Assembly: GCA_963697965.1 (NCBI GenBank) | Contig: OY969108.1 | Location: 246,467-310,466, forward strand | Direction of reading: 5' to 3' | From: an uncultured delta proteobacterium | Lineage (GTDB): Bacteria; Desulfobacterota; Desulfobaccia; Desulfobaccales; 0-14-0-80-60-11 | Length of the DNA stretch: 64,000 nucleotides | Notes under the pieces: model-generated | Seen by the model: only the letters and a program-made list of their open reading frames with translations | What the model was told of the DNA's origin: nothing | Database searches by the model: none | Position numbers and translations under genes: made by a program | In this document: positions 1-64,000 of the stretch, one piece after another | Layout: every line of letters begins with the position of its first letter | Position numbering within the stretch: the stretch's first letter is position 1

Positions 1-170
1 TTCAGGGCGCGGCTTGTCACCGGTGCGGCAGCGCCGCCACCTATCTCGACGAAATTATTGATGACGTCAGCGGCCGCAGGATTTTTCTCTGCTCGGATAC
101 TGGGAACTGCGACCTCCGTGTTGGCCAACGCCAGGAGTCCAAGTGTGGAAGTGCAACTCCGGAAAGTTGA
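1..170 (+). CDS. phnJ: C-P lyase subunit PhnJ, C-terminal fragment (5-prime end outside window)
   Basis: Frame 3 reads QGAACHRCGSAATYLDEIIDDVSGRRIFLCSDTGNCDLRV... to TGA at 168-170. The Cys-rich ...YLDE...CSDT..C tail resembles PhnJ, and phnK/L/M follow. Confidence 0.7.
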   Translation, partial: QGAACHRCGSAATYLDEIIDDVSGRRIFLCSDTGNCDLRVGQRQESKCGSATPES

Positions 171-597
171 GGAACGAGACCTGCCCTCAATCCTGCCCCT
201 CTATGCCCAGTTGGGTCAAGATAGCGGGCGGATTCTGCCTCTGGATGAAGCCAGGAGAATCTTGGCCCGCATGCTCGATTACCCGGATTACCGGCTCTAT
301 GCCGCCGTGGTCCGGGGCGAGATTGTGGGCGTATTGGGACTGCTGGTCATGGACAACCTGGGGCACATGGGCGCACCTTCAGGGGTGGTGGAAGATGTAG
401 TGGTGCGGGAAGACTGGCGGCGCCGGTCCATCGGCCGGAAGATGATGGATTTTGCCATGAACTATTGCCAATCCAAGGGCTGCTACAAATTGGCCCTGTC
501 CAGCAACCTTAACCGGGAAGAGGCCCATCGCTTTTATGAGCGTTTAGGTTTTAAAAAGCACGGGTACAGTTTTTCCGTGGAATTATCAATGGATTGA
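145..597 (+). CDS. GNAT family N-acetyltransferase (PhnO-like by context)
   Basis: GNAT acetyl-CoA motif VVVREDWRRRSIGRKMM ... FYERLGF. The longest ORF starts at TTG 58 but overlaps phnJ by 113 nt; GTG 145 (MEVQLRKVEERDL) overlaps by only 26 nt. It lies between phnJ and phnK. Confidence 0.75.
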   Translation: MEVQLRKVEERDLPSILPLYAQLGQDSGRILPLDEARRILARMLDYPDYRLYAAVVRGEIVGVLGLLVMDNLGHMGAPSGVVEDVVVREDWRRRSIGRKMMDFAMNYCQSKGCYKLALSSNLNREEAHRFYERLGFKKHGYSFSVELSMD

Positions 598-626
598 GAG
601 CGCCGGATACTTGACTGGCCCCTGAT

Positions 627-1520
627 ATGGAAATTACACCGGAAAAAATTTTAGAGGTGCAAGATCTCACCAAGATCTATGGACCGGGTTGCCCCCTTTG
701 CCTTGCAGCAACCGGACCTGATTATGATACCAATCAGTGCCCCCACTGCGGGTCGGTGGTGGCCTGCGGCCAAGTCTCCCTGGAACTTTACCCGGATGAG
801 ATTCTCGGCATCGTCGGGGAGAGCGGTTCCGGGAAAAGCACCCTGGTAAAGCTGCTTTTTTTTGACGAGGAGGCCACTTCCGGAGCAATGCACTTTCGGG
901 GAAAGAAGTTTTTGAGCCAAAACCAGGCGGAACTGCCCCCGGATTTAAGCGAGCGGGTCAATGGTGAAAATCTCCTGACCCTCAGTTCCTTTCAAAAGAG
1001 GCGGATTAAAAACGCCCTTATGGGCATGGTCTACCAATATCCCCATCTGGGGCTGCGGCTGGAGGTGAGCGCCGGGGGCAATATTGCCGAGCGCTTGATC
1101 ACCGCGGCCTGGCGGCATGTCGGGAACATGCGGCAGCGAGCCACGCATCTCTTTGAAAAAACCGAGATTCCAGTGCAGAGACTGGATGAATCGCCGGAAA
1201 ACTTCAGTGGCGGCATGCAGCAGCGGGTGCAAATCGCCAAGGCCTTGTCCAACAACCCCATGTTTCTGTTTCTGGACGAAGTCAGCACCGGTCTGGACCT
1301 CTCGGTGCAGGCGCGGGTGCTGGACCTGTTGAGAACCCTGCAGCGGGAATTTCACTTATCCATGGTGGCGGTGTCCCACGATCTGGGGGTAATCAGACTC
1401 CTCACCGCCAGGACCATGGTCATGAAAGACGGCCGGATAGTGGAATCGGGACTGACTGACCAGATTTTGGAGGATCCCCAGCATCCCTACACCCAACTGC
1501 TGGTGAATTCCCAACTATAA
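627..1520 (+). CDS. phnK: C-P lyase system ATP-binding protein PhnK
   Basis: Walker A GESGSGKS, signature FSGGMQQR, VSAGGNIAERL and a C-terminal HPYTQLLV as I recall for E. coli PhnK. An extra CPLC...CPHC insert lies near the N-terminus. Confidence 0.85.
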   Translation: MEITPEKILEVQDLTKIYGPGCPLCLAATGPDYDTNQCPHCGSVVACGQVSLELYPDEILGIVGESGSGKSTLVKLLFFDEEATSGAMHFRGKKFLSQNQAELPPDLSERVNGENLLTLSSFQKRRIKNALMGMVYQYPHLGLRLEVSAGGNIAERLITAAWRHVGNMRQRATHLFEKTEIPVQRLDESPENFSGGMQQRVQIAKALSNNPMFLFLDEVSTGLDLSVQARVLDLLRTLQREFHLSMVAVSHDLGVIRLLTARTMVMKDGRIVESGLTDQILEDPQHPYTQLLVNSQL

Positions 1521-1548
1521 AAGGCGATGGTAAGGACGGTCAAAACTG

Positions 1549-2238
1549 ATGCTTGCCTTGGATAATCTAACCAAGACCTTTCATATTCATACCCTGGGCA
1601 ACAAGGTGATCGAAGCCCTCCGGGGGATCTCCCTGGAAGTGGCCCCGGGTGAATTTTTAGGGCTTTCCGGACCCAGCGGTGCGGGTAAGAGCACCATCCT
1701 GAAATGCATCTACCGCACCTACCTCCCCACGGCCGGGGACATCTGGTACGAATCGAGGGACTGCGGCCGGATCAACCTGGCAACTACGGCCAACCGCACC
1801 GTCCTTGGCCTCAGAAGCCGGGAACTCGGTTATGTCTCCCAGTTTTTCCATGTGATCCCCCGGGTTTCCGCCCTGGAGGTGGTGGCGGAACCCCTGGTCA
1901 CCAGGAATGGGATACTGCCGTCTGTGGCCAGAAGGAAGGCTGCCGAGCTGTTGCAACGGCTGCAGATCCCGCCCTCCCTGATGGATGCCTATCCGGCCAC
2001 CTTTAGCGGCGGCGAGCAGCAAAGGGTGAATATTGCGAAAGCGGTTATCTGGAAACCGAGATTGCTGCTCCTGGATGAACCCACCGCCTCGCTGGATTTA
2101 CAGGCGACGGCTGTAGTCATGGAGATCCTTCGAGAACTGAAGAAAGAAGGAACCACCATGATAGGCATATTTCATCGGCAAGACATGGTCCGGCAAATTA
2201 CCGACAGGCTATATGAGATCGGAGGTCAACAGTTATGA
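1549..2238 (+). CDS. phnL: C-P lyase system ATP-binding protein PhnL
   Basis: GPSGAGKST, FSGGEQQRVNIA, LLLDEPTASLD and IGIFH motifs. Position between phnK and phnM. Confidence 0.85.
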   Translation: MLALDNLTKTFHIHTLGNKVIEALRGISLEVAPGEFLGLSGPSGAGKSTILKCIYRTYLPTAGDIWYESRDCGRINLATTANRTVLGLRSRELGYVSQFFHVIPRVSALEVVAEPLVTRNGILPSVARRKAAELLQRLQIPPSLMDAYPATFSGGEQQRVNIAKAVIWKPRLLLLDEPTASLDLQATAVVMEILRELKKEGTTMIGIFHRQDMVRQITDRLYEIGGQQL

Positions 2239-3395
2239 GAGCGGGGGATCAGGCTCTGGTGATTGAGAATGCCCAGGTAGTCACACCTGAGGAGACCCTG
2301 GAAGGGGCCTCGTTAAAGATTGAATCCGGTATGATCGCAGAGATCAAGGCAGGGAAGATAAACTCCGGGGCCCCTCGTTTGGATGCCCGGGGGGGATATG
2401 TCTTGCCGGGTTTCGTTGATCTGCACAGCGATGCGCTGGAAAAAGAGATAGAACCAAGACCGGGAACCTTCTTTCCCAATAACATCGCCATCATTGAACT
2501 GGACAAAAAGCTTGCCGCCTGTGGCATTACCACCATCTTCCATGCCTTGTCTTTCGCGGAGGGGGAAATTGGCGTCCGTTCCAATAAAATGGCGACCCAG
2601 ATAATCACGGAGATCAACCGGCTGGCCCCCCAACTGAAGATAAACACCAAGGTTCACGCCAGATATGAGATAACCGACGCCTTGGCCGTTCCTTATCTCG
2701 AGGAACTCTTGCGCTGCGGCGGAATTCAGCTCTTATCTTTCATGGACCATACCCCGGGACAGGGGCAGTTCAAAGAGGTGGCGTCATTTAAGCAATATTT
2801 CAGCGCGGTTTATGAGAAAACCGATGCAGAGCTAGATAAAATCATAGACCAAAAGGTCCTGGCCAGGGCATCCAGGCACTCACTGATCGAGCGTTTGGCC
2901 ACCCTGGCCAAATCCCTTAACATTCCTCTGGCGTCCCATGATGATGACTGTGCGGCAAAAATCCGGTGGCTGGGGGAGATGGGCATTGGCATCTCAGAAT
3001 TCCCGGTGAATCTGGAGGCGCTTAAAGCTGCCAGGGAAGCAGGTATTTATGTTTGCCTCGGGGCTCCCAATGCCTTGAGGGGAAATTCCAGGTTGGGGAA
3101 CTTGAGCGCCCGGGAAGCCATTTTTTCAGGTCTGGCGGATATCGTTTGCTCCGATTATACGCCCATGGCTATCCTGCATGTGGTTTTCACCCTCCACCAC
3201 CTGGGAAACCTGCCCCTCAACCAGAGCGTGAATCTGGTTAGTCTTAATCCGGCCCAGGCAGTGGGACTGGCGGACCGCCTCGGCTCCCTGGAGACAGGCA
3301 AGAGGGCTGATTTGATGGTAGTGGATGCCTCGGGGGAAGTTCCCCGGATCGTCAAAACCTATGTCGCGGGAGGGGAAGTCTATTCCACATGCTGA
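2235..3395 (+). CDS. phnM: alpha-D-ribose 1-methylphosphonate 5-triphosphate diphosphatase PhnM (amidohydrolase fold)
   Basis: 386 aa amidohydrolase-like protein (GFVDLHSD...). ATGA start/stop overlap with phnL; canonical position after phnL. Confidence 0.8.
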   Translation: MRAGDQALVIENAQVVTPEETLEGASLKIESGMIAEIKAGKINSGAPRLDARGGYVLPGFVDLHSDALEKEIEPRPGTFFPNNIAIIELDKKLAACGITTIFHALSFAEGEIGVRSNKMATQIITEINRLAPQLKINTKVHARYEITDALAVPYLEELLRCGGIQLLSFMDHTPGQGQFKEVASFKQYFSAVYEKTDAELDKIIDQKVLARASRHSLIERLATLAKSLNIPLASHDDDCAAKIRWLGEMGIGISEFPVNLEALKAAREAGIYVCLGAPNALRGNSRLGNLSAREAIFSGLADIVCSDYTPMAILHVVFTLHHLGNLPLNQSVNLVSLNPAQAVGLADRLGSLETGKRADLMVVDASGEVPRIVKTYVAGGEVYSTC

Positions 3396-4315
3396 AGATT
3401 GGCACCAAGATAGATGAAGTGAGAATCGACGGCAACTTGCAAAGGCTCCGGCAAGACCTGGAATATTTTTCCCAGGCCGGGTTGGCGGCCACGGAACTGC
3501 CGGTCCATGGACTGGATGCCATCAAGAATGGCCGTCTGGATAAGGCTCAACTCAAAAGAATCAAGGAAATAGCCCGTAATTTTGCAGGGGCCTTCAGCGT
3601 CCATGCCCCCAATCCCCTCAACCTGATGGACTGCTCCTGTCGTGAGCTCCATCTGTCCGTATTCCGAGCCTCCCTGGAATTTGCCGCCGAAGTGGGGGCC
3701 GAAATTCTGGTCTATCATCCCGGCAGATATATCCCGGAAGTGACCTTCCCCATATACGGCAGGAATGATCTATCAGAGCGGGATAAACAGAACTTGCTGG
3801 CGGCGGAAGCCGAGATGATTCAAGATTTAGCCGAGGAGTATCCCGAAGTGACTATTTGCCTGGAAAATGCCAGGCCATACCTCTTCCATTCCCCTTATTG
3901 CTACGCCGAAAGGCTTGAGCCTTTGCAAGAACAGGTAGCCATAATCGACCGCGACAATGTTAAAATAAATCTCGATTTGGGTCATTTATTCCTCTCGGCC
4001 AGATTTTACGGATTTGATCCCGTGGGGGCCGCGGCTCAAGTAAAAGATTTCATTGCCCATAGCCATGTGCATGATAACTTCGGCAATGCCGTCTATCATC
4101 ATGAAAAACAACAGACCCACCAGATTCCCTTTGGCAAAGGCGATGCCCACATGCCTGTGGGATGGGGCGAAATACCGATTCTGGAAATACTCTCAACTTT
4201 TTTGGACTCATATACCGGCATGCTCATGATGGAGTTAAGAGAAAGATATTTTGCCCATACCCGCGAATCCAAAGAGAACCTGGAAGAGATTTTGACAAAG
4301 ATATCTTTGACGTAA
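3389..4315 (+). CDS. sugar phosphate isomerase/epimerase-like TIM-barrel protein
   Basis: 308 aa with xylose-isomerase-like TIM-barrel features (ILVYHPG, ICLEN, HSHVHDN). Its start overlaps the phnM stop by 7 nt. Confidence 0.6.
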   Translation: MLKIGTKIDEVRIDGNLQRLRQDLEYFSQAGLAATELPVHGLDAIKNGRLDKAQLKRIKEIARNFAGAFSVHAPNPLNLMDCSCRELHLSVFRASLEFAAEVGAEILVYHPGRYIPEVTFPIYGRNDLSERDKQNLLAAEAEMIQDLAEEYPEVTICLENARPYLFHSPYCYAERLEPLQEQVAIIDRDNVKINLDLGHLFLSARFYGFDPVGAAAQVKDFIAHSHVHDNFGNAVYHHEKQQTHQIPFGKGDAHMPVGWGEIPILEILSTFLDSYTGMLMMELRERYFAHTRESKENLEEILTKISLT

Positions 4316-4337
4316 ACCCCATTGCTGCCGCGCCGAA

Positions 4338-5549
4338 GTGCAAAAGCTGGCCGGCAACCTCTGGCTTCACAAGGATAGGGTGCGCAACTTCGTCACCGGA
4401 AAGATTGGCGAGCCTTCTATGAACCACGCAATCCAGCGAACTGTGGTCTGCATGTATGACGGGTTCGGGATGGATTATTTCGAGAGGAGCCGGCTTCCGG
4501 TCATGAAGGGCATGGCCCGGGAAGGTCTGGCCAAGCCCGGACGGGCGGTTTTCCCGACCCTCACCAATGCCAACAATATCTCTATCTGCTGCGCCGCCTG
4601 GCCTGCTGAGCATGGCGTGACGACGAACTGTTATTTCGACGAAACCACGGGAACGGCGCGCTTCTTAGAAGATGCGGATTTTATTCTGGCGCCCACCATA
4701 TTCCAGCGTTTCCGGCAAAAAGGGGTACGCTCGGCACTCCTCACCTGCAAAGCCAAGACCCTGAAGCTCCTCGGCCGGCATGCCGATTTCGCCCTCGCCG
4801 CGGAAGAGCCTGCACCAGAGGTCGTGGAAACATACGGACTCCCGCCTGAAATGTACAGCTCCGAGGTAAATTATTGGCTCTGGGAAATTGCTCTCGATCT
4901 GTTGAAATCGCGTCCAGATCTCGGACTGATTTATGTCCACACCACTGATTACCCCATGCATATGTGGGCCCCCGCAGAATCATTTTCCCTCCACCATCTG
5001 GCGAAGCTCGATGAGCTGCTGGGGGCAGCCCGGGATGCCGCTCCCGATGCCATGTTCTTAATTACCGCCGACCATGGGATGAATCCGAAGCAACGGTGTC
5101 TGGACTTGCGGAAAACCTGCGCCGACTATGGCATTCGGCTCCGCTTCGCAGTTTCTCCGGTGGCCGACCGCCTGCTGAAGCATCACCGGGGCTTCGGGGG
5201 CGTCTCGTATGTTTATGTCAATAACGAGGGGGAGCTTCCCAGGGTTCAGTCCCTCTTGCGCGACCTGCCGGGGGTGGACGATGCCCTGACGCGGCCCGAG
5301 GCCGCCTGCCGTTTCCACCTCATGCCTGAACGGATCGGCGATCTGGTCGTCATGGCTGATAAAGACACGGTTTTTGGCGATCTTGCCGGGTCTAATGAGG
5401 TCTTGGCGGCTGGATACCGCAATCACGGCTCTCTTTATGAACAGGACATCCCGCTAATTCTTTATGGATATGATGGAACCTTGCCCTTGCCCGGGGAGAT
5501 GCAAATGAACTTCGATCTGACGCGCTGGTTGTGCCAAGAAATGTTATAA
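4338..5549 (+). CDS. alkaline-phosphatase-superfamily hydrolase (phosphonoacetate hydrolase / nucleotide pyrophosphatase-like)
   Basis: FPTLTNANNISI...EHGV resembles the nucleophile region of phosphonoacetate hydrolase/NPP enzymes; ITADHGM is a metal site. GTG start at 4338; alternative ATG at 4419 (MNHAIQRTVV). Confidence 0.6.
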   Translation: MQKLAGNLWLHKDRVRNFVTGKIGEPSMNHAIQRTVVCMYDGFGMDYFERSRLPVMKGMAREGLAKPGRAVFPTLTNANNISICCAAWPAEHGVTTNCYFDETTGTARFLEDADFILAPTIFQRFRQKGVRSALLTCKAKTLKLLGRHADFALAAEEPAPEVVETYGLPPEMYSSEVNYWLWEIALDLLKSRPDLGLIYVHTTDYPMHMWAPAESFSLHHLAKLDELLGAARDAAPDAMFLITADHGMNPKQRCLDLRKTCADYGIRLRFAVSPVADRLLKHHRGFGGVSYVYVNNEGELPRVQSLLRDLPGVDDALTRPEAACRFHLMPERIGDLVVMADKDTVFGDLAGSNEVLAAGYRNHGSLYEQDIPLILYGYDGTLPLPGEMQMNFDLTRWLCQEML

Positions 5550-5718
5550 GCATGCTTTAGCCTTCAGCTTCCGGGCCAAGACCTCGGCTTGTTTTTGCTC
5601 TAAACTGATAACCAATTAACAGGCGTAAGTTTAACGGGTTTACCGTGACACACCGTTGTACACCGGGTCTGGAGATGAATCTTAAAAAGCTGGCATGGTC
5701 TCGGTGGTCAGCGTATAC

Positions 5719-6285
5719 TTATTCGAGGACCGCCTCCCCCTTTTCCTGGGGAGGCCGCCACCCCAGCAAACGGCTGGAATTGAAAAAGATCCCCAGGGTA
5801 TGCACCACGTGTATGGCGCCCGCCATCAGAGGGCCCAGACGGCCGCCGATGATCAGAAGTGCCCCCAGAAGATCCGTGGACACCGCCAGCCAGTAATTCT
5901 GTTCTATCACCCTCAGAGTTTGCCGGCTCAGACGCCTGACGAATAAAAGACGTGAGAGGTCACTGTCGGCCAGGGCGATATCCGCCGCGGCGATGGCGGC
6001 CTCAGCCCCCCCTGCGCCCATGGCCACTCCCACCTGGGCCCGGGAAAGGGCCAGGGCGTCGTTCACTCCATCACCCACCACCGCCACCCGGCGCCCTGCA
6101 GCCACCAACTCCTCCACATAATGAGATTTGTCGCCGGGCCGCAGACCCCCGGCCGATCCTTCGAAGTTAAATCTCTGGGCCAGGGCGCGGACCACTGGTT
6201 CCGTGTCCCCGCTGACCAGATGTATTTCCCGGACCCCTTCCCGGCGCAGACCGGACAGCACCGCTGGGACCTCGGGGCGGACCCA
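5719..6285 (-). pseudogene. remnant: C-terminal third of a heavy-metal-type P-type ATPase
   Basis: LVSGDTEPV, VVGDGVNDALAL hinge motif and terminal TM helices. Similarity starts abruptly at ...VRPEVPAVL near 6281; no actuator or phosphorylation domains lie upstream. Confidence 0.8.
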
Positions 6286-6590
6286 TCTTCGAAACCGCGG
6301 TGCTCACGGAAATCATCAAGACCCTCAGCCATCGGGGCCAGGAGCCCCAGGTATACTTTTGGCGCACCGCGGCCGGCGCCGAAGTGGATATCGTGGTGGC
6401 GGAAGGCGGAAGGCTGATTCCCCTGGAGGTTAAACTCTCCGCTACACCCCGCCAGGCCATGGCACGCAACCTCACAGGCTTCCAGAAGGACATGCAGGGC
6501 CGTGCCGCCCCCGGCTACATCATTCACCCCGGCGAAGTTCGGCTACCCCTGGCGCCAGGAGTTACCGCCCTGCCTTTCAGCGACCTTTAA
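6270..6590 (+). pseudogene. remnant: C-terminal (DUF4143-type) part of a COG1373-like AAA ATPase
   Basis: GPIFETAVLTEIIKTLSHRGQEPQVYFWRTAAGAEVDIVV...LIPLEVK. No ATPase domain upstream; it abuts the ATPase remnant head to head. Confidence 0.6.
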
Positions 6591-6703
6591 TGCTTCTACC
6601 GAGACGGTCAAGAATCAATCTGCCAATAGTGGTGACCAATGGGGAAAATCGGGTATTCAGACCATATATGGTATTTTTCCGCTTTGATGATAGGAGCCGA
6701 TCA

Positions 6704-6735
6704 TGGCAAGGTATGTGGCCAATAATCAATCTGAC
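6704..6735 (+). repeat. island repeat copy 1 (TGGCAAGGTATGTGGCCAATAATC...)
   Basis: Shares CATGGCAAGGTAT.TG with copy 2, and the pattern TGGC.AAGGT.TG..CC.ATAATC with copies 3 and 4. Lies 31 nt beyond the PLD stop. Confidence 0.5.
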
Positions 6736-6766
6736 TTTCTTCAGCAGCACTTGTCTATCCCTGGCT

Positions 6767-8342
6767 TCAACTCCCTCCTCCCGTAGAAACTCGACTTAAG
6801 TCGATACCAGCCAATACCCGCGGCGGGAAATCGGTGCCTTTCCAATCGTACACCCGCCCCTCTGGCACCTGTCCACTGCCCTTTGCCGCCTTATTACGGG
6901 CTGCTTGGGCTTTGAAGAAGGTTAAAGCATCACCCTGATTCTCAATCAATTCCAGCGCTTGCTCGATGGAAACCTGGAGGTGTTCTCTCCAAAGCTGCGC
7001 TACCCAATTTTTTATTGTAGCAGTGTCCATGAAGGCGATATTCATTTCAGAGTGGAACCACATGCTCGTGAAGGCGATGTTGGCCGATCCGCCGGTCATT
7101 ACCGTCCAATTGGGACCGAACACGGCCATAGTCTTCGAGTGAATATAGGTTTCGCTGTAGATGAATTTTTCCGGGGTCCGTGGATCAGGCCTGCAGTTGC
7201 CCAGGGTGAGTAGCGCTACATTATCATGGCCCTCCACCATCTTAGACTGATCCTGTAAATAAGAGATCCTCTCCCATTCCTTTTCAACTCTTCCTAGAAA
7301 CCTTCCCTCGTCTGGTTTCCAGGTCAGGAGGGCAATAATTTTGGCGCCTCGTTCGGCAGCCGCATGTATCTCGGCAATAATCCCGTGGTCGTAGAAGTAT
7401 TGGTTTTCGATGTAAACCAAACTTCCTTCCCCGGCGCTCGTCAAGGCTTTCAGATACGAGCTCCCTTATCCCCGTGTCTCCCTTCGGTATCGCGGGGTAG
7501 GTGTTCGGGGCGATGGTCCGCAGCACCTGAACCTCTATCCCGTCGGGCACTGGTGGAATCTTGTCTGCAGTGACCGGGGCCACCACATACGAGGTCACGT
7601 CAGCGTGGGGAATGCTGGCGCCATTATAGCGTTCGACAAAATTAGCCAGAACGTCGCCCACCGCGGGTCCCTTAATCCGGTAGAAAATGTCATGGAGCGG
7701 CGGATTCTGCTCAAGCCATTTAAGCGGATACGGATATTTCCACTCCACGCGTCGAACATCCAACGAATCGTGGTTCGGGGTATCCCAGTAAGTCTGAACC
7801 GGATTGATGCCGCCGACGAAGGCCACCCAGCCGTCTCCACCGTCATCCATGATGTAGGTCTTTTGATGATGACATCCAAATTCCGCAGAAAAATTAATAT
7901 CTTTAGGATCGAAGAGGTTCAGCACCGAAGTATACCGGCCATTAAAGCCTGGAGCTTTATCCCATCGGGCTTGGATGCTGCCAGGTCCCTCATTGACCCC
8001 TGGAATCTTATCAGGGGCCGGATCTGGGATGGTGTCCGGAGTGTGGAGGGCGGGCTGCCACACCACCATGCGAACGTCAACCCGGTCAATTGAGCGAGAC
8101 CTCAAAATGTAGAACAGCGTTTCCTCGACCTTCGGAACATCCGGAACCAATAGGAAATCCTGGTCGCCAAAGGAAATTGTCAGATAAATTAACTTCTTCG
8201 CCTTCTGGAAGGCATCGGCAATCTCGCCGTAGGCTGCCTGTCCATCAATGAGAATCTGAATCTCATTGCCCTGTCGCGGCGGATATGTACCTTCTTGCGC
8301 CCACAGCACGGAAGTTGGGTCAATGGCTTTAGATACTTCCAT
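6767..8342 (-). pseudogene. phospholipase D / two-HKD-motif family gene, interrupted by a 1-nt frameshift
   Basis: ORFs 7284-8342 and 6767-7444 each carry one HKD motif (HHQKTYIMD; IHSKTMAV). The frames join near 7455-7465 (...TGIRE / SYLKALTSAGEGSLVYIENQYF). Confidence 0.8.
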
Positions 8343-8425
8343 GTCTCACCTTCTGTTTTTGATGGTGATCCCGATAACTACATCATATCACAAATGCTTT
8401 TTGGAAATCCGATAAGTTTCTGACA

Positions 8426-8445
8426 TGGCAAGGTATATGATAGCC
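8426..8445 (+). repeat. island repeat copy 2 (TGGCAAGGTATATGATAGCC)
   Basis: 13-nt identity plus flanks with copy 1. Lies 84 nt upstream of the PLD start. Confidence 0.45.
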
Positions 8446-8711
8446 AGCAGCCATGCCCGGAAATGGCATGTGCATGTGGCCCTCAGCCTTTTCTTGGCAC
8501 ACCACTACCAGGAGATAATGGCCTGGAGTCCTTAACCTGCATTACAGTGAGGCATTCTGGTTCTAATGGTGGGGTGTATTCAGATTTTTTAACAAGTTAC
8601 TTGCTTCTTGGAAATTCGTGCTATCATGCCTCCCAAAGGACGCAACAAAAGATGAACCTTCTCGAGGTTAAGCTCGCGGGGGAGGTCCCCAAAACGATTT
8701 TTAGTTTGCGT

Positions 8712-8743
8712 TGGCCAAGGTTGCCCCATAATCTCGGTTTATA
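8712..8743 (+). repeat. island repeat copy 3 (TGGCCAAGGTTGCCCCATAATCTCGGTTTATA)
   Basis: About 28 of 31 positions identical to copy 4. Ends 28 nt before the 8772 start codon; a TATAAT hexamer follows at 8751-8756. Confidence 0.7.
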
Positions 8744-8771
8744 GAGACTGTATAATCATTGTTAGAGGCCT

Positions 8772-9350
8772 ATGGACGAACAACAGGCAAAGGCGCTCCA
8801 GGACCGCACAGAGGCGAAGGTGCGTTACGCGAGCGTGCACTTAGAGGAACTCGCTGCTCTCGAAGCACTGCGGGGAGACGACTTCGATAGGGCCCACCAA
8901 GAATCGTTCCTGTTCCACCTACTTGGAGCGCTCGATGCGTTCCTTGCCGAATTGAACTTCTATTATCAAGGCGGTCTCCCCGTCGAGGGTCTGACACCTG
9001 GCAAGCTCCGTGAGGTCCTCAAGGCACGCGGCGTCGAGAGTGTCGAGTTGAAAGAGATGCGGCAACTGTCGCAAAACGAGACATCCTGGATCAGGCGGGC
9101 AAAGACGATGCGCGATCACAGCACGCATATCCAGGGCGTCGCACGAACGTTCTTCGTAGGCGGAGACCAGGATGGAGAGGTTCGGTTGAAGGACCCGCGT
9201 ACCGCGGCCGATAGCCCACAGCATTTGGTCGACCAGTTCCGAGCTTGGGCAGACGAGATGCGGACTCTTGTTCGGCGGCTGAGGGAATCCGCGCTCGCAC
9301 GGTCGCCTCTAACTCGGAGTTCCAGCGGTCCGGCTGACCCCGACCGCTGA
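8772..9350 (+). CDS. hypothetical protein with Rx4H (HEPN-like) motif
   Basis: 192-aa ORF with a GAGG 4 nt upstream of the ATG. Helix-rich sequence; motif MRDHSTH (R114-x4-H119). No family recognised. Confidence 0.6.
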   Translation: MDEQQAKALQDRTEAKVRYASVHLEELAALEALRGDDFDRAHQESFLFHLLGALDAFLAELNFYYQGGLPVEGLTPGKLREVLKARGVESVELKEMRQLSQNETSWIRRAKTMRDHSTHIQGVARTFFVGGDQDGEVRLKDPRTAADSPQHLVDQFRAWADEMRTLVRRLRESALARSPLTRSSSGPADPDR

Positions 9351-9395
9351 ATGCGCGCGTTAACCTATGTTTTTCAAACCAAAAAGGAAATCTCC

Positions 9396-9962
9396 ATGAA
9401 CGCTGAATATGTCGTAGAATTCGCGAGAAACACTGTCCACTATCTGAATAACGATAAAAGATCATTCGAAAGCGTTTTAGACAATACAGATTTAACCGGC
9501 AAGCTTGGCTTTGCAATGATCGCCACAGCAATGGCAGCTTTTGACTTGTTTGCGTGGATTCTATATCAGTCATTCGACCTCAAGAAGACCAATAAGGCAC
9601 TATATAATGAGCTGATAAATGACGCACGGTTCTTTGATAAGAGGAAGTACGGTAACGAAATTGTATTCTACGGCATCATTCGCTGCGGGGTCATGCACCA
9701 ATTGTACCCCAAGCAGGCGAGCATCTCTGCACAAAAGAGTGCCACTATTCTTTACAATCATGGTGGTATATTGTGCATCAACTCATACGGGTTATTCTGT
9801 GACGTGATGGAAGGCTGCGAAAGAATACGAGACTACCTGGCTTCTCTTTCTGAAGCAGAAAAGACTGATTATTCACTGAAGCTGCTACTGAGGATCAAGA
9901 TTGACGAGGCTGAATACATAGGGGCAAGGGTAAATCTATCGTCTCTACCCGAATTGACATAG
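9396..9962 (+). CDS. hypothetical protein with Rx4H (HEPN-like) motif, low GC
   Basis: ORF open from 9351; ATG at 9396 has AAGGA upstream (MNAEYVVEF...). Motif IIRCGVMHQ (Rx4H). GC about 40% versus about 58% for the preceding gene. Confidence 0.55.
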   Translation: MNAEYVVEFARNTVHYLNNDKRSFESVLDNTDLTGKLGFAMIATAMAAFDLFAWILYQSFDLKKTNKALYNELINDARFFDKRKYGNEIVFYGIIRCGVMHQLYPKQASISAQKSATILYNHGGILCINSYGLFCDVMEGCERIRDYLASLSEAEKTDYSLKLLLRIKIDEAEYIGARVNLSSLPELT

Positions 9963-10091
9963 CAGCGCGTTGCAGCGGACCGGAATCGCGCTGGCGTTTT
10001 ATCTTGTCCCCAAGTTCCTGCTCGGGTACGCATGTTGGCGCCAAGCTTCGTTTGGCAAAAAGGCTGTCCGACCCCGGCACTTACTGCTTTT

Positions 10092-10146
10092 GAGCAAAAG
10101 CAGAGCTTTGAATGTAAGCAGGTTCCCGAAGGAGCTTGGGAACCAG
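10092..10146 (-). repeat. copy of chromosomal GTTCCCAAGCTCC...GGGAAC repeat family inside the island
   Basis: The reverse complement matches 19350-19403 over about 55 nt (CTGGTTCCCAAGCTCCT.C..GGGAACCT...CAAAGCTCTGCTTT.GC). Confidence 0.7.
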
Positions 10147-10179
10147 AAAGAAAGGTCTCCATCCATTTTTTGACTGCAG

Positions 10180-10210
10180 TGGCTAAGGCTGCCGCATAAT
10201 CTCGGTTATA
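10180..10210 (+). repeat. island repeat copy 4 (TGGCTAAGGCTGCCGCATAATCTCGGTTATA)
   Basis: Near-identical to copy 3. Ends 39 nt before the 10250 start codon. Confidence 0.7.
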
Positions 10211-10249
10211 ACCATATCAGAACATTTTATTAGTCTATACCGCTGAGAT

Positions 10250-10702
10250 ATGGCAGAAAAAATGATTTCTATAAGGTTTAGTAAGATTCTCTTTGTATGT
10301 GATGGCAATACCTGTCGAAGCCCAATGGCCGAGGCCATTGCACGAGGGTTACTCGGAACGACGGCCGATGTCCAAAGCGCTGGCATCGATGCTGATAGTG
10401 AGAGCTTGGCGAATAAAAAAGCCATCGCAGTGATGAAAGAAAGGGGGATCGATATCCGGGGGCACCGCTCTCGCGACATTGAAACCATCGATCTATCGGC
10501 CTTTGACCTGATCATAGCCATGACCCCGATTATAGCTCGATACCTCCGATCCCTTGGTATAAGTGGATCGAAGATCATTAAGCTCAACATCGAGGACCCA
10601 TACAATGAGGGTATTGAGGCGTACAGGTTCGCGGCTGAAGCTTTAGAGGTTGAGCTTCGACGTCTTTTCGGGATTGTCCCACCGAGGCAAGCGACAGAAT
10701 GA
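10250..10702 (+). CDS. low-molecular-weight protein tyrosine phosphatase family protein
   Basis: P-loop CDGNTCRS (CX5R-S) at residues 17-24, ILFVC start, DP acid loop (IEDPYN). Confidence 0.8.
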   Translation: MAEKMISIRFSKILFVCDGNTCRSPMAEAIARGLLGTTADVQSAGIDADSESLANKKAIAVMKERGIDIRGHRSRDIETIDLSAFDLIIAMTPIIARYLRSLGISGSKIIKLNIEDPYNEGIEAYRFAAEALEVELRRLFGIVPPRQATE

Positions 10703-11157
10703 AACAGGATCTCGTTCAGTACCTCTCGGATGCCATCTCCAGAGTGGAGGGTGGAAACGTTAGCAGTCCCTCAGGCTCATGGAGCGCGGGTATATTTGGG
10801 AAGGCCACCAACGCGTTTGAGAAAGAGGTACGTTCCTACGTTTTACGTCTGCTCAATTCCTGCAATCTCGACTACGAAATGGATTTGCGCTGTCTGCTAA
10901 AGGGTCTACCTTTCGAGAAGTTAACGCTGGGCAACCTGATTGCTGCCATACGAGAAGGTGCAAACCTGAGACCCCAGGCCGTAGCTCACAACGTTCCAGG
11001 TGGGTGGAAATTGACAGATTTCGTGAAGGCTTTGGAAAAGATCAACAAAACTTGGGTTGACACGAAGCATGGGCAAGAAGTGGCAGAACCTGTATTAATT
11101 GCCCAGATGAAGTCTATGCTCACCATCAGCAAAATGTTGAGGACACACCTCTGGTAG
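10699..11157 (+). CDS. hypothetical protein
   Basis: 152-aa ORF whose ATG overlaps the phosphatase stop (ATGA). Helix-rich, no recognised family; weak K/R-x-H motif (INKTWVDTKHG). Confidence 0.55.
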   Translation: MKQDLVQYLSDAISRVEGGNVSSPSGSWSAGIFGKATNAFEKEVRSYVLRLLNSCNLDYEMDLRCLLKGLPFEKLTLGNLIAAIREGANLRPQAVAHNVPGGWKLTDFVKALEKINKTWVDTKHGQEVAEPVLIAQMKSMLTISKMLRTHLW

Positions 11158-11492
11158 GAGCAATTTCTAATTATTTAAACTAAAATCAAAAATGTGAAAT
11201 CCTTCCGGATAGAGTTTAAGAAATAGGCCCTCGGTGCTGATCAATGCTATATCTTCACACTTCCTCACCCTGCTTTTGGCGTGCTAATATGCATACCATA
11301 GCTGTCTCTCAGAGCCTGATGGCATTCTCTTGGAAAATTTAAAAAAAATTTCCATCCAGATAATATTGATCAGGGGGGGAGGGACTGAGATGCCCCCAAA
11401 AGTGAGACACTTTTTATGAGAGGGTTGGTTTAAAGAAACCATGGCTCAAGTTACCCAGCAGCCCCTCTGGGGGTGGAGGGAGTGTCGATCGG

Positions 11493-11528
11493 TGGGACTA
11501 ATGCTGGGACTATCGCTGGGACCATAAA
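11493..11528 (+). repeat. 12-nt tandem repeat x3 (TGGGACTAATGC TGGGACTATCGC TGGGACCATAAA)
   Basis: Read directly from the sequence. Lies between the island and the tRNA operon terminator. Confidence 0.8.
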
Positions 11529-11558
11529 AGAAAAGGGTTAGCTGATTTAAGCTAACCC
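11524..11558 (-). terminator. rho-independent terminator of the tRNA-Lys/tRNA-Glu operon
   Basis: Stem GGGTTAGC / GCTAACCC with an 8-nt loop, followed on the minus strand by TTTTCTTTT. Lies 12 nt after the tRNA-Glu 3-prime end. Confidence 0.7.
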
Positions 11559-11570
11559 ATTGATTTAATT

Positions 11571-11648
11571 TGGCGTCCCCAACCGGATTTGAACCGGTGT
11601 TGCCGGCGTGAAAGGCCGGTGTCCTGGACCAGACTAGACGATGGGGAC
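11571..11648 (-). tRNA. tRNA-Glu (anticodon UUC), CCA encoded
   Basis: The reverse complement GTCCCCATCGTCTAGTCTGGTCCAGGACACCGGCCTTTCACGCCGGCAACACCGGTTCAAATCCGGTTGGGGACGCCA folds as a cloverleaf with anticodon loop CTTTCAC. Confidence 0.95.
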
Positions 11649-11659
11649 GGAGAGGGTCC

Positions 11660-11735
11660 TGGTGGGCCGTGTTGGATTCGAACCAACGACTCTCTGCTTA
11701 AAAGGCAGATACTCTACCGACTGAGTTAACGGCCC
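11660..11735 (-). tRNA. tRNA-Lys (anticodon UUU), CCA encoded
   Basis: The reverse complement GGGCCGTTAACTCAGTCGGTAGAGTATCTGCCTTTTAAGCAGAGAGTCGTTGGTTCGAATCCAACACGGCCCACCA folds as a cloverleaf with anticodon loop CTTTTAA. Confidence 0.95.
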
Positions 11736-11745
11736 AATCGGCATA

Positions 11746-11775
11746 TTTTTAACTTGTGGGGATGGCATTTGTCAA
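11746..11775 (-). promoter_or_regulatory. sigma70-type promoter of the tRNA operon
   Basis: Minus strand reads TTGACA (11775-11770), a 17-18 nt spacer, then TTAAAA/TAAAAA, about 10 nt before the tRNA-Lys 5-prime end. Confidence 0.6.
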
Positions 11776-11833
11776 GGGTTGGCAGGCATCCGGGAGAGCG
11801 AGGTTCCCGGCCCGGCAATTCCTTAACCGGGCC

Positions 11834-12451
11834 TTAGGCCGCAGCCGCTTCCTTGAGGGCCCTGCGGGTCTCCTCCAGCATGGCGGCATGGACCGTAGGG
11901 GGCGGCCGGGAGGCATCCAGCCGCCGCAAGCGGGGGCCCCGCAGACCGGCGTAGATGGCCTCCACCTGTTTCAGGTAAGGGAAGGATTCGCTCACCTGCC
12001 GGGCCTCTTTGGACTTGCGGGCCAGGCGGCGCATCGCCTCGGCCACCGGCAGCATGAGGATGAACACCAGGTCCGGCGCCGGGGCAAAGGACTGGTTGGC
12101 GGCCAGAATGGCGTCGGCGTCGAGTCCCAGGGCTCCCTGGTAGGCCACCGAGGAATAGTAGTAGCGGTCGCTGATGACGATCCTTCCTGCGGCCAGGGAT
12201 GGCGAGATGAGCTGGGACACGTGGACCCGGCGGTCCTCCATGAAGAGGGAGAGCTCCTCTTCCGGAGAGAGATGGCGGCTGGGACCCTTTAGGTAGCTCC
12301 GGAGCCGCTGCCCGGCGGGGCCGTTGGTCGGTTCCTGGGTCAGGACCACCGGGTGGCCTTCCTTTTTTAGGGTGGCGGCCAACAGCCCGGCCTGGGTGCT
12401 CTTGCCGGAGCCGTCCACCCCTTCTATCGCGATGAGGAAGCCCGGGGCCAC
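11834..12451 (-). CDS. tmk: dTMP (thymidylate) kinase
   Basis: FIAIEGVDGSGKSTQ P-loop, TQEPT and DRY motifs; 205 aa. Confidence 0.9.
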   Translation of the reverse strand: MAPGFLIAIEGVDGSGKSTQAGLLAATLKKEGHPVVLTQEPTNGPAGQRLRSYLKGPSRHLSPEEELSLFMEDRRVHVSQLISPSLAAGRIVISDRYYYSSVAYQGALGLDADAILAANQSFAPAPDLVFILMLPVAEAMRRLARKSKEARQVSESFPYLKQVEAIYAGLRGPRLRRLDASRPPPTVHAAMLEETRRALKEAAAA

Positions 12452-12454
12452 TGC

Positions 12455-12913
12455 TCAGCTCTCATACCAGGTTTCCGGGAAGGCCGTGTTATCGTAGAGA
12501 TATTCCATCTTGGCCTTGTGGGACAGCTCCACTTGGGCCATCTTCTCCAGTAAATCCCGGATTTCCCCGGGAGGCTGCAAGGCGGCCAGGGCTTTATAGA
12601 AGCGCTGCGAGCCTTCTTCCCGCTTCATAGCCACCACCAGGGCCTCTTTGGGAGACAGGGTGTCGTGGAAGCCGGGGGCCTCCAGCAGTTCCGCCAGATG
12701 GACCTCCTGGGGGCGGCCGGTCAATTTGCAGCCCTCGGGAGTGATACAGCCCTCCAGGAACTGCTTGTGCTCCAGCTCCTCCCTGGCCAGATAACGCAGG
12801 GTCTCTTTGGTGTCGGCGTGGCTCACCAGGTCGGCCAGGCGCAGATAGAATGCGTGGGAGAGTTCTTCCTGGGTGATGGCGTTCTTAATGACGGCTTCCA
12901 TTTCAGTGCTCAC
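12455..12913 (-). CDS. ferritin-like / rubrerythrin-family diiron protein
   Basis: 152 aa with paired E..H-type helices (QEELSHAFY, REELEHKQF, QVELSHKAK). Confidence 0.65.
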   Translation of the reverse strand: MSTEMEAVIKNAITQEELSHAFYLRLADLVSHADTKETLRYLAREELEHKQFLEGCITPEGCKLTGRPQEVHLAELLEAPGFHDTLSPKEALVVAMKREEGSQRFYKALAALQPPGEIRDLLEKMAQVELSHKAKMEYLYDNTAFPETWYES

Positions 12914-13015
12914 GGGATCATCCTCGTCAGGCCCCCCTGGGGGCCGCCTCTATAATGTCATGGCCCAGATTTTGTTTCAAAAAAATGTTCTTAATCTTTT
13001 GGCCTTTAACAGGTA

Positions 13016-13080
13016 GCCGCAAGCTTAAGCTTGCGAACCTCCTTAACAAAATGCGCGCAGGCTAAAGCCTGCGGCTACCA
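13016..13080. repeat. GC-rich palindromes (GTAGCCGCAAGCTTAAGCTTGCG ; GCGCAGGCTAAAGCCTGCGGCTAC)
   Basis: Read directly. A related CCGCAGGCTTTAGCCTGCG lies at about 15738-15757. Confidence 0.7.
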
Positions 13081-13286
13081 GGAGATGCCGTTTCTCCGGC
13101 CATCTCCGCTTCCTCCAGGGTGTTACGGTCTTCTGCATTTAATAGGGCCGGCCCGGAAAATTGTCAACCGGCAACCAGGGAAAATTTCCGGAGATATTCC
13201 TTGAATTTCTCTCAGGAGAATGGTAAAAAAGGCTGGATGCCAGCAGGCTGCCTATGAACCGCGCCACCCAGAATATCGAGACTTTG

Positions 13287-13313
13287 CCTCCTTTTGCCAA
13301 GGAGGTTTTTTTT
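13287..13313 (+). terminator. intrinsic terminator/attenuator in the pyrB leader
   Basis: Stem CCTCCTT, loop TTGCC, stem AAGGAGG, then T8. Lies 157 nt upstream of the pyrB ATG. Flanking TTTGCC/GGCAAA allow an alternative pairing. Confidence 0.65.
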
Positions 13314-13469
13314 GGCAAATCCCCGGGGGCAGGGTCGCAGGCGGCCCGCCGGGGTTAAGTTAACCAATCCTGGCAAAGTGATTCGGCCCGACTCTATCCA
13401 GGACCGGACCTGCTGCGCCGCTGAGATGGGCGGCGGGCCGTCTCCCGCCGGGGAAAACAAGGAGCCGCC

Positions 13470-14396
13470 ATGGAATTCCGGCACAAGGATCTGGTGGGCA
13501 TCGCCGACCTTTCGGCCGGGGAGATCGACCTGATTCTTTCCACCGCCGCCTCCCTCAAGGAGATCTCCCGGCGGCCCATCAAGAAGGTCCCCACCTTGCG
13601 CGGCAAGATGATGATGACCATGTTTTACGAGCCCAGCACCCGGACCCGCATGTCCTTTGAGATCGCGGCCAAGCGCCTCAGCGCCGACACCCAAAGCCTG
13701 ACGGTGGCGGCCTCCAGCGCCGTGAAGGGCGAGACCCTGGCGGACACCGCCGCCAACCTCCAGGCCATGCAGCCGGACGTAATAGTCATCCGCCACTACG
13801 CCAGTGGCGCCCCCCACTTCCTGGCTCGCCGGCTCAAATGCGGGGTGATCAACGCCGGCGACGGCCTGCATGAGCACCCCACCCAGGCGCTGCTGGACCT
13901 GCTCACGGTGCAGGAGGCCAAAGGCCGCCTGGATGGCCTGAAGGTGGCCATTGTCGGCGACATTGCCCATTCCCGGGTGGCCCGCTCCGACATCCTGGCC
14001 TTCAAGAAGATGGGCTCCCGGGTGACGGTGGCCGGCCCCGCCACCCTGCTGCCGCCGTTTCTCTCCGACCTGGGAGTTGAGGTCACCTATTCCCTAAAAG
14101 AGGCGGTGGCCGGGGCCGACGTCATCATGATGCTGAGATTGCAACTGGAGCGCATGGGCCAGGGGTTCATCTCCACCCTGCGGGAATACAACCAATCTTT
14201 CGGCCTGGACCTCCGGCACCTGGAAAAGGCCAAAAGTGACGTCATCATCATGCACCCGGGGCCTCTCAATCGGTGGGTGGAGATCTCGCCGGAGGTGGCC
14301 GACGGGCCTTACTCCGTTATCCTTGATCAGGTGACCAACGGCGTGGCGGTGCGCATGGCCGTCCTTTACCTCTTGATCGGAGGGGAAAAGACTTGA
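13470..14396 (+). CDS. pyrB: aspartate carbamoyltransferase catalytic subunit
   Basis: [17 protein letters not shown] and HPGP motifs; 308 aa. Confidence 0.92.
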
Positions 14397-15697
14397 TGCT
14401 GATTAAGGGCGCCCTGGTGGTGGATCCGTCGCAAGGGCTGGAAGCCCCCATGGACATGCTGCTGGCGGATGGCAAAATCGCCCTGCTGTCGCCCCCGGGG
14501 ACCATCCCCGCCGAGGGCCGCCGGGTGGTGGCGGCCCAGGGCCTGGTGCTGACCCCGGGACTCATCGATATGCACGTCCACCTGCGGGAGCCGGGGGAGG
14601 AATACAAAGAGACCATCGAGACCGGAACCCGGGCCGCGGCGCGGGGCGGCTTCACCGCGGTGGCGGCCATGCCCAACACCAGTCCGGTGAACGACACCGC
14701 CTCGGTGAGCCGCTATATCAAGGAGCAGGCCGTGGCCGCCGGCCTGGCCCGGGTCTACCCGGTGGCCGCCATCTCCATGGGGTCCAGGGGGGAGAGCCTG
14801 AGCGAATTCGGCGACCAGAAGGAGGCCGGGGCCGTAGCCGTCTCCGACGACGGCAAGCCGGTGATGAGCTCCATGCTCATGCGGCGGGCCCTGGAATATG
14901 CCCGCACCTTCGACTTGCCGGTCATCTCCCACAGCGAGGACCTGCAACTGCGGGGCCAGGGGGTGATGCACGAAGGCCTGGTCTCTCTCACTTTGGGCCT
15001 GAAGGGTATCCCGGCGGCCGCGGAGGAGGTCATGGTCTTCCGGGACCTGGCTCTGGCCGGTCTCACCGGCGCCCGCCTGCACATCGCCCACGTCTCCACC
15101 GCGGGCGCCGTGGAGCTGATCCGCCGGGCCAAGGCCGCGGGGTTTAAGGTGAGCGCCGAGACTGCACCCCACTACTTCAGCCTGACCGACGCCGCGGTGG
15201 GCGGCTACGACACCAACGCCAAGGTGAACCCGCCTTTGCGCACTGAGGCGGACCTGGCCGCCATCAAAGAAGGCTTGCGCGACGGCGCCCTGGACGCCAT
15301 CGCCAGCGACCACGCCCCCCACAGCACCCTCGAAAAGGACCTGGAGTTTGAGGCCGCGGCCTTCGGCCTCATCGGCCTGGAGACCAGCCTGAGCCTCAGC
15401 CTGAAACTGGTGCACGAGGGGGTCCTCAGCCTGTCCCAGCTAATCGCCAAGATGAGCCTCAATGCGGCCCGCATCCTGGGATTGCCCGGCGGCACTTTGG
15501 CCGTGGGCGCCCCCGCGGACCTGACCCTCATCGACCTCGACCGGGAGTGGACCGTGGACGCGGGGAAGTTCGCCTCCAAATCCCGCAACTGTCCCTTCCA
15601 CGGCTGGACCCTCAAGGGCCGGGCGGTGATGACGCTGGTGGGCGGCAAGATAGTGAGCAGTGAGCAGTCAGCAGTGAGCAGAAAAGGCAGGGGTTAG
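14393..15697 (+). CDS. pyrC: dihydroorotase
   Basis: [10 protein letters not shown], amidohydrolase fold, ATGA overlap with pyrB. The last ~13 codons and the TAG stop lie inside word repeats. Confidence 0.9.
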
Positions 15698-15706
15698 GGG
15701 TTAGGG
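15653..15706 (+). repeat. word repeats (GTGAGCA)n-like followed by (GGGGTTA)n
   Basis: GTGAGCAGTGAGCAGTCAGCAGTGAGCAG ... AGGGGTTAGGGGTTAGGG. The same 18-mer AGGGGTTAGGGGTTAGGG recurs at 27136-27153. Confidence 0.85.
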
Positions 15707-15819
15707 ATCGGTTTTCGGCGGCGGCATTCAATGTTGCCGCAGGCTTTAGCCTGCGCCAGAGGAAAATTGCTCGGGGCACGTCCCTAATGCTTAAGACCCA
15801 TTCTCGATAAGAGGTACCT

Positions 15820-16938
15820 ATGCCTATCCAGGTGTTCTTCATGGACCTCCGGGCCAGTGTCAAGGAGCCCAATTTCAAGAAATTCGAGCGGCTCCTGGAG
15901 GCCCTTTCGCTCAAGGGCATCATCCGGCGCAAGAAGAAGCGGCCGCTCATCGGGGTGAAGCTCCATTTCGGCGAGCGGGGCAACACCTCCTTCATCCGCC
16001 CCATCTACGTGCGCCGGGTGGTGGACCACCTCTGGGAGGCCGGCGGCCGCCCCTTCCTGACCGACGCCAACACCGTCTACGTGGGCACCCGGGCCGAGGC
16101 GGCCAGCCACCTCACCACCGCCATCGAAAACGGCTTCGCCTACGCGGTGGTGCGGGCGCCCCTGATCATCGCCGACGGCCTCACCGGCAAGGCGGAGGTG
16201 GAGGTTACGATCAACCGGGAGCAGTTCCAAAAGGTCTATGTGGCCGAAGCCATCATGGAGGCTGAGGCCCTGGTGGTCCTCTCCCACTTCAAGCTCCACG
16301 AGCTCTCGGGCTTCGGCGGGGCACTGAAGAACCTGGGGATGGGCTGCGCCTCCCGCAAGGGGAAGCTTTCCCAGCACTCCAACCTCTCCCCCAAGGTGAG
16401 CGAAAAGAAGTGCACCGGCTGCGGCGAATGCGTGCTCCATTGCGCCCAGGAGGCCATCGGCATCAACCCGGAAACGGAGAAGGCGGTCATCGACCCCACC
16501 CGCTGCGTGGGCTGCGCCGAATGCCTGCTGGTCTGCCCCTACGGCAACATCCAGATCCAGTGGAACGAATCGATCCCGGTGTTCCTCAGGAAGATGATGG
16601 AATACGCCTACGGGGTGGTTAAGGACCGGCAGGACCGGGTGGTGTTCATCAACTTTCTCACCCAGGTGTCGCCGGCCTGCGACTGTTATGGCCACAACGA
16701 TCTGCCGGTGGTGGGGGACCTCGGCATCCTGGCCTCCCGGGACCCGGTGGCCATCGACCAGGCCTGTGCGGACCTGGTCATCGAGAGCCCCGGGCGTCTG
16801 GGCTCCGCCCTGAAGGAGCTGGCCCCCGGCAGCGATAAATTCAGGGACATCTACCCCCAGGTGGACTGGCCTCAGCAACTGGAGTACGCCGAGCAACTGC
16901 GCCTGGGCACCCGGGAGTATGAATTGGTGAAGGTGTAG
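15820..16938 (+). CDS. DUF362-like protein with 2x[4Fe-4S] ferredoxin insert
   Basis: CTGCGECVLHC and CVGCAECLLVCP cluster motifs. The N-terminal MPIQVFFMDLRA...GVKLHFGE resembles DUF362 proteins. Confidence 0.7.
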   Translation: MPIQVFFMDLRASVKEPNFKKFERLLEALSLKGIIRRKKKRPLIGVKLHFGERGNTSFIRPIYVRRVVDHLWEAGGRPFLTDANTVYVGTRAEAASHLTTAIENGFAYAVVRAPLIIADGLTGKAEVEVTINREQFQKVYVAEAIMEAEALVVLSHFKLHELSGFGGALKNLGMGCASRKGKLSQHSNLSPKVSEKKCTGCGECVLHCAQEAIGINPETEKAVIDPTRCVGCAECLLVCPYGNIQIQWNESIPVFLRKMMEYAYGVVKDRQDRVVFINFLTQVSPACDCYGHNDLPVVGDLGILASRDPVAIDQACADLVIESPGRLGSALKELAPGSDKFRDIYPQVDWPQQLEYAEQLRLGTREYELVKV

Positions 16939-17013
16939 CACTTCCATATCCGGCGCTCCCGGGCGGGCCAGAGATGGTTCAGGCCAGGACGCCGGGACGC
17001 CAACCTATAAGGA

Positions 17014-17602
17014 ATGAAGATAATGCTGCCCATCGGACCCCTGATGATCGAACACCGCCTCATTGAGCGCCTGGTTGCCCTCATGAAGCAGGAGTTGGCC
17101 CGCCTTAAGGACAACGTTCGCGGTGGCGGCGGAGTTTGCCTTTGTGGACCCGGTCTTCATCGACACCGCGGTCGATTTCATCAGGACCTACGCCGGCCGC
17201 ACCCACCATGGCAAAGAGGAAGGCATCCTGTTCGCGGCCCTGGCCGGCAAGGACCTGACCCCGGAGCACCGCCAGACCATGGAGGAATTGATCGAGGACC
17301 ACCGCTGGGGCGAGCGGACCCTCGCCTCGCTGCTCCAGGCCAAGAATGACTATCTCCTGGAAAAAGCCGGTGCCCTGCCAGACCTCCTGCTGCATCTGGA
17401 GTCGCTGGCGGTTTTCTATCCCAACCATATTGAAAAAGAAGACAAACACTTCTTCCTGCCCAGCATGGGCTATTTCAGCGAGGCCGAAAAGGCGCAGATG
17501 CTGGAGCGCATCTGGGAATTCGACCGCAAGATGATCCATGAAACCTATCAACGCCAGGTGGAAGGCCTGGAACACGGGAAGGGCTGCAAGACGTGTAAGT
17601 AG
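17014..17602 (+). pseudogene. hemerythrin-like metal-binding protein, split by a 1-nt frameshift (or base-call error)
   Basis: The N-terminus MLPIGPLMIEHRLIERLVALM is in frame 1. The remainder (FVDPVFIDTAVDFIRTYAGRTHHGKEE...HIEKEDKHFF) is in frame 2 from about 17123. Confidence 0.7.
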
Positions 17603-17634
17603 GCGGCCCCTTGCGGGCCCCCCCCATAAAATCC

Positions 17635-17673
17635 TTTTTTAGGTTGGGGCCTCAGGTGCTCCAGCCTAAAAAA
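17635..17673. terminator. bidirectional terminator-like hairpin (T-tract, stem, A-tract)
   Basis: TTTTTTAGGTTGG ggcctcaggtgct CCAGCCTAAAAAAA, between the hemerythrin-like gene and cobA/hemD. Confidence 0.5.
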
Positions 17674-17689
17674 ATGATACTATCAATAT

Positions 17690-19213
17690 ATGGTCTATTT
17701 AGTCGGGGCGGGGCCGGGTGATCCTGGCCTGATCACGGTCAAGGGCTTGGCGGTGTTGCGCCGCGCCCAGGTGGTGGTCCACGACCAGTTGGCCAGCCCG
17801 GAACTCCTCAAGGAGGCCCCAGCGGCAGCGGAGATCATTGACGCCGGCAAGCAGGCCGGGGCCCATACCCTGCCCCAGGAGCGGATCAACGAGATTTTAG
17901 TGGCCAGGGCCAGGGCCGGCCTTACGGTGGTGCGCCTCAAAGGCGGCGACCCCTTCGTCTTCGGCCGCGGCGGCGAAGAGGCCGAGGAACTGGCCAAGGC
18001 CGGCGTCCCCTTTGAAATCGTGCCCGGGGTGACCGCGGCGGTGGCGGTGCCGGCCTATGCCGGCATCCCGGTAACCCACCGGCGCTACACCACCCTGGTG
18101 ACCTTGATCACCGGCCACGAAGACCCCAACAAGGAGGCCAGCGCCATCCCCTGGGAGGCCCTGGGCCAAAATACCGGTACCCTGGTCTTCCTCATGGGGG
18201 TGAAGAACCTGCCGGAGATTTGCCGGCAGCTGGTGGCCAAGGGGCGCGACCCGCGGACCCCGGCGGCGGTGATCGAAAAGGGCGCCACCCTGGCGCAGCG
18301 CACCGTGACCGGCACCCTGGCCGACCTGGCCTCCAAGGCCCGGGAGGCGGCCATTAAGCCCCCGGCGATCCTGGTGGTGGGCCAGGTGGTGGAACTGCGG
18401 CAACGCCTTAAATGGTGGGAGACCCGGCCCCTGTGGGGCAAGACCGTGGTGGTGACCCGCTCCCGGCAGCAGGCCGGCAAGTTGACGGCGTTGCTGGCTG
18501 CGGCCGGGGCCCGCTGCCTGGAGGTGCCCACCCTGGAGATCGGTCCTCCGGACGATTTTGCGCCCCTGGATGAGGCCCTGGCGCGCCTCAGCCAGTTCCA
18601 GTGGCTGGTTTTCACCAGCGCCAACGGGGTGGCGGCCTTTATGGCCCGACTCTTTGGCCGGGGACAGGACGTGCGGGCCCTGGGCCAGACCAGGATCGCG
18701 GCCATCGGTCCGGCCACCGCCCAGGCCCTGGAGGAGTTTGGCCTCAGGGCCGACGTGGTGCCCGGCGCCTTCAAGGCCGAGGTCCTGCTCCAGGCCCTGT
18801 CGCCCCTGGTGGCCCCCGACAGCCGCATCCTGCTGGCCCGGGCCCAGATCGCCCGGGAGGTGCTGCCCCAGGGGCTGCTTCGGCTGGGCGCCGCGGAGGT
18901 CAAGGTAGCCCCGGTTTACCAGACCACGGCGCCGCGGGAGCTCCCCCCGGAGGCGGCAGCCGCCCTGAAGGAAGGGGCGGTGGACGTCCTCACCTTCACC
19001 AGCTCCGCCACGGTCCACAATTTCGCCAAGCTATTGGGGAAAGAGCGCTTTCAGAAATTAGCCGCCAAGGCGGTCGTGGCTGCCATCGGCCCGATTACCT
19101 CGGCGACGCTCAAGGAATACGGCATCACTCCCCAAATTGAGCCGCAAGAATACCTCATCCCCGCTTTGGTGAAAGCAGTGATCGATTTTTTCCAGGAGCG
19201 GTCAGGCGATTGA
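17690..19213 (+). CDS. cobA/hemD: uroporphyrinogen-III C-methyltransferase / uroporphyrinogen-III synthase fusion
   Basis: N-terminal SUMT motif LVGAGPGDPGLITVKG plus a C-terminal ~250-aa HemD-like half; 507 aa. Confidence 0.85.
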   Translation: MVYLVGAGPGDPGLITVKGLAVLRRAQVVVHDQLASPELLKEAPAAAEIIDAGKQAGAHTLPQERINEILVARARAGLTVVRLKGGDPFVFGRGGEEAEELAKAGVPFEIVPGVTAAVAVPAYAGIPVTHRRYTTLVTLITGHEDPNKEASAIPWEALGQNTGTLVFLMGVKNLPEICRQLVAKGRDPRTPAAVIEKGATLAQRTVTGTLADLASKAREAAIKPPAILVVGQVVELRQRLKWWETRPLWGKTVVVTRSRQQAGKLTALLAAAGARCLEVPTLEIGPPDDFAPLDEALARLSQFQWLVFTSANGVAAFMARLFGRGQDVRALGQTRIAAIGPATAQALEEFGLRADVVPGAFKAEVLLQALSPLVAPDSRILLARAQIAREVLPQGLLRLGAAEVKVAPVYQTTAPRELPPEAAAALKEGAVDVLTFTSSATVHNFAKLLGKERFQKLAAKAVVAAIGPITSATLKEYGITPQIEPQEYLIPALVKAVIDFFQERSGD

Positions 19214-19217
19214 TGAT

Positions 19218-19290
19218 TGTAGGGGCGGGTTTTAAACCGGACCCCACCCCCTCCTCAACCCTCCCCCCTCCAGGGGGAGGGGGTTAAACC
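19218..19290. repeat. GC-rich palindromes (GTAGGGGCGGGTTTTAAACC... ; CCCTCCCCCCTCCAGGGGGAGGGGG)
   Basis: Read directly. Related to elements at 45682, 50401, 61918 and 48250-48354. Confidence 0.75.
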
Positions 19291-19349
19291 GTTACGGTTT
19301 TGATGGATTTTCGGTTCTGGCGCGGCGAACCATTTTCAGCGAAGTTTTT

Positions 19350-19485
19350 TCTGGTTCCCAAGCTCCTGCTTGGGAACCTTCCTGGGTGCAAAGCTCTGCT
19401 TTGCAATGAGCAACTGGCGCCTCGATAAAGGATTGCCCAAGCAGAGCTTGGGCCAAAAATGGCGTTCCCAAGCGGGAGCTTGGGA
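19350..19485 (+). repeat. GTTCCCAAGC...GCTTGGGAAC hairpin repeat cluster
   Basis: Three related palindromes: GGTTCCCAAGCTCCTGCTTGGGAACC, CCCAAGCAGAGCTTGGG and TTCCCAAGCGGGAGCTTGGGAA. The first part is paralogous to 10092-10146. Confidence 0.75.
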
Positions 19486-19575
19486 AAGAGTGCCAAAAAA
19501 CCTTATGCCCTCCTCACCTCAACCCTATCCCCCGTTGGGGGAGAGGGAGTTAGTACTTTACTTGCTTAGCTTTTA

Positions 19576-19608
19576 CTAACTACTGGTTACTGACTACTGA
19601 CTACTGAC
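19576..19608 (+). repeat. (CTACTGA)n-type word repeat abutting the helicase start codon
   Basis: CTAACTACTGGTTACTGACTACTGACTACTGAC ends 3 nt before ATG 19612. Same word family as 44333-44362 and 44524-44550. Confidence 0.8.
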
Positions 19609-19611
19609 AAA

Positions 19612-21573
19612 ATGCCAAACCGAATCATAGCCATACCTGAGGAAGCCCCGGGGCCGCGCATCGATTATCAGCAGGAGCTCAATCCCGCCCAGTATCAGGC
19701 GGTGACCACCCTGGAGGGCCCCATCCTGGTGATTGCCGGCGCCGGCAGCGGCAAGACCCGCACCCTGGTCTACCGCCTGGCCTACCTGGTGGAGCAGGGG
19801 GTGGACCCCGGGGCCATTTTGCTCCTCACCTTTACCCGCAAATCCGCCCACGAGATGCTGTCCCGGGCGGTGCGGCTGCTGGACCGGCCCCTGGCGCAGG
19901 TCACCGGGGGCACCTTCCACGGCGTCTGCTACCAGTGGCTGCGGCAATACGGCGACCGGGTGGGCTACCCCCACGGGTTCACCGTCATGGACCGCGGCGA
20001 CCAGGGCGACCTGCTCAACATGCTCAAGGAGCGCTACGGCTTCAAACATCCGGCCGGCGCCTTTCCCCGCAAGGAGACCATGGCGGAGATCTTCAGCGCC
20101 GTGATCAACAAGAGCGCCCCCCTGGAAGAGCTGCTGGTCCGGGACTATCCCCAGTTTCAGGAGCGGCAGGAAGAACTGGCCAGGCTCCATAAAGGCTACA
20201 GGCAGGAGAAGCGCCGCCAGCATCTGATGGACTATGACGACCTGCTGGTGGAGGGCCGGCAGCTGTTAGAGTCGCACGAAGACGTGCGCCGCCAGTTGTC
20301 GGAGCGTTTTCGCTATCTGATGGTGGACGAATACCAGGACACCAACCGGCTGCAGGCGGAATTGGTGCGGCTGCTGGCCTACAGCCACCAAAACGTCATG
20401 GCCGTGGGGGACGACTCCCAATCGATCTACTCCTTCCGGGGCGCCGATTTCCGCAATATCATGGACTTCCCGCGGCTCTTCCCGGGGACCCGGGTCATCA
20501 AGCTGGAGGAGAACTACCGCAGCACCCAGCCCATCCTGGACCTGGCCAACGCGGTCATTGCCGGGGCCCGGGAAAAGTACACCAAGTGTCTGTTCAGCCG
20601 CAAGCCGGACGGCCAGCGGCCCCGGCTCTTCCGCACCGCCAGCGAAAACGAACAATCCCGCCTGGTGGTTTCCCAGATACAGGAGCTGCAAAGAGAGGGC
20701 GTCCCCCTGAAAGAGGTGGCGGTGCTGGTGCGGGCCGGCTATCATTCCTTCGACCTGGAGATCGAACTGGCCAGGATAGGCCTGCACTTCATCAAGGTCG
20801 GCGGCTTCAAGTTCGTGGAAAGCGCCCACATCAAGGATATCCTGGCCTTCCTGCGGGTGGTGGCCAACCCCAAGGATGCCCTGAGCTGGCACCGGTTGCT
20901 GCTGCTGGTGCCGGGAGTGGGCCGCCAGGCCTGCGCCAAATTCGATGCCCACCTGGCCAATGATTTTACCCTAACAGCCGCCCTGGAGTACCTCCGGAAC
21001 CAGCGCCGGCCGGCCCAGTTGGCGGAGCTGGCCGGGCTGATGAAGCGCCTCCACGAACCCGGCCAGGCCGTGGTGGCCCTGATGACCCAGGCCCTGGAGT
21101 TCTATGAGCCCCTGGCCCGGGATCACTATGATGACTATCCGAGACGGATGAAGGACCTGGAACACCTGCTGGCCATTGCCAGCCGCTACCGCGATCTGCG
21201 GACCTTCCTGAACGACCTGACCCTGGAGCCGCCCGCCAGCGTGGCCGAGCTGACCCCACCCCCCCAGGATTACCTGACCGTCTCCACCATCCACTCCGCT
21301 AAGGGGCTGGAATGGGAAGCGGTCCTGGTCCTCTGGGCCGCGGAAGGCCGCTTCCCGGGCTCCTACTCCCAGGAGCGGGAGGACGAAATGGAAGAGGAAC
21401 GCCGGCTGATGTACGTGGCCATCACCCGGGCCCGGAAATACCTGGGGATCGCCTACCCTGCCATCGGCTACAGCCGCCAGTTCGGGATGACGATCAATTC
21501 GCCCTCCCGCTTCATCGCCGACATCCCCCGGGGCTTGCTGGAACCCTGGCGGGCGGAGGTGGAGGAATGGTGA
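19612..21573 (+). CDS. UvrD/Rep/PcrA-family ATP-dependent DNA helicase
   Basis: AGAGSGKT Walker A, DEYQDTN, and TIHSAKGLEW/YVAITRA motifs; 653 aa. Confidence 0.9.
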   Translation: MPNRIIAIPEEAPGPRIDYQQELNPAQYQAVTTLEGPILVIAGAGSGKTRTLVYRLAYLVEQGVDPGAILLLTFTRKSAHEMLSRAVRLLDRPLAQVTGGTFHGVCYQWLRQYGDRVGYPHGFTVMDRGDQGDLLNMLKERYGFKHPAGAFPRKETMAEIFSAVINKSAPLEELLVRDYPQFQERQEELARLHKGYRQEKRRQHLMDYDDLLVEGRQLLESHEDVRRQLSERFRYLMVDEYQDTNRLQAELVRLLAYSHQNVMAVGDDSQSIYSFRGADFRNIMDFPRLFPGTRVIKLEENYRSTQPILDLANAVIAGAREKYTKCLFSRKPDGQRPRLFRTASENEQSRLVVSQIQELQREGVPLKEVAVLVRAGYHSFDLEIELARIGLHFIKVGGFKFVESAHIKDILAFLRVVANPKDALSWHRLLLLVPGVGRQACAKFDAHLANDFTLTAALEYLRNQRRPAQLAELAGLMKRLHEPGQAVVALMTQALEFYEPLARDHYDDYPRRMKDLEHLLAIASRYRDLRTFLNDLTLEPPASVAELTPPPQDYLTVSTIHSAKGLEWEAVLVLWAAEGRFPGSYSQEREDEMEEERRLMYVAITRARKYLGIAYPAIGYSRQFGMTINSPSRFIADIPRGLLEPWRAEVEEW

Positions 21574-21631
21574 AATAGATGGGGAGGAAGGCCAGGGATT
21601 TCATCCCCGCCCTCCCCCACACCTAGTGGAT

Positions 21632-21652
21632 GTAGGGTGGGCACTGCCCACC
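21632..21652. repeat. GGGTGGGCA.TGCCCACC palindrome
   Basis: GTAGGGTGGGCACTGCCCACC. Related copies at 27195-27215 and 45551-45571. Confidence 0.75.
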
Positions 21653-21716
21653 AGTTCCTCCCCTCCCAACCCGAATAAGTTGCTGCGGAAGCCCGGCTTC
21701 CTTAGGGATTGTTTTT

Positions 21717-22655
21717 ATGACACCTTGGGAACCGGCTTATCTGGAGACGCATCGCCGGGGGCTCCTGGAGCCGAAGGTCGCCGCGGCCTACGCCATCTTG
21801 AACCGGTGCACCCTCTGTCCCCACCAGTGCCTGGTGGACCGCCATCACGGGGAACGGGGCCTGTGCCGCACCGGTGACCTGCCCGTCACCTCCTCCTATG
21901 GCCCCCATTTCGGCGAAGAAGACCCCCTGGTGGGCTGCCGCGGCTCCGGTACCATCTTTTTCACCCATTGCAATCTCTACTGCAGCTTCTGCCAGAACTA
22001 TGAGATCAGCCACGGAGGAGAAGGGGAGGAGGTCTCCGTTGCCGACCTGGCGGCCATGATGCTCGCCCTGAAGCAGCGGGGCTGCCACAACCTCAATTTC
22101 GTCACCCCCAGCCACCAAGTTTACCAGATCCTGGCGGCCCTGCCCCTGGCCATCGCCGGCGGCTTGGACCTGCCCCTGGTTTATAACACCGGCGGCTACG
22201 ACGCGGTGGAGACCTTGCGCCTGCTGGACGGGGTGGTGGACATCTACATGCCGGATTTTAAATTCTGGGACCCGTTGGTGGCCGCCGACCTCTGCCAGGC
22301 GGAAGACTACCCCGAGATGGCCCGCCGCGCCCTCAAGGAGATGCACCGCCAGGTGGGGGACCTGGTGGTGGCTGATACCGGGGTGGCAGCCCGGGGCCTG
22401 CTGGTGCGCCACCTGGTGCTGCCCGGCGGCCTGGCCGGCACCCGGGAGGTCATGGAGTTTTTGGCCCGGGAGATTTCTCCGGACACCTATGTCAATGTCA
22501 TGGGCCAGTACCGCCCCTGCGGCCGGGCTGCCGCGCACCCCTTGCTGCGGCAACCCCTCAGCGCCGGGGAATACGCCGAGGCCCGGCGCCTGGCCCGGGA
22601 GGCCGGCCTCACCCACCTGGACCACAGGGAGAAATTGTTCCGGTGGTTGGAATGA
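21717..22655 (+). CDS. radical SAM protein (PflX / COG1313-like)
   Basis: CNLYCSFC (CX3CX2C) cluster motif, N-terminal CTLCPHQC...GLC; 312 aa. Confidence 0.75.
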   Translation: MTPWEPAYLETHRRGLLEPKVAAAYAILNRCTLCPHQCLVDRHHGERGLCRTGDLPVTSSYGPHFGEEDPLVGCRGSGTIFFTHCNLYCSFCQNYEISHGGEGEEVSVADLAAMMLALKQRGCHNLNFVTPSHQVYQILAALPLAIAGGLDLPLVYNTGGYDAVETLRLLDGVVDIYMPDFKFWDPLVAADLCQAEDYPEMARRALKEMHRQVGDLVVADTGVAARGLLVRHLVLPGGLAGTREVMEFLAREISPDTYVNVMGQYRPCGRAAAHPLLRQPLSAGEYAEARRLAREAGLTHLDHREKLFRWLE

Positions 22656-22813
22656 GGTAGCGCCGGTGCCCTCGCCGGCGTAGGAACCGCCGAGGGCGGC
22701 GGTTCTACATTTTAATTCAAGTTATTGATTTGCAGAGCAAAGAATGGCTAGACAGACCCCAACGGAAGCCAAGGGGCTTGATCCTGGACATTAAAAATTC
22801 TAAGAATGTAAAT

Positions 22814-23479
22814 ATGGCCGCAGACATTTACGCCATCGGCGACATTCACGGAAATCTGGACCTGCTGCAGCGTCTCCTGGAAAAGATCCAGCCCGACCTG
22901 GCCAGGGACCGGTTGATTTTTATGGGAGATTACATCGACCGGGGACCGACCCCCAGGGGGGTGGTCGATTATGTCCTCGATCTTAAGAGACAGACGCAGC
23001 CGCAGGAGGTCATCTGCCTCAAAGGCAACCACGAGGCCATGTTCCTCAATTTTTTGCAGGGCCGGGACGTGGAGCTCTTCCTGTACAATGGCGGCTTAAA
23101 CACCCTGCGGGACTATTGGGGCGAGGATTGGGAGCGCCGGGACCAGTTGGTTCTGCCCCCGGAGCACCGTAAATTTTTCGAGGGGCTGCGCCTCTATTAT
23201 GAAACCCCCGATTACCTCTTCGTCCACGGCGGCCTCAAACCCGGGATTCCCCCGGCGGAGCAGGATGAAGAAGACCTGCTGTGGATCAGGGGGGATTTCA
23301 TCGCCTCCCTGGAAGATTTCGGCAAGAAGATAATCTTCGGCCATACCCCCTTTCAGCAGCCCCTGGTGATGCCCAACAAGATCGGCATCGACACCGGCGC
23401 CGCCTACGGCAACCGGCTCACCTGCCTCAAACTCCCCCGGGAAGAATTCATCTCGGTGGGCCATGAATCGGGCGGCTGA
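22814..23479 (+). CDS. metallophosphoesterase (PrpA/ApaH-like Ser/Thr phosphatase family)
   Basis: GDIHGN, GDYIDRGP, GNHE and GHT motifs. The ORF is open from TTG 22730, but ATG 22814 (MAADIYAIGDIHGN) fits the family N-terminus. Confidence 0.8.
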   Translation: MAADIYAIGDIHGNLDLLQRLLEKIQPDLARDRLIFMGDYIDRGPTPRGVVDYVLDLKRQTQPQEVICLKGNHEAMFLNFLQGRDVELFLYNGGLNTLRDYWGEDWERRDQLVLPPEHRKFFEGLRLYYETPDYLFVHGGLKPGIPPAEQDEEDLLWIRGDFIASLEDFGKKIIFGHTPFQQPLVMPNKIGIDTGAAYGNRLTCLKLPREEFISVGHESGG

Positions 23480-23593
23480 GATTAGAGCTGATTAAGCCCG
23501 GCGGCCGCAGGCGCTGAGGCGCGGCTAGCTGCGCCCGCCGGGCGGAGGCAGGCTCCCTGCCTTTACCCACACCGGCTGAGAGCAGGCGGAGTA

Positions 23594-24031
23594 TTATTTT
23601 TTTCCACCCTGGAGGCGCGCCAGGGTCTCCTGCAGCAGCCTCTGCACTTCCTGAATATGGGCTTCATCCCGATAGCGCTGCCGCGGCCAGAAGAAGCCCT
23701 TCAAGCCGTCCCGGCGCCGCCGGGGCACCACGTGGATGTGCAGGTGGGGGACGCTCTGGCTGATGCGGTTGTTGATGGCCACGAAGGAGCCTTCGGCCTC
23801 AAGGCCCGCTTCCAGGGCCCGGGCCAGCAGCGCCGCGCCGGCAAACAGGGGTTTGAGGAGGGCGGTCGGCAAATCCGGCAGGGTCGGATAATGGCCCTTG
23901 GGCACCAGCAACAGGTGCCCGGGGAACAGGGGCTTATGGTCCAGGAAGGCCAGGGAGAACTCGTCCTCGAACACCTCGTAGGCGGGCAGCTCCCGGGAAA
24001 TGATGCGGCAGAATTTGCAGGGTAATTCCAT
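23594..24031 (-). CDS. HIT (histidine triad) family protein
   Basis: HLHIHVVPR triad and N-terminal CKFCRII. The longest ORF start (TTG 24049) lies inside the GTTCAAA word repeat; ATG 24031 (MELPCKFC) is more plausible. Confidence 0.85.
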   Translation of the reverse strand: MELPCKFCRIISRELPAYEVFEDEFSLAFLDHKPLFPGHLLLVPKGHYPTLPDLPTALLKPLFAGAALLARALEAGLEAEGSFVAINNRISQSVPHLHIHVVPRRRRDGLKGFFWPRQRYRDEAHIQEVQRLLQETLARLQGGKK

Positions 24032-24035
24032 GGCT

Positions 24036-24234
24036 GGTTCAAAGTTCAAGGTTCAAAGTTCAAAGTTGAGACCTTTGCGAAAGTCCCCACTTTTGTCATT
24101 CTGAGGGAGCGAATAATCTCATAAATACAAGGAAATACGAGATCCTTCGCTTCGCACCGGATGACAAATTTGCTTTTCGCAGAGGTCTCAAGTTGGACAT
24201 AGGCGTGATTAACCTTGAACCTTGAACTTTGAAC
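24036..24234. repeat. ~200-nt nested inverted-repeat element with (GTTCAAA)n termini
   Basis: The left arm GGTTCAAAGTTCAAGGTTCAAAGTTCAAAGTTGAGACCTTTGCGAAA is inverted in the right arm TTTTCGCAGAGGTCTCAAGTT...AACCTTGAACCTTGAACTTTGAAC. An inner pair is TTGTCATTCTGAGGGAGCGAA / TTCGCTTCGCACCGGATGACAA. Confidence 0.8.
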
Positions 24235-24287
24235 TAAAATTCCAACGCCGGCGGGCGGCGCTCCCCAACCCTCACTCCCCGGGAAGC

Positions 24288-24316
24288 TTGACAGGCACCC
24301 CTCAGTACAGTAATTT
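24288..24316 (+). promoter_or_regulatory. sigma70-type promoter upstream of secDF
   Basis: TTGACA (24288-24293), 17-nt spacer, TAATTT (24311-24316). Confidence 0.55.
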
Positions 24317-24327
24317 AAGCATGTTCG

Positions 24328-24373
24328 GCGAACTCGGGGTCTGGTTCAGGGTACCCCGAAAGCTTCGCTTTTT
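24328..24373 (+). terminator. terminator-like hairpin in the secDF leader
   Basis: GCGAA..CGGGGT, 12-nt loop, ACCCCG...TTCGC, then TTTTT. Starts about 5 nt after the predicted transcription start. Confidence 0.45.
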
Positions 24374-24454
24374 CCAGAAGAATCAGCAATCCGGGCAAAA
24401 AGGAAGCCGCGGCCCGGCCGCGCCCTTTGCCTCGGCCTCCAAGGAGATATCGAG

Positions 24455-27151
24455 ATGCTGCGAGCTGTGCGCCTGAAATTTCTCTTCCTCTTTTGCCTCA
24501 CCTTCCTGGCCATCATCTTCGTGCTGCCCTCAGTGACCGGTGAGTTGCCGGGCTGGTGGGAGCAACACGTCAGCCGTGGTCTGCACCTGGGGCTGGATCT
24601 GAAAGGGGGCATGAACCTGATCCTGCAGGTGGACATGGAGCAGGCGATCAACAACTCCTTGACCCGGGCCGGAGTGGAACTGAAAGAAAAGGCCGATAAA
24701 GCGGGGATAGACCTGAAGGTGGGAAATCTGGCCCTGCAAACCCTCCCCGTCACCCTGACCAACAAAGATGACCAGGCCGCCTTCCTGAGGTTGATGAAAG
24801 ATCAGTTCCCGACGCTTAATGTCGGCGAGCCCCAGCGCCAGGATAACCGCCTGGTCTTTGGCCTGGCTGTCAACCCCGCGGATGTCCAGCGCTTGCAAGA
24901 GCGCACCCTTTCCCAAAGCCTGGAGGTGCTGCGCAACCGCATCGACCAGTTCGGGGTCACCGAGCCGGTAATGGTGCGCGAGGGAACCGAGAACATCGTG
25001 GTGCAGCTTCCCGGCATCCAGGACCCCCAACGGGCCCTGGATCTCATCGGCCAGACGGCGCAGTTGCAATTCAAGATGGTGGACGATCAGACCAGCCTCG
25101 ATCTGCCGGGGCTCATTGACCAGGCCCTCAAGGAGGGCAAGCTGAAACCCGGCTATACCTGGGAAGAGATCAATGAGGCCCTGGCCGGTAAGATCCCCCC
25201 GGAAGATGAGGTCTATATCGAAAAGAAGGTCAACAATGAGACCGGGCGGGTGGAGCGGATTCCCCTGCTGCTGAAGAAGAAGGTGCTGATGACCGGCGCC
25301 AACATCGTCGACGCCAGTGCCAACACCGGCCAATATAACGAGTATCTGGTCAATTTTGAGTTCAACAGCCATGGGGCCCAGGAATTCTCCCAGATCACCG
25401 AGGCCAACCTCCATAAACGCCTGGCCATCATCCTGGACAACGTAGTGCAATCGGCCCCGGTAATCCAATCCCGCATCTCCGCCCGGGGCCAAATCACCGG
25501 CTCCTTCTCCCCCCAGGAGGCCCATGACCTGGCCATCGTCCTGAGGGCCGGGGCGCTGCCGGCCACGGTCAAGATCGTCCAGAATATCACGGTGGGCCCC
25601 ACCCTGGGGGCCGACTCCATTAAGAAGGGCCTCACCGCAGGTATCCTGGCTACTCTCCTGGTGGTGGGCTTCATGGTGTTCTACTACCGCTTCTCCGGAC
25701 TGGTGGCCGACTACGCCCTGGTGATCAACATCATCTTCCTCCTGGGGGCCCTGTCCCTGTTGGGCGCCACTCTCACCCTGCCGGGCATCGCCGGTATCAT
25801 CCTGTCGGTGGGCATGGCGGTGGACTCCAACGTCCTCATCTATGAACGCATGCGGGAGGAGTTCCAGGCCGGCAAGCCCCTGAAGGCCGGCATCGACGGC
25901 GGCTACGACAAGGCCTTCTGGACCATCATCGACTCCCACGTCACCACCCTGATCACCGCGGTGGTCCTGTTCCTTTTCGGCACCGGCCCCATCAAGGGCT
26001 TTGCCGTCACCCTGAGCCTGGGCGTCATCCTCAACCTGTTCACCGCCCTGTTTGGCACCCGGGTGGTCTACGACTGGTTGCTGATCAAGCGCTGGATAAC
26101 GAAACTCAGCTTCTTCCAGTTCTTTGAAAAGCCCAACTTCGATTTCATCTCCTGGCGCCACTATGCCTTCATCTTCTCCGGGACGCTCTGCCTCCTGGGT
26201 CTCATCGGCTTCGTGCAACTGAGCCGGGGCCACGGCAACCTGGGGGTGGAGTTCAGCGGCGGCGCCTTGGTGCAGATGAAAGCCAGCGAGCCCTTCACGG
26301 TCAACCGGGTGCGGGAGGCACTGGCCAAGGAAGGCTGGGGCAACTCCGAGATCCAGCAGGTGGAAGGCGGCAAGCAGCTCATCGTCAAGCTGAAAAAGTC
26401 GCAAGAGTCGGTGGGCCAAATGTCCAGCCACCTGGCCGCGGTCCTGAACCAATCTTTGGCCGGCAATCATTTTGAGATCATCGGCCAATCGGAGATCGGC
26501 GCCTCCATCAGCCAAGATCTGCGCAACAAGGCCATCGTCGCCATCGTCCTCGCCATGGTGGGGATCATGGCCTATATCGCCTGGCGGTTCGAATTCATCT
26601 TCGGGGTGGGCGCCGCGGTGGCCACCTTCCATGACGTTCTGGCGGTCCTGGGGGTCTTCTGGCTGCTCAACCGGGAGATCACCCTGCTGGTGGTCACGGC
26701 ATTGCTCACCCTGGCGGGCTATTCCCTGACCGACACGGTGGTGGTCTTCGACCGTATCCGGGAGAATCTGGCCAAGCGCCGGGGCAAACTGGCCGAAATC
26801 ATCAACCTGAGCGTCAACGAGGTGCTCTCCCGGACCATCATCACCAGCAGCACCGTGTTCCTGGTGGTCGTCGCCCTGTTCTTCTTCGGCGGCGTGGTCC
26901 TCCGGGATTTCGCCCTGGCCATGATCATGGGGGTCGTGGTGGGCACCTACTCCTCGGTTTTTGTGGCCAGCCCCGTGGTCTACGCCTGGCGCCGGGAGGC
27001 GAAACGAGTGGTGGTGAAGCGGGAAAAGGTCGTCGAACTGGCGGCCCAGAAACAGAAACGGGATGACAAGAAGGCGGCCAAGGCGGCGGCCCCCAAGACG
27101 GGCCCCAAGAAAAAAGGCGGCAAAAAGCAGGGACCAGGGGTTAGGGGTTAG
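24455..27151 (+). CDS. secDF: protein translocase subunit SecDF (fused SecD-SecF)
   Basis: 898 aa with an N-terminal TM helix, a large periplasmic domain and two 6-TM blocks. Lys-rich tail; the TAG stop lies inside the (GGGGTTA)n repeat. Confidence 0.9.
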   Translation: MLRAVRLKFLFLFCLTFLAIIFVLPSVTGELPGWWEQHVSRGLHLGLDLKGGMNLILQVDMEQAINNSLTRAGVELKEKADKAGIDLKVGNLALQTLPVTLTNKDDQAAFLRLMKDQFPTLNVGEPQRQDNRLVFGLAVNPADVQRLQERTLSQSLEVLRNRIDQFGVTEPVMVREGTENIVVQLPGIQDPQRALDLIGQTAQLQFKMVDDQTSLDLPGLIDQALKEGKLKPGYTWEEINEALAGKIPPEDEVYIEKKVNNETGRVERIPLLLKKKVLMTGANIVDASANTGQYNEYLVNFEFNSHGAQEFSQITEANLHKRLAIILDNVVQSAPVIQSRISARGQITGSFSPQEAHDLAIVLRAGALPATVKIVQNITVGPTLGADSIKKGLTAGILATLLVVGFMVFYYRFSGLVADYALVINIIFLLGALSLLGATLTLPGIAGIILSVGMAVDSNVLIYERMREEFQAGKPLKAGIDGGYDKAFWTIIDSHVTTLITAVVLFLFGTGPIKGFAVTLSLGVILNLFTALFGTRVVYDWLLIKRWITKLSFFQFFEKPNFDFISWRHYAFIFSGTLCLLGLIGFVQLSRGHGNLGVEFSGGALVQMKASEPFTVNRVREALAKEGWGNSEIQQVEGGKQLIVKLKKSQESVGQMSSHLAAVLNQSLAGNHFEIIGQSEIGASISQDLRNKAIVAIVLAMVGIMAYIAWRFEFIFGVGAAVATFHDVLAVLGVFWLLNREITLLVVTALLTLAGYSLTDTVVVFDRIRENLAKRRGKLAEIINLSVNEVLSRTIITSSTVFLVVVALFFFGGVVLRDFALAMIMGVVVGTYSSVFVASPVVYAWRREAKRVVVKREKVVELAAQKQKRDDKKAAKAAAPKTGPKKKGGKKQGPGVRG

Positions 27152-27157
27152 GGGTTG
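27136..27157 (+). repeat. (GGGGTTA)n word repeat at the secDF stop
   Basis: AGGGGTTAGGGGTTAGGGGTTG. The 18-mer is shared with 15689-15706. Confidence 0.85.
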
Positions 27158-27194
27158 TAAAGGTGGCGCAGGCGTCTCGCTTAGATTTATAGAT

Positions 27195-27269
27195 GCAGGG
27201 TGGGCACCGCCCACCATAAAAACAACATGCTTACATTAACCGAAAACGGAAAACGGAAAACGGAAAACG
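27195..27269 (+). repeat. GGGTGGGCACCGCCCACC palindrome plus (CGGAAAA)n word repeat
   Basis: GCAGGGTGGGCACCGCCCACC ... CCGAAAACGGAAAACGGAAAACGGAAAACG. Overlaps the 5-prime end of the purQ-like ORF. Confidence 0.85.
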
Positions 27270-28135
27270 AAGCGCCCAAGCCGAAGGCCTTGGTGCTCTA
27301 CGGCTACGGCCTCAATTGCGACTACGAGACCGCCTTCGCCCTGGACCTGGCCGGGGCCGAAGCGGTCCGGGTGCACACCACCGATCTCCTGGAAAACCCC
27401 GCGGCCCTCTGGAACTATCATCTGCTGGCGGTGCCGGGCGGCTTCAGTTGGGGGGATGAGCACGGCGCCGGGGTCATCCTGGCCCTCAGGCTGCGGCTGG
27501 CCCTGGGTTCGGCCCTCCAGGAGTTCATTGAGGCGGGACGCCTGGTGATCGCCATTTGCAACGGCTTTCAGGTCCTGGTGAACCTGGGGCTGCTGCCGGG
27601 ACTGGCGGGACGCCCGGGGGAGAGGTTGGCGGCCCTGATCCCCAATGATTGCGGCAAGTTCCGGGACGCCTGGGTGCATCTTCAGGTGGCCCCGTCCCAC
27701 TGCGTCTTCACCCGGGGGCTGGATCACCTGGAGCTACCGGTGCGCCACGGGGAAGGGAAATTCTTCGCCGCTCCGGAGGTGCTCCGGGAAATCGAGGACC
27801 GGGGCCAGATCGCTCTTAAATACGCCACTGCCGACGGAGCCGAAGCCGGCGGGCGCTTCCCGGACAACCCCAACGGCTCGCTCAAGGACATCGCCGGCAT
27901 CTGCGACGCCAGCGGCCGGGTCCTGGGCCTCATGCCCCATCCGGAGGCCCACGTCACTTCCTTCCAGCACCCCACCTGGACCCAGGAGAAGGAAGCCTGG
28001 CGCCGCCGGGGGCAACCCTACCCCGGACAAGTCGGCGCCGGCCTGGCCATCTTCCGCAACGCCGTCGATTATTTGCGGAAGGAAAATACGGCAGGGGGAA
28101 AAGGGGAAAATGGGAAAGGGGTAAAAGGTTTTTGA
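27227..28135 (+). CDS. purQ: phosphoribosylformylglycinamidine synthase glutamine amidotransferase subunit (PurQ-like)
   Basis: Class I GATase nucleophile elbow AICNGFQ and LGLMPHPE. GTG 27200 lies in a palindrome, so ATG 27227 is preferred. Both termini are encoded by word repeats. Confidence 0.75.
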   Translation: MLTLTENGKRKTENEAPKPKALVLYGYGLNCDYETAFALDLAGAEAVRVHTTDLLENPAALWNYHLLAVPGGFSWGDEHGAGVILALRLRLALGSALQEFIEAGRLVIAICNGFQVLVNLGLLPGLAGRPGERLAALIPNDCGKFRDAWVHLQVAPSHCVFTRGLDHLELPVRHGEGKFFAAPEVLREIEDRGQIALKYATADGAEAGGRFPDNPNGSLKDIAGICDASGRVLGLMPHPEAHVTSFQHPTWTQEKEAWRRRGQPYPGQVGAGLAIFRNAVDYLRKENTAGGKGENGKGVKGF

Positions 28136-28254
28136 ATTCCCTTTTTCCCTTGTCCCCTATACGGCAACACGGGAGGGGAAAAGGGTAAAAGGGTAAGAGG
28201 GTAAAAGGTTTTTGATTTTCCTTTTTCCCGTTTTCCCTTTTTCCCCTTTCCCCC
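28094..28254. repeat. two tandem purine-word / pyrimidine-word hairpins (GGGTAAAAG-type)
   Basis: GGGGGAAAAGGGGAAAATGGGAAAGGGGTAAAAGG TTTTTGA ATTCCCTTTTTCCCTTGTCCCC, then GGGAGGGGAAAAGGGTAAAAGGGTAAGAGGGTAAAAGG TTTTTGA TTTTCCTTTTTCCCGTTTTCCCTTTTTCCCCTTTCCCCC. Lies between convergent purQ and apgM. Confidence 0.85.
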
Positions 28255-28259
28255 TTTTT

Positions 28260-29459
28260 TTATTGTTCCAATAAGCGCGGCAGCAAATCCGCCGCCTGCT
28301 CCAGCAGCAGCCCCGCGTCCCGGGCGGCGGCCTCGGTGTAGGGGCGGGGCTGGTCCCCGGGGGTGCGGGAGTCGTAGAGGATGTAGGGGACCGGTTCCGG
28401 GCTGTGGGTACGCAGGCTGAGCGGGGTGAAGTGGTCGCAGAGCACCAGGAGGCGATGGTCTCCCAGGGTCTTTAAGCCGGCCAGCAGCGGCCCCACTATT
28501 TTGGCGTCGAAGTCCTCGATGGCCCTGAACTTCAGCTCCAGCTCACCGCTGTGTCCGGCCTCGTCCGGGGCCTCCACGTGCACGAAGACCAGGTCCCGAT
28601 GCTTCAGGGCTTCCAGGGCCGCGGCCACCTTGCCTGCGTAATTGGTATCCAGGAAGCCGGTGGCCCCGGGCACCAGGATCGGGGCCAGGCCGGCGTATTT
28701 GCCGATACCCCGGATCAGGTCCACCGCGGAGATCACCGCGCCGGAGAGACCGAAACGCTCCTTCAGGGTGGGGAGCTGCGGCGGCCGCCCCTGGCCCCAG
28801 AGCCAGATGGAGTTGGCGGGTTTTTTCCCCGCCGCCCGCCGCCGCACGTTAACCTCGTAGTCCTTCAGGATCGGCCAGGAGGCCCGCACCAGCTCCCACA
28901 TGGGAGCGGCGGCCCCGGCCTCCAACAGCAGGTGGCCCACCTCGCGGCCGCTCCAATCATGGGGCGGGTAGGTGCGCCAGACCTCCCCCCCGCCAGCGGC
29001 CCATACCAGCAGGTGGCGGTAGCTGACCCCGGGGTAGAAGCGGCGCCCCTCCCGGCCCAGGGCCGAATCGAGGACCTGGATGATCTCCCGCGCCTCAATG
29101 CTGCTGATATGCCCGGCGGAGTAATCCTCCATGAAGATGCCGTCCGGATCGAAGCGCAGGGTCACCAGGTTGCAGCGAAAGGCCACCTCCCGGGGACCCA
29201 GCTCCACCCCCAGGGCGGCGGCCTCCAACGGGGCCCTGCCGGTATGGTAGCGCCCCGGATCATAGCCCATGATGGCCAGGTTGGCGATATCACTTCCCGG
29301 CTCCATGCCGGGGGGGATGGTGCGGGCCAGGCCCAGTTCCCCCCGCCGGGCCAGTTCGTCCAGATTCGGGGTGGCCGCAGCCGCAAGCGGAGTCCGCCCC
29401 GCCAGTTGGGCCAGGGGGTAATCCCCCATGCCGTCGCCCACCAGGATTACGTATACCAT
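28260..29459 (-). CDS. cofactor-independent phosphoglycerate mutase family protein (archaeal ApgM type; possible non-canonical homoserine kinase)
   Basis: MVYVILVGDGMGD, PGMEPGSD and HVEAPDEAGH metalloenzyme motifs; 399 aa. Last gene of the aminotransferase-hom operon. Confidence 0.75.
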   Translation of the reverse strand: MVYVILVGDGMGDYPLAQLAGRTPLAAAATPNLDELARRGELGLARTIPPGMEPGSDIANLAIMGYDPGRYHTGRAPLEAAALGVELGPREVAFRCNLVTLRFDPDGIFMEDYSAGHISSIEAREIIQVLDSALGREGRRFYPGVSYRHLLVWAAGGGEVWRTYPPHDWSGREVGHLLLEAGAAAPMWELVRASWPILKDYEVNVRRRAAGKKPANSIWLWGQGRPPQLPTLKERFGLSGAVISAVDLIRGIGKYAGLAPILVPGATGFLDTNYAGKVAAALEALKHRDLVFVHVEAPDEAGHSGELELKFRAIEDFDAKIVGPLLAGLKTLGDHRLLVLCDHFTPLSLRTHSPEPVPYILYDSRTPGDQPRPYTEAAARDAGLLLEQAADLLPRLLEQ

Positions 29460-29477
29460 TCTTAGAGTTCTCGCCGC

Positions 29478-30869
29478 TTAAAGGGTGGTCTTTGCTTGCA
29501 AATCATCATTATCCTTGCCCAGGGTCTGTTCCAGATAACTTTCATATTTATGGCGGTTTTCCGTGAAGCGGCGCTTCAACAGGACGGTGTCGATATTCCA
29601 GGTCCTGGACTTGGAAAGCCCGAAGAAGATGCGCCCATCCTTGGAAAAGCGGTATTCCCAGAAGTCGCCCCGGTGGTCCGCCAACTGTTGGGAATAATGG
29701 ACCGCGCTCCGGGAGGGAATGGCCGCTCCTGATTTCAGGTCCTCTATGCCGGTATTATTCAGGGTGGCCAGGGCATCGGGAAGGGACGGGAAGATATCCG
29801 GGGAATTTTGGAGGTCCAGGATATCTTGCAGGGCTCGCCGGGAGAAATGCAAGTTCCGGTAAGCCATATTGAGCCAGGGAAACTCCTGGGGCCTCCTGGC
29901 CTTCTTTTTAGCAGGGTCGGGATAGTTTAACTCCTCCACTTCCCTTAAGGCCTCCAGTTCTTTCAGCTCCTTGAGGATGCCCTCCCGGTCCAGTTCAATG
30001 ACCTGCATCTTGTCGAGGGCTTCATTTCTTGCCGATTCGGCTTCCTTTAAGCCTTCCTGCATTTTCTTGCTTTTCCTGGATTGATGTTGGACGGCCTGCT
30101 CCAGCGCGGCAATAGTGTCATTGGCGCCGATCAGCTCGGCCTGGACCGCTTCCTGACTCAGGTCCAGAAGCTCCAGCCTCAGGTCCGCAGCCCGGATCTT
30201 GGTTTCCAGGTTTTGGATGCGCACTTCCCTGGCTTCCAGTTCGGATGCATACCAGTCTTCCCGGAGTTCCTCGGATTGTCTTTGATACCGGGCGGTTATG
30301 GCGCAAATGGCGGCAAACCCAACCAATACCATGAAATAGCTGAGAAGGCTTAAGGTAGAAACCACATTGTGAGGGGGCAGCAGCCGACCCAGCCCCTGCG
30401 GCTCCTTGTTCACCAAATAAAGCCTGCCCAGGGCTGCCGACTCCTCCTGGGGGACCAGTAAGGCTTGGGCATCGGTGTACGGCCCCGTCAGACTTGGTTG
30501 GGCGGCCGGGTCCTGAGACAGAAAATAGAATTTCTTGCCTTTCAGGAGGGCGGCGCCCCGGTTTCCGGAAGGCCAGGAGCGTGGGGCGTACTCGATGTTT
30601 CCGGCCTTATCCGTGAGCACCACGGCGTAAGGTCCGAGATCGGCGCTAAGGATCTCCTTAAGCAAATCCGGCCGCTGCTGCTCTTGCAAATAAGCAAGGG
30701 CGTAAGGGAAGATTCTGCAAATACCCTGCAGTTCCTGTTGGCCGGATTCGGTCAGGGCCTCTTGCCGATTCAAATTGTTCTGCCAGGAGCCGATTACCAG
30801 GATGGCGATGAACATTGCCAACCAGACCCCCAGCCAGACGATATACGGCGGTAAAAACTTGTCCTTCAT
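29478..30869 (-). CDS. membrane protein: TM - extracytoplasmic domain - TM - coiled coil - RelE/ParE-like C-terminal domain
   Basis: 463 aa. Hydrophobic helices at about residues 9-28 and 176-198; heptad-rich 200-330. The C-terminal part NLHFSRRALQDILDL...GDFWEYRFSKDGRIFFGLSKSRTWNIDTVLLKRRF resembles RelE/ParE/HigB toxins. Confidence 0.7.
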   Translation of the reverse strand: MKDKFLPPYIVWLGVWLAMFIAILVIGSWQNNLNRQEALTESGQQELQGICRIFPYALAYLQEQQRPDLLKEILSADLGPYAVVLTDKAGNIEYAPRSWPSGNRGAALLKGKKFYFLSQDPAAQPSLTGPYTDAQALLVPQEESAALGRLYLVNKEPQGLGRLLPPHNVVSTLSLLSYFMVLVGFAAICAITARYQRQSEELREDWYASELEAREVRIQNLETKIRAADLRLELLDLSQEAVQAELIGANDTIAALEQAVQHQSRKSKKMQEGLKEAESARNEALDKMQVIELDREGILKELKELEALREVEELNYPDPAKKKARRPQEFPWLNMAYRNLHFSRRALQDILDLQNSPDIFPSLPDALATLNNTGIEDLKSGAAIPSRSAVHYSQQLADHRGDFWEYRFSKDGRIFFGLSKSRTWNIDTVLLKRRFTENRHKYESYLEQTLGKDNDDLQAKTTL

Positions 30870-30908
30870 TCAGGGCTCTTTAATGGTTAGATCCGCCGGC
30901 GCCGCCCC

Positions 30909-32240
30909 TCAAATCCTGGCGGAGTGGAGGTGCGGGTCTTCGATGCGGTAAAAGATAGCCGGCGGGGAGACCACCGGCAGTTGGTCGATCATCTTGAGGG
31001 CCTGGCGGACGTCGGCCTCCCGTGCTTCGTGGGTGATCATGACAATGGGCACGGTGCCCGCCACTTCCCGCCCCTTCTGGGTAACCGCGGCGATACTGAT
31101 GCCGTAATTGCCCAGAACGCCGGAGACCTGGGCCAGCACTCCGGGGCGATCCAGGGCCGCGAAGCGGAAATAGTAGCTGGTCACCAGATCATTCAGGGGT
31201 TTGATGAGCCGGGTCGATTCCAGGGCATTGCCGCAGCCCAGGGGCGGCACCCGGCCGGCGCCTCCCCGCATCAGGTTGCGGGCCAGGTCCAGGATATCGC
31301 TCACCACGGCGCTGGCAGTGGGCATCATGCCGGCCCCCTGTCCGTAAAGCAAAATGGGCCCGGTGGCGTCGCCGGTGACATAAACGGCGTTCATGGCCCC
31401 GCTGACCCGGGACATCATGTGCTCCCTGGGGATGAGGGTGGGATGCACCCTGGCCTCCACCCGATGGCCATCGTCCCGGGTGATGGCCAGGAGTTTCAGG
31501 CGGTAGCCGAATTCCCGGGCGAACTGCAAATCGAGCGGGTCCAACCGGCTGATGCCTTCCACCGCGATGGCTTCCAGGTCCAGGCGGGCGCCATAGGACA
31601 GGCTCATGAGGATGGCCAGCTTATGGGCCGTGTCGGTCCCTTCCACGTCCAGGGTGGGATCGGCCTCGGCGTAGCCGGCGGCCTGGGCCTCGGCCAGGGC
31701 CTGGGCATAGGAAATACCCTGTTGCGACATCTGGGTGAGGATGTAGTTGCAGGTGCCATTCAGGATGCCGAAGAGCTCCTTGATGTGGTTGGCGGCCAGG
31801 CCCTGGCGCAAGGCCAGGATGATGGGGATGCCGCCGCACACCGCGGCTTCGAAGGCGATCTCCACCCCTTGGGCCGCCGCCGCGGCCAGGAGGTCATTGC
31901 CGTGATGGGCCAGCAGGGCTTTGTTGGCGGTGACCACGTGCTTGCCCCGTTCGATGGCGGCCAAAATATAGTCCCGGGCGGTGTCGAGTCCGCCGATCAG
32001 CTCCACCACGATGTCGATCCCGGGGTCATCCAGGATATCCGCGGCCCGGGAGGTGAGAAGCTCCTTGGGGACGGCCACGTCCCGGGGACGCTCCAGGTCC
32101 AGGTCCGCCACCTTGGCCAGCACCAGGCCGGCGCCCAGGCGCCGGGCCAGCAGCTCCTTCTGCTCCAGGAGGAGGCGCACCACGCCCTCCCCCACGGTGC
32201 CGAAGCCTATTACTCCAACTTTAACGGCTTTCATCTGCAT
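30909..32240 (-). CDS. hom: homoserine dehydrogenase
   Basis: VGVIGFGTVGEG NAD-binding motif, catalytic core, C-terminal ACT domain; 443 aa. Confidence 0.9.
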   Translation of the reverse strand: MQMKAVKVGVIGFGTVGEGVVRLLLEQKELLARRLGAGLVLAKVADLDLERPRDVAVPKELLTSRAADILDDPGIDIVVELIGGLDTARDYILAAIERGKHVVTANKALLAHHGNDLLAAAAAQGVEIAFEAAVCGGIPIILALRQGLAANHIKELFGILNGTCNYILTQMSQQGISYAQALAEAQAAGYAEADPTLDVEGTDTAHKLAILMSLSYGARLDLEAIAVEGISRLDPLDLQFAREFGYRLKLLAITRDDGHRVEARVHPTLIPREHMMSRVSGAMNAVYVTGDATGPILLYGQGAGMMPTASAVVSDILDLARNLMRGGAGRVPPLGCGNALESTRLIKPLNDLVTSYYFRFAALDRPGVLAQVSGVLGNYGISIAAVTQKGREVAGTVPIVMITHEAREADVRQALKMIDQLPVVSPPAIFYRIEDPHLHSARI

Positions 32241-32315
32241 CCCAACGTAACCACCAGAAAGGTCAGACCAGCGCCCCTGCGGTTCCGGAGCCGGAGAAGG
32301 CGCCGGCTCCCCATT

Positions 32316-33536
32316 TTATTTGGCCGGGGCCGCCGGCAGACCCAATTCTTCGGGGCTCTGGCGCAGCACGTGGCGGAGGCCGCGGATGGCCTGGTTGGTG
32401 CGATGGACGTTCTCCACCAGGGCGAAGCGCACGTATTCATCGCCCCACTCCCCGAAACCCAATCCCGGCGAAACCGCCACCTTGGCTTCCCGGATGAGCA
32501 TCAGGGTGAATTCCACCGAGCCCAGGTGCCGGAATTTCCGGGGAATCCGGGCCCAGGCGAACATGGTGCCCCGGGGCGGTTCCACCCGCCAGCCGATGTT
32601 GTGGAGACCCCGGCAGAGGGCGTCCCGCCGCTCCTGATAAATCGCCACCGTCTGCCGGACACAGTCGTAGGGGCCGTTCAGGGCGATGATGGAGGCGATC
32701 TGGATGGGTTGAAAGACCCCGTAGTCCAGGTAGCTCTTGATGCGGGTCAAGGCGTGGATCAGACGCCGGTTGCCCACCACGAAGCCCATGCGCCAGCCGG
32801 GCATGTTGTAACTCTTGGACAGAGAGAAGAGCTCCACCCCCACCTTCTTGGCCCCGGGCGCCTGGAGGAAGCTGGGCGCCTTGTAATCGTCGAAGACCAG
32901 GTCGGCATAGGCGAAGTCGTGGACGATATAGACGCCGTACTTCCTGGCGTAAGCCACGATCTGCTTGAAAAAGTCCAGATCCACGCACCTGGTGGTGGGG
33001 TTGTGGGGAAAAGAGATGATCAGCATCTTGGGCCGGGGCCGGATCAGCTCGGTGAGGTTGTGCAGGTCCTCAAAAAAGTCCCGGTCAGGGGCCAGCGGAA
33101 TGGACACCAGTTGGCCCCCGGAAATAACCACCGAGGCGGAATGGATGGGGTAGGTGGGATTGGGCACCAGCACCACGTCCCCGGCCTCCACCGTGGCCAG
33201 CACCAGGTGCGACAGGCCCTCCTTGGCGCCGATGGTGGCGATGGCCTCGGTTTCCGGATCGATATCCACCCCAAAGCGGCGCTTGTACCAATCGGAGATG
33301 GCCAGGCGCAGCTTGGTAATCCCCCGGGAGGCGGAATACCGGTGGTTAGCCGGTTTGCCCGCGGCCTCGACGAGCTTCGCCACGATGTGGGGCGGGGTGG
33401 GCAGATCGGGGTTGCCCATTCCCAAATCGATGATGTCTTCCCCTCGCCGCCGGGCCTCCATCTTCAGGGCGTTGACCGTGGCGAACACATAGGGGGGGAG
33501 GCGCTTCATGCGGGGGAATTCTTCTATGGCCTTCAT
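32316..33536 (-). CDS. class I/II PLP-dependent aminotransferase (AlaC/aspartate aminotransferase-like)
   Basis: LPPYVF...GMGNPD and the PLP-lysine region [14 protein letters not shown]; 406 aa. Confidence 0.85.
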
Positions 33537-33650
33537 TAGGTCTCCTTCCAGCTAAACGAGCGAGATTTCCAGAGATTTATTATCGCAAATGGCCGGGACT
33601 TGTCAAATGGCGATGCGGGGAACACCCGGTTCTAGCAGGGCCGCCTTCCC

Positions 33651-33679
33651 TTGCCATTGCTGCGGCTATTGGATAGAAT
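33651..33679 (+). promoter_or_regulatory. sigma70-type promoter (TTGCCA-17-TAGAAT) directly abutting an ATG
   Basis: TTGCCA 33651-33656, 17-nt spacer, TAGAAT 33674-33679. ATG 33686 is 7 nt after the -10, which implies a leaderless mRNA. Confidence 0.5.
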
Positions 33680-33685
33680 GGCGCC

Positions 33686-33913
33686 ATGAATCGGCTGTTT
33701 TCCTTTTTCCTGAAGCTGTTCGTCTGCTTCCTGGCCGCCAAGTTCCTGGTGCAGGCGATGGATCTGGACAGCCCCACTTACCTATTGAGTCTGACGGCCC
33801 TGTTAATCATCAATGTTTACCTGTTTGAGATTCTGGTGTACCGGGATTACCGCGCCCATAAGGAGAACCCTCCGGAAGCGGCCCCGCCCCGGGCCCCGGA
33901 AGAGCAGCCGTGA
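33686..33913 (+). CDS. small hypothetical membrane protein (75 aa)
   Basis: Two hydrophobic helices (FSFFLKLFVCFLAAKFLV; LLSLTALLIINVYLFEILV) followed by a Pro/Ala-rich tail. Confidence 0.4.
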   Translation: MNRLFSFFLKLFVCFLAAKFLVQAMDLDSPTYLLSLTALLIINVYLFEILVYRDYRAHKENPPEAAPPRAPEEQP

Positions 33914-34052
33914 TCTCCCGGGGCGCCTCAACGAGAACCCGCTCTGGGGTTTCTCGTGCAAGCCCCGAGAGGGATGGGCGTATCGAAGTTTCGTCATTTT
34001 TTCCTTGACACTAATTTTGTGAATGTTTTAACATTCTCTTGTTTATGCAAGG

Positions 34053-34559
34053 ATGCCCATGAAACTGCTTCTTCTGCTGTCGGAAAGAAAAGTTAGCCTC
34101 ACGGAGCGGTGGCAGCAACGGCTTTTTGAGAGCTATCCTGCTGAAACCGCTACCTTTCTTAAAAAAGAGAAGGATCGTTTCGGCAACCCGGTGGGGCAGC
34201 GCCTCTCCCAGGGTCTCCGGGAGCTGGTGCAGGCGTTCCTGGCGGAGATGGACCGGGACCAGGTCCTGGCCGGTCTCGACGAAATCCTGAGGATCAGGGC
34301 CATCCAGGACTTCACCCCATCCCAGGCCCTGGCCTTCATTTTCCTGTTGAAGAACGTCATTCGCGAGGAACTGGCCCCGGAGCTGAAGAGCGGCCAATAT
34401 TCCCAGGAACTTCAGGAGCTGGAGGCCCGCATCGACGGCCTGGCCCTGCTGGGTTTTGACGTTTACACCCAGCGCCGGGAGCTGCTCAACCAGGTCCGGG
34501 TCGATGAGATCAGGGGCCGGGTCAGCGGCCTGCTGCGCCGCACCGGATTGTCCTTATGA
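34053..34559 (+). CDS. hypothetical protein, RsbRD N-terminal-domain-like, upstream of dsrM
   Basis: 168-aa helical protein (ERWQQRLFESYPAETATFLKKEKDRFGNPVG...). Assignment is from memory of similar genes next to dsr operons. Confidence 0.5.
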   Translation: MPMKLLLLLSERKVSLTERWQQRLFESYPAETATFLKKEKDRFGNPVGQRLSQGLRELVQAFLAEMDRDQVLAGLDEILRIRAIQDFTPSQALAFIFLLKNVIREELAPELKSGQYSQELQELEARIDGLALLGFDVYTQRRELLNQVRVDEIRGRVSGLLRRTGLSL

Positions 34560-34609
34560 TCAGAGGCGGGAAGCAAAACCACTGGCAGACAGAGACGAGG
34601 TGAGGGTAT

Positions 34610-35647
34610 ATGGATTTTTTTAAACGACATTTCACGGTGGCTCTGGCGGCCGTCCTGGGGCTCGTGCTGGTGGCCTACCTCGGGGTCTCGGCCAAGTTAC
34701 AGCTTATCTTCGGGGTGGTGGCGCCGTATCTGGCCGTCCTCATTTTCGTGGAAGGGTTTATCTATCGCCTCCTCCAGTGGTCCAGGTCGCCAGTGCCTTT
34801 CCAGATTCCCACCACCGGCGGCCAGCAGGAATCCCTGCCCTGGATCGAAAGAAACCTGGGCGACAAACTGGACAACCCCTACACCACCAAGCACGTGATC
34901 GGCCGGATGGCCTTGGAAGTTCTGGCCTTTCGCAGCCTTTTCCGGAACCTGCGCAGCGAATTGCGCCAGGACCCGGAAAACCCCGGGGGGGCCCGCTTGA
35001 TTCACTGGTCCTACAAATGGCTGTGGCTGGGAGCCATCGCCTTCCATTACGCCTTCCTGGTCGTGGTGCTGCGGCACCTGCGCTTTTTCACCGAGCCGGT
35101 GCCGGGCTTCATCCAACTGCTGGACAAAGTGGACGGCTTCTTCCAGTTCTTCACCCCGGTCTTCTACCTCAGCGGCGCGGTGCTGGTGGTGGCGGTCGCC
35201 TATCTGCTGGCCCGCCGCCTCACCAATCCCATGCTGCGCTATATTTCCCTGGTGCCCGATTATTTTCCCCTATTGATGATCCTGGCCATCGGCATCTCCG
35301 GGATCCTCATGCGCTACGTCTATAAGGTGGACGTGGTGGCCATCAAGCAGCTGACCCTGGGTCTGGTGACCCTGCACCCCACAGTGCCGGCGGGCATCGG
35401 CCCCATCTTTTTCGTCCATATCTTTCTGGTGAGCGTGTTCATCGCCTACTTCCCCTTCAGCAAACTGATGCACGCCCCCGGGGTCTTCCTGAGCCCTTCC
35501 AGAAATATGGCCACCAACACCCGGGCGGTGCGGCACGTCAATCCCTGGAATTACCCGGTGAAGTTCCATCATTATGACGAATACGAAGATAGATTTCGGG
35601 AAGCCATGGTAGAGGCCGATATCCCGGTGGAAAAGGAGTTGGAGTAA
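34610..35647 (+). CDS. dsrM: DsrM, NarI/HdrE-like membrane heme-b subunit of the DsrMKJOP complex
   Basis: 345-aa polytopic membrane protein with conserved His residues, directly followed by dsrKJOP. Confidence 0.8.
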   Translation: MDFFKRHFTVALAAVLGLVLVAYLGVSAKLQLIFGVVAPYLAVLIFVEGFIYRLLQWSRSPVPFQIPTTGGQQESLPWIERNLGDKLDNPYTTKHVIGRMALEVLAFRSLFRNLRSELRQDPENPGGARLIHWSYKWLWLGAIAFHYAFLVVVLRHLRFFTEPVPGFIQLLDKVDGFFQFFTPVFYLSGAVLVVAVAYLLARRLTNPMLRYISLVPDYFPLLMILAIGISGILMRYVYKVDVVAIKQLTLGLVTLHPTVPAGIGPIFFVHIFLVSVFIAYFPFSKLMHAPGVFLSPSRNMATNTRAVRHVNPWNYPVKFHHYDEYEDRFREAMVEADIPVEKELE

Positions 35648-35648
35648 C

Positions 35649-37299
35649 ATGGCCAAAGCTAAGAGCACGGTTCCAAAACCGGAAGAAATCCTACCCGGGA
35701 TAAGCTATAAGACCCCCGCCAAGGGCTGGATGGACGTCAAGCCGGAATTCAAGCCGGGAACCTATTGCAATCCCGCCAACCCCAAGTGGGCGGAATGGAT
35801 CGAATATCCGTTCCGGCGCAACTGGTCGGTAACCGAGGAGGACTGGCACCTGCCCGCCGATTGGAAGGAGATCATCCTCCAGGGCATGGAAGACCGCCTC
35901 AACCGGTTCCGTTCCCTGAAGCTCTTCTTCGACATTTGCGTTCGCTGCGGCGCCTGCGCCGACAAGTGCCACTTCTTCCTGGGCACCGGGGACCCCAAGA
36001 ATATGCCGGTGCTCCGGGCCGAGCTGATGCGCTCTGTTTACAAGCGCTATTTCAAACCGGCGGGCAAAATCCTGGGGGAGCTGGTGGGGGCCCGGGACCT
36101 CACGGAAGAGGTGATCAAGGAGTGGTTCTACTATCTCTACCAGTGCACCGAATGCCGGCGCTGCTCCCTGTTTTGCCCCTACGGGATCGACATGGCCGAA
36201 ATGACCATCCTGGGCCGGGAACTGTTGAGCCTCCATCGGGGTAAACATCGAGTGGACCATGGCCTCGGTGGCCCAGTGCTATGACAAAGGCAGCCACATC
36301 GGCGCCACCCCCCAGGCGATGAAGGACATGATCGACTTCTTCGCCGAGGAAAATGAGAGGGTCACCGGAATCGCCACCCCGATCACTTACAATCGTAAGG
36401 GTGCTGAGATCCTCTTCGTGGCGCCCTCGGGGGACTACTTCGCCGACCCGGGCACCTACACCTTCATGGGGTACATGCTGCTCTTCACTTACCTGGGCCT
36501 GGATTGGACCCTGAGCACCTATGCGGGTGAAGGCGGCAACTTCGGCTTCTTCATGTCCCACGAAATGGGCAAGCGCCTCAACGCCAAGATCTACCACGAA
36601 GCCAAGCGCCTGGGGGTGAAATATATCATCGGCGGCGAATGCGGCCACATGTGGCGCATCGTCAACCAGTATATGGACACCATGAACGGGCCGGCGGATT
36701 TCCTGGAGGTGCCCAAATCGCCCATCACCGGCACGGTGTTCAAAAACGCCGCCAGCACCAAGATGATTCACATCTCGGAGTTCACCGCCGACCTGATCCG
36801 GCATAACAAGTTGCAGTTTGACACCCAGCGCAACGCCCATATCAAGCTGACTTTTCACGACTCCTGCAACACCAGCCGGGGCATGGGGATCTTCGAGGAA
36901 CCCCGCTACATTATCAGGAATGTCCTGCCCGAAGGGCATTTCTTCGAGATGCCCCCCAACACCATCCGGGAGAAGACCTTTTGCTGCGGCAGCGGCAGCG
37001 GCTTCAACGCCGACGAATATCTGGAGACCAGGCTGCGGGGCGGGCTGCCCCGGGCCAACGCCGTCCGCTACGTGGCCGATAAATACGGAGTGAACCATCT
37101 GGGCTGCATCTGCGCCATCGACCGGGCGGTGTTTCCCGCCCTGATGAATTACTGGGTCCCGGAGATGGAGGTCACCGGCATCAGCGAAATGGTGGGCAAC
37201 GCCCTGGTATTTCCCGAAGAGATAGAGCGCACCACCGACCTGCGGGATCGAGACCTGGTAGGCGTTGGTTCGCCTGAGGAAGGGGAGGAAGCGGACTAG
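35649..37299 (+). pseudogene. dsrK: DsrK (HdrD-like Fe-S/CCG-domain subunit), split by one extra base near 36231-36234 (true frameshift or base-call error)
   Basis: The 5-prime ORF carries CVRCGACADKC and CTECRRCSLFCP. The 3-prime ORF (frame +1) carries the CCG-type motif (FCCGSGSG). The frames join as ...ILGRELLSL/IGVNIEWTMASVAQCYDKG. Confidence 0.85.
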
Positions 37300-37301
37300 C
37301 C

Positions 37302-37784
37302 ATGGCAGATAAATACCAAAACGAATTCGGTGGCTTTGCCGAAAAGCCCAAGGTTCCCAAGAAGTTTTATGACCTCAAATACATCCTCTTGGGCCTGGTC
37401 ATCTTCTTCGGTCTGGTTTTCTCTCCCATCTTGCCCAACCTGGGGAAGATCGTGGCGGCGCCGTCACCCAACCTGGACACCCCGGCCATCCTCAAGCTGG
37501 CGAAGAAGGACCGGCAGTGCGTCATGCCCACCCCCTACATGCGGACCTACCATATGCAGCTGCTGATCGATTGGCGGGAAGCGGCGATCCGCCATGGCAA
37601 CCGGGAATTCATCTCGCCTACGGGCAAGAAGTTCGTCGCCAACCTTTCCGACACCTGCATGGGATGTCACTCCAATAAAAGCAAATTTTGCGATCAATGC
37701 CACAACTTTGCCGCGGTAACCCCCAACTGCTGGGGTTGCCATCTGGATAAGGAGCAGAAGGTGGCGAAGGGGGGGGCGAAGTGA
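37302..37784 (+). CDS. dsrJ: DsrJ, periplasmic triheme cytochrome c
   Basis: Three CXXCH motifs (CMGCH, CDQCH, CWGCH) and an N-terminal membrane anchor. Confidence 0.85.
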   Translation: MADKYQNEFGGFAEKPKVPKKFYDLKYILLGLVIFFGLVFSPILPNLGKIVAAPSPNLDTPAILKLAKKDRQCVMPTPYMRTYHMQLLIDWREAAIRHGNREFISPTGKKFVANLSDTCMGCHSNKSKFCDQCHNFAAVTPNCWGCHLDKEQKVAKGGAK

Positions 37785-38596
37785 TGGGTATGGACAGAAG
37801 GGATTTTATCAAGCTGGCCGGTCTCTCCACCTTACTGGGGCTGGGGTCCAATTCCGCCTTGGAACTGCTGCGGCCCGGTCAGGCAGCCGCCGCCCTGGAG
37901 GGGGAGGCGAAACCCCTGACCGCCAAGAGATGGGCCATGGTAGTCAACATGCGCCAGTTGGATGGAGAGACTGCCCAGAAATGCATTGCGGCCTGCAACC
38001 GGGTCCACAACGTCCCAGATTTCGGCAATCCCATCGCTCCGGCCATGAAACTCAGCGCCGCGGATAAGGCCCGCTGGGAGATCAAGTGGATCTGGACCGC
38101 TCCTTATGAGAACACCTTTCCCGGGGACACCCAGGAGTATGTGGACGAAAAGGTCAAGGACCTCAAGTTCCTGTTGCTTTGCAACCATTGCGACAATCCC
38201 CCCTGCGTGCGGGTCTGCCCCACCAAGGCCACCTTCCGCCAGGAGGACGGCATCGTCATGATGGATATGCACCGCTGCATCGGCTGCCGCTTCTGCATGG
38301 CCGCCTGTCCCTTCGGCGCCCGGAGCTTCAACTGGAAAGACCCTCGGCCTTACATCAAGGAAGTTAATCCCGATTACCCCACCCGGGAAATCGGGGTGGT
38401 GGAAAAGTGCCTCTTCTGCTCCGAACGGCTGGCGATCGGGCTGATGCCCGCCTGCGTGGTAGCTTCCCAGGGGGCCCTGGCCTTCGGCGATCTCAGGGAT
38501 CCCAAGTCCAAGGTGCGGGAACTGCTGGACGCCAATTTTACCATCCGGCGCAAGCCCTTCCTCGGCACTAACCCTCAGGTTTACTATATCGTGTGA
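37784..38596 (+). CDS. dsrO: DsrO, periplasmic 4Fe-4S ferredoxin-like subunit
   Basis: Tat signal MDRRDFIKLAG and multiple Cys clusters (CNHCDNPPCVRVCP, CIGCRFCMAACP, CLFC). TGATG overlap with dsrJ. Confidence 0.85.
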   Translation: MGMDRRDFIKLAGLSTLLGLGSNSALELLRPGQAAAALEGEAKPLTAKRWAMVVNMRQLDGETAQKCIAACNRVHNVPDFGNPIAPAMKLSAADKARWEIKWIWTAPYENTFPGDTQEYVDEKVKDLKFLLLCNHCDNPPCVRVCPTKATFRQEDGIVMMDMHRCIGCRFCMAACPFGARSFNWKDPRPYIKEVNPDYPTREIGVVEKCLFCSERLAIGLMPACVVASQGALAFGDLRDPKSKVRELLDANFTIRRKPFLGTNPQVYYIV

Positions 38597-38603
38597 GGTA
38601 GCC

Positions 38604-39761
38604 ATGCTGGAAAATGCCTTTACCGGAACCAAGCGATATTATGGATTGATAGCCATTTTGTCGGGCCTCTTCGCTCTGGGATTCCTCTTCTATCTAAAAC
38701 AGCTCTCCACCGGGTTGGGGATCACCGGCATGGGCCGGGACGTCTCCTGGGGCCTTTACATCGCCCAATTTACCTACCTGGTCGGAGTGGCGGCCTCCGC
38801 GGTCATGGTGGTTCTCCCTTACTACCTACATGACTACAAGGCCTTCGGCCGGGTCACCATCCTGGGGGAATTCCTGGCGGTGGCTGCGGTAACCATGTGC
38901 GTCACCTTCGTGCTGGTGGACATGGGGCGGCCGGACCGGGTGCTCAACGTCTTCAAGTACCCCACTCCCGGTTCGGTCATGTTTTGGGATATCCTCGTCT
39001 TGAACGGCTATCTCCTGCTCAATATCCTCATCGGCTGGAACGTGCTCGAATGCGAACGCCATGACGTGCCGCCTCCCCACTGGGTCAAGACCCTCATCTA
39101 TATATCCATTCCCTGGGCGGTCAGCATCCACACGGTAACCGCCTTTCTTTACGCAGGCCTGCCTGGCCGGAGCTACTGGCTCACCGCGCTCATGGCCCCC
39201 CGCTTCCTGGCCTCGGCCTTTGCCGCGGGCCCTTCCCTGCTGGTGCTTCTCTGCCTGCTGGTGCGTAAATACACCAAATTCGACCCGGGGCGGGAGCAGA
39301 TCCAAAGCCTGGCGAAAATCATCACCTACGCCACCCTGATCAACGTCTTTTTCTTTTTCTGCGAAATTTTCACGGTGTTTTACAGCCAGATCCCGGAAGA
39401 AATGATCCACTTCAAGTACCTGTTTTGGGGGGTGGACGGTTTCGGCCGGCTGGTGCCCCTCATGTGGTTCTCCATCGTCGGCATGACGCTCGCCGGCCTG
39501 CTCCTGGTCAATCCGAATAATCGCCGTAATGAAAACACCCTGGCGGCCCTGTGCGGCCTGGTGATCATCACCACCTGGATCGACAAAGGACTGGGGTTGA
39601 TGACCGGCGGCTTCGTGCCCAATCCCCTGGATAAGATCACCGAATACTGGCCCACCCTGCCCGAGGCCCTGATCGCCCTGGGGGTTTGGGCCCTGGGTTT
39701 CCTGGTTCTCACCCTCCTCTACAAGGTGGCGGTTTCCATTAAGGAGGAGGTGCGGGCCTAG
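38604..39761 (+). CDS. dsrP: DsrP, NrfD/PsrC-like integral membrane subunit
   Basis: 385 aa with about 10 TM helices; last gene of dsrMKJOP. Confidence 0.8.
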   Translation: MLENAFTGTKRYYGLIAILSGLFALGFLFYLKQLSTGLGITGMGRDVSWGLYIAQFTYLVGVAASAVMVVLPYYLHDYKAFGRVTILGEFLAVAAVTMCVTFVLVDMGRPDRVLNVFKYPTPGSVMFWDILVLNGYLLLNILIGWNVLECERHDVPPPHWVKTLIYISIPWAVSIHTVTAFLYAGLPGRSYWLTALMAPRFLASAFAAGPSLLVLLCLLVRKYTKFDPGREQIQSLAKIITYATLINVFFFFCEIFTVFYSQIPEEMIHFKYLFWGVDGFGRLVPLMWFSIVGMTLAGLLLVNPNNRRNENTLAALCGLVIITTWIDKGLGLMTGGFVPNPLDKITEYWPTLPEALIALGVWALGFLVLTLLYKVAVSIKEEVRA

Positions 39762-39971
39762 GCGGGACGGGCTCACCTGGCGCCCGCTTTCATAAATCCC
39801 TTAACGTGCTTATTGACGACAGCGAGCCAGTGATTATTTTTATCTTTATGTAAGCGCGCTGGCTGAGGAATCACCCAATTTCGCAAGTGAGGTGTCCGCA
39901 CCTTACCAAAAACGTCGCCTTTCGGATCGACGTTTGATATCCGCAAAGAATCCTAAAGGGAGGTAAGTTTA

Positions 39972-40160
39972 ATGGCCTGGCAGGTGGAAGTCGATCACGA
40001 AAAGTGCACCGGGGACGAAGAGTGTGTCAATGTTTGTCCGGTGGGCGTCTTTGAAATGCAGGAAGGCAAGGCAGTTCCCGTCAATGAAGAGGAATGCCTG
40101 GGCTGCGAGAGTTGCGTCGAGGTCTGCCCTTCCAGCGCAATTACCGTAACCGAATTGTAA
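39972..40160 (+). CDS. 2x[4Fe-4S] ferredoxin
   Basis: 62 aa; CTGDEECVNVCP and CLGCESCVEVCP. Strong RBS GGGAGG. Confidence 0.85.
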   Translation: MAWQVEVDHEKCTGDEECVNVCPVGVFEMQEGKAVPVNEEECLGCESCVEVCPSSAITVTEL

Positions 40161-40180
40161 ATTTCGGTTCATCCTTCGCT

Positions 40181-40215
40181 AAAAACGCCGGCCTGCAAAC
40201 CAGGCCGGCGTTTTT
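40181..40215. terminator. bidirectional rho-independent terminator
   Basis: AAAAACGCCGGCCTG caaac CAGGCCGGCGTTTTT between the convergent ferredoxin and usp genes. Confidence 0.8.
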
Positions 40216-40238
40216 GCTATTGTCTGCCGCCCTCTCTT

Positions 40239-40706
40239 CTAAGCCTTGAAGGGATTAACCAGGTGGACCGGCGCCCGGGAGGTGGCCAGCACCTTTTTGG
40301 CCACGCTGCCGAAATCGCTGCTCCTCTGGTCCAGGTCACCATGGCCGCGGCCATGGGTGGTGAGCACCACCAGGTCCGCCTTTTCTTTCTTGACGGACTT
40401 GAGGATCTCGCCGGCCGCCTCACCCCGCACCAGGCGCATCTCGATCTTGGGGCAGGCCTTCAACTCCGTTTCGCAGACTTGCTCCAGTTGTTTTTTGGCG
40501 TGTTTCAATTCCCAATCCTGAAAAAGCTTCACGTGCTCCGGGCTGGGATAGTTGCCATATGCGGGAAAAAGGGCCATTAAATCGACCCCCACATAGAGGA
40601 GGATGACCTTGGCTTGATACTTTTCCGCCAGCGATTCCACGTGCTTGGCGGCTTTGATCGAATTTTTGGAAAGATCGGTAGGCCAGAGAATGGTACGCAC
40701 TTCCAT
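40239..40706 (-). CDS. universal stress protein (UspA family)
   Basis: 155 aa; ILWPTDLS..., ADLVVLTTHGRG, GSVAKKVL motifs. Confidence 0.8.
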   Translation of the reverse strand: MEVRTILWPTDLSKNSIKAAKHVESLAEKYQAKVILLYVGVDLMALFPAYGNYPSPEHVKLFQDWELKHAKKQLEQVCETELKACPKIEMRLVRGEAAGEILKSVKKEKADLVVLTTHGRGHGDLDQRSSDFGSVAKKVLATSRAPVHLVNPFKA

Positions 40707-40962
40707 AAAAAAACCTCCTGTCCGCGAGGTAGATGTTAAGGCGAATCACAAGCTGGAGGCCTGCGCCGCTGGTTCAATGAGCAATGAAAACGTTACCGGC
40801 AAGCTAAAAATATGGCCGCCGGGCCGGATGTCAAGGCCCCTCTGACGGTCTGGCAAGGTCTGCCGCCGGGGGTCTTTCAATATTTTGGGGACGGAGTAAC
40901 TTTTTGGCATCCTGCCATTCTATTTTGATTACTTCAAGGCATTTCGTATCCGCATTTCTTAC

Positions 40963-41682
40963 TCACCACTTTTCGCCACTGGCTATCTTTCTTAAAACGG
41001 CGGGGTCGGTAATAGTTATCCTGCCCTTCTCCACTTCGATGACCCCTTGACTCTTCATTCGGGACAGAGTTCTGGACAAGGTTTCGCCAATCGTGCCCAG
41101 ATAGGCAGCCAGATGGGTCTTGGTGGTGGGTAATTCGAAGGCCTGCCCTTTCTCAATCGTGCCGTGACTTTCCTGGCAGCGCTCCAAAAGGTAGTGGGCC
41201 AGGCGGGCCGAAACTTCTTTTAAGGAAAGATCTTCCAGTTGCCGGGTCAAGTGGAGCATCAAGCGGCTCAAGGTGGCCAACATATTCCGGGCCAGCGTGG
41301 GTGAGGCCGCCAGATGCCGCAAGAATTGGGCCTTGGGGAAAAAGAGGGTTTGACAATCCTCCAGGGCCATGGCGGTGGCTGGGTAGGAGGCGTCGCTGAA
41401 GACCGCGGCCTCGGCGAAGGTCTCTCCGGGCCCCACCAGCCTGATGATATATTCCTTGCCATCCGGAGAGCTCTTCACCAGTTTGACAGAGCCGCGGCTG
41501 AGGAGGTAGAACCCCTGGGCCTCCCGGCCCTCCTGGAAGATGGTGGCCTGGCGGGGGAAGGCCTTGCTCACCGCCAGGTGCGCCAGGGTCTCCAGGTCCG
41601 CATCCGGCACTCCGGAGAAGAGATAGACGTCTTTAAGGAATTTCTTTTTTTGCCCGGTTGCCCCTGGGCCCGTATCCGTCAC
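40963..41682 (-). CDS. Crp/Fnr family transcriptional regulator
   Basis: cNMP-binding domain (FQEGREAQGFYLLSRGSVKL) plus a C-terminal HTH (THLAAYLGTIGETLSRTLSRM). Confidence 0.85.
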   Translation of the reverse strand: MTDTGPGATGQKKKFLKDVYLFSGVPDADLETLAHLAVSKAFPRQATIFQEGREAQGFYLLSRGSVKLVKSSPDGKEYIIRLVGPGETFAEAAVFSDASYPATAMALEDCQTLFFPKAQFLRHLAASPTLARNMLATLSRLMLHLTRQLEDLSLKEVSARLAHYLLERCQESHGTIEKGQAFELPTTKTHLAAYLGTIGETLSRTLSRMKSQGVIEVEKGRITITDPAVLRKIASGEKW

Positions 41683-41784
41683 TGCACCCTCCTCTCGCCC
41701 CCTCAGAGGTTATCTAAACCTTGCCTGATTATTCTAAATAAATCAAGCTGCTGGCCGTCGGGGCCGGCCGGCCGCGGATTACTG

Positions 41785-41813
41785 TTGACGCCTTGAGGCT
41801 CCCTTGGTAGATT
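41785..41813 (+). promoter_or_regulatory. sigma70-type promoter of the liv operon
   Basis: TTGACG (41785-41790), 17-nt spacer, TAGATT (41808-41813). Implies a 5-prime UTR of about 190 nt. Confidence 0.5.
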
Positions 41814-42007
41814 TGAGACCTCTGTAAAAAACATCTGGAATTGCCGCCCTCAGCTTGAGGTGGCGCCAGGACCCCTGCTCTCTCCAACCTCAGGGGCCGC
41901 ACGAAAATTGGGGATAAATTTCAGGTTTTTACAGAGGGTTCGCTTTTTCTTTGTTCCGGGGTGCCGGAGCCCCGGAAAACCGCCACCCCCACGAACAGGA
42001 GGGCATC

Positions 42008-43156
42008 ATGAGCCGCTATTCATGGCCGTTAATTATTATCCTTGGCCTGGTGCTCTGCCTGGCCGCCGGCTGCGGCCGCGGCCCGGACAACGAAATCCGC
42101 CTGGGGGTCAATGCTGAACTCACCGGCAGCAAACCCACGGTGGGCGATGGCTGCAAAAAGGCGATGGAACTCCTGGTCGAGCAGGTCAACCAGCAGGGGG
42201 GCCTTACGGTGGGAGACAAAAAATACCCCATCCGGCTGTTCGTGGAAGACAACGAAGACAAGGCCGAGACGTCCGCGGCCGTAGCCCAGAAGCTCATCAG
42301 CGAGGACAATGTCCTGGCCATCATCGGGCCCAACACCTCGGGCAACGCCATCCCCGCGGCCAGCATCTGCGAACAAGCGGGAGTGGTCATGATCAGCCCC
42401 TGGTCCACCAACCCCAAGACCACCGAAGGCAAGAAGTTCATCTTCCGGGCCTGCTTCATTGACGATTTTCAGGGCCAGGTGATGGCCAAGTTCGCCCGGG
42501 AGACCCTCAAGGCCCAAACCGCCGCAGTGCTCTACGATGTGGCTTCGGAATACAACAAGGGCATTGCCGAATTCTTCAAGAAGGATTTTGAGGCCGCAGG
42601 CGGCAAGGTGGTGGCCTTCGAATCCTACACCAAGGACGACAAGGATTTCTCCTCCCAGCTCACCCTCATCAAGGCTGCCAATCCCGGGGTCCTGTTCCTG
42701 CCCAACTATTACAATGAAGTCCCCTTGCAGGTGCAGCAGGCCCGGCGCCTGGGGATCACCTGCCCCTTCATCGGCTCCGACTCCTGGGGCAGCCAGGAAA
42801 TCCTGGCTCTGTGCGGACGGGATTTGGACGACTCCTGCTTCAGCACCCATTATGCCCCGGATATTGCTACGGAAACCGCCCAGAAATTCATCCGGGCCTA
42901 TGAAGCCAAATACGGCAAAAAACCCGATGACGTGTCCGCCCTCACCTACGACGCCGGGGGCTTGCTGTTGACCGCCATCACCAAGGCGGGGGTCCTGGAT
43001 CGCCAGAAGGTGCGGGACGCACTGGCCAGTGTGCAGCGATACGAAGGGGTAACCGGCATCATGCAATTCCATGGCACCGGCGACCCCATCAAGAGCGCCA
43101 TAATCATCCACGTGAAGGATGGCAAGTTCAATTATTTTTCCACCGTGCAGCCATAA
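42008..43156 (+). CDS. livK: branched-chain amino acid ABC transporter substrate-binding lipoprotein
   Basis: Lipobox LCLAAGCG after ATG 42008 (RBS AGGAGGG). Type I periplasmic binding fold; the longest ORF starts at 41951. Confidence 0.85.
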   Translation: MSRYSWPLIIILGLVLCLAAGCGRGPDNEIRLGVNAELTGSKPTVGDGCKKAMELLVEQVNQQGGLTVGDKKYPIRLFVEDNEDKAETSAAVAQKLISEDNVLAIIGPNTSGNAIPAASICEQAGVVMISPWSTNPKTTEGKKFIFRACFIDDFQGQVMAKFARETLKAQTAAVLYDVASEYNKGIAEFFKKDFEAAGGKVVAFESYTKDDKDFSSQLTLIKAANPGVLFLPNYYNEVPLQVQQARRLGITCPFIGSDSWGSQEILALCGRDLDDSCFSTHYAPDIATETAQKFIRAYEAKYGKKPDDVSALTYDAGGLLLTAITKAGVLDRQKVRDALASVQRYEGVTGIMQFHGTGDPIKSAIIIHVKDGKFNYFSTVQP

Positions 43157-43183
43157 AGGCAGTTTTCGGTTTTCGGTTTTCGG
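43153..43183 (+). repeat. ATAAAGGCAG(TTTTCGG)3 element on the livK stop codon
   Basis: 31-nt string identical to 51328-51358. Confidence 0.9.
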
Positions 43184-43418
43184 CAACCGCCGGGGGTCTC
43201 AGGAGGTCACAGGGACTTCGCCGGGGCTCTAGCCAGCAAAGATTCAATGGTCTCTTTTATAAATTCGATAACTAATCATAAATATGCTGAACCGGCTACT
43301 CCTCCCCCTCGCCCTAGAGGGGGGAGGAGGCTTGTGGAAACCTGCCTCTCCCACAAAATCAGGGCGTTTCTCAAACTCTCTCCTTGGCCATAAACCCGGG
43401 CCCGGTAATTAAAGACCC

Positions 43419-44330
43419 ATGTTGACCATCCTGGCGCAAAATGTCCTGAATGCCCTGCAACTGGGGAGCGTTTACGCCCTCATCGCCCTGGGCTATACCA
43501 TGGTCTACGGCATTCTCACTATGATCAACTTCGCCCACGGCGATATCTTCATGGTGAGCAGCTATCTCAGCCTGGCCGGAGCCACCCTGCTGCTGGGCCT
43601 GCCCCTGCGCCTGCCCCCCTTTCTGGTGTTCACCGGGGCACTGGCCTTCAGTATGACCCTCACCGCGCTCCTGGGGGTGACCATCGAACGCCTGGCCTAC
43701 CGGCCATTGCGCCAGGCGCCCCGGGTCTCCGCGGTGATCACCGCCCTGGGGGTGGGCCTGTTCCTGGAAAATTTCACCCTGGGACTGTTGGGGCCGGCGC
43801 CCCGGCACTTTCCCTCGTTGATTACCAATACCCCCTGGCAGGTGGCCGGCCTCACCATTACGCCGCTGCAAGTGCTCATCATCCTGTTGGCCGCGGCCCT
43901 GATGATCCTTCTGGACCTCCTGGTGCGCCGTACCCTGCTGGGCATGGCCATGCGAGCCATCTCCTACCACCGCCCCATCGTGCCCCTCATGGGGGTGTCG
44001 GTTGACCGGGTCATCTCCCTCACCTTCGCCATCGGCTCGGCCATTGCCGCGGCCGGCGGCCTGATGTTCGCCCTGGCCTACCCGGTGCTGGACCCCTATA
44101 TGGGCATCCGCATCGGCTGGTGGGCCTTCATCGCCGCGGTGGTGGGCGGCATCGGCAATATCCGGGGCGCCATGCTGGGAGGCTTTATCCTGGGCGCGGT
44201 GGAAGTCTTCACCCCGCTGCTGCTGCCGTCTTCCACCTACCGGGACTTTGTGGCCTTCTCGCTGCTACTCCTCCTCCTGGTCTTCAAACCCACCGGCCTC
44301 CTGGGCCGCCCGGTGTTTGAAAGGGTGTAA
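43419..44330 (+). CDS. livH: branched-chain amino acid ABC transporter permease
   Basis: 303 aa; LivH-like TM profile (MLTILAQNVLNALQLGSVYALIALGYTMVYG). Confidence 0.88.
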   Translation: MLTILAQNVLNALQLGSVYALIALGYTMVYGILTMINFAHGDIFMVSSYLSLAGATLLLGLPLRLPPFLVFTGALAFSMTLTALLGVTIERLAYRPLRQAPRVSAVITALGVGLFLENFTLGLLGPAPRHFPSLITNTPWQVAGLTITPLQVLIILLAAALMILLDLLVRRTLLGMAMRAISYHRPIVPLMGVSVDRVISLTFAIGSAIAAAGGLMFALAYPVLDPYMGIRIGWWAFIAAVVGGIGNIRGAMLGGFILGAVEVFTPLLLPSSTYRDFVAFSLLLLLLVFKPTGLLGRPVFERV

Positions 44331-44556
44331 AAGCAGTAGCCAGTAGTCAGTAGCCAGTTAGCATTTAGTTTTTTTTTGAGCATTGGCGTTAATGCCAACC
44401 ACTTTAAGTGATTTATCAAAGAACATTAAACAGGAATTGGGCAGGCTATGCCCGCCGAATTTAGGCGGCCACAGGCCGCCCTAAATAAGTTAGGAGAGGA
44501 GGTTTCAAACAGACTGATACTGTCAACTGACTACTGGCTACTGACTACTGTTAATA
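44331..44556. mobile_element. MITE-like 226-nt insert with ~28-nt word-repeat terminal inverted repeats, between livH and livM
   Basis: The left arm GCAGTAGCCAGTAGTCAGTAGCCAGTTAGC (44333-44362) is inverted in CAACTGACTACTGGCTACTGACTACTG (44524-44550). Internal hairpins include ATTTAGGCGGCC aca GGCCGCCCTAAAT. No ORF. Confidence 0.55.
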
Positions 44557-45543
44557 ATGGCAACTTCTGATAAAAGAAAAAAATTCCTGATTTACTCCGG
44601 AGCGGCCCTGTTGCTGGCGGTGGCCCGGGTCTTGCCGGACAGCGGCCTGCTCAACCCCTACGTGGTGCAGATTATGATGTACGTGGGGATCAATATGATC
44701 CTCACTCTAAGCCTCAATCTGGTTAACGGTTACATGGGGGAATTTTCCGTGGGCCATGCCGGCTTCATGGGCATTGGCGCCTACGTAGCCTCCATCCTGA
44801 CGGTGGCGGTGCTGCCCCGCTCCTGGTCGCCCTGGCTCTTCCCGGGGGTGCTGGTGACCGGGGGCCTGGCCGCGGCCGCGGCCGGGCTCATCGTGGCCTA
44901 TCCCTCCTTTCGCACCCGGGGGGATTACCTGGCCATCGTCACCCTGGCCTTCAATATGATCGTCAAGAGTGTACTGGAGAACATCGACGCCGTGGGCGGC
45001 CCCCGAGGCTACCTGGGCATGCCTCGCCTCACCAGCCTCTTCTGGGTGACGGCCTGGGTCCTGATCACCCTGATGGCGCTGCGCAACCTGGTGTACTCCA
45101 ATTTCGGCCGGGGCATCACGGCCATCCGCGAGGACGAGATGGCTGCCAACCTCACTTCGGTGAACACCCGCCGCCTGAAACTTTACGCCTTCCTGATTTC
45201 GGCATTTTTCACCGGACTGGCCGGGGGCCTATACGCCCACCTGCTGCAGTTCATCGACCCCCGGAGCTTCTCCATTCTCAAGTCCACCGACATGCTGGTG
45301 ATGGTCTATCTGGGCGGGGTGGGCAGCCTCACCGGCTCGCTCCTGGGCGCCACCATCTTCACGGTGCTCATGGAACTGCTGCGCTTCCTGGGGATCTGGC
45401 GCTGGGTGGTGGGGCCGCTGCTCCTGGTGCTGTTAATGATCTTTAGGCCCCAGGGCCTCATGGGCTTCAAAGAGGCCCGCTGGCTCAAGCCGGCGCCAAT
45501 ATTTGCCGGAGAGGGAGAGAGCGTGGTGGACGATAAGGAGTGA
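44557..45543 (+). CDS. livM: branched-chain amino acid ABC transporter permease
   Basis: 328 aa with a LivM-like TM profile. Confidence 0.85.
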   Translation: MATSDKRKKFLIYSGAALLLAVARVLPDSGLLNPYVVQIMMYVGINMILTLSLNLVNGYMGEFSVGHAGFMGIGAYVASILTVAVLPRSWSPWLFPGVLVTGGLAAAAAGLIVAYPSFRTRGDYLAIVTLAFNMIVKSVLENIDAVGGPRGYLGMPRLTSLFWVTAWVLITLMALRNLVYSNFGRGITAIREDEMAANLTSVNTRRLKLYAFLISAFFTGLAGGLYAHLLQFIDPRSFSILKSTDMLVMVYLGGVGSLTGSLLGATIFTVLMELLRFLGIWRWVVGPLLLVLLMIFRPQGLMGFKEARWLKPAPIFAGEGESVVDDKE

Positions 45544-45550
45544 ATAAGAT

Positions 45551-45740
45551 GCCGGGTGGACACTGCCCGCCAAATCCCCGGCAAAGAACGCCGGCGGCGA
45601 CAGTTCTCCATTTTTTGTCCCGGTTCCCAATTGGGCTCGAAAACGAAGGAGAATTATATATTGAATCCCGCAATTATCTTTTGTAGGGGCGGGGTTTCCC
45701 CGCCCAGGGCAAACCCACAGGCCAGAGGCCTGTGCCACTG
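45551..45740. repeat. cluster of GC-rich palindromes between livM and livG
   Basis: GCCGGGTGGACACTGCCCGCC; TGTAGGGGCGGGGTTTCCCCGCCC; CACAGGCCAGAGGCCTGTGCCACT (the last is paralogous to 49781-49805). Confidence 0.8.
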
Positions 45741-45864
45741 AGACGCCACCCCTGCAGCCGTGATGGAATCGGGAGTCAAGTATCTAATTCCCAAACGAAG
45801 TTATCGCCACACTCAACCTGGCCATGATATTAAAGCGGGGCGCGGGGCCGACGCTGCCGCGGAA

Positions 45865-46667
<803 letters not shown>

Positions 46668-46668
<1 letters not shown>

Positions 46669-47384
46669 TGACCCCGCCTCCCATCCTCGCGGTTGAAGAC
46701 CTGTGGGTCTCCTATGACCGCATCAACGCGGTGCGGGGGGTCTCTTTTTCCGTGGGGGCCGGCGAGATCGTCACGCTGATCGGAGCCAACGGCGCCGGTA
46801 AATCCACCATCTTGCAGGCGATTTCGGGACTCTTGCCGGTGGCCCGGGGACGGGTTTCCTTCCTGGAGGAGAATCTGCTCCGCTTGCCGGCGCACCTCCG
46901 GGTTAAGCAAGGGGTGGCTCATGTACCTGAGGGCCGAGGCATCTTCGGCAACCTGACGGTTCTGGAAAATCTGCGCCTGGCGGCCTACCTGCGCCGGGAC
47001 GGCCAAATCCAGGGGGACATGGAGGAGGTCTTCCACCTCTTTCCCCGCCTGGGGGAACGGCGCCACCAGTGGGGCAACACCCTGTCCGGCGGAGAACAGC
47101 AGATGCTGGCGGTGGGAAGGGCCTTGATGAGCAGGGCCAGGCTCTTGCTGTTGGATGAGCCCTCCATGGGCCTGGCCCCCTTCCTGGTGCGGGATATCTT
47201 CCGGGTGATCCGGCGGATCAACCGCCAGGGGACCGCCATCCTGCTGGTGGAGCAAAACGCCAATCTGGCCCTGGAGGTGGCCCACCGGGGCTATATCCTG
47301 GAGACCGGAGAGATCATTCTATCCGGCCCGGCCAGCGAACTGCGCCATCACCCCCAGGTGCGGGAGGCCTACCTGGGGGCGTAG
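46668..47384 (+). CDS. livF: branched-chain amino acid ABC transporter ATP-binding protein
   Basis: GANGAGKST, LSGGEQQMLAVGRAL, LLLDEPSMGLAP; 238 aa. Confidence 0.88.
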
Positions 47385-47413
47385 AGGCGGCCCGGCGGGT
47401 CGCCCCCGGCTCC

Positions 47414-47869
47414 TCAATCTTCTGCGATCTTGACGATGTGGTGGACCCGGAGAAACAACCCGGGTTTCAGGGGGGAGAGCTCACCGTAGATCAGAATGTG
47501 GTCCAGCCGCTTGACCTTATACTGCTTTTCCTGCTCCGGGCTCAGGGCCGCCAGGTCGTAGTAGCCCTCCATTTTATCCGAGGCGTAGGTGGCAAACCAT
47601 TTCAGCCGGTACCAACTCACCGGGTAGCGGAACAGGGTCAGGTAATTCCTCAGCACGGCCGGATCATAGGTGAGATATTGCCAAAAATAGGCCCGGACGC
47701 AAACCAGGTCGCCAGCCTTGAGCCCGGCCCGGTCGGGGTGCAGCAGATCCTGATAGTCGATGGCGCGATAGGCCTGGGCGTCGAAGTTCGGGGGCAGCGG
47801 CCGCAGTTCGCCGCAGGCGCTCGCCGCCAGAAAGACGGCCAGGGCCAGCCAGATCCCTAAATAACGCAT
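47414..47869 (-). CDS. hypothetical lipoprotein
   Basis: MRYLGIWLALAVFLAASACG lipobox from ATG 47869 (the ORF is open to 47926). No recognised family. Confidence 0.5.
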   Translation of the reverse strand: MRYLGIWLALAVFLAASACGELRPLPPNFDAQAYRAIDYQDLLHPDRAGLKAGDLVCVRAYFWQYLTYDPAVLRNYLTLFRYPVSWYRLKWFATYASDKMEGYYDLAALSPEQEKQYKVKRLDHILIYGELSPLKPGLFLRVHHIVKIAED

Positions 47870-48060
47870 CCTTCGACCGGCGTCCCCGGCTGCTCCGGGA
47901 CGGGCGGCCGCCGCTTTCCTCATCAATACGCGCTCCCGTTTCGAAAAATTGGCGCCGCCCCTTTCCTCCAGCCGGCGCCGCCCCGGCGGGAGGCACAGAG
48001 GAACCCGCCGCTGGGGTAATGCTTAATAATTGTCCTGAGATTTCCAACCACGGTTTTTGA

Positions 48061-48145
48061 TCCCCCCTTTGAAAAAGGGGGGCAGGGGGGATTTGAAGTA
48101 ACCTCCTGAACTCCCCCTAAATCCCCCTTTTCCAAAGGGGAACTT
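48061..48145 (+). repeat. composite two-hairpin element (CCCCCTTTGAAAAAGGGGG ... CCCCTTTTCCAAAGGGG)
   Basis: Same architecture and orientation as 61731-61816. Confidence 0.8.
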
Positions 48146-48249
48146 TAAGACCCTTGGAACTGAGATTTTCTTGATTTAATGCCATTCTCTTTACAAAGCA
48201 CCACGTTAGTATTGTGCCCCACGGAACCGATGCCTAAATGCTTTGCCTT

Positions 48250-48354
48250 TTCCCCTCCCCCTTGAGGGGGCGACAGGTGGGGGTGGTAAATTGTCTTTCT
48301 TTTACCGTATGTTGCCACCCTCCCCCCAACCCCCTCCCCTCAAGGGAGGGGTGG
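48250..48354. repeat. C/G-tract palindromes (CCCCTCCCCCTTGAGGGGG ; CCCTCCCCTCAAGGGAGGGG)
   Basis: Read directly; abuts the M20 peptidase stop codon. Related tracts lie at 19262-19285, 19505-19550, 43300-43340 and 50310-50340. Confidence 0.75.
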
Positions 48355-48357
48355 TTC

Positions 48358-49593
48358 TCAAGCCGCCAGAAACACGTGGGCCAGCACCCGGGCGTCCCCC
48401 AGGAGGTTGCTCAGCAGGCAGAATTCGTTGGGCTGGTGGGCGGTGTCGCTTACCGTCATCCAGACCGCGGCCGGCAGCCCCTGCTGGCGGAAAAAGGCGG
48501 CCACCGTGCCGCCGCCGATGCCCTGGGGGGTAGCCTCACGGCCATAGACTTCCCGGATAGCCTTTTGCAAGGCCAGGACCACCGGCGCCGCAGGCTCGGT
48601 GGGGGGGGCGCTGGGCAGCTCCTGCACCGGCTCCACTTCCAGGGTTACGCCGAACTTTGCCGCCACCTCGGCGCCGAGGGCCCGGACCCGGCCCACCACC
48701 CGGGCCAGGTCAAGCTCCGGCAGCACCCGGCAGTCCAGGTAAAAGACGTCCCGTCCCGGAATGGTGTTGATATTGTCGACATTGGCCTCCTTGCGGGTAG
48801 GCTCGAAGGTGCTCTCCGGCGGCTGGAAGAGCTCGTTTTTTATGGGAAATTCTTGCGACAACCCTTCCAGGGCCACGATCAGGTGGGCACAAGCCCTGAG
48901 GGTGTTGCGCCCCAACTCGGGGCGGGAGGCATGGGCCTGACTGCCCAGCAGGGTCAGCTTCAGCCACAGGATCGATTTCTCCGCTACTTCGATGAGGGTG
49001 CCGTCCGCACTGCCGGCGTCGGGCACGATGATCAGGTCCTCCCGGGAGAAGAGGTGGGGCTTCTCACGCAATAAAAACTCCAGGCCCAGGTGGCTGCCGG
49101 TCTCTTCGTCGGCCACCAGGGCCAGGGCCACGGTGCGCTCCGGCGTCAGCCCCAGGTCCAGGAAGGCCTTGGCCGCCATCAGGGAGATGACGATGCCCTG
49201 GTGATTATCCTCGGTGCCCCGGCCATAGAGGCGGTCTCCCTCCACCTTCAGGGTAAAGGGGTCGGAGTGCCAGAGGGAAAGGTCCCCCGGCGGCACCACG
49301 TCCAGGTGGCTGAGGACCCAGACCTTCTCCGGCCGCCGCCCCGGCAGCCAGGCCACCAGGTTAGGGCGCTGGCCTTCGGCCAGGCGGGCATCCGGGGCCG
49401 GGAAGGAGTCAACCTTGAGGCCCCAGCTTTCCAACAGTTCTTTCAGGAAGGCGGCTTTAGCTCCTTCGCCGGGGCCGCCGTTTTCCGGTCCCACCGCATT
49501 GCGGCGCACCAGTTGCCGCTGCAGCTCCACGGTTTCCTGGCCATAGCTGGCGAGAAGCTCAGAAAGGCGCTGGAAGTCATCATCCCGGCTCAT
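48358..49593 (-). CDS. M20 family metallopeptidase (ArgE/DapE-like)
   Basis: HLDVVP, ADEETG and dimerisation-domain pattern. ATG 49593 has AGGGAG 7 nt upstream (the ORF is open to 49620). Confidence 0.75.
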   Translation of the reverse strand: MSRDDDFQRLSELLASYGQETVELQRQLVRRNAVGPENGGPGEGAKAAFLKELLESWGLKVDSFPAPDARLAEGQRPNLVAWLPGRRPEKVWVLSHLDVVPPGDLSLWHSDPFTLKVEGDRLYGRGTEDNHQGIVISLMAAKAFLDLGLTPERTVALALVADEETGSHLGLEFLLREKPHLFSREDLIIVPDAGSADGTLIEVAEKSILWLKLTLLGSQAHASRPELGRNTLRACAHLIVALEGLSQEFPIKNELFQPPESTFEPTRKEANVDNINTIPGRDVFYLDCRVLPELDLARVVGRVRALGAEVAAKFGVTLEVEPVQELPSAPPTEPAAPVVLALQKAIREVYGREATPQGIGGGTVAAFFRQQGLPAAVWMTVSDTAHQPNEFCLLSNLLGDARVLAHVFLAA

Positions 49594-49762
49594 CAAAGGC
49601 TCCCTAAATCTTCGACCCAAGGCGAAAAAAGGCCAAAAATAAAATTAACGAACAGTCCCCCGAGCTTTTCCTTCGTCCTGCCATCATATATAATTCTGTT
49701 CTTTAAGGGCAAGTGGTGTTTTGCCGATGGCCGCCTGATTTACCCGGGCGGGGAAACCGGCT

Positions 49763-49805
49763 GCGTAGGGGCGACCCAATCACAGGCTGGAAGCCTGTGC
49801 CACTA
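49763..49805. repeat. GTAGGGGCGACCC / CACAGGCTGGAAGCCTGTGCCACT palindromes
   Basis: Paralogous to 45682-45740. Confidence 0.75.
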
Positions 49806-49879
49806 TGCGCCGGCGCGGAGCAACCCCGAGCCTTAAGAAACTTTCGCAGCCCACCAAGCCAAGGAGGTCAGAGAGGCCC

Positions 49880-50287
49880 ATGAAGATCAAGCGCATCGCC
49901 CACTTAGGAATCGCGGTAAAGGACCTGGACCCCCCCAAGAAGCTCTACCAGGAGAACCTGGGGCTGAAACTCAAGGGGGAAGAGGTGGTGGAGAGCCAGA
50001 ATGTCCGGGTGAGCTTCCTCCAGGTGGGGGAGTCAAGCCTGGAGCTGCTGCTGCCCACCGCGGCCGACAGCCCGGTGGCCAAGTTTCTGGAGAACAAGGG
50101 GGAAGGCTTTCACCACCTGGCCCTGGAGGTGGATGATATCGAGGCGGCGGTGGCGGAACTGAAGGCGGCCGGGGTGCGGCTCATCGATGAAACCCCCCGG
50201 GAAGGGGCCCACGGCTCCCGGGTGGCCTTCATCCACCCCAAGGCCACCTTCGGCCTGTTGGTGGAGCTGTGCCAATTCAGCCATTGA
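49880..50287 (+). CDS. mce: methylmalonyl-CoA epimerase (VOC/glyoxalase fold)
   Basis: IAHLGIAVKDL, GFHHLALEVDD, AFIHPK...GLLVEL. ATG 49880 follows AAGGAGG/GAGAGG. Confidence 0.7.
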   Translation: MKIKRIAHLGIAVKDLDPPKKLYQENLGLKLKGEEVVESQNVRVSFLQVGESSLELLLPTAADSPVAKFLENKGEGFHHLALEVDDIEAAVAELKAAGVRLIDETPREGAHGSRVAFIHPKATFGLLVELCQFSH

Positions 50288-50351
50288 AGCCTGCCGCCGC
50301 CCCTCGAGGCTAATCCCCACCTCTCCCCCTTGGGGGGGGTATGAATGTTCT

Positions 50352-50456
50352 TGTAGGGGCGCACCCATGTGTGCGCCCCTTACGAAAAAGGGGGCAGTAG
50401 GTGGGGGCGGGGTTTAAACCCGCCCCTACAGGGCGGACACATGGGTCCGCCCCTAC
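50352..50456. repeat. three consecutive GC-rich hairpins
   Basis: TGTAGGGGCGCACCCATGTGTGCGCCCCTTA; GTGGGGGCGGGGTTTAAACCCGCCCCTAC; AGGGCGGACACATGGGTCCGCCCCTAC. Confidence 0.85.
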
Positions 50457-50521
50457 GAAAAACCAGGCAAAGCCACCCCTGACCCGGTGTCGTCCCCTCG
50501 CAGGGAAGAGGTCCCAACCCC

Positions 50522-51328
50522 ATGGCCATCACCAATGCGGCCCTGGCCTCCCAGGTGCAGGTCAACATCCCCTTTTCCTACCTGCTGCGGGGCTATTTGG
50601 AGCGTTTCCTGGAATTGGGCCTCAATCCCGAGATCGGCCTGGATGCATTCAGTTTAAGCCGCTATCCTCCCCGGGTCTTCCGCAAGGCGGCCCGGGCCTT
50701 TCAGGCCGCTGGCAGGCGAATCACGCTGCACGCCCCCTTCCAGGACCTGCTGCCGGGATCGCTGGATGACGCCATCCTGGCCGCCTCCCGGCGGCGCCTG
50801 CGCCTGGCGTTTTCCTATCTGCCGGTTTTCCGGCCGTTTTCGGTGGTCTGCCACCTGGGTTTTGATTCCCGGCTCTATGGCGACGACCTCGAGGAATATC
50901 TGGCCCGGTCTGCGGCCACCTGGAAGGAGCTGTCCTCCCGAGCCGCGGCCCAGGGGGACGTGCGAGTCATGCTGGAAAATGTCTACGAGACCGATCCGGA
51001 ACTGCTGCTTAAGATTATTCGCCGGGTGGCTGCCCCCAATCTCCAGGTTTGCCTGGATGCGGGCCATCTGTTCGCCTTCGGGGGCGGCGACCTGGCCCGC
51101 TGGCTCGACACCCTGGCTCCGGTTATCGGGCAGTTGCATCTCCACGACAACCGCGGCGACGCCGATTCCCACCTGGCCCTGGGAGCCGGGACCATTCCCT
51201 GGCAACAAATTCTGCGTTTCCTGGCGGATCGCGGGCAGCGGCCCCTCATCACCCTGGAGCCTCACCAGGAAGGCAGCCTGCAACCCTCCCTGGAGGCCCT
51301 GGCGCAAATTTGGCCCTGGGAAGACTGA
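50522..51328 (+). CDS. sugar phosphate isomerase/epimerase-like TIM-barrel protein
   Basis: 268 aa; ITLHAPF, MLENV and LHLHDN motifs of the xylose-isomerase-like TIM family. Confidence 0.55.
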   Translation: MAITNAALASQVQVNIPFSYLLRGYLERFLELGLNPEIGLDAFSLSRYPPRVFRKAARAFQAAGRRITLHAPFQDLLPGSLDDAILAASRRRLRLAFSYLPVFRPFSVVCHLGFDSRLYGDDLEEYLARSAATWKELSSRAAAQGDVRVMLENVYETDPELLLKIIRRVAAPNLQVCLDAGHLFAFGGGDLARWLDTLAPVIGQLHLHDNRGDADSHLALGAGTIPWQQILRFLADRGQRPLITLEPHQEGSLQPSLEALAQIWPWED

Positions 51329-51365
51329 TAAAGGCAGTTTTCGGTTTTCGGTTTTCGGTTTTCGG
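51328..51365 (+). repeat. ATAAAGGCAG(TTTTCGG)4 element on the stop codon
   Basis: The first 31 nt are identical to 43153-43183. Confidence 0.9.
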
Positions 51366-51522
51366 TGAGAGTCCGAGTTAAGGCCTTTAGCGGAGACAGC
51401 AAACAGATATCCTTTACAGCCTGACACCTTATCGTTACAATAGTGGCCAGGGAAAATCGCCGCTCCTGCGAGGGGCAAACCGCGGCGGCGATTCCCTTGA
51501 CTGACGAGGGCTGGCTCACCCT

Positions 51523-52680
51523 ATGAAGCGATTGTCCATCCTGGGCTCCACCGGGTCGATCGGCCGGAGCACCCTGGCGGTGGTGGCGGAATACCCCGAT
51601 AACTTTGCGGTGGTAGGGCTGGCTGCCGGCAAGAACGTCGAACTGCTGGCGGAGCAGGTGGCGCGTTTCCACCCGGCGCTGGTTTCAGTGCAGGATGAGG
51701 AGGCGGCGGCCCGGCTCCGAGAGCTGGTGGCCCCGGGCCCGGAAATCCTGGCAGGGCGGGCCGGCGCTCTGGCGGTAGCCACCGCTTCGGTGGAGATGGT
51801 GGTGTCCGCCATGGTGGGGGTGGTGGGCCTGGAACCCACCCTGGCGGCGATTCGGGCCGGTCTGCCGGTGGCCCTGGCCAACAAGGAGACCTTGGTGGCC
51901 GCCGGTCCCTTGGTGATGAACCTGGCCCGGGAACGGGGCGTCCCCCTGATTCCGGTGGACAGCGAACACAGCGCCATCTTCCAAGCCCTCCAGGGGCAGC
52001 GCCGCGCCGATATCCGCCGCCTCTGGCTCACCGCCTCCGGGGGACCGTTTCGCTCCTGGGGGGCGGACCGACTGGAACGGGCCACCGCGGACCAGGCCCT
52101 GAAGCACCCCAACTGGAGCATGGGGCCCAAGATCACCATTGACTCCGCTACCCTGATGAACAAGGCACTGGAAGTGATCGAGGCCTCGGTATTGTTCGGA
52201 CTGCCGGTGGACCAGATCGGGGTCTATGTCCACCCCCAGAGCATCGTCCATTCCCTGGTGGAGTTTGTGGACGGGTCGGTCATCGCCCAGTTGGGAGTTC
52301 CGGACATGCGCCTGCCCATTGCCTATGCCCTGAATTATCCGCGCCGCCTGCCCCTGGATTCTCCCCCTCTGGATCTGTGCCAGGTTGCCCAGCTCACCTT
52401 TGAGACCCCTGACCAGACCCGGTTCCCGGGCCTGGCCCTGGGCTACGCCGCGGCCCGCACCGGCGGCACCATGCCCGCGGTGCTCAATGCGGCCAACGAA
52501 GTGGCGGTGGCCGCCTTCCTGGACGGCCGCCTCAGCTTCCCGGAGATCCCCCGGGTAGTGGCCCGGACCATGGCGGCCCATGAAGCCGGCGAGCTCACCG
52601 ACCTGGGCCAGGTCCTGACGGTCAATGAATGGGCCAGGGATTTTGCCGCGGGCCTGATACCTCCCAAGGTTGGCGACTAA
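51523..52680 (+). CDS. dxr: 1-deoxy-D-xylulose 5-phosphate reductoisomerase
   Basis: LGSTGSIG, LANKE, DSEHSA, NKALEVIEA motifs; 385 aa. Confidence 0.92.
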   Translation: MKRLSILGSTGSIGRSTLAVVAEYPDNFAVVGLAAGKNVELLAEQVARFHPALVSVQDEEAAARLRELVAPGPEILAGRAGALAVATASVEMVVSAMVGVVGLEPTLAAIRAGLPVALANKETLVAAGPLVMNLARERGVPLIPVDSEHSAIFQALQGQRRADIRRLWLTASGGPFRSWGADRLERATADQALKHPNWSMGPKITIDSATLMNKALEVIEASVLFGLPVDQIGVYVHPQSIVHSLVEFVDGSVIAQLGVPDMRLPIAYALNYPRRLPLDSPPLDLCQVAQLTFETPDQTRFPGLALGYAAARTGGTMPAVLNAANEVAVAAFLDGRLSFPEIPRVVARTMAAHEAGELTDLGQVLTVNEWARDFAAGLIPPKVGD

Positions 52681-52821
52681 AGAGATGGGCTTCCTCTCAG
52701 CCGGCCAGGCCTGGCCAGAGCGAAGCGGCCCGGCAGCTCCGGGAAAAGGCCCCTTAGCCTCCCGGCCAACGAGTTCCAGGAAGGCTAATTCAAACAGTTT
52801 CGAGGAGAACCACCACCAAAC

Positions 52822-53901
52822 ATGTCCATCATAATCACTATCCTGGCGACCATTTTTGTGCTGGGGATTCTGATCTTCGTCCATGAATTAGGGCATTTCC
52901 TGGTAGCCAAGCTCTTTGGGGTTAGGGTGGAGGCCTTCTCCCTGGGCTTCCCCCCGCAACTGGTGCATAAAAAGATCGGGGACACCGACTACCGCCTGTC
53001 GGTGGTGCCCCTGGGGGGTTATGTCAAGATGCTGGGGGAAAACCCCGGCGAGGAGATCCCTCCGGAGCTGCAACCCTTCTCCTTCATGCACCAGCCCCTT
53101 TGGCACCGCTTCCTCATCGTCCTGGCCGGGCCGATCTCCAACCTGATCCTGGCCTTTCTGGTCTTCCTCCTGGTCTTTGCCGTAAACGGCATTCCCTACC
53201 TCACCACGGTAATCACGGAGGTGCAGCAAAATTCCCCGGCGGCGGCCGCGGGCCTGCAACCGGGCGATCAGGTGCTGGAGCTAAATGGCCGGCCGGTGAA
53301 GCGCTGGGAGGACCTTCCCCCCATAATTCGCCAGACAGGTGAGCACCCTCTCGATTTGACCCTGAAGCGGGGCCAGAAGATAATCACGGTGAAAGTCACC
53401 CCCCACAGAGAGGAAGTACCCAACATCTTCGGCGGCAAATCCTCCGCAGTGATCATCGGCATCCTTAACAATAAAAACCTGGCCCTTGACGACGTGGGGC
53501 TGGGGCGGGCCTTTGTCCGGGCCGGCGACACCACCTGGGGGGTCGCCTACCTCACCACCCTCAGCCTTTATAAAGTCGTGGCCGGCGAGGCGCCCCTGAA
53601 GGGCCTGGGCGGGCCCATCCTCATCGCCCAGGTGGCGGGCCAGGAGGCGAAGGCGGGAGCGGCGCCGCTGTTGCAATTCCTGGCAACCCTGAGTGTCAAC
53701 CTCTTCCTGCTCAATCTGCTGCCCATCCCCATCCTGGACGGCGGCCACCTGCTTTTCTGCGCCCTGGAGGCGGTGCGGCGCAAGCCGGTGGAGATCCAGC
53801 ACCGGGAAATCGCCCAGGGGGTGGGCCTGATGCTGATCCTGGCCTTGATGATCCTGGTATTTTACCAGGATATCGCCCGGCTGGTGAATCCGCCCCACTG
53901 A
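52822..53901 (+). CDS. rseP: RIP (site-2) zinc metalloprotease RseP
   Basis: HELGHF zinc motif, PDZ domain, and C-terminal NLLPIPILDGG. Confidence 0.9.
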   Translation: MSIIITILATIFVLGILIFVHELGHFLVAKLFGVRVEAFSLGFPPQLVHKKIGDTDYRLSVVPLGGYVKMLGENPGEEIPPELQPFSFMHQPLWHRFLIVLAGPISNLILAFLVFLLVFAVNGIPYLTTVITEVQQNSPAAAAGLQPGDQVLELNGRPVKRWEDLPPIIRQTGEHPLDLTLKRGQKIITVKVTPHREEVPNIFGGKSSAVIIGILNNKNLALDDVGLGRAFVRAGDTTWGVAYLTTLSLYKVVAGEAPLKGLGGPILIAQVAGQEAKAGAAPLLQFLATLSVNLFLLNLLPIPILDGGHLLFCALEAVRRKPVEIQHREIAQGVGLMLILALMILVFYQDIARLVNPPH

Positions 53902-53907
53902 GGTGGC

Positions 53908-54555
53908 ATGCTGATCCTGGCCCTGGATACCGCCACCGACAACGGCAGCCTGGCCCTGGTGGAAGACGAGGAGTCCCTGGGGGAATCAACCCTTGCGGGA
54001 GCCAACGCCTATTTGGTCCGCCTGCTGCCCCGGCTGGCGGCCCTGTTTGCCGCCGCCGGGCGGGACCCCACCGAGCTGGGGGCCATCGGCGTCAGCGTGG
54101 GGCCTGGCAACTTCACCGGCTTGCGTATCGGCTGCGCCACGGCCAAGACCCTGGCCTGGTCCCTGGGCTGCCCCCTGGTGCCGGTGCCCACCCTGGACGT
54201 GCTGGCGGCCCAGGTTCCCTTTCAACCCCAGAGAATCGGGGTGGTCATGGACGCCAAGAGGAACGAGGTCTACTGGGGCCTGTACCGCTGCCCGGCGGAC
54301 CAGCCCCTGGTCGAGACCGAGCCCGTCCGCCTGCCCCTGGCCGAACTCTACCGCCGTCTGACGCCGCCCCTGATCCTCACCGGTCCCTGGGTGAGTTCCC
54401 TGGGGGACTTGCCTGCGGGGGTGGCGCTGGCGGCCCCGGAAAGCCGCTATCCCCGGGCGGCCACCGTGGCCCGCCTGGCCCGGCGGCGCCTTTCGGCTGG
54501 CCTGGCCGCCTCGCCCCAACAACTGGCGCCCATCTACCTGCGGCCGGCCCTGTGA
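53908..54555 (+). CDS. tsaB: tRNA t6A biosynthesis protein TsaB
   Basis: MLILALDTAT..., GPGNFTGLRIG motif; 215 aa. Confidence 0.8.
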   Translation: MLILALDTATDNGSLALVEDEESLGESTLAGANAYLVRLLPRLAALFAAAGRDPTELGAIGVSVGPGNFTGLRIGCATAKTLAWSLGCPLVPVPTLDVLAAQVPFQPQRIGVVMDAKRNEVYWGLYRCPADQPLVETEPVRLPLAELYRRLTPPLILTGPWVSSLGDLPAGVALAAPESRYPRAATVARLARRRLSAGLAASPQQLAPIYLRPAL

Positions 54556-54672
54556 TCTCCATGGGGCGGCTCCCTCTCATCCCCACCAGCCCTCCCAGGC
54601 CCAAAGATGGTTGACATCTGGGTAGACCCGTGATAAATACCAGTTTTAACCCATCAATATTGCAGGACTTTT

Positions 54673-56049
54673 ATGCCCCTGGCGTTAGCCCCCGCAGCCG
54701 CTTGCGGCTCCGATGATCACTATATCTCTACCTGCCTGGCCCTGGCCCAAGAAAAGTTGAGCCAGTTCTCCTCCATTGCGGAAATCGCCGCCCAGGAACG
54801 TCTCTTGAACCGCTATCCCCGCCTGGAGCTCCTGGAGGGGCCCCGCCGGGTGCTGGTCCTGGAAGACGGCGACGGCGCCGCCCGGCTGTCCCGGGCTCAG
54901 GCTGCGGTCCTCCGGGGCGAGGTGCTCTTCGAGCACGCCGCCGCCGGGGAAGGCTCCCGCCTGACGCTGGGCCCCAAATATTTCCTCAATATCGCCCGGG
55001 AGCTAAACGTCCCGCAACTGGCCCATCTCCTCAGCCAGGAGAGCGGCCAGCCGATAACTCCGGAGGCCGTGGCGAGCAGCCTCGAGTGCCCCCCCCAGGA
55101 GCTGCTGCCCCTGTCCCTGGGCACCCGCCACATGCTACAACTGGCCTTCGATCTGGAAAAGGTGGCCCGCGGGCTGGGGGAAGACCCCAGGGAGGTCTTG
55201 GGCCGCCAGCACCTGCTTCTGATCGTTTCCGAGGAAATGCTGGCCCATCTGGAGAAAGAGTTCTACCAATGGAAATTCTTCGGATTTCGGCCTTCCCAGG
55301 TTTTTTTCATGGTGCAAAACAGCTACCATGGATTGAACCTTAAGGAAGGAAGGTTTTTTTACGACCGGCTAAGTCCCAGGCGTCTCCATAACCACGGCCA
55401 GATGGTGATGCAGCAAACCCTGGACCGGCAGCTCTTTTCCCTGGCGGGGGACCATCCCCGGGAACGGGTCTATCACCCCCGGGAGGCGGTTGACCAGTGG
55501 CTGCAGAGGTTCTCGGACAAAATCTCCTATAATATCGAGGATCTGGACTATCTGACCGGTTCCCTCGATTTCGCCGGCCTGGGGCTGGCCCTGGAATTGG
55601 GGCAACAGGGGTACCGGATGGTCATGGAAGTGGTGGCCAACAACCCCCAAAAGCCCCAAAAGGGCGGCCTGCTGGCCTGGGACCCCGGTCTCTCCCGGGA
55701 TGTGATGGTGGAAAGTTTCCAGTTGGGGGAGAGGTCGCCGGGAGACATCCATTACCTGAACCGGAATTTCAATCATTACCCCCAGCCCGTGGTGAGCTGG
55801 CGGCAGGTGGGAGAGACGGGCCTGCCCATGCCCATCGCGGTCAAGGACGGCTTCCTCCATTTCCAGCCGGTGCAGGGGGACATCAATTTTCTGGTGAAGA
55901 CCACCTATTTCCGCCGCCGGGAGCTGCGCCCCATCCGCAGTTTAAAGAGCCCCGCCTCTCTGCCGCTGGCGGTCAACCGCATGCATGCCCAAGACCGCCA
56001 GCCGGGATTCCGGGAATTCCTGCGGCGCGGTTTCCTGAGGAGCCTATGA
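54673..56049 (+). CDS. hypothetical protein (possible UDPGP-type nucleotidyltransferase)
   Basis: 458-aa ORF with a 4-nt overlap with rng. AAAGEGSRLTLGPK is reminiscent of the LAGGQGTRLG..PK motif; otherwise unrecognised. Confidence 0.55.
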   Translation: MPLALAPAAACGSDDHYISTCLALAQEKLSQFSSIAEIAAQERLLNRYPRLELLEGPRRVLVLEDGDGAARLSRAQAAVLRGEVLFEHAAAGEGSRLTLGPKYFLNIARELNVPQLAHLLSQESGQPITPEAVASSLECPPQELLPLSLGTRHMLQLAFDLEKVARGLGEDPREVLGRQHLLLIVSEEMLAHLEKEFYQWKFFGFRPSQVFFMVQNSYHGLNLKEGRFFYDRLSPRRLHNHGQMVMQQTLDRQLFSLAGDHPRERVYHPREAVDQWLQRFSDKISYNIEDLDYLTGSLDFAGLGLALELGQQGYRMVMEVVANNPQKPQKGGLLAWDPGLSRDVMVESFQLGERSPGDIHYLNRNFNHYPQPVVSWRQVGETGLPMPIAVKDGFLHFQPVQGDINFLVKTTYFRRRELRPIRSLKSPASLPLAVNRMHAQDRQPGFREFLRRGFLRSL

Positions 56050-57779
56050 CCCAGCCTCGGAAGATGTATATCAATGTGGCGGACCCGGAGGAATTCCGGG
56101 TAGTCATCGTGGCCGAAGGGCAGTTGGATGAGTTTGCCCTGGAAACCTCGGCCCGGGAGCAGACCAAGGCCAACATTTACAAGGCGGTGGTGGTCAACAT
56201 CGAGCCCAGCCTCCAGGCCGCCTTCGTCAACTACGGCGGTGAGCGCCATGGATTTTTACCCATCTCCGAGGTGCATCCCGACTACTACCAGGAAAAGGTC
56301 CAGGGCCAAGGCCAGACCAAGATCCAGCGGGTCCTGCGCAAAGGCCAGGAGATCATCGTCCAGGTTTACAAGGAAGAGACCGCCAGCAAGGGGGCCTATC
56401 TAAGCACTTACATATCCATGCCGGGGCGCAACCTGGTGCTCCTGCCCAAACAGGCCCACCTGGGGATTTCCCGCAAGATCGAAAAGGAAGATGAGCGCCT
56501 GCGCCTCAAGGAGCTGGCGCAGGAAATCGGCCTGCCCCCGGAGATGGGTCTCATCATCCGCACTGCCGGGCAGCAGGCCAAGACCAAGGACCTGGCCAAG
56601 GACCTCCAATTTCTCCTGCGGCAATGGGAAAACCTGAACCGCACCGCAGCCGAACAAAAGGCTCCCTGCCTGCTCTACCGGGACCTGGACCTGATCACCC
56701 GCTCCGTCCGGGATTATCTTACCCCGGATATCAACTCCATTCTGGTGGACGACCCGGAAGCCTTCCAGCAATTGCGCGGCTGGCTGCTGATGGCGGCGCC
56801 CCGCCAGCTTCAGGCCCTGAAGCTCTACAAGGACCCGCTGCCCATCTTCAGCCGCTACCAACTGGAGGAGCAACTGGACAGCATCTACGCCGAGCTGGTC
56901 CCCTTGAAATCCGGGGGCAGCATCGTCATCAACCCCACCGAGGCCCTGGTGTCCATCGACGTCAACTCCGGCCGCAGCACCAGTCAGAAAGACCTGGAAG
57001 AGACGGCCCTGAAATCGAACCTGGAGGCCGCCCAGGAAGTGGCGCGGCAGCTTCGCCTGCGGGACCTGGGGGGCCTGGTGGTCATCGATTTCATCGACAT
57101 GCGGGACAAGAAACACCAGAAGGAGGTGGAGGCGGCCCTGAAGCAGAGCCTGAAACGGGACAAGGCCCGGGTGTCAGTGGGCCACCTGTCCAAGTTCGGC
57201 CTGCTGGAGCTCTCCCGGCAGCGCCTGCGCCCCACCGCCGAGGCCAGCGCCTATAACCCCTGCCCCGTCTGCCAGGGGCGAGGCCGCCTTAAGACGGTGC
57301 CCACCCTCGGTCTCAGCCTGCTGCGGCAGATCAGCGTCCAGGTGGCGCAAAATCCCATCCAGGAAGTCCGGGCCCTGGTGCCCCTGGAGGTGGGTAATTT
57401 CCTCCTCAATCAGAAACGCCGGGAAATTCTGGCCCTGGAAGAGCAATATCACCTCCGCATCATGCTCACTTCTTCGGCCGGCCTGTCCCTGGAGGAGGTC
57501 CAACTCGAATTCATTAAACGGGAGGCCGCGGAGCCCAAAGGCGAGGCCGCGGAGCCCAAAGCGGAGGCCGCGGAGCCTAAAGGCGAGGCCGCGGAGCCCA
57601 AAGCGGAGCCTCGCAAGTCGAGGCGGAGCCGTAGGCGGGGGCCCAGACGGGGGTCCAGACGCGGCCCCAAGGAAGGGCCCCAGGAGACCCAGGCCCAGGA
57701 GACCTCTACCCAGGAGGCCTCTACCCAGGAGCCGCCAGCCGCGCCGGCGTCCCCGGCCCCGACCCCGGAGCCGGAGTAA
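56046..57779 (+). CDS. rng: ribonuclease G/E family endoribonuclease
   Basis: S1 domain (NIYKAVVVNIEPSLQAAFVNYG), DNase-I-like core (ALVSIDVNSG) and CPVCQGRG zinc link. Repetitive acidic/basic tail. Confidence 0.85.
   Translation: MTQPRKMYINVADPEEFRVVIVAEGQLDEFALETSAREQTKANIYKAVVVNIEPSLQAAFVNYGGERHGFLPISEVHPDYYQEKVQGQGQTKIQRVLRKGQEIIVQVYKEETASKGAYLSTYISMPGRNLVLLPKQAHLGISRKIEKEDERLRLKELAQEIGLPPEMGLIIRTAGQQAKTKDLAKDLQFLLRQWENLNRTAAEQKAPCLLYRDLDLITRSVRDYLTPDINSILVDDPEAFQQLRGWLLMAAPRQLQALKLYKDPLPIFSRYQLEEQLDSIYAELVPLKSGGSIVINPTEALVSIDVNSGRSTSQKDLEETALKSNLEAAQEVARQLRLRDLGGLVVIDFIDMRDKKHQKEVEAALKQSLKRDKARVSVGHLSKFGLLELSRQRLRPTAEASAYNPCPVCQGRGRLKTVPTLGLSLLRQISVQVAQNPIQEVRALVPLEVGNFLLNQKRREILALEEQYHLRIMLTSSAGLSLEEVQLEFIKREAAEPKGEAAEPKAEAAEPKGEAAEPKAEPRKSRRSRRRGPRRGSRRGPKEGPQETQAQETSTQEASTQEPPAAPASPAPTPEPE
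57522..57611 (+). repeat. 21-nt tandem repeat x4.3 (GAGGCCGCGGAGCCCAAAGGC/GCG) encoding (EAAEPKG/A)n
   Basis: Read directly, within the RNase G/E C-terminal tail. Confidence 0.9.
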
Positions 57780-57866
57780 AGAACCATAAAACCCGGAGAC
57801 CCCGGAGTGCTCCTGGTGGATCGGTCCCGGGGCGCCCGGCGGGAGTGCTAGCAAGGAGCAACGCGT

Positions 57867-59525
57867 ATGCGCAGCAACCTGATGAAGTTGGGCCTCGAAA
57901 AATATCCCCACCGCTCCCTCTTCAAGGCCATGGGGCTCACCGACCGGGAGATCGACCAACCCCTGATCGGGGTGGCCAATTCCTTTAACGAATTCATCCC
58001 CGGCCACCTGCACCTGAACCAGATCACCCAGGCGGTGAAGGCGGGGGTGCGCCTGGCGGGCGGCACTCCCCTGGAGTTTGGGGTCATCGGCGTCTGCGAC
58101 GGCCTGGCCATGCACCACCAGGGGATGAAATATTCCCTGCCTTCCAGGGAACTCATCGCCGATTCCGTGGAGGTGATGGCCACCGCCCACCCGGTGGATG
58201 GCCTGGTCCTGGTGGCCAACTGCGACAAGATCATCCCGGGCATGCTCATGGCAGCCCTGCGTCTCAATATCCCGGCGATCCTGATCTCCGGCGGCCCCAT
58301 GCTGGCCGGACGTTACCAGGGGAAGGAAGTGGACCTGATCACGGTGTTTGAGGGGGTGGGGGCCGTCAAGGCCGGGAAGATCTGCGAAGACGAATTGAAG
58401 GACCTGGCGGAGTGCGCCTGCCCCGGCTGCGGCTCCTGCGCCGGCATGTTCACCGCCAACTCGATGAATTGCCTCAGCGAAGCGGTGGGGCTGGCCCTGC
58501 CGGGCAACGGCACCATCCCCGCGGTGCACGCGGCCCGCTTTCGCCTGGCCAAGGAGGCCGGCTTCAGGATCATGGATATGGTGAACCGCCAGGTCCTGCC
58601 CCGGGAGATTGCCACCCTGGAGGCCTTTAAAAACGCCATCGCAGTGGACATGGCCCTGGGGTGCTCCACCAACACCGTGCTGCACGTTCCCGCCATCGCC
58701 TGGGAGGCCGGCATTGACCTGTCCCTGGACCTGTTTAACGACCTTTCCGACCGCACCCCGCACCTCTGCTCCATGAGCCCTGCCGGGCCGCATCACCTGG
58801 AGGACCTGGACCGGGCCGGCGGCATCCCCGCGGTCATGAAGGTTCTCATGTCGGCGGGGCTGGTGCAGGGCTCGCCCCTCACCGCCAGCGGCCGGAGCGT
58901 GGCAGAAAACCTGGCCGCCGTCCAGGTATTGGACCAGGAGGTCATCCGCCCCATGGCCAACGCCTACCATCCCCATGGGGGCATCGCCATCCTCCGGGGC
59001 AACCTGGCTCCCGACGGCGCCGTGGTGAAACAATCGGCGGTGGAGGCCGGGATGCTGGTGCATGAAGGCCCCGCCCGGGTCTTCGATGCCGAAGAGGAGG
59101 CCACCCGGTCCATCCTGGACGGCCAGATCAAGCCCGGCGACATCGTGGTGATTCGCTACGAAGGCCCGAGGGGCGGCCCCGGCATGCGGGAGATGCTCAC
59201 CCCCACCTCGGCTATCTCCGGTATGGGCCTCGATAAAGACATAGCCCTGCTCACCGACGGCCGTTTCAGCGGCGGCACCCGGGGGGCGGCCATCGGCCAC
59301 ATCTCGCCGGAGGCCGCGGACGGCGGACCCATCGCCCTGGTTCAGGAGGGCGACCGCATCAGGATCGATATCCCGGGCAAGGCCCTGACCTTGTTGGTGG
59401 AGGAAGAGGAGATTAAGAAGCGCCAGGCTGGATGGCGGGCGCCTGCGCCCAAGATTCAGCACGGCTACCTCGCCCGCTACGGCCGCATGGTGTCCTCGGG
59501 CAGCCAGGGTGCGGTGTGCAAGTGA
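57867..59525 (+). CDS. ilvD: dihydroxy-acid dehydratase
   Basis: [24 protein letters not shown] and LTDGRFSGG motifs; 552 aa. Confidence 0.92.
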
Positions 59526-59820
59526 GGGGGAGGCGAATTGCCTTCCCTGGGCGACTCCTAAGACGGGATATTCAGGCAAACACCTTCAGGTTTTCATCCG
59601 GATACTAATGAGAATTTAGCCAACTGCGCCACTTTTCGACCTTCCCGGCGGGAAGCGAAGGGGAAGGGTCCCATAACTGGCAGGCCAGCGCGGTATCGGT
59701 CAAACGTACGGTTAATAAAAAATCTAATAAAAAAAATGACTTGACCCGGTTATCGACCAAACCCCAACCCCTTATTAATACTGTTAACTATTCTTAAATA
59801 ATTTTGGGAGAACCTAAGAC

Positions 59821-60954
59821 ATGCAGGTGAAGATCAATCGGGAAACCTTGTTGAAGGGAGTGGGACGGACCCTGGGAGTGGTGGATCGCCGGGGCACCAT
59901 GCCTATTTTGAGCAATTTTCTCATGCAAACCGAGACCAACCAGGTGCGCATCGCGGCCACCGATTTGGAGGTGAGTTTCCGCGGCTTCTACCCGGCCGAG
60001 ATTCTGGAGCCCGGGGCGGTCACCATCCAGGCCCACTACTTCTTCAACCTCATCAAGGAACTTCCGGGCGATACCCTGGATCTGAGGGCCACGGATAAAG
60101 GGGGGATGAAGATTTTGGCCGGGGATTCCCGGTACCAACTGAACGGCCTGCCCGCGGACCAGTTTCCCCCGGTGCCGGAGATCGCCGAGCAGAACCTGGT
60201 GGAGGTGGAGAGCCACATGGTGAAGGAGATGATCGAAAAGACCATCTTCTCGGTTTCCCTCGACGATCTGCAATATCATCTCTCCAGCATCTTCTGGGAG
60301 CGTCTGGAGGTGGACAACGGCTTCCTGCTGCGCCTCATCTCCACCGACGGCCACCGCCTCACCCTGATCGAGCGCCCCTTGCCCGGCAGCGAGAACCTGT
60401 CCATCGAGAAGGGCATTCTAATCCCCCGGAAAGGCATGGCCGAGGTGATCCGGTTCCTGGCGGAAGAGGAAAAGGTCTCCCTGGGGCTGAGCACCCAGAG
60501 CCTGGCCCTGCGGGCCGATGACCATTACCTCTTTATCCGGCTGCTGACGGACAAGAAATTCCCGGAATACCGCCGCATCATCCCGGAAACCTTCTCTTAC
60601 CGCTTCGCCATCAACCGCCGGGAGTTCGCCGAGGCCATCAAGCGCATCTCGCTCCTGTCCAGCGAGCGCTTCAAGGGCGTCATCCTGAATCTCACCAGCG
60701 AGCGGGTGGAGGTCTCCTTCACCAACCCGGAGGTGGGGGAAGGCCAGGAAACGGTGCCCGTGTTCATGGAGGCCGGTGACCCGGCCGGCTTGCCCCTGGA
60801 GGTGGGCTTCAACGCCCGCTATTTCACGGAACCCCTCAACGCCATGGAGAGCGAAATGGTGATCCTGGAGCTCAACGACAAGGACCGTCCCTGCCGCCTG
60901 GTGGACCAGGGCGATCCCCACTATTTCAGCATCATCATGCCCATGAGCTTGTAG
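59821..60954 (+). CDS. dnaN: DNA polymerase III beta sliding clamp
   Basis: 377 aa; MQVKINRETLLKGV..., LRLISTDGHRL and MPMSL C-terminus. Confidence 0.9.
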   Translation: MQVKINRETLLKGVGRTLGVVDRRGTMPILSNFLMQTETNQVRIAATDLEVSFRGFYPAEILEPGAVTIQAHYFFNLIKELPGDTLDLRATDKGGMKILAGDSRYQLNGLPADQFPPVPEIAEQNLVEVESHMVKEMIEKTIFSVSLDDLQYHLSSIFWERLEVDNGFLLRLISTDGHRLTLIERPLPGSENLSIEKGILIPRKGMAEVIRFLAEEEKVSLGLSTQSLALRADDHYLFIRLLTDKKFPEYRRIIPETFSYRFAINRREFAEAIKRISLLSSERFKGVILNLTSERVEVSFTNPEVGEGQETVPVFMEAGDPAGLPLEVGFNARYFTEPLNAMESEMVILELNDKDRPCRLVDQGDPHYFSIIMPMSL

Positions 60955-61007
60955 GGCGCGGCTGGCCTGGTGGGGCGGGCGTCCCTGCCCGCCATTCGGG
61001 AATTGGG

Positions 61008-61463
61008 ATGGAAAAGGACAAAATCTTCAGGCGTTACGCGGACAGGGTCGGATACCGGGACGCCGAGAGGGAGGCGTTCCAGGAGGGTGACCCGCGGCTC
61101 AGGCACATTGACCGGCTGGCCCGGGTGGCGGCCCGCTATTCCCTCGCCGCCGAGGTGGTGAAGGCGCGCCACTGCAACTCCGGCTACCGGGTGGGCGACC
61201 GGTTCATCCTGGACGTGGACGGCAATTTTCTCACCAGGCTGTGCCCCCCGCGGCTGTGCGTCTACCTGGTCTCCCAACTGGCGGTGCCGGTGGCCCTGAT
61301 CAACGAACGCCTGGGCGAGGGGTTGGACCCCAACCCGTTTCATTTCATGCATCAGGTACGCTGCCTGGATGTGGGGGTCGAATGCGGCGGCTATGGCGAG
61401 GTGCTGCTGGAAATTAAAGTCGTGCCCCGGATTAAAGGTAGTCAAGCCGTTATTCCCGATTGA
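61008..61463 (+). CDS. hypothetical Cys-rich protein (TIGR04076-like?) in the position usually held by recF
   Basis: 151 aa; HCNSGYRVGDRF...LCPPRLC...VRCLDVGVECGG pattern. Family assignment is from memory only. Confidence 0.45.
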   Translation: MEKDKIFRRYADRVGYRDAEREAFQEGDPRLRHIDRLARVAARYSLAAEVVKARHCNSGYRVGDRFILDVDGNFLTRLCPPRLCVYLVSQLAVPVALINERLGEGLDPNPFHFMHQVRCLDVGVECGGYGEVLLEIKVVPRIKGSQAVIPD

Positions 61464-61730
61464 TAAAAGAGGCGTTTCCTGATATAAATTTGACCATGGG
61501 GACGCGTCACACCGAGCGGCACCGGTTCCGGAAGGGCGTCCAAGAGCCTCCCTGTCAAAGCACTCTCCCCCCCAACCGTGAATGAACCGTTTAGCGGGAC
61601 CAGCAAGATTCCCGGGGAGTGAAGGGTGTGCCAACGAGAGCGCAGGGACGGTATTTTTAGCAACCTATTACATTGTTCCTAAATTAGCTTGAAATGATAT
61701 CAGGACCGGAAGGCTGGATTTGGGATGGTT

Positions 61731-61816
61731 AAGTCCCCCTTTGAAAAAGGGGGATTTAAGGAGATTTCAAGAGATTATATTAAATCCCCCCTACCCCCCT
61801 TTTCCAAGGGGGGGGG
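61731..61816 (+). repeat. composite two-hairpin element (CCCCCTTTGAAAAAGGGGG ... CCCCCCTTTTCCAAGGGGGG)
   Basis: Paralog of 48061-48145. Confidence 0.8.
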
Positions 61817-61917
61817 TTAAAAATTAGTCATTTTCATAAGCAATTGCGGAACAGACCACTAGGTTCAGGATGACAGCAAAATCAGCGCTTACGGGATGAC
61901 TTGCCCAGCGCCGGCCA

Positions 61918-61945
61918 TAGGGGCGGGTTTTAAACCCGCCCCTAC
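61918..61945. repeat. TAGGGGCGGGTTTTAAACCCGCCCCTAC palindrome
   Basis: Perfect 12-bp arms around TTTAAA. Same family as 50401-50429 and 19218-19245. Confidence 0.9.
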
Positions 61946-61965
61946 AGAAGAAAATCAGCGCTTAA

Positions 61966-64000
<2,035 letters not shown>

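Follow-up and report, generated by a model that had tools for sequence, protein, structure and literature searches.

The repeats bounding gene modules in a Desulfobaccales genomic island as probable relics of an IS1380-family insertion sequence

Genes and repeats of the island

The DNA analysed here, hereafter the window, is a stretch of 64,000 nucleotides from an uncultured member of the Desulfobaccales, in which an island of genes is accompanied by four repeats. A PLD-like gene, with a weak match to Pfam PLDc_2, occupies 6767–8342 on the minus strand, exactly between two direct left-end fragments described below; in the window two ORFs represent it, but the near-identical contigs L067–L070 have it as one gene of 524 aa. 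Two modules lie on the plus strand: module 1 (8772–9962) encodes a DUF6586 protein (8772–9350; Pfam E = 1.7e-10) and a 188-aa protein (9396–9962), and module 2 (10250–11157) a low-molecular-weight phosphotyrosine phosphatase/ArsC-like protein (10250–10702; Pfam LMWPc, E = 9e-28) and a 152-aa protein (10699–11157), the two genes overlapping in an ATGA. Broken genes are abundant in the region and include, besides the split PLD gene, a HAD/ATPase piece and a DUF4143 tail. The island adjoins tRNA genes.

The sole NCBIfam matches of the island proteins were to ArsC/PTP, below the cut-off, and PADLOC gave no match for any of them, while PDB sequence searches with the module proteins returned nothing meaningful. 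Exact-protein look-ups of the module proteins led back to this island alone, as present in near-identical genomes, with no independent context. It had been suggested to look for the motif beside similar genes elsewhere; at the 66 loci with IS ends reported below, no homologues of the module proteins were found.

The four repeats described in the sequence-only reading are present, each at most 1–2 nt from where it had been placed. Copies 1 and 2 (6702–6727 and 8424–8445) share CATGGCAAGGTAT, starting at 6702 and 8424, and copies 3 and 4 (8712–8743 and 10180–10210) share TGGC[C/T]AAGG[T/C]TGCC[C/G]CATAATCTCGGTT, starting at 8712 and 10180. The match between copies 3 and 4 was equalled in 0 of 100 shuffles, and their 43-nt pair, 81% identical (8697–8739 and 10165–10207), was reached in 0 of 200. 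The four had been taken for a single TGGC.AAGG family with a unit of ~30 nt, and neither part of this description holds: they fall into two families, the left end (copies 1 and 2) and the right end (copies 3 and 4) of an insertion sequence (IS), and copy 3 is the tip of a homologous block of ~290 nt (8450–8737), copy 4 that of a block of ~63 nt. In fact, right-end profiles gave no match to copies 1 and 2 even at E ≤ 100, and these have TGGCAAGG where the right-end copies have TGGCNAAGG. On the other points the first description was accurate. A shuffle-checked motif search and a profile search found no further copies of the motif in the 64-kb window, where a profile model built from other genomes matched copies 3 and 4 only. 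The spacing to the start codons was also right: 34 nt separate the IS end at 8737 from the ATG of module 1 (8772), and 44 nt separate the IS end at 10205 from the ATG of module 2 (10250), both modules being co-oriented with these ends.

The similarity of copies 1 and 2 had to be judged in two ways. As a bare pair (16 nt, 15/16 identical) they are at chance level, with a score attained by 28% of the shuffles. However, a left-end profile, built solely from the loci L042, L053 and L006 of three other genomes, picks both sites, its two best matches in the window being 6652–6716 (E = 3.2e-7) and 8382–8436 (E = 0.079). Since an IS left-end profile derived from other genomes ranks both sites top in the window, we consider copies 1 and 2 real; their interpretation as chance matches was dropped on these profile matches and on the recurrent left junction TGGCAAG[T/G]TAT.

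The complete element in other genomes

A search of other genomes for the motif, proposed when the repeats were first noticed, located the 21-nt core AAGGNTGCCNCATAATCTCGG at 66 loci, 65 of which have flanking similarity, compared with ~4 matches expected by chance according to our own estimate from the information content of the pattern. Nearly all the loci belong to Desulfobaccales or deltaproteobacterial MAGs, often with several per MAG. The similarity among them extends for >200 nt upstream of the tip and stops abruptly after CTCGG, the bases beyond being variable.

The loci L029, L033, L041 and L051 hold a complete IS (1610, 1622, 1630 and 1610 bp, respectively), which begins with CCTGGATTATGCGGCAAG (IRL), closes with the right-end motif and has one ORF of 438 aa in each case. 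Reverse-complemented, the right end reads CCGAGATTATGCGGCAAC and agrees with the IRL at 15 of 18 positions, and the repeats start with CC. The motif-linked transposases of L041 and L051 scored 354–365 bits with NCBIfam NF033539 (IS1380; cut-off 180) and 410–418 bits with Pfam PF13701 (DDE_Tnp_1_4). L051 is a simple insertion, with a 5-bp duplication, TCAAC, directly abutting both ends; for the IS copies in L033 and L041 no target duplication was recoverable. The repeats of the window are therefore the ends of an IS whose full architecture is observed at these loci. The complete copies have the transposase type, the size with a single ORF, the inverted repeats starting with CC and the 4–5-bp target duplication of the IS1380 family and, judged by its sequence, the element is an IS1380-family IS of ~1.61–1.63 kb, with one DDE transposase, 18-nt terminal inverted repeats and a 5-bp target duplication. 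It is apparently unnamed, and widespread in Desulfobaccales and related deltaproteobacterial genomes.

The sharp 3′ boundary of the conservation, with variable sequence beyond it, and the extended −10-like box that precedes this boundary by ~110 nt would also suit a structured RNA; the ~200-nt block would then encode an RNA or form a leader, such as a TnpB/IscB-type guide-RNA scaffold. We consider this extremely unlikely: an Rfam search of positions 6000–12000 at E ≤ 1 returned two tRNAs only, with no match to the repeats, the folding is not above that of shuffles, and the hairpin lacks compensatory changes, some copies having direct CGGG..CGGG repeats instead. The omega-RNA scaffold, which the sharp boundary had brought to mind, was abandoned once the linked ORF had been identified as an IS1380 DDE transposase and not as TnpB/IscB. 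The idea that a conserved hairpin or a terminator precedes the tip was likewise discarded, the stem being without compensatory changes and folding like shuffled sequences.

Relics of the element in the window

A tblastn search with the L051 transposase revealed no full-length IS copy in the window, and the copies present there are only ~70% identical to intact elements. The same search matched aa 410–437 (57% identity, E = 1.5e-5), and together with the nucleotide alignment it delimited a relic of the IS1380 transposase at 8446–8535 on the plus strand, consisting of the last 28 codons and the stop (SSHARKWHVHVALSLFLAHHYQEIMAWSP*). The 3′ non-coding right end of the IS follows at 8536–8737 (plus strand; nhmmer 8517–8737, E = 3e-38); it contains copy 3 and closes with the IRR GTTGCCCCATAATCTCGG at 8720–8737, and the nucleotide alignment of 8450–8737 to IS right ends gave E-values down to 4e-32. 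On the other side, a left end at 8381–8440 (plus strand), containing copy 2, has an IRL-like stretch, CATCATATCACAAAT, at 8381–8395 and then ...GATAAGT...TGGCAAGGTATATG; the TGGCAAG[T/G]TAT junction of copy 2 aligns with L042 and L013. The left-end match of copy 2 is marginal when taken alone. The element at 8381–8737 (~357 nt) has thus kept ~60 nt from the left end of the IS and ~290 nt from its right end, and has lost the transposase; with both IS termini, no transposase and a small size, it is a MITE-like, internally deleted copy.

Two further fragments, both on the plus strand, accompany it. The solo left end at 6652–6716, the best match of the left-end profile in the window, contains copy 1 and consists of an IRL-like stretch, CAGACCATATATGGTAT, at 6658–6674, followed by a 5′-leader-like sequence closing with TGGCAAGGTATGTG. 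The solo right end at 10143–10205, which corresponds to the last ~63 nt of the IS and contains copy 4, was detected by nhmmer with E-values from 4e-16 to 9e-15 and by blastn with 84–93% identity to many IS right ends; its IRR is GCTGCCGCATAATCTCGG, at 10188–10205. The relics of the window are thus three, namely a solo left end, a MITE-like copy and a solo right end, with nothing autonomous left. The proposal that the repeats are footprints of a small mobile element was essentially right, in that they are left- and right-end fragments of an IS1380-family IS and of its MITE-like derivative.

No target duplications were found flanking the relics of the window, nor beside the MITE-like copies of L002, L055 and L065; the flanks of the MITE-like copy of the window, as those of L002 and L055, mismatch. 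The IS copies at modules 1 and 2 have lost their left parts. Module capture and the simple insertion of the IS before resident genes, followed by decay, are therefore inseparable at the window relics.

Right ends and the genes that follow them

When the loci were classified by tblastn coverage, the transposase was kept in only 4–5 of ~65, and the remaining ones were right-end pieces of 23–390 nt. Other MITE-like derivatives, of 254–390 nt, occur in L002, L055, L042 and others. In 52 distinct flanks, the first ORF was called automatically as co-oriented with the right end in 38 and as opposed in 14, and the start codon lay at a median distance of ~35 nt from the right end; the ORF calls are crude and the MAG loci may include orthologous insertions, and inspection of the ORF tables shifts several of the 14 opposed flanks to the co-oriented group. 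A bias in orientation and distance is thus observed.

Complete outward promoters have been published for right ends of the IS1380 family (PMC9330008), and a strong one for ISPme1/IS1247 of Paracoccus (PMC3281130; PMC9330008). Candidate elements are also recognisable in the window: the right end with copy 3 has an extended −10-like box, TGCTATCAT, at 8619–8627 and TAGTTT-N19-CATAAT at 8702–8732, and the solo right end has TTGACT at 10170–10175 and CATAAT at 10195–10200, separated by a 19-nt spacer. With a spacer of 19 nt the candidate terminal promoter is suboptimal for sigma-70; moreover, the candidate −35 of copy 3 (TAGTTT) is degenerate, and a simple scan for sigma-70 consensus promoters reported no site at either right-end repeat. 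The right end may act as an outward promoter, although the conservation of its tip is equally explained by transposase binding.

A shared promoter had been among the first explanations of the repeats, and it may hold secondarily, with the right end lying close upstream of co-oriented genes; what did not stand is an operator of a host regulon. According to the latter hypothesis, an operator/promoter, e.g., of sigma-54 type or with a MerR-type site in the 19-nt spacer, would co-control both operons and many other genes. The motif does lie 34–44 nt upstream of both operons and before a co-oriented gene in most loci, TGGC...TTGC loosely resembles a −24/−12 element, and the spacer GCGGTGGCCAAGGTTGCCGC, as read from the consensus, has a partial dyad symmetry. 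Nevertheless, we regard a regulon as very unlikely, because the motif physically forms the end of an element that encodes a transposase and has inverted repeats and a target duplication, the conservation spans >200 nt, including the C-terminus of the transposase, and the downstream genes are functionally unrelated. The sigma-54 promoter was examined separately. In its consensus, GG and GC are 10 nt apart (TGGCAC-N5-TTGC); in TGGCCAAGGTTGCC they stand as GG-N8-GC, or as N11 when counted from the GG before, and this candidate was rejected.

Mobilisation of adjacent DNA

In the locus L029, the complete IS is followed by 1639 bp of cargo and by a degenerate solo right end (..GCGGTGGCC..CTGCATAATCTCAG), and TTCAC flanks the whole unit. 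A right-end-like 19-mer as good as this solo end has a background frequency of 1.75e-4. L029 is thus one transposable module, in which a solo right end serves as the surrogate terminus and the duplication encloses the entire unit. Downstream of L033, L041, L065, L055 and L002, no surrogate ends were found.

On this basis, members of the family would mobilise DNA located 3′ of their own right end, a second, downstream right-end-like sequence serving as the surrogate terminus of a transposable module, as in ISEcp1 and ISPme1. The right end would carry outward-reading promoter elements and, upon loss of the transposase gene, the promoter-bearing tip would remain before captured or activated genes. 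Mobilisation via surrogate termini would account for the layout of repeat, module, repeat, module in the window, and modules 1 and 2 may have arrived as such IS units, or may be driven by them. That the repeats are relics of a Desulfobaccales IS1380-family IS, with module mobilisation and outward promoter elements, is the best explanation and, in our opinion, a highly probable one.

The order of repeats and genes, on one strand and beside tRNA genes, and the similar layout of L049, with four direct left ends spaced 1.3–1.5 kb, also recall an integron-like array, in which the repeats would be attC-type sites delimiting promoterless cassettes placed by a site-specific recombinase, as had been proposed with the recombination sites of a cassette array. 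We give this practically no credit. There is no tyrosine recombinase in the ORFs of the island or in the genes called within ~5 kb on either side, a statement that covers the island and these flanks, the Pfam overview of the 56 window ORFs comprising the best 25 families. When both strands of both repeats were folded as single-strand DNA, z ranged from 0.01 to −1.36, not above shuffles and with nothing attC-like; conserved GTTRRRY/RYYYAAC cores are missing and the bases after CTCGG are variable. The repeats, moreover, lie upstream and not downstream of the genes, and they demonstrably terminate a DDE transposon that has a 5-bp target duplication.

A more serious alternative, which we nonetheless hold to be unlikely, is that the repeats are inert debris, i.e., randomly decayed pieces of the IS in an integration hot spot beside tRNA genes, with no promoter role and with modules that the IS did not move. 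In its favour, broken genes abound in the region, target duplications could not be recovered, the ~70% identity of the window copies to intact elements makes them old, and the −35 of copy 3 is degenerate. Against this, co-oriented genes that start ~10–100 nt from the right end are strongly over-represented across independent loci, and the terminal tip is nearly always kept in surviving fragments, in a genome scan that demanded the last 21 nt intact and is thus biased towards well-kept, possibly selected ends. Moreover, the L029 unit shows solo right ends still in use as transposition termini, and there is precedent in the family (PMC9330008).

Related systems and implications

An outward promoter and gene mobilisation similar to those of ISEcp1 and ISPme1 are the best reading of the data, the promoter being a candidate. 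The element shares with ISEcp1 the IS1380 transposase family; the right end of ISEcp1 has outward promoter elements near the IRR, surrogate right ends allow 3′ DNA to be mobilised, with a 5-bp duplication that encloses the unit as a whole, and remnants of the right end of ~200 bp, which bear the promoter, persist upstream of captured bla genes (PMC9330008). Such mobilisation of 3′-adjacent DNA, and the 'promoter fixation' by the ~200-bp remnant of ISEcp1, have been described for the IS1380 family (PMC9330008). By contrast, the hosts of ISEcp1 are Enterobacterales, whereas the present element resides in environmental Desulfobaccales; the two share only a CCnnGATT-type tip in their otherwise unrelated terminal sequences; the present element has a longer 3′ non-coding region (~210 nt), with a putative promoter, and its cargo consists of ordinary chromosomal or uncharacterised genes and not of resistance genes.

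In Paracoccus, IS1247 is 1672 bp long, with a 5-bp DR, and TMos have been described (PMC3281130). As in the ISPme1/IS1247 TMos, in which one IS1380-family copy and variable 3′ DNA move as a unit, so exactly is L029 built; its surrogate terminus, however, is a decayed copy of the right end and not a fortuitous look-alike, which makes L029 nearer to a composite transposon of one and a half IS than to a TMo with a fortuitous end. The element at 8381–8737 resembles MITEs in having both termini and no transposase; unlike them, the mobility of the window, L002 and L055 copies is putative, with no target duplication, and many copies are one-ended, having kept the right end alone.

This kind of mobile DNA is already known, and the finding is real but ordinary. 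The puzzling layout of repeats and modules is accounted for by IS1380-family debris, and no new system is needed. More speculatively, and in our view doubtfully, right-end fragments may have been recruited at scale in the Desulfobaccales as portable promoters ~10–100 nt before dozens of unrelated genes and as usable surrogate termini, so that integron-like, promoter-led arrays of modules would be built by a DDE transposase. If so, any gene that has a solo right end on one side and an active IS or a left end on the other would be movable, and the island of the window and L049 would be decayed examples. Likewise, should the outward promoter be confirmed, ISEcp1-style capture and activation, so far known mainly through the spread of antibiotic resistance, would be broad in environmental anaerobes and act on ordinary genes. 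The analysis also provides, for an uncultured and environmentally important order, the terminal sequences and the architecture of an apparently unnamed IS1380-family element and of its derivatives, both MITE-like and one-ended, and these termini aid the annotation of Desulfobaccales MAGs and account for contig breaks in them.

Terminal Repeats of an IS1380-Family Element

The four short direct repeats of the island (copies 1–4) are relics of an IS1380-family insertion sequence (IS) and of its non-autonomous derivatives. A check of the sequence placed all of them within 1–2 nt of the positions given in the sequence-only reading. Copies 3 and 4 match each other in direct orientation over 43 nt at 81% identity (8697–8739 and 10165–10207), and no shuffle of the window or of the island reproduced this. 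Copies 1 and 2 are identical at 15 of 16 nt (6702–6717 and 8424–8439); taken alone, this pair is at chance level, since 28% of dinucleotide shuffles of a 5.6-kb region gave an equal or better top match, and among local alignments within the island it ranks second by a small margin only.

Scanning one representative genome per species with the right-end core AAGGNTGCCNCATAATCTCGG returned 66 loci, with about 4 expected by chance according to our estimate, nearly all in Desulfobaccales, 'delta proteobacterium' or Syntrophobacterales MAGs, and often several per MAG. One match in Pseudoalteromonas was attributed to chance, its flanks showing no similarity. Two IMG/VR contigs of ~44 kb, viral or proviral, each contain a single copy of the 21-nt core as well (L076 and L077). 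When the loci were aligned in register, the likeness reached more than 200 nt upstream and ended sharply after CTCGG. The proposal that the repeats are recombination sites of a cassette array, as in an integron-like attC array, had to be abandoned: there is no conserved core past this boundary, the repeats have no attC-like fold, and an integrase is absent in or near the island.

In L029, L033, L041 and L051 a 438-aa ORF lies upstream of the conserved block; it stops ~210 nt short of the right boundary and is an IS1380-family transposase (NF033539, 354–365 bits vs. a cut-off of 180; PF13701, 410–418 bits). About 1610–1630 bp upstream of the same boundary these loci carry CCTGGATTATGCGGCAAG, identical at 15 of 18 positions to the right tip in reverse complement (CCGAGATTATGCGGCAAC); in L051 the 5-bp sequence TCAAC directly abuts both tips. 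Size, single ORF, inverted repeats starting with CC and 5-bp duplication are those of the published IS1380 family, of which IS1247 measures 1672 bp with a 5-bp direct repeat (PMC3281130), and they identify the copy 3/4 motif as the right terminal inverted repeat (IRR) with its subterminal DNA. This transposon anatomy clashes with a host operator or sigma-54 site, the latter being disfavoured also by the spacing in the motif (GG-N8-GC). As for a structured RNA, Rfam gave no match and the folding was unexceptional, while an omega-RNA is at odds with the linked protein, a DDE transposase.

Within the 64 kb, right-end profiles matched at 8517–8737 (E = 3e-38) and 10143–10205 (E = 4e-16) and in no other place, so that the claim that the motif occurs nowhere else in the window holds for the right end. 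The copy 3 block (8450–8737) is ~70% identical to the IS right ends (E = 4e-32) and overlaps a relic of the transposase C-terminus at 8446–8529 (last 28 residues, 57% identity, E = 1.5e-5); a search with the IS transposase found no full transposase gene in the window. The match at 10143–10205 is a solo right end. Just 5′ of it, and 3′ of the first gene module, lies a strong hairpin without a T-tract (GGTTCCCGAAGGAGCTTGGGAACC, 10121–10144), which may be a terminator or a piece of the IS subterminal region.

Left Ends and Internally Deleted Copies

Copies 1 and 2 were not seen by the right-end profiles even at E ≤ 100, and thus neither belongs to the right-end family; the idea of a single four-member family with a TGGC/AAGG core has to be given up, as these letters sit in non-equivalent parts of the IS and are shared by coincidence. 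Truncated copies in L010, L013, L016, L042, L043, L053 and L061 have unrelated left flanks and a common start junction, TGGCAAGTTATGCG, and the window block aligned to them shows TGGCAAGGTATA at the same junction, followed by a 56-nt deletion. In L042, L053, L006 and both window copies ~55 nt more are kept upstream (..ATTCAGATCATATCTGCAATTTTT..GATAACT..TGGCAAG), which by eye are homologous to the left inverted repeat (IRL) of the full IS and its 5′ leader (GGATTATGCGGCAA..CTAACTAT..ATAAGGGGAA). A left-end profile built from L042, L053 and L006 alone, with the window copies excluded, found its two best window matches at 6652–6716 (E = 3.2e-7) and 8382–8436 (E = 0.079), exactly the regions that end in copies 1 and 2. 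The kinship of these two copies, which their bare likeness did not raise above shuffle expectation, stands through this profile.

The window therefore contains a solo left end (6652–6716) and, at 8381–8737, a MITE-like internally deleted IS copy of ~357 nt with both ends present; the profile and transposase evidence bears out the earlier suggestion of footprints of a small mobile element. The PLD-like gene (6767–8342, minus strand), described as bracketed by copies 1 and 2, does have a left end on either side, the two being in the same orientation. The solo left end is itself flanked by a direct repeat of 17 nt (GGTCAAGAATCAATCTG at 6606–6622, GGCCAATAATCAATCTG at 6717–6733), whose score is at chance level in shuffles.

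Further arrangements of IS ends were observed in other genomes. In L049 (CAVZAM010000045.1, reverse complement 909–5297) four direct left-end modules spaced 1.3–1.5 kb are interspersed among genes and three pieces of the right end, giving an array-like accumulation of IS debris similar to the island. A ~1.8-kb unit, comprising a truncated mini-IS from TGGCAAGTTATGCG, a 136-aa secreted protein, an opposite-strand 153-aa ORF and the end ...GAGCATAGCTGCTAT, recurs in L010, L042 and L062 (one MAG, CAWCKU01, three times), L003, L016, L032, L043, L053 and L061, with no target duplication seen at any of them. In L065 (JAUXZG010000215.1), 1346 bp up to the motif hold the IRL CCTGGATTATGCCGCA, a 336-aa outer-membrane-like ORF replacing the transposase and a 231-nt right end, a possible mobile insertion cassette; its flanks have only CTA in common.

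Genes Downstream of the Right Ends

The true right ends in the window are at 8737 and 10205, leaving 34 nt to the ATG of module 1 (8772) and 44 nt to that of module 2 (10250). Across 52 distinct flanks the automatic call found the first downstream ORF co-oriented with the right end in 38 and opposed in 14, with a median of ~35 nt from IS tip to start codon; inspection of the ORF tables shifted several opposed cases (e.g., L026, L027, L058 and L060) to co-oriented, leaving about four clearly convergent ones. In many flanks a Shine-Dalgarno sequence and an ATG follow within 15–60 nt of the tip, and the genes are mutually unrelated (regulators, a glycosyltransferase, an aminotransferase, many small secreted proteins). 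Since so little room between tip and start implies that the native promoter was displaced, the IS tip is most likely the promoter source of these genes. Two candidate promoters fall in well-conserved columns of the right-end consensus: an extended −10-like TGCTATCAT lying ~110 nt upstream of the tip (window 8619–8627), and TTGACT-N19-CATAAT at the tip (window 10170–10200). Of the shared operator/promoter proposed earlier, the promoter part may hold, given the prevalence of co-oriented genes close to the tip, whereas the host operator gives way to transposon anatomy.

In L029 a full IS is followed by 1639 bp of cargo, which encodes a secreted protein of 404 aa, and then by a solo right end that has degenerated; TTCAC flanks the unit as a whole. 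Among these loci, 19-mers as IRR-like as this solo end occur at 1.75e-4, which over the four candidate positions examined gives a coincidence p of ~7e-4. This architecture, which is that of the ISPme1 and ISEcp1 transposable modules, shows that solo right ends still serve as transposition termini. Complete outward promoters and ~200-bp promoter-bearing remnants before captured genes have been described in the IS1380 family (PMC9330008). From L029 and this precedent we infer that modules 1 and 2, each behind a right-end remnant, would either have been captured in the form of modules or have been activated at their existing site, and that the IS bodies would have decayed afterwards. No target duplications survive around the window's relics, and none of the module genes turned up next to an IS end in other loci; their only further occurrences are in the same island of near-identical genomes.

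For the window, the main alternative is that the relics are inert debris without a promoter role. Against it, most copies lack the transposase, which is kept in only four or five of about 65 loci, and the pieces retained in the others are right ends (23–390 nt, even with 1.9 kb of upstream sequence at hand), lying close upstream of co-oriented genes and, as in L029, still usable as termini. The relics are probably still acting as promoters. The explanation is an ordinary one, of modest interest past annotation unless promoter donation and module building prove to be large-scale in Desulfobaccales.

Neighbouring Genes of the Island

Module 1 (8772–9962) encodes a DUF6586 protein and a 188-aa protein; module 2 (10250–11157) encodes a low-molecular-weight (LMW) phosphotyrosine phosphatase/ArsC-like protein, whose gene overlaps by ATGA that of a 152-aa protein. 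PADLOC found no match for either module, and PDB sequence searches yielded nothing informative; possible roles are accessory, stress-related or toxin-antitoxin-like. The PLD-like gene is split in the window into two overlapping ORFs (6767–7444 and 7284–8342), while the near-identical contigs L067–L070 have one 524-aa gene, indicating either an assembly frameshift error or a strain-specific pseudogene. The island is bordered by thymidylate kinase, tRNA-Lys and tRNA-Glu genes on one side and by a phosphodiesterase gene on the other. Gene debris occupies its left edge (5719–6590): the C-terminal part of a HAD/P-type-ATPase-like hydrolase (5719–6261, minus strand) and the final 96 residues of a DUF4143 ATPase (6300–6590, plus strand). 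The DUF4143 piece shares 85% identity with a portion of a protein from L001.

Follow-up and report, generated by a model that had tools for sequence, protein, structure and literature searches.

The dsrMKJOP operon and the break in dsrK

A complete dsrMKJOP gene set extends over positions 34610-39761 on the + strand of the window (the whole stretch of DNA that was analysed, 64 kb in length with a G+C content of 60.4%). The dsrM gene (34610-35647, + strand) is intact and encodes a protein of 345 aa that matches NCBIfam model NF038037 with 499.6 bits against a cut-off of 300, and unchanged copies of this DsrM protein were found in 90 blocks of the collection, from many public assemblies. Also intact and on the + strand are dsrJ (37302-37784; NF038038, 148.7 bits against a cut-off of 100), dsrO (37781-38596; NF045797, 286 bits against 200) and dsrP (38604-39761; NF045798, 475.6 bits against 350). 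A 168-aa RsbRD_N-domain gene (34053-34559) lies directly upstream of dsrM, a position conserved in all near-identical contigs, and a 62-aa ferredoxin gene (39972-40160) lies downstream of dsrP; both are possible accessory genes of the operon.

Between dsrM and dsrJ, dsrK is present as two overlapping open reading frames (ORFs) on the + strand. The 5' fragment (35649-36284, 211 aa) matches positions 10-149 of NF045796 with 251.4 bits, together with Pfam Fer4_8 and Fer4_17, and it is genuine DsrK as far as residue 194, a stretch that contains two CX2CX2CX3C ferredoxin motifs (CVRCGACADKC and CTECRRCSLFCP). After ...ILGRELLSL this ORF runs out of frame for 16 codons (HRGKHRVDHGLGGPVL) until it meets a stop, such that the 17 last codons, which lie past an extra C, consist of a Leu codon (Ser in relatives) and the 16 out-of-frame codons. 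The 3' part, in the +1 frame (36229-37299; first ATG at 36259, giving 346 aa), matches positions 153-448 of NF045796 with 434.2 bits, exceeding on its own the curated cut-off of 400 bits, and also Pfam CCG (PF02754). It carries GGECGH, which includes the GECGH cysteine, and HDSC...FCCGSG...CAID (with FCCGSGSG), a single CCG motif of the variant with Asp as its last ligand. Traced upstream, the 3' frame stays open as far as the TGA at 36226-36228, with the reading ASIGVNIEWTMASVAQCYDKG.

Because the two ORFs match adjoining positions of the DsrK profile, they represent one gene with a clean one-base frame break. The original prediction of a dsrK split by one extra base is thus borne out by the two ORFs, by their matches to the two halves of NF045796 and by relatives that are one base shorter, and on rereading of the sequence the ORF ends, the motifs and the extent of the open 3' frame were as it had described them. 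On profile matches and gene order, with the DsrM, DsrJ, DsrO and DsrP equivalog matches adjacent and on the same strand, the assignment to the DsrK family is unambiguous. A single uninterrupted frame of about 540-560 aa is found in all relatives, including those whose DNA is identical but for the extra C, while the window gene is broken at 36230/1 after residue 194; the break follows deterministically from the sequence, and chance is not at issue.

[quoted passage not shown] The window gene resembles the known DsrK (PMC10861901) in its two [4Fe-4S] motifs, its GECGH motif, its Asp-variant CCG motif and its position between dsrM and dsrJOP. Nothing sets it apart from known DsrK once the extra C is removed, although the frame is broken as deposited.

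The extra base is one C of the CC at 36230-36231 (+ strand), since the window reads GAGCCTCC where relatives read GAGCTCC; in the junction alignment close relatives have GAGCTCCATCGG and the window has GAGCCTCCATCGG, and the restored protein junction is ELLSSIGVNIEW. It had been proposed that one C be removed from CTCC (36231-36234) to obtain a continuous protein of about 550 aa. This repair holds for the first base of CTCC, as removal of C 36231 is equivalent to the correct repair and yields 549 aa, but not for C 36233 or C 36234, the removal of which was rejected as it would give ELLSLIGVNIEW, unlike the relatives. The site is a few bases from a strain-variable position, and it adjoins the break point of short-read assemblies.

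dsrK in relatives and in assemblies of the same population

Among 80 relatives fetched for comparison (species-representative genomes, 65-96% aa identity), the extra C was absent from every one that spans the site. The best 120 DsrK homologues were all full length (512-563 aa) and none was split; the closest named relatives were Desulfobaccales metagenome-assembled genomes (MAGs) with 93-96% identity, with Desulfobacca acetoxidans at 74%.

Five near-identical contigs cover the site (99.68-99.87% DNA identity) and all five lack the extra C: L081 (ENA ERZ27249999, contig k141_854584), L082 (JGI 3300038425), L083 (ENA ERZ25039544, contig_24235), L084 (the MAG NCBI GCA_050010855.1) and L091 (JGI contig Ga0187857_10022838, 3.5 kb, from an older sample, 99.7% identity). 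The first four, which come from four different sources and were compared with the window over about 20 kb, all contain a 549-aa dsrK reading frame. With base 36230 deleted, the window gene is identical to that of L083 (1650/1650 nt) and differs from those of L081, L082 and L084 by two synonymous substitutions, and the repaired DsrK is identical to the proteins of all four (549/549 aa). In the public record this exact 549-aa protein is encoded on 18 contigs (NCBI, JGI, Logan and ENA), while a protein-cluster look-up placed the 211-aa and 346-aa fragments on one contig only, of 3,445,514 bp; an exact-protein look-up of encoding contigs found neither dsrK fragment. A 25-nt junction pattern containing the extra C gave 0 matches in 241 million JGI metagenome records, and the same pattern without the extra C was matched in JGI metagenome records. 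The closest MAG (GCA_052327085.1) showed 100% identity over 15.6 kb, the retrieved part lying outside dsrK. GCA_049697895.1 is a further near-identical MAG.

L091 has a dsrK lesion of its own, a 2-base deletion (TTTT to TT) at its positions 2640-2650, corresponding to window 36171-36179. The deletion falls inside the second ferredoxin motif (CSLFCP), 60 nt upstream of the position of the extra C and with a C>T change nearby, and is private to that short contig of 3.5 kb; either an error or a rare variant may lie behind it.

Two database proteins of 346 aa (P0124 and P0125, both starting MASVAQCYDKG) were considered as conserved split forms of DsrK and rejected as contig-edge artefacts, because all seven contigs that carry them begin at the same base. 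The carriers (L096-L102) are seven JGI contigs from six samples, represent two relatives whose DsrK shares about 93% aa identity with that of the window, and have their position 1 at window 36240, 10 nt past the extra C and 20 nt short of the ATG. Their common start probably reflects a break in the assembly graph at a point of divergence between co-occurring strains; there the window reads CTGTTGAGC and the relatives read CTCTTGAGC and CTCCTGAGC. Split dsrK genes conserved among relatives, which had been named beforehand as evidence against an error in the record, were thus not found once these 346-aa entries were recognised as edge artefacts. The original prediction had also rated a real frameshift and an insertion error as equally good explanations. 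The two do not stand level, given that the extra C is absent from every relative and that the repaired protein is found on 18 contigs and the fragments on a single 3.45-Mb contig.

One-base insertions in the window and the origin of the extra C

All 64,000 bases of the window were tiled with near-identical assemblies (99.7-100% identity) by way of further anchor genes. The indels private to the window in this full tiling were three one-base insertions and one 7-bp repeat unit; the 64-kb tiling revealed no window-private one-base deletion and no one-base indel beyond the three. Because no others appeared across the whole window, the three lesions listed in the original prediction (in dsrK, a PLD gene and a hemerythrin gene) form a complete list, and the same +1 defect was confirmed in the latter two genes. 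The PLD-like gene (6767-8342, - strand) contains an extra C (+ strand base) at 7457 that is absent from 3/3 covering near-identical contigs and splits the gene into ORFs of 352 and 225 aa; with this base removed, a 524-aa protein identical to that of the L092 gene is obtained. The hemerythrin gene (17014-17602, + strand) contains an extra T, one of the TT at 17117-17118, that is absent from 6/6 covering contigs, and its removal exactly restores the 192-aa hemerythrin of L092. All three insertions lie in coding sequence and break the frame; they are private to one assembly, and each removal restores exactly the protein of independent assemblies.

The assemblies closest to the window differ from it by 0-4 substitutions per 14-21 kb (L085, 0 in 15,573 nt; L104, 1 in 14,316 nt; L111, 2 in 20,940 nt; L092, 4 in 17,182 nt) and are without any of the three one-base insertions in the parts covered. 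The ratio of indels to substitutions between the window and these assemblies is near 1:1. A lineage with so few substitutions should not have fixed three insertions that break the frames of conserved genes, and a ratio of about 1:1 in which every one-base indel breaks a conserved gene is not what selection leaves. Secondary decay was not seen, as the remainder of dsrK, the dsrM, dsrJ, dsrO and dsrP genes and the rest of the other affected genes are intact.

Taken together, these comparisons indicate that the extra C is very probably a consensus error, introduced by sequencing or polishing, in the source assembly; the cause, a read or consensus error, is inferred from the distribution of the base among assemblies. 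The source would be a long-read assembly, as suggested by its consisting of one 3.45-Mb contig from an uncultured Desulfobaccales bacterium. The true dsrK would then encode 549 aa without interruption, both the gene and its dsrMKJOP operon being ordinary, and the insertions at 7457 and 17117/8 would be errors of the same kind, at a rate of about 1 per 21 kb. Held across the contig, this rate would amount to about 160 falsely frameshifted genes, a figure extrapolated from three events.

Frameshifted gene calls arising from long-read consensus indels are a documented problem (Sereika et al. 2022, PMC9262707). The window resembles such cases (PMC9262707) in having several isolated one-base indels, private to one assembly that is a multi-megabase single contig, each of which splits a perfectly conserved gene into adjacent ORFs. 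It departs from typical long-read indel errors in that the sites are not long homopolymers and all three events are insertions, and the likeness is to be read with the platform being inferred and with two of the three sites touching GAGCTCC.

With regard to sequence context, two of the extra bases repeat the letter beside them (CC and TT) and the third does not; the lack of long homopolymers means that this is not the classic nanopore homopolymer signature. Finding only insertions and no deletion is slightly unexpected, with the sample limited to three. The insertions at 7457 and 36230 both touch GAGCTCC, which contains the SacI-type palindrome GAGCTC (19 sites in the window, 2/19 affected), and the third, at 17117/8, sits in ACGTCGCG without GAGCTCC; no k-mer of at least 4 bases was common to all three insertion sites. 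If GAGCTC is taken as given, the chance of at least two of three insertions falling at the motif is 1.3e-5, a value that overstates the case because the motif was chosen after seeing the data; a fairer simulation, still post hoc, put the chance that any 7-mer is shared at 0.04 and that a palindromic 6-mer is shared at 0.002. GAGCTC is a plausible methylation target, and a motif-linked consensus error due to methylation may be at work there, which is a weak post hoc lead and not a result. Mixed-strain pile-ups are another possible cause of the error at the dsrK site, and either of the two, a methylated GAGCTC motif or mixed-strain pile-ups, would perhaps have aggravated it.

A real, very recent and strain-private +1 insertion that inactivates dsrK, with loss of DsrC-trisulfide reduction by DsrMKJOP, would account for the extra C being present in the deposited sequence, and the different dsrK lesion of L091 could hint at dsrK-defective variants in the population. 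Such a history is nevertheless improbable, as it sets an insertion seen in one assembly against an intact, identical protein on 18 contigs, needs three independent frame-breaking insertions to have been fixed amid 0-4 substitutions per 14-21 kb, and would have left dsrK and the rest of the operon free of secondary decay, while the lesion in L091 is itself confined to a single short contig of older date. Were the extra C real, for which we see little likelihood, the sequence would represent a peat or soil Desulfobaccales strain with new frame-breaking insertions in its dsrK, PLD-like and hemerythrin genes. The setting could then be a background prone to indels or of mutator type, or a process directed at GAGCTC sites; DsrMKJOP-dependent DsrC-trisulfide reduction would be lost, or run by HdrC-like and HdrB-like fragments, and a peptide from the first fragment would end ...ELLSLHRGKHRVDHGLGGPVL.

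More doubtful still, to the point of being highly improbable, is a functional two-polypeptide DsrK whose ferredoxin-like N-terminus and CCG-domain C-terminus are made as separate chains, in the manner of HdrC and HdrB. In that system HdrC is the separate ferredoxin-like partner, and HdrD and DsrK are fused counterparts of HdrB and HdrC. HdrB is the separate catalytic subunit of HdrABC, with HdrD and DsrK as membrane-bound homologues (PMC10861901). The break in the window does separate the ferredoxin part with its two clusters from the part that carries GECGH and CCG, with ATG 36259 closely downstream, and the two ORFs correspond roughly to the HdrC-like and HdrB-like parts of soluble heterodisulfide reductase. 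The resemblance ends there, because, unlike HdrB and HdrC, the two parts of DsrK occur split in no relative (the 346-aa entries being contig-edge artefacts), the second part is without a proper start and the first would gain a nonsense tail of 16 residues. ATG 36259 is without a good ribosome-binding site, with GAGTGG only 3 nt upstream where the dsrK and dsrJ starts have GGAG or GGAGG instead, and it is overrun by 25 nt by the upstream ORF.

Programmed +1 ribosomal frameshifting or transcriptional slippage restoring full-length DsrK, which is given next to no credence here, was rejected on sequence grounds and for lack of conservation: a +1 shift anywhere in 36229-36281 would give a near-normal protein, and the overlap of two ORFs, the second of them shifted to +1, recalls prfB, but AGC CUC CAU CGG has no slippery codon and permits no +1 P-site re-pairing, and the site has no CUU-U-type sequence, no in-frame stop or hungry codon (CGG being freely used in the window), no upstream or internal Shine-Dalgarno-like stimulator and no A or T run for polymerase slippage, and the shift is not conserved, strains with otherwise identical DNA encoding DsrK in one frame.

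We therefore return to a consensus error as the preferred explanation and hold, with high confidence on comparative grounds, that the dsrK split is not a biological feature and that the repaired gene would be a standard DsrK. The evidence points to a normal dsrMKJOP operon in the organism and to about one false one-base insertion per 21 kb in the source assembly. At face value, the record would describe a sulfate or sulfite reducer with a lost or remodelled catalytic subunit of its terminal reductase complex, and automated pipelines taking the split as it stands would score the genome as being without dsrK. Before gene content, pseudogene counts or metabolism are read from the source genome, it needs to be polished or annotated in a frameshift-aware way, and the link of two of the three errors to GAGCTC offers a small lead for studies of motif-dependent consensus errors.

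Strain-variable features elsewhere in the window

The 7-bp unit private to the window belongs to an intergenic heptamer tandem repeat (CAGTAGC/CAGTAGT) at 44330-44560, between two branched-chain ABC permease genes, which has an inverted copy about 200 nt downstream; the extra unit lies at 44341 and was scored against three near-identical assemblies.

A private one-base indel was also seen outside the window sequence, in an AAA run of ERZ25039544:contig_24235 (L104, about position 17300; window 10878). The indel shortens the low-molecular-weight phosphatase gene of this contig to 125 aa; the window and the remaining assemblies encode 150 aa. It provides a separate instance of such an artefact in a second assembly of the population, and from the style of its name contig_24235 presumably derives from long reads.

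Window 5719-11200 is a strain-variable island that appears lower in G+C, as judged by eye from the translated ORFs, and for its anchor protein (9351-9962) no exact match was found. Past position 6281, L103 and L105 continue with a full 751-aa P-type ATPase, a hydrolase and an integrase, while the window, L092, L094 and L104 retain only a 180-aa ATPase remnant. The remnant is followed by a DUF4143 fragment, the PLD-like gene, DUF6586, a 203-aa ORF, the phosphatase and a 152-aa ORF, and the 203-aa ORF of the window is called as 188 aa in L092, L094 and L104.
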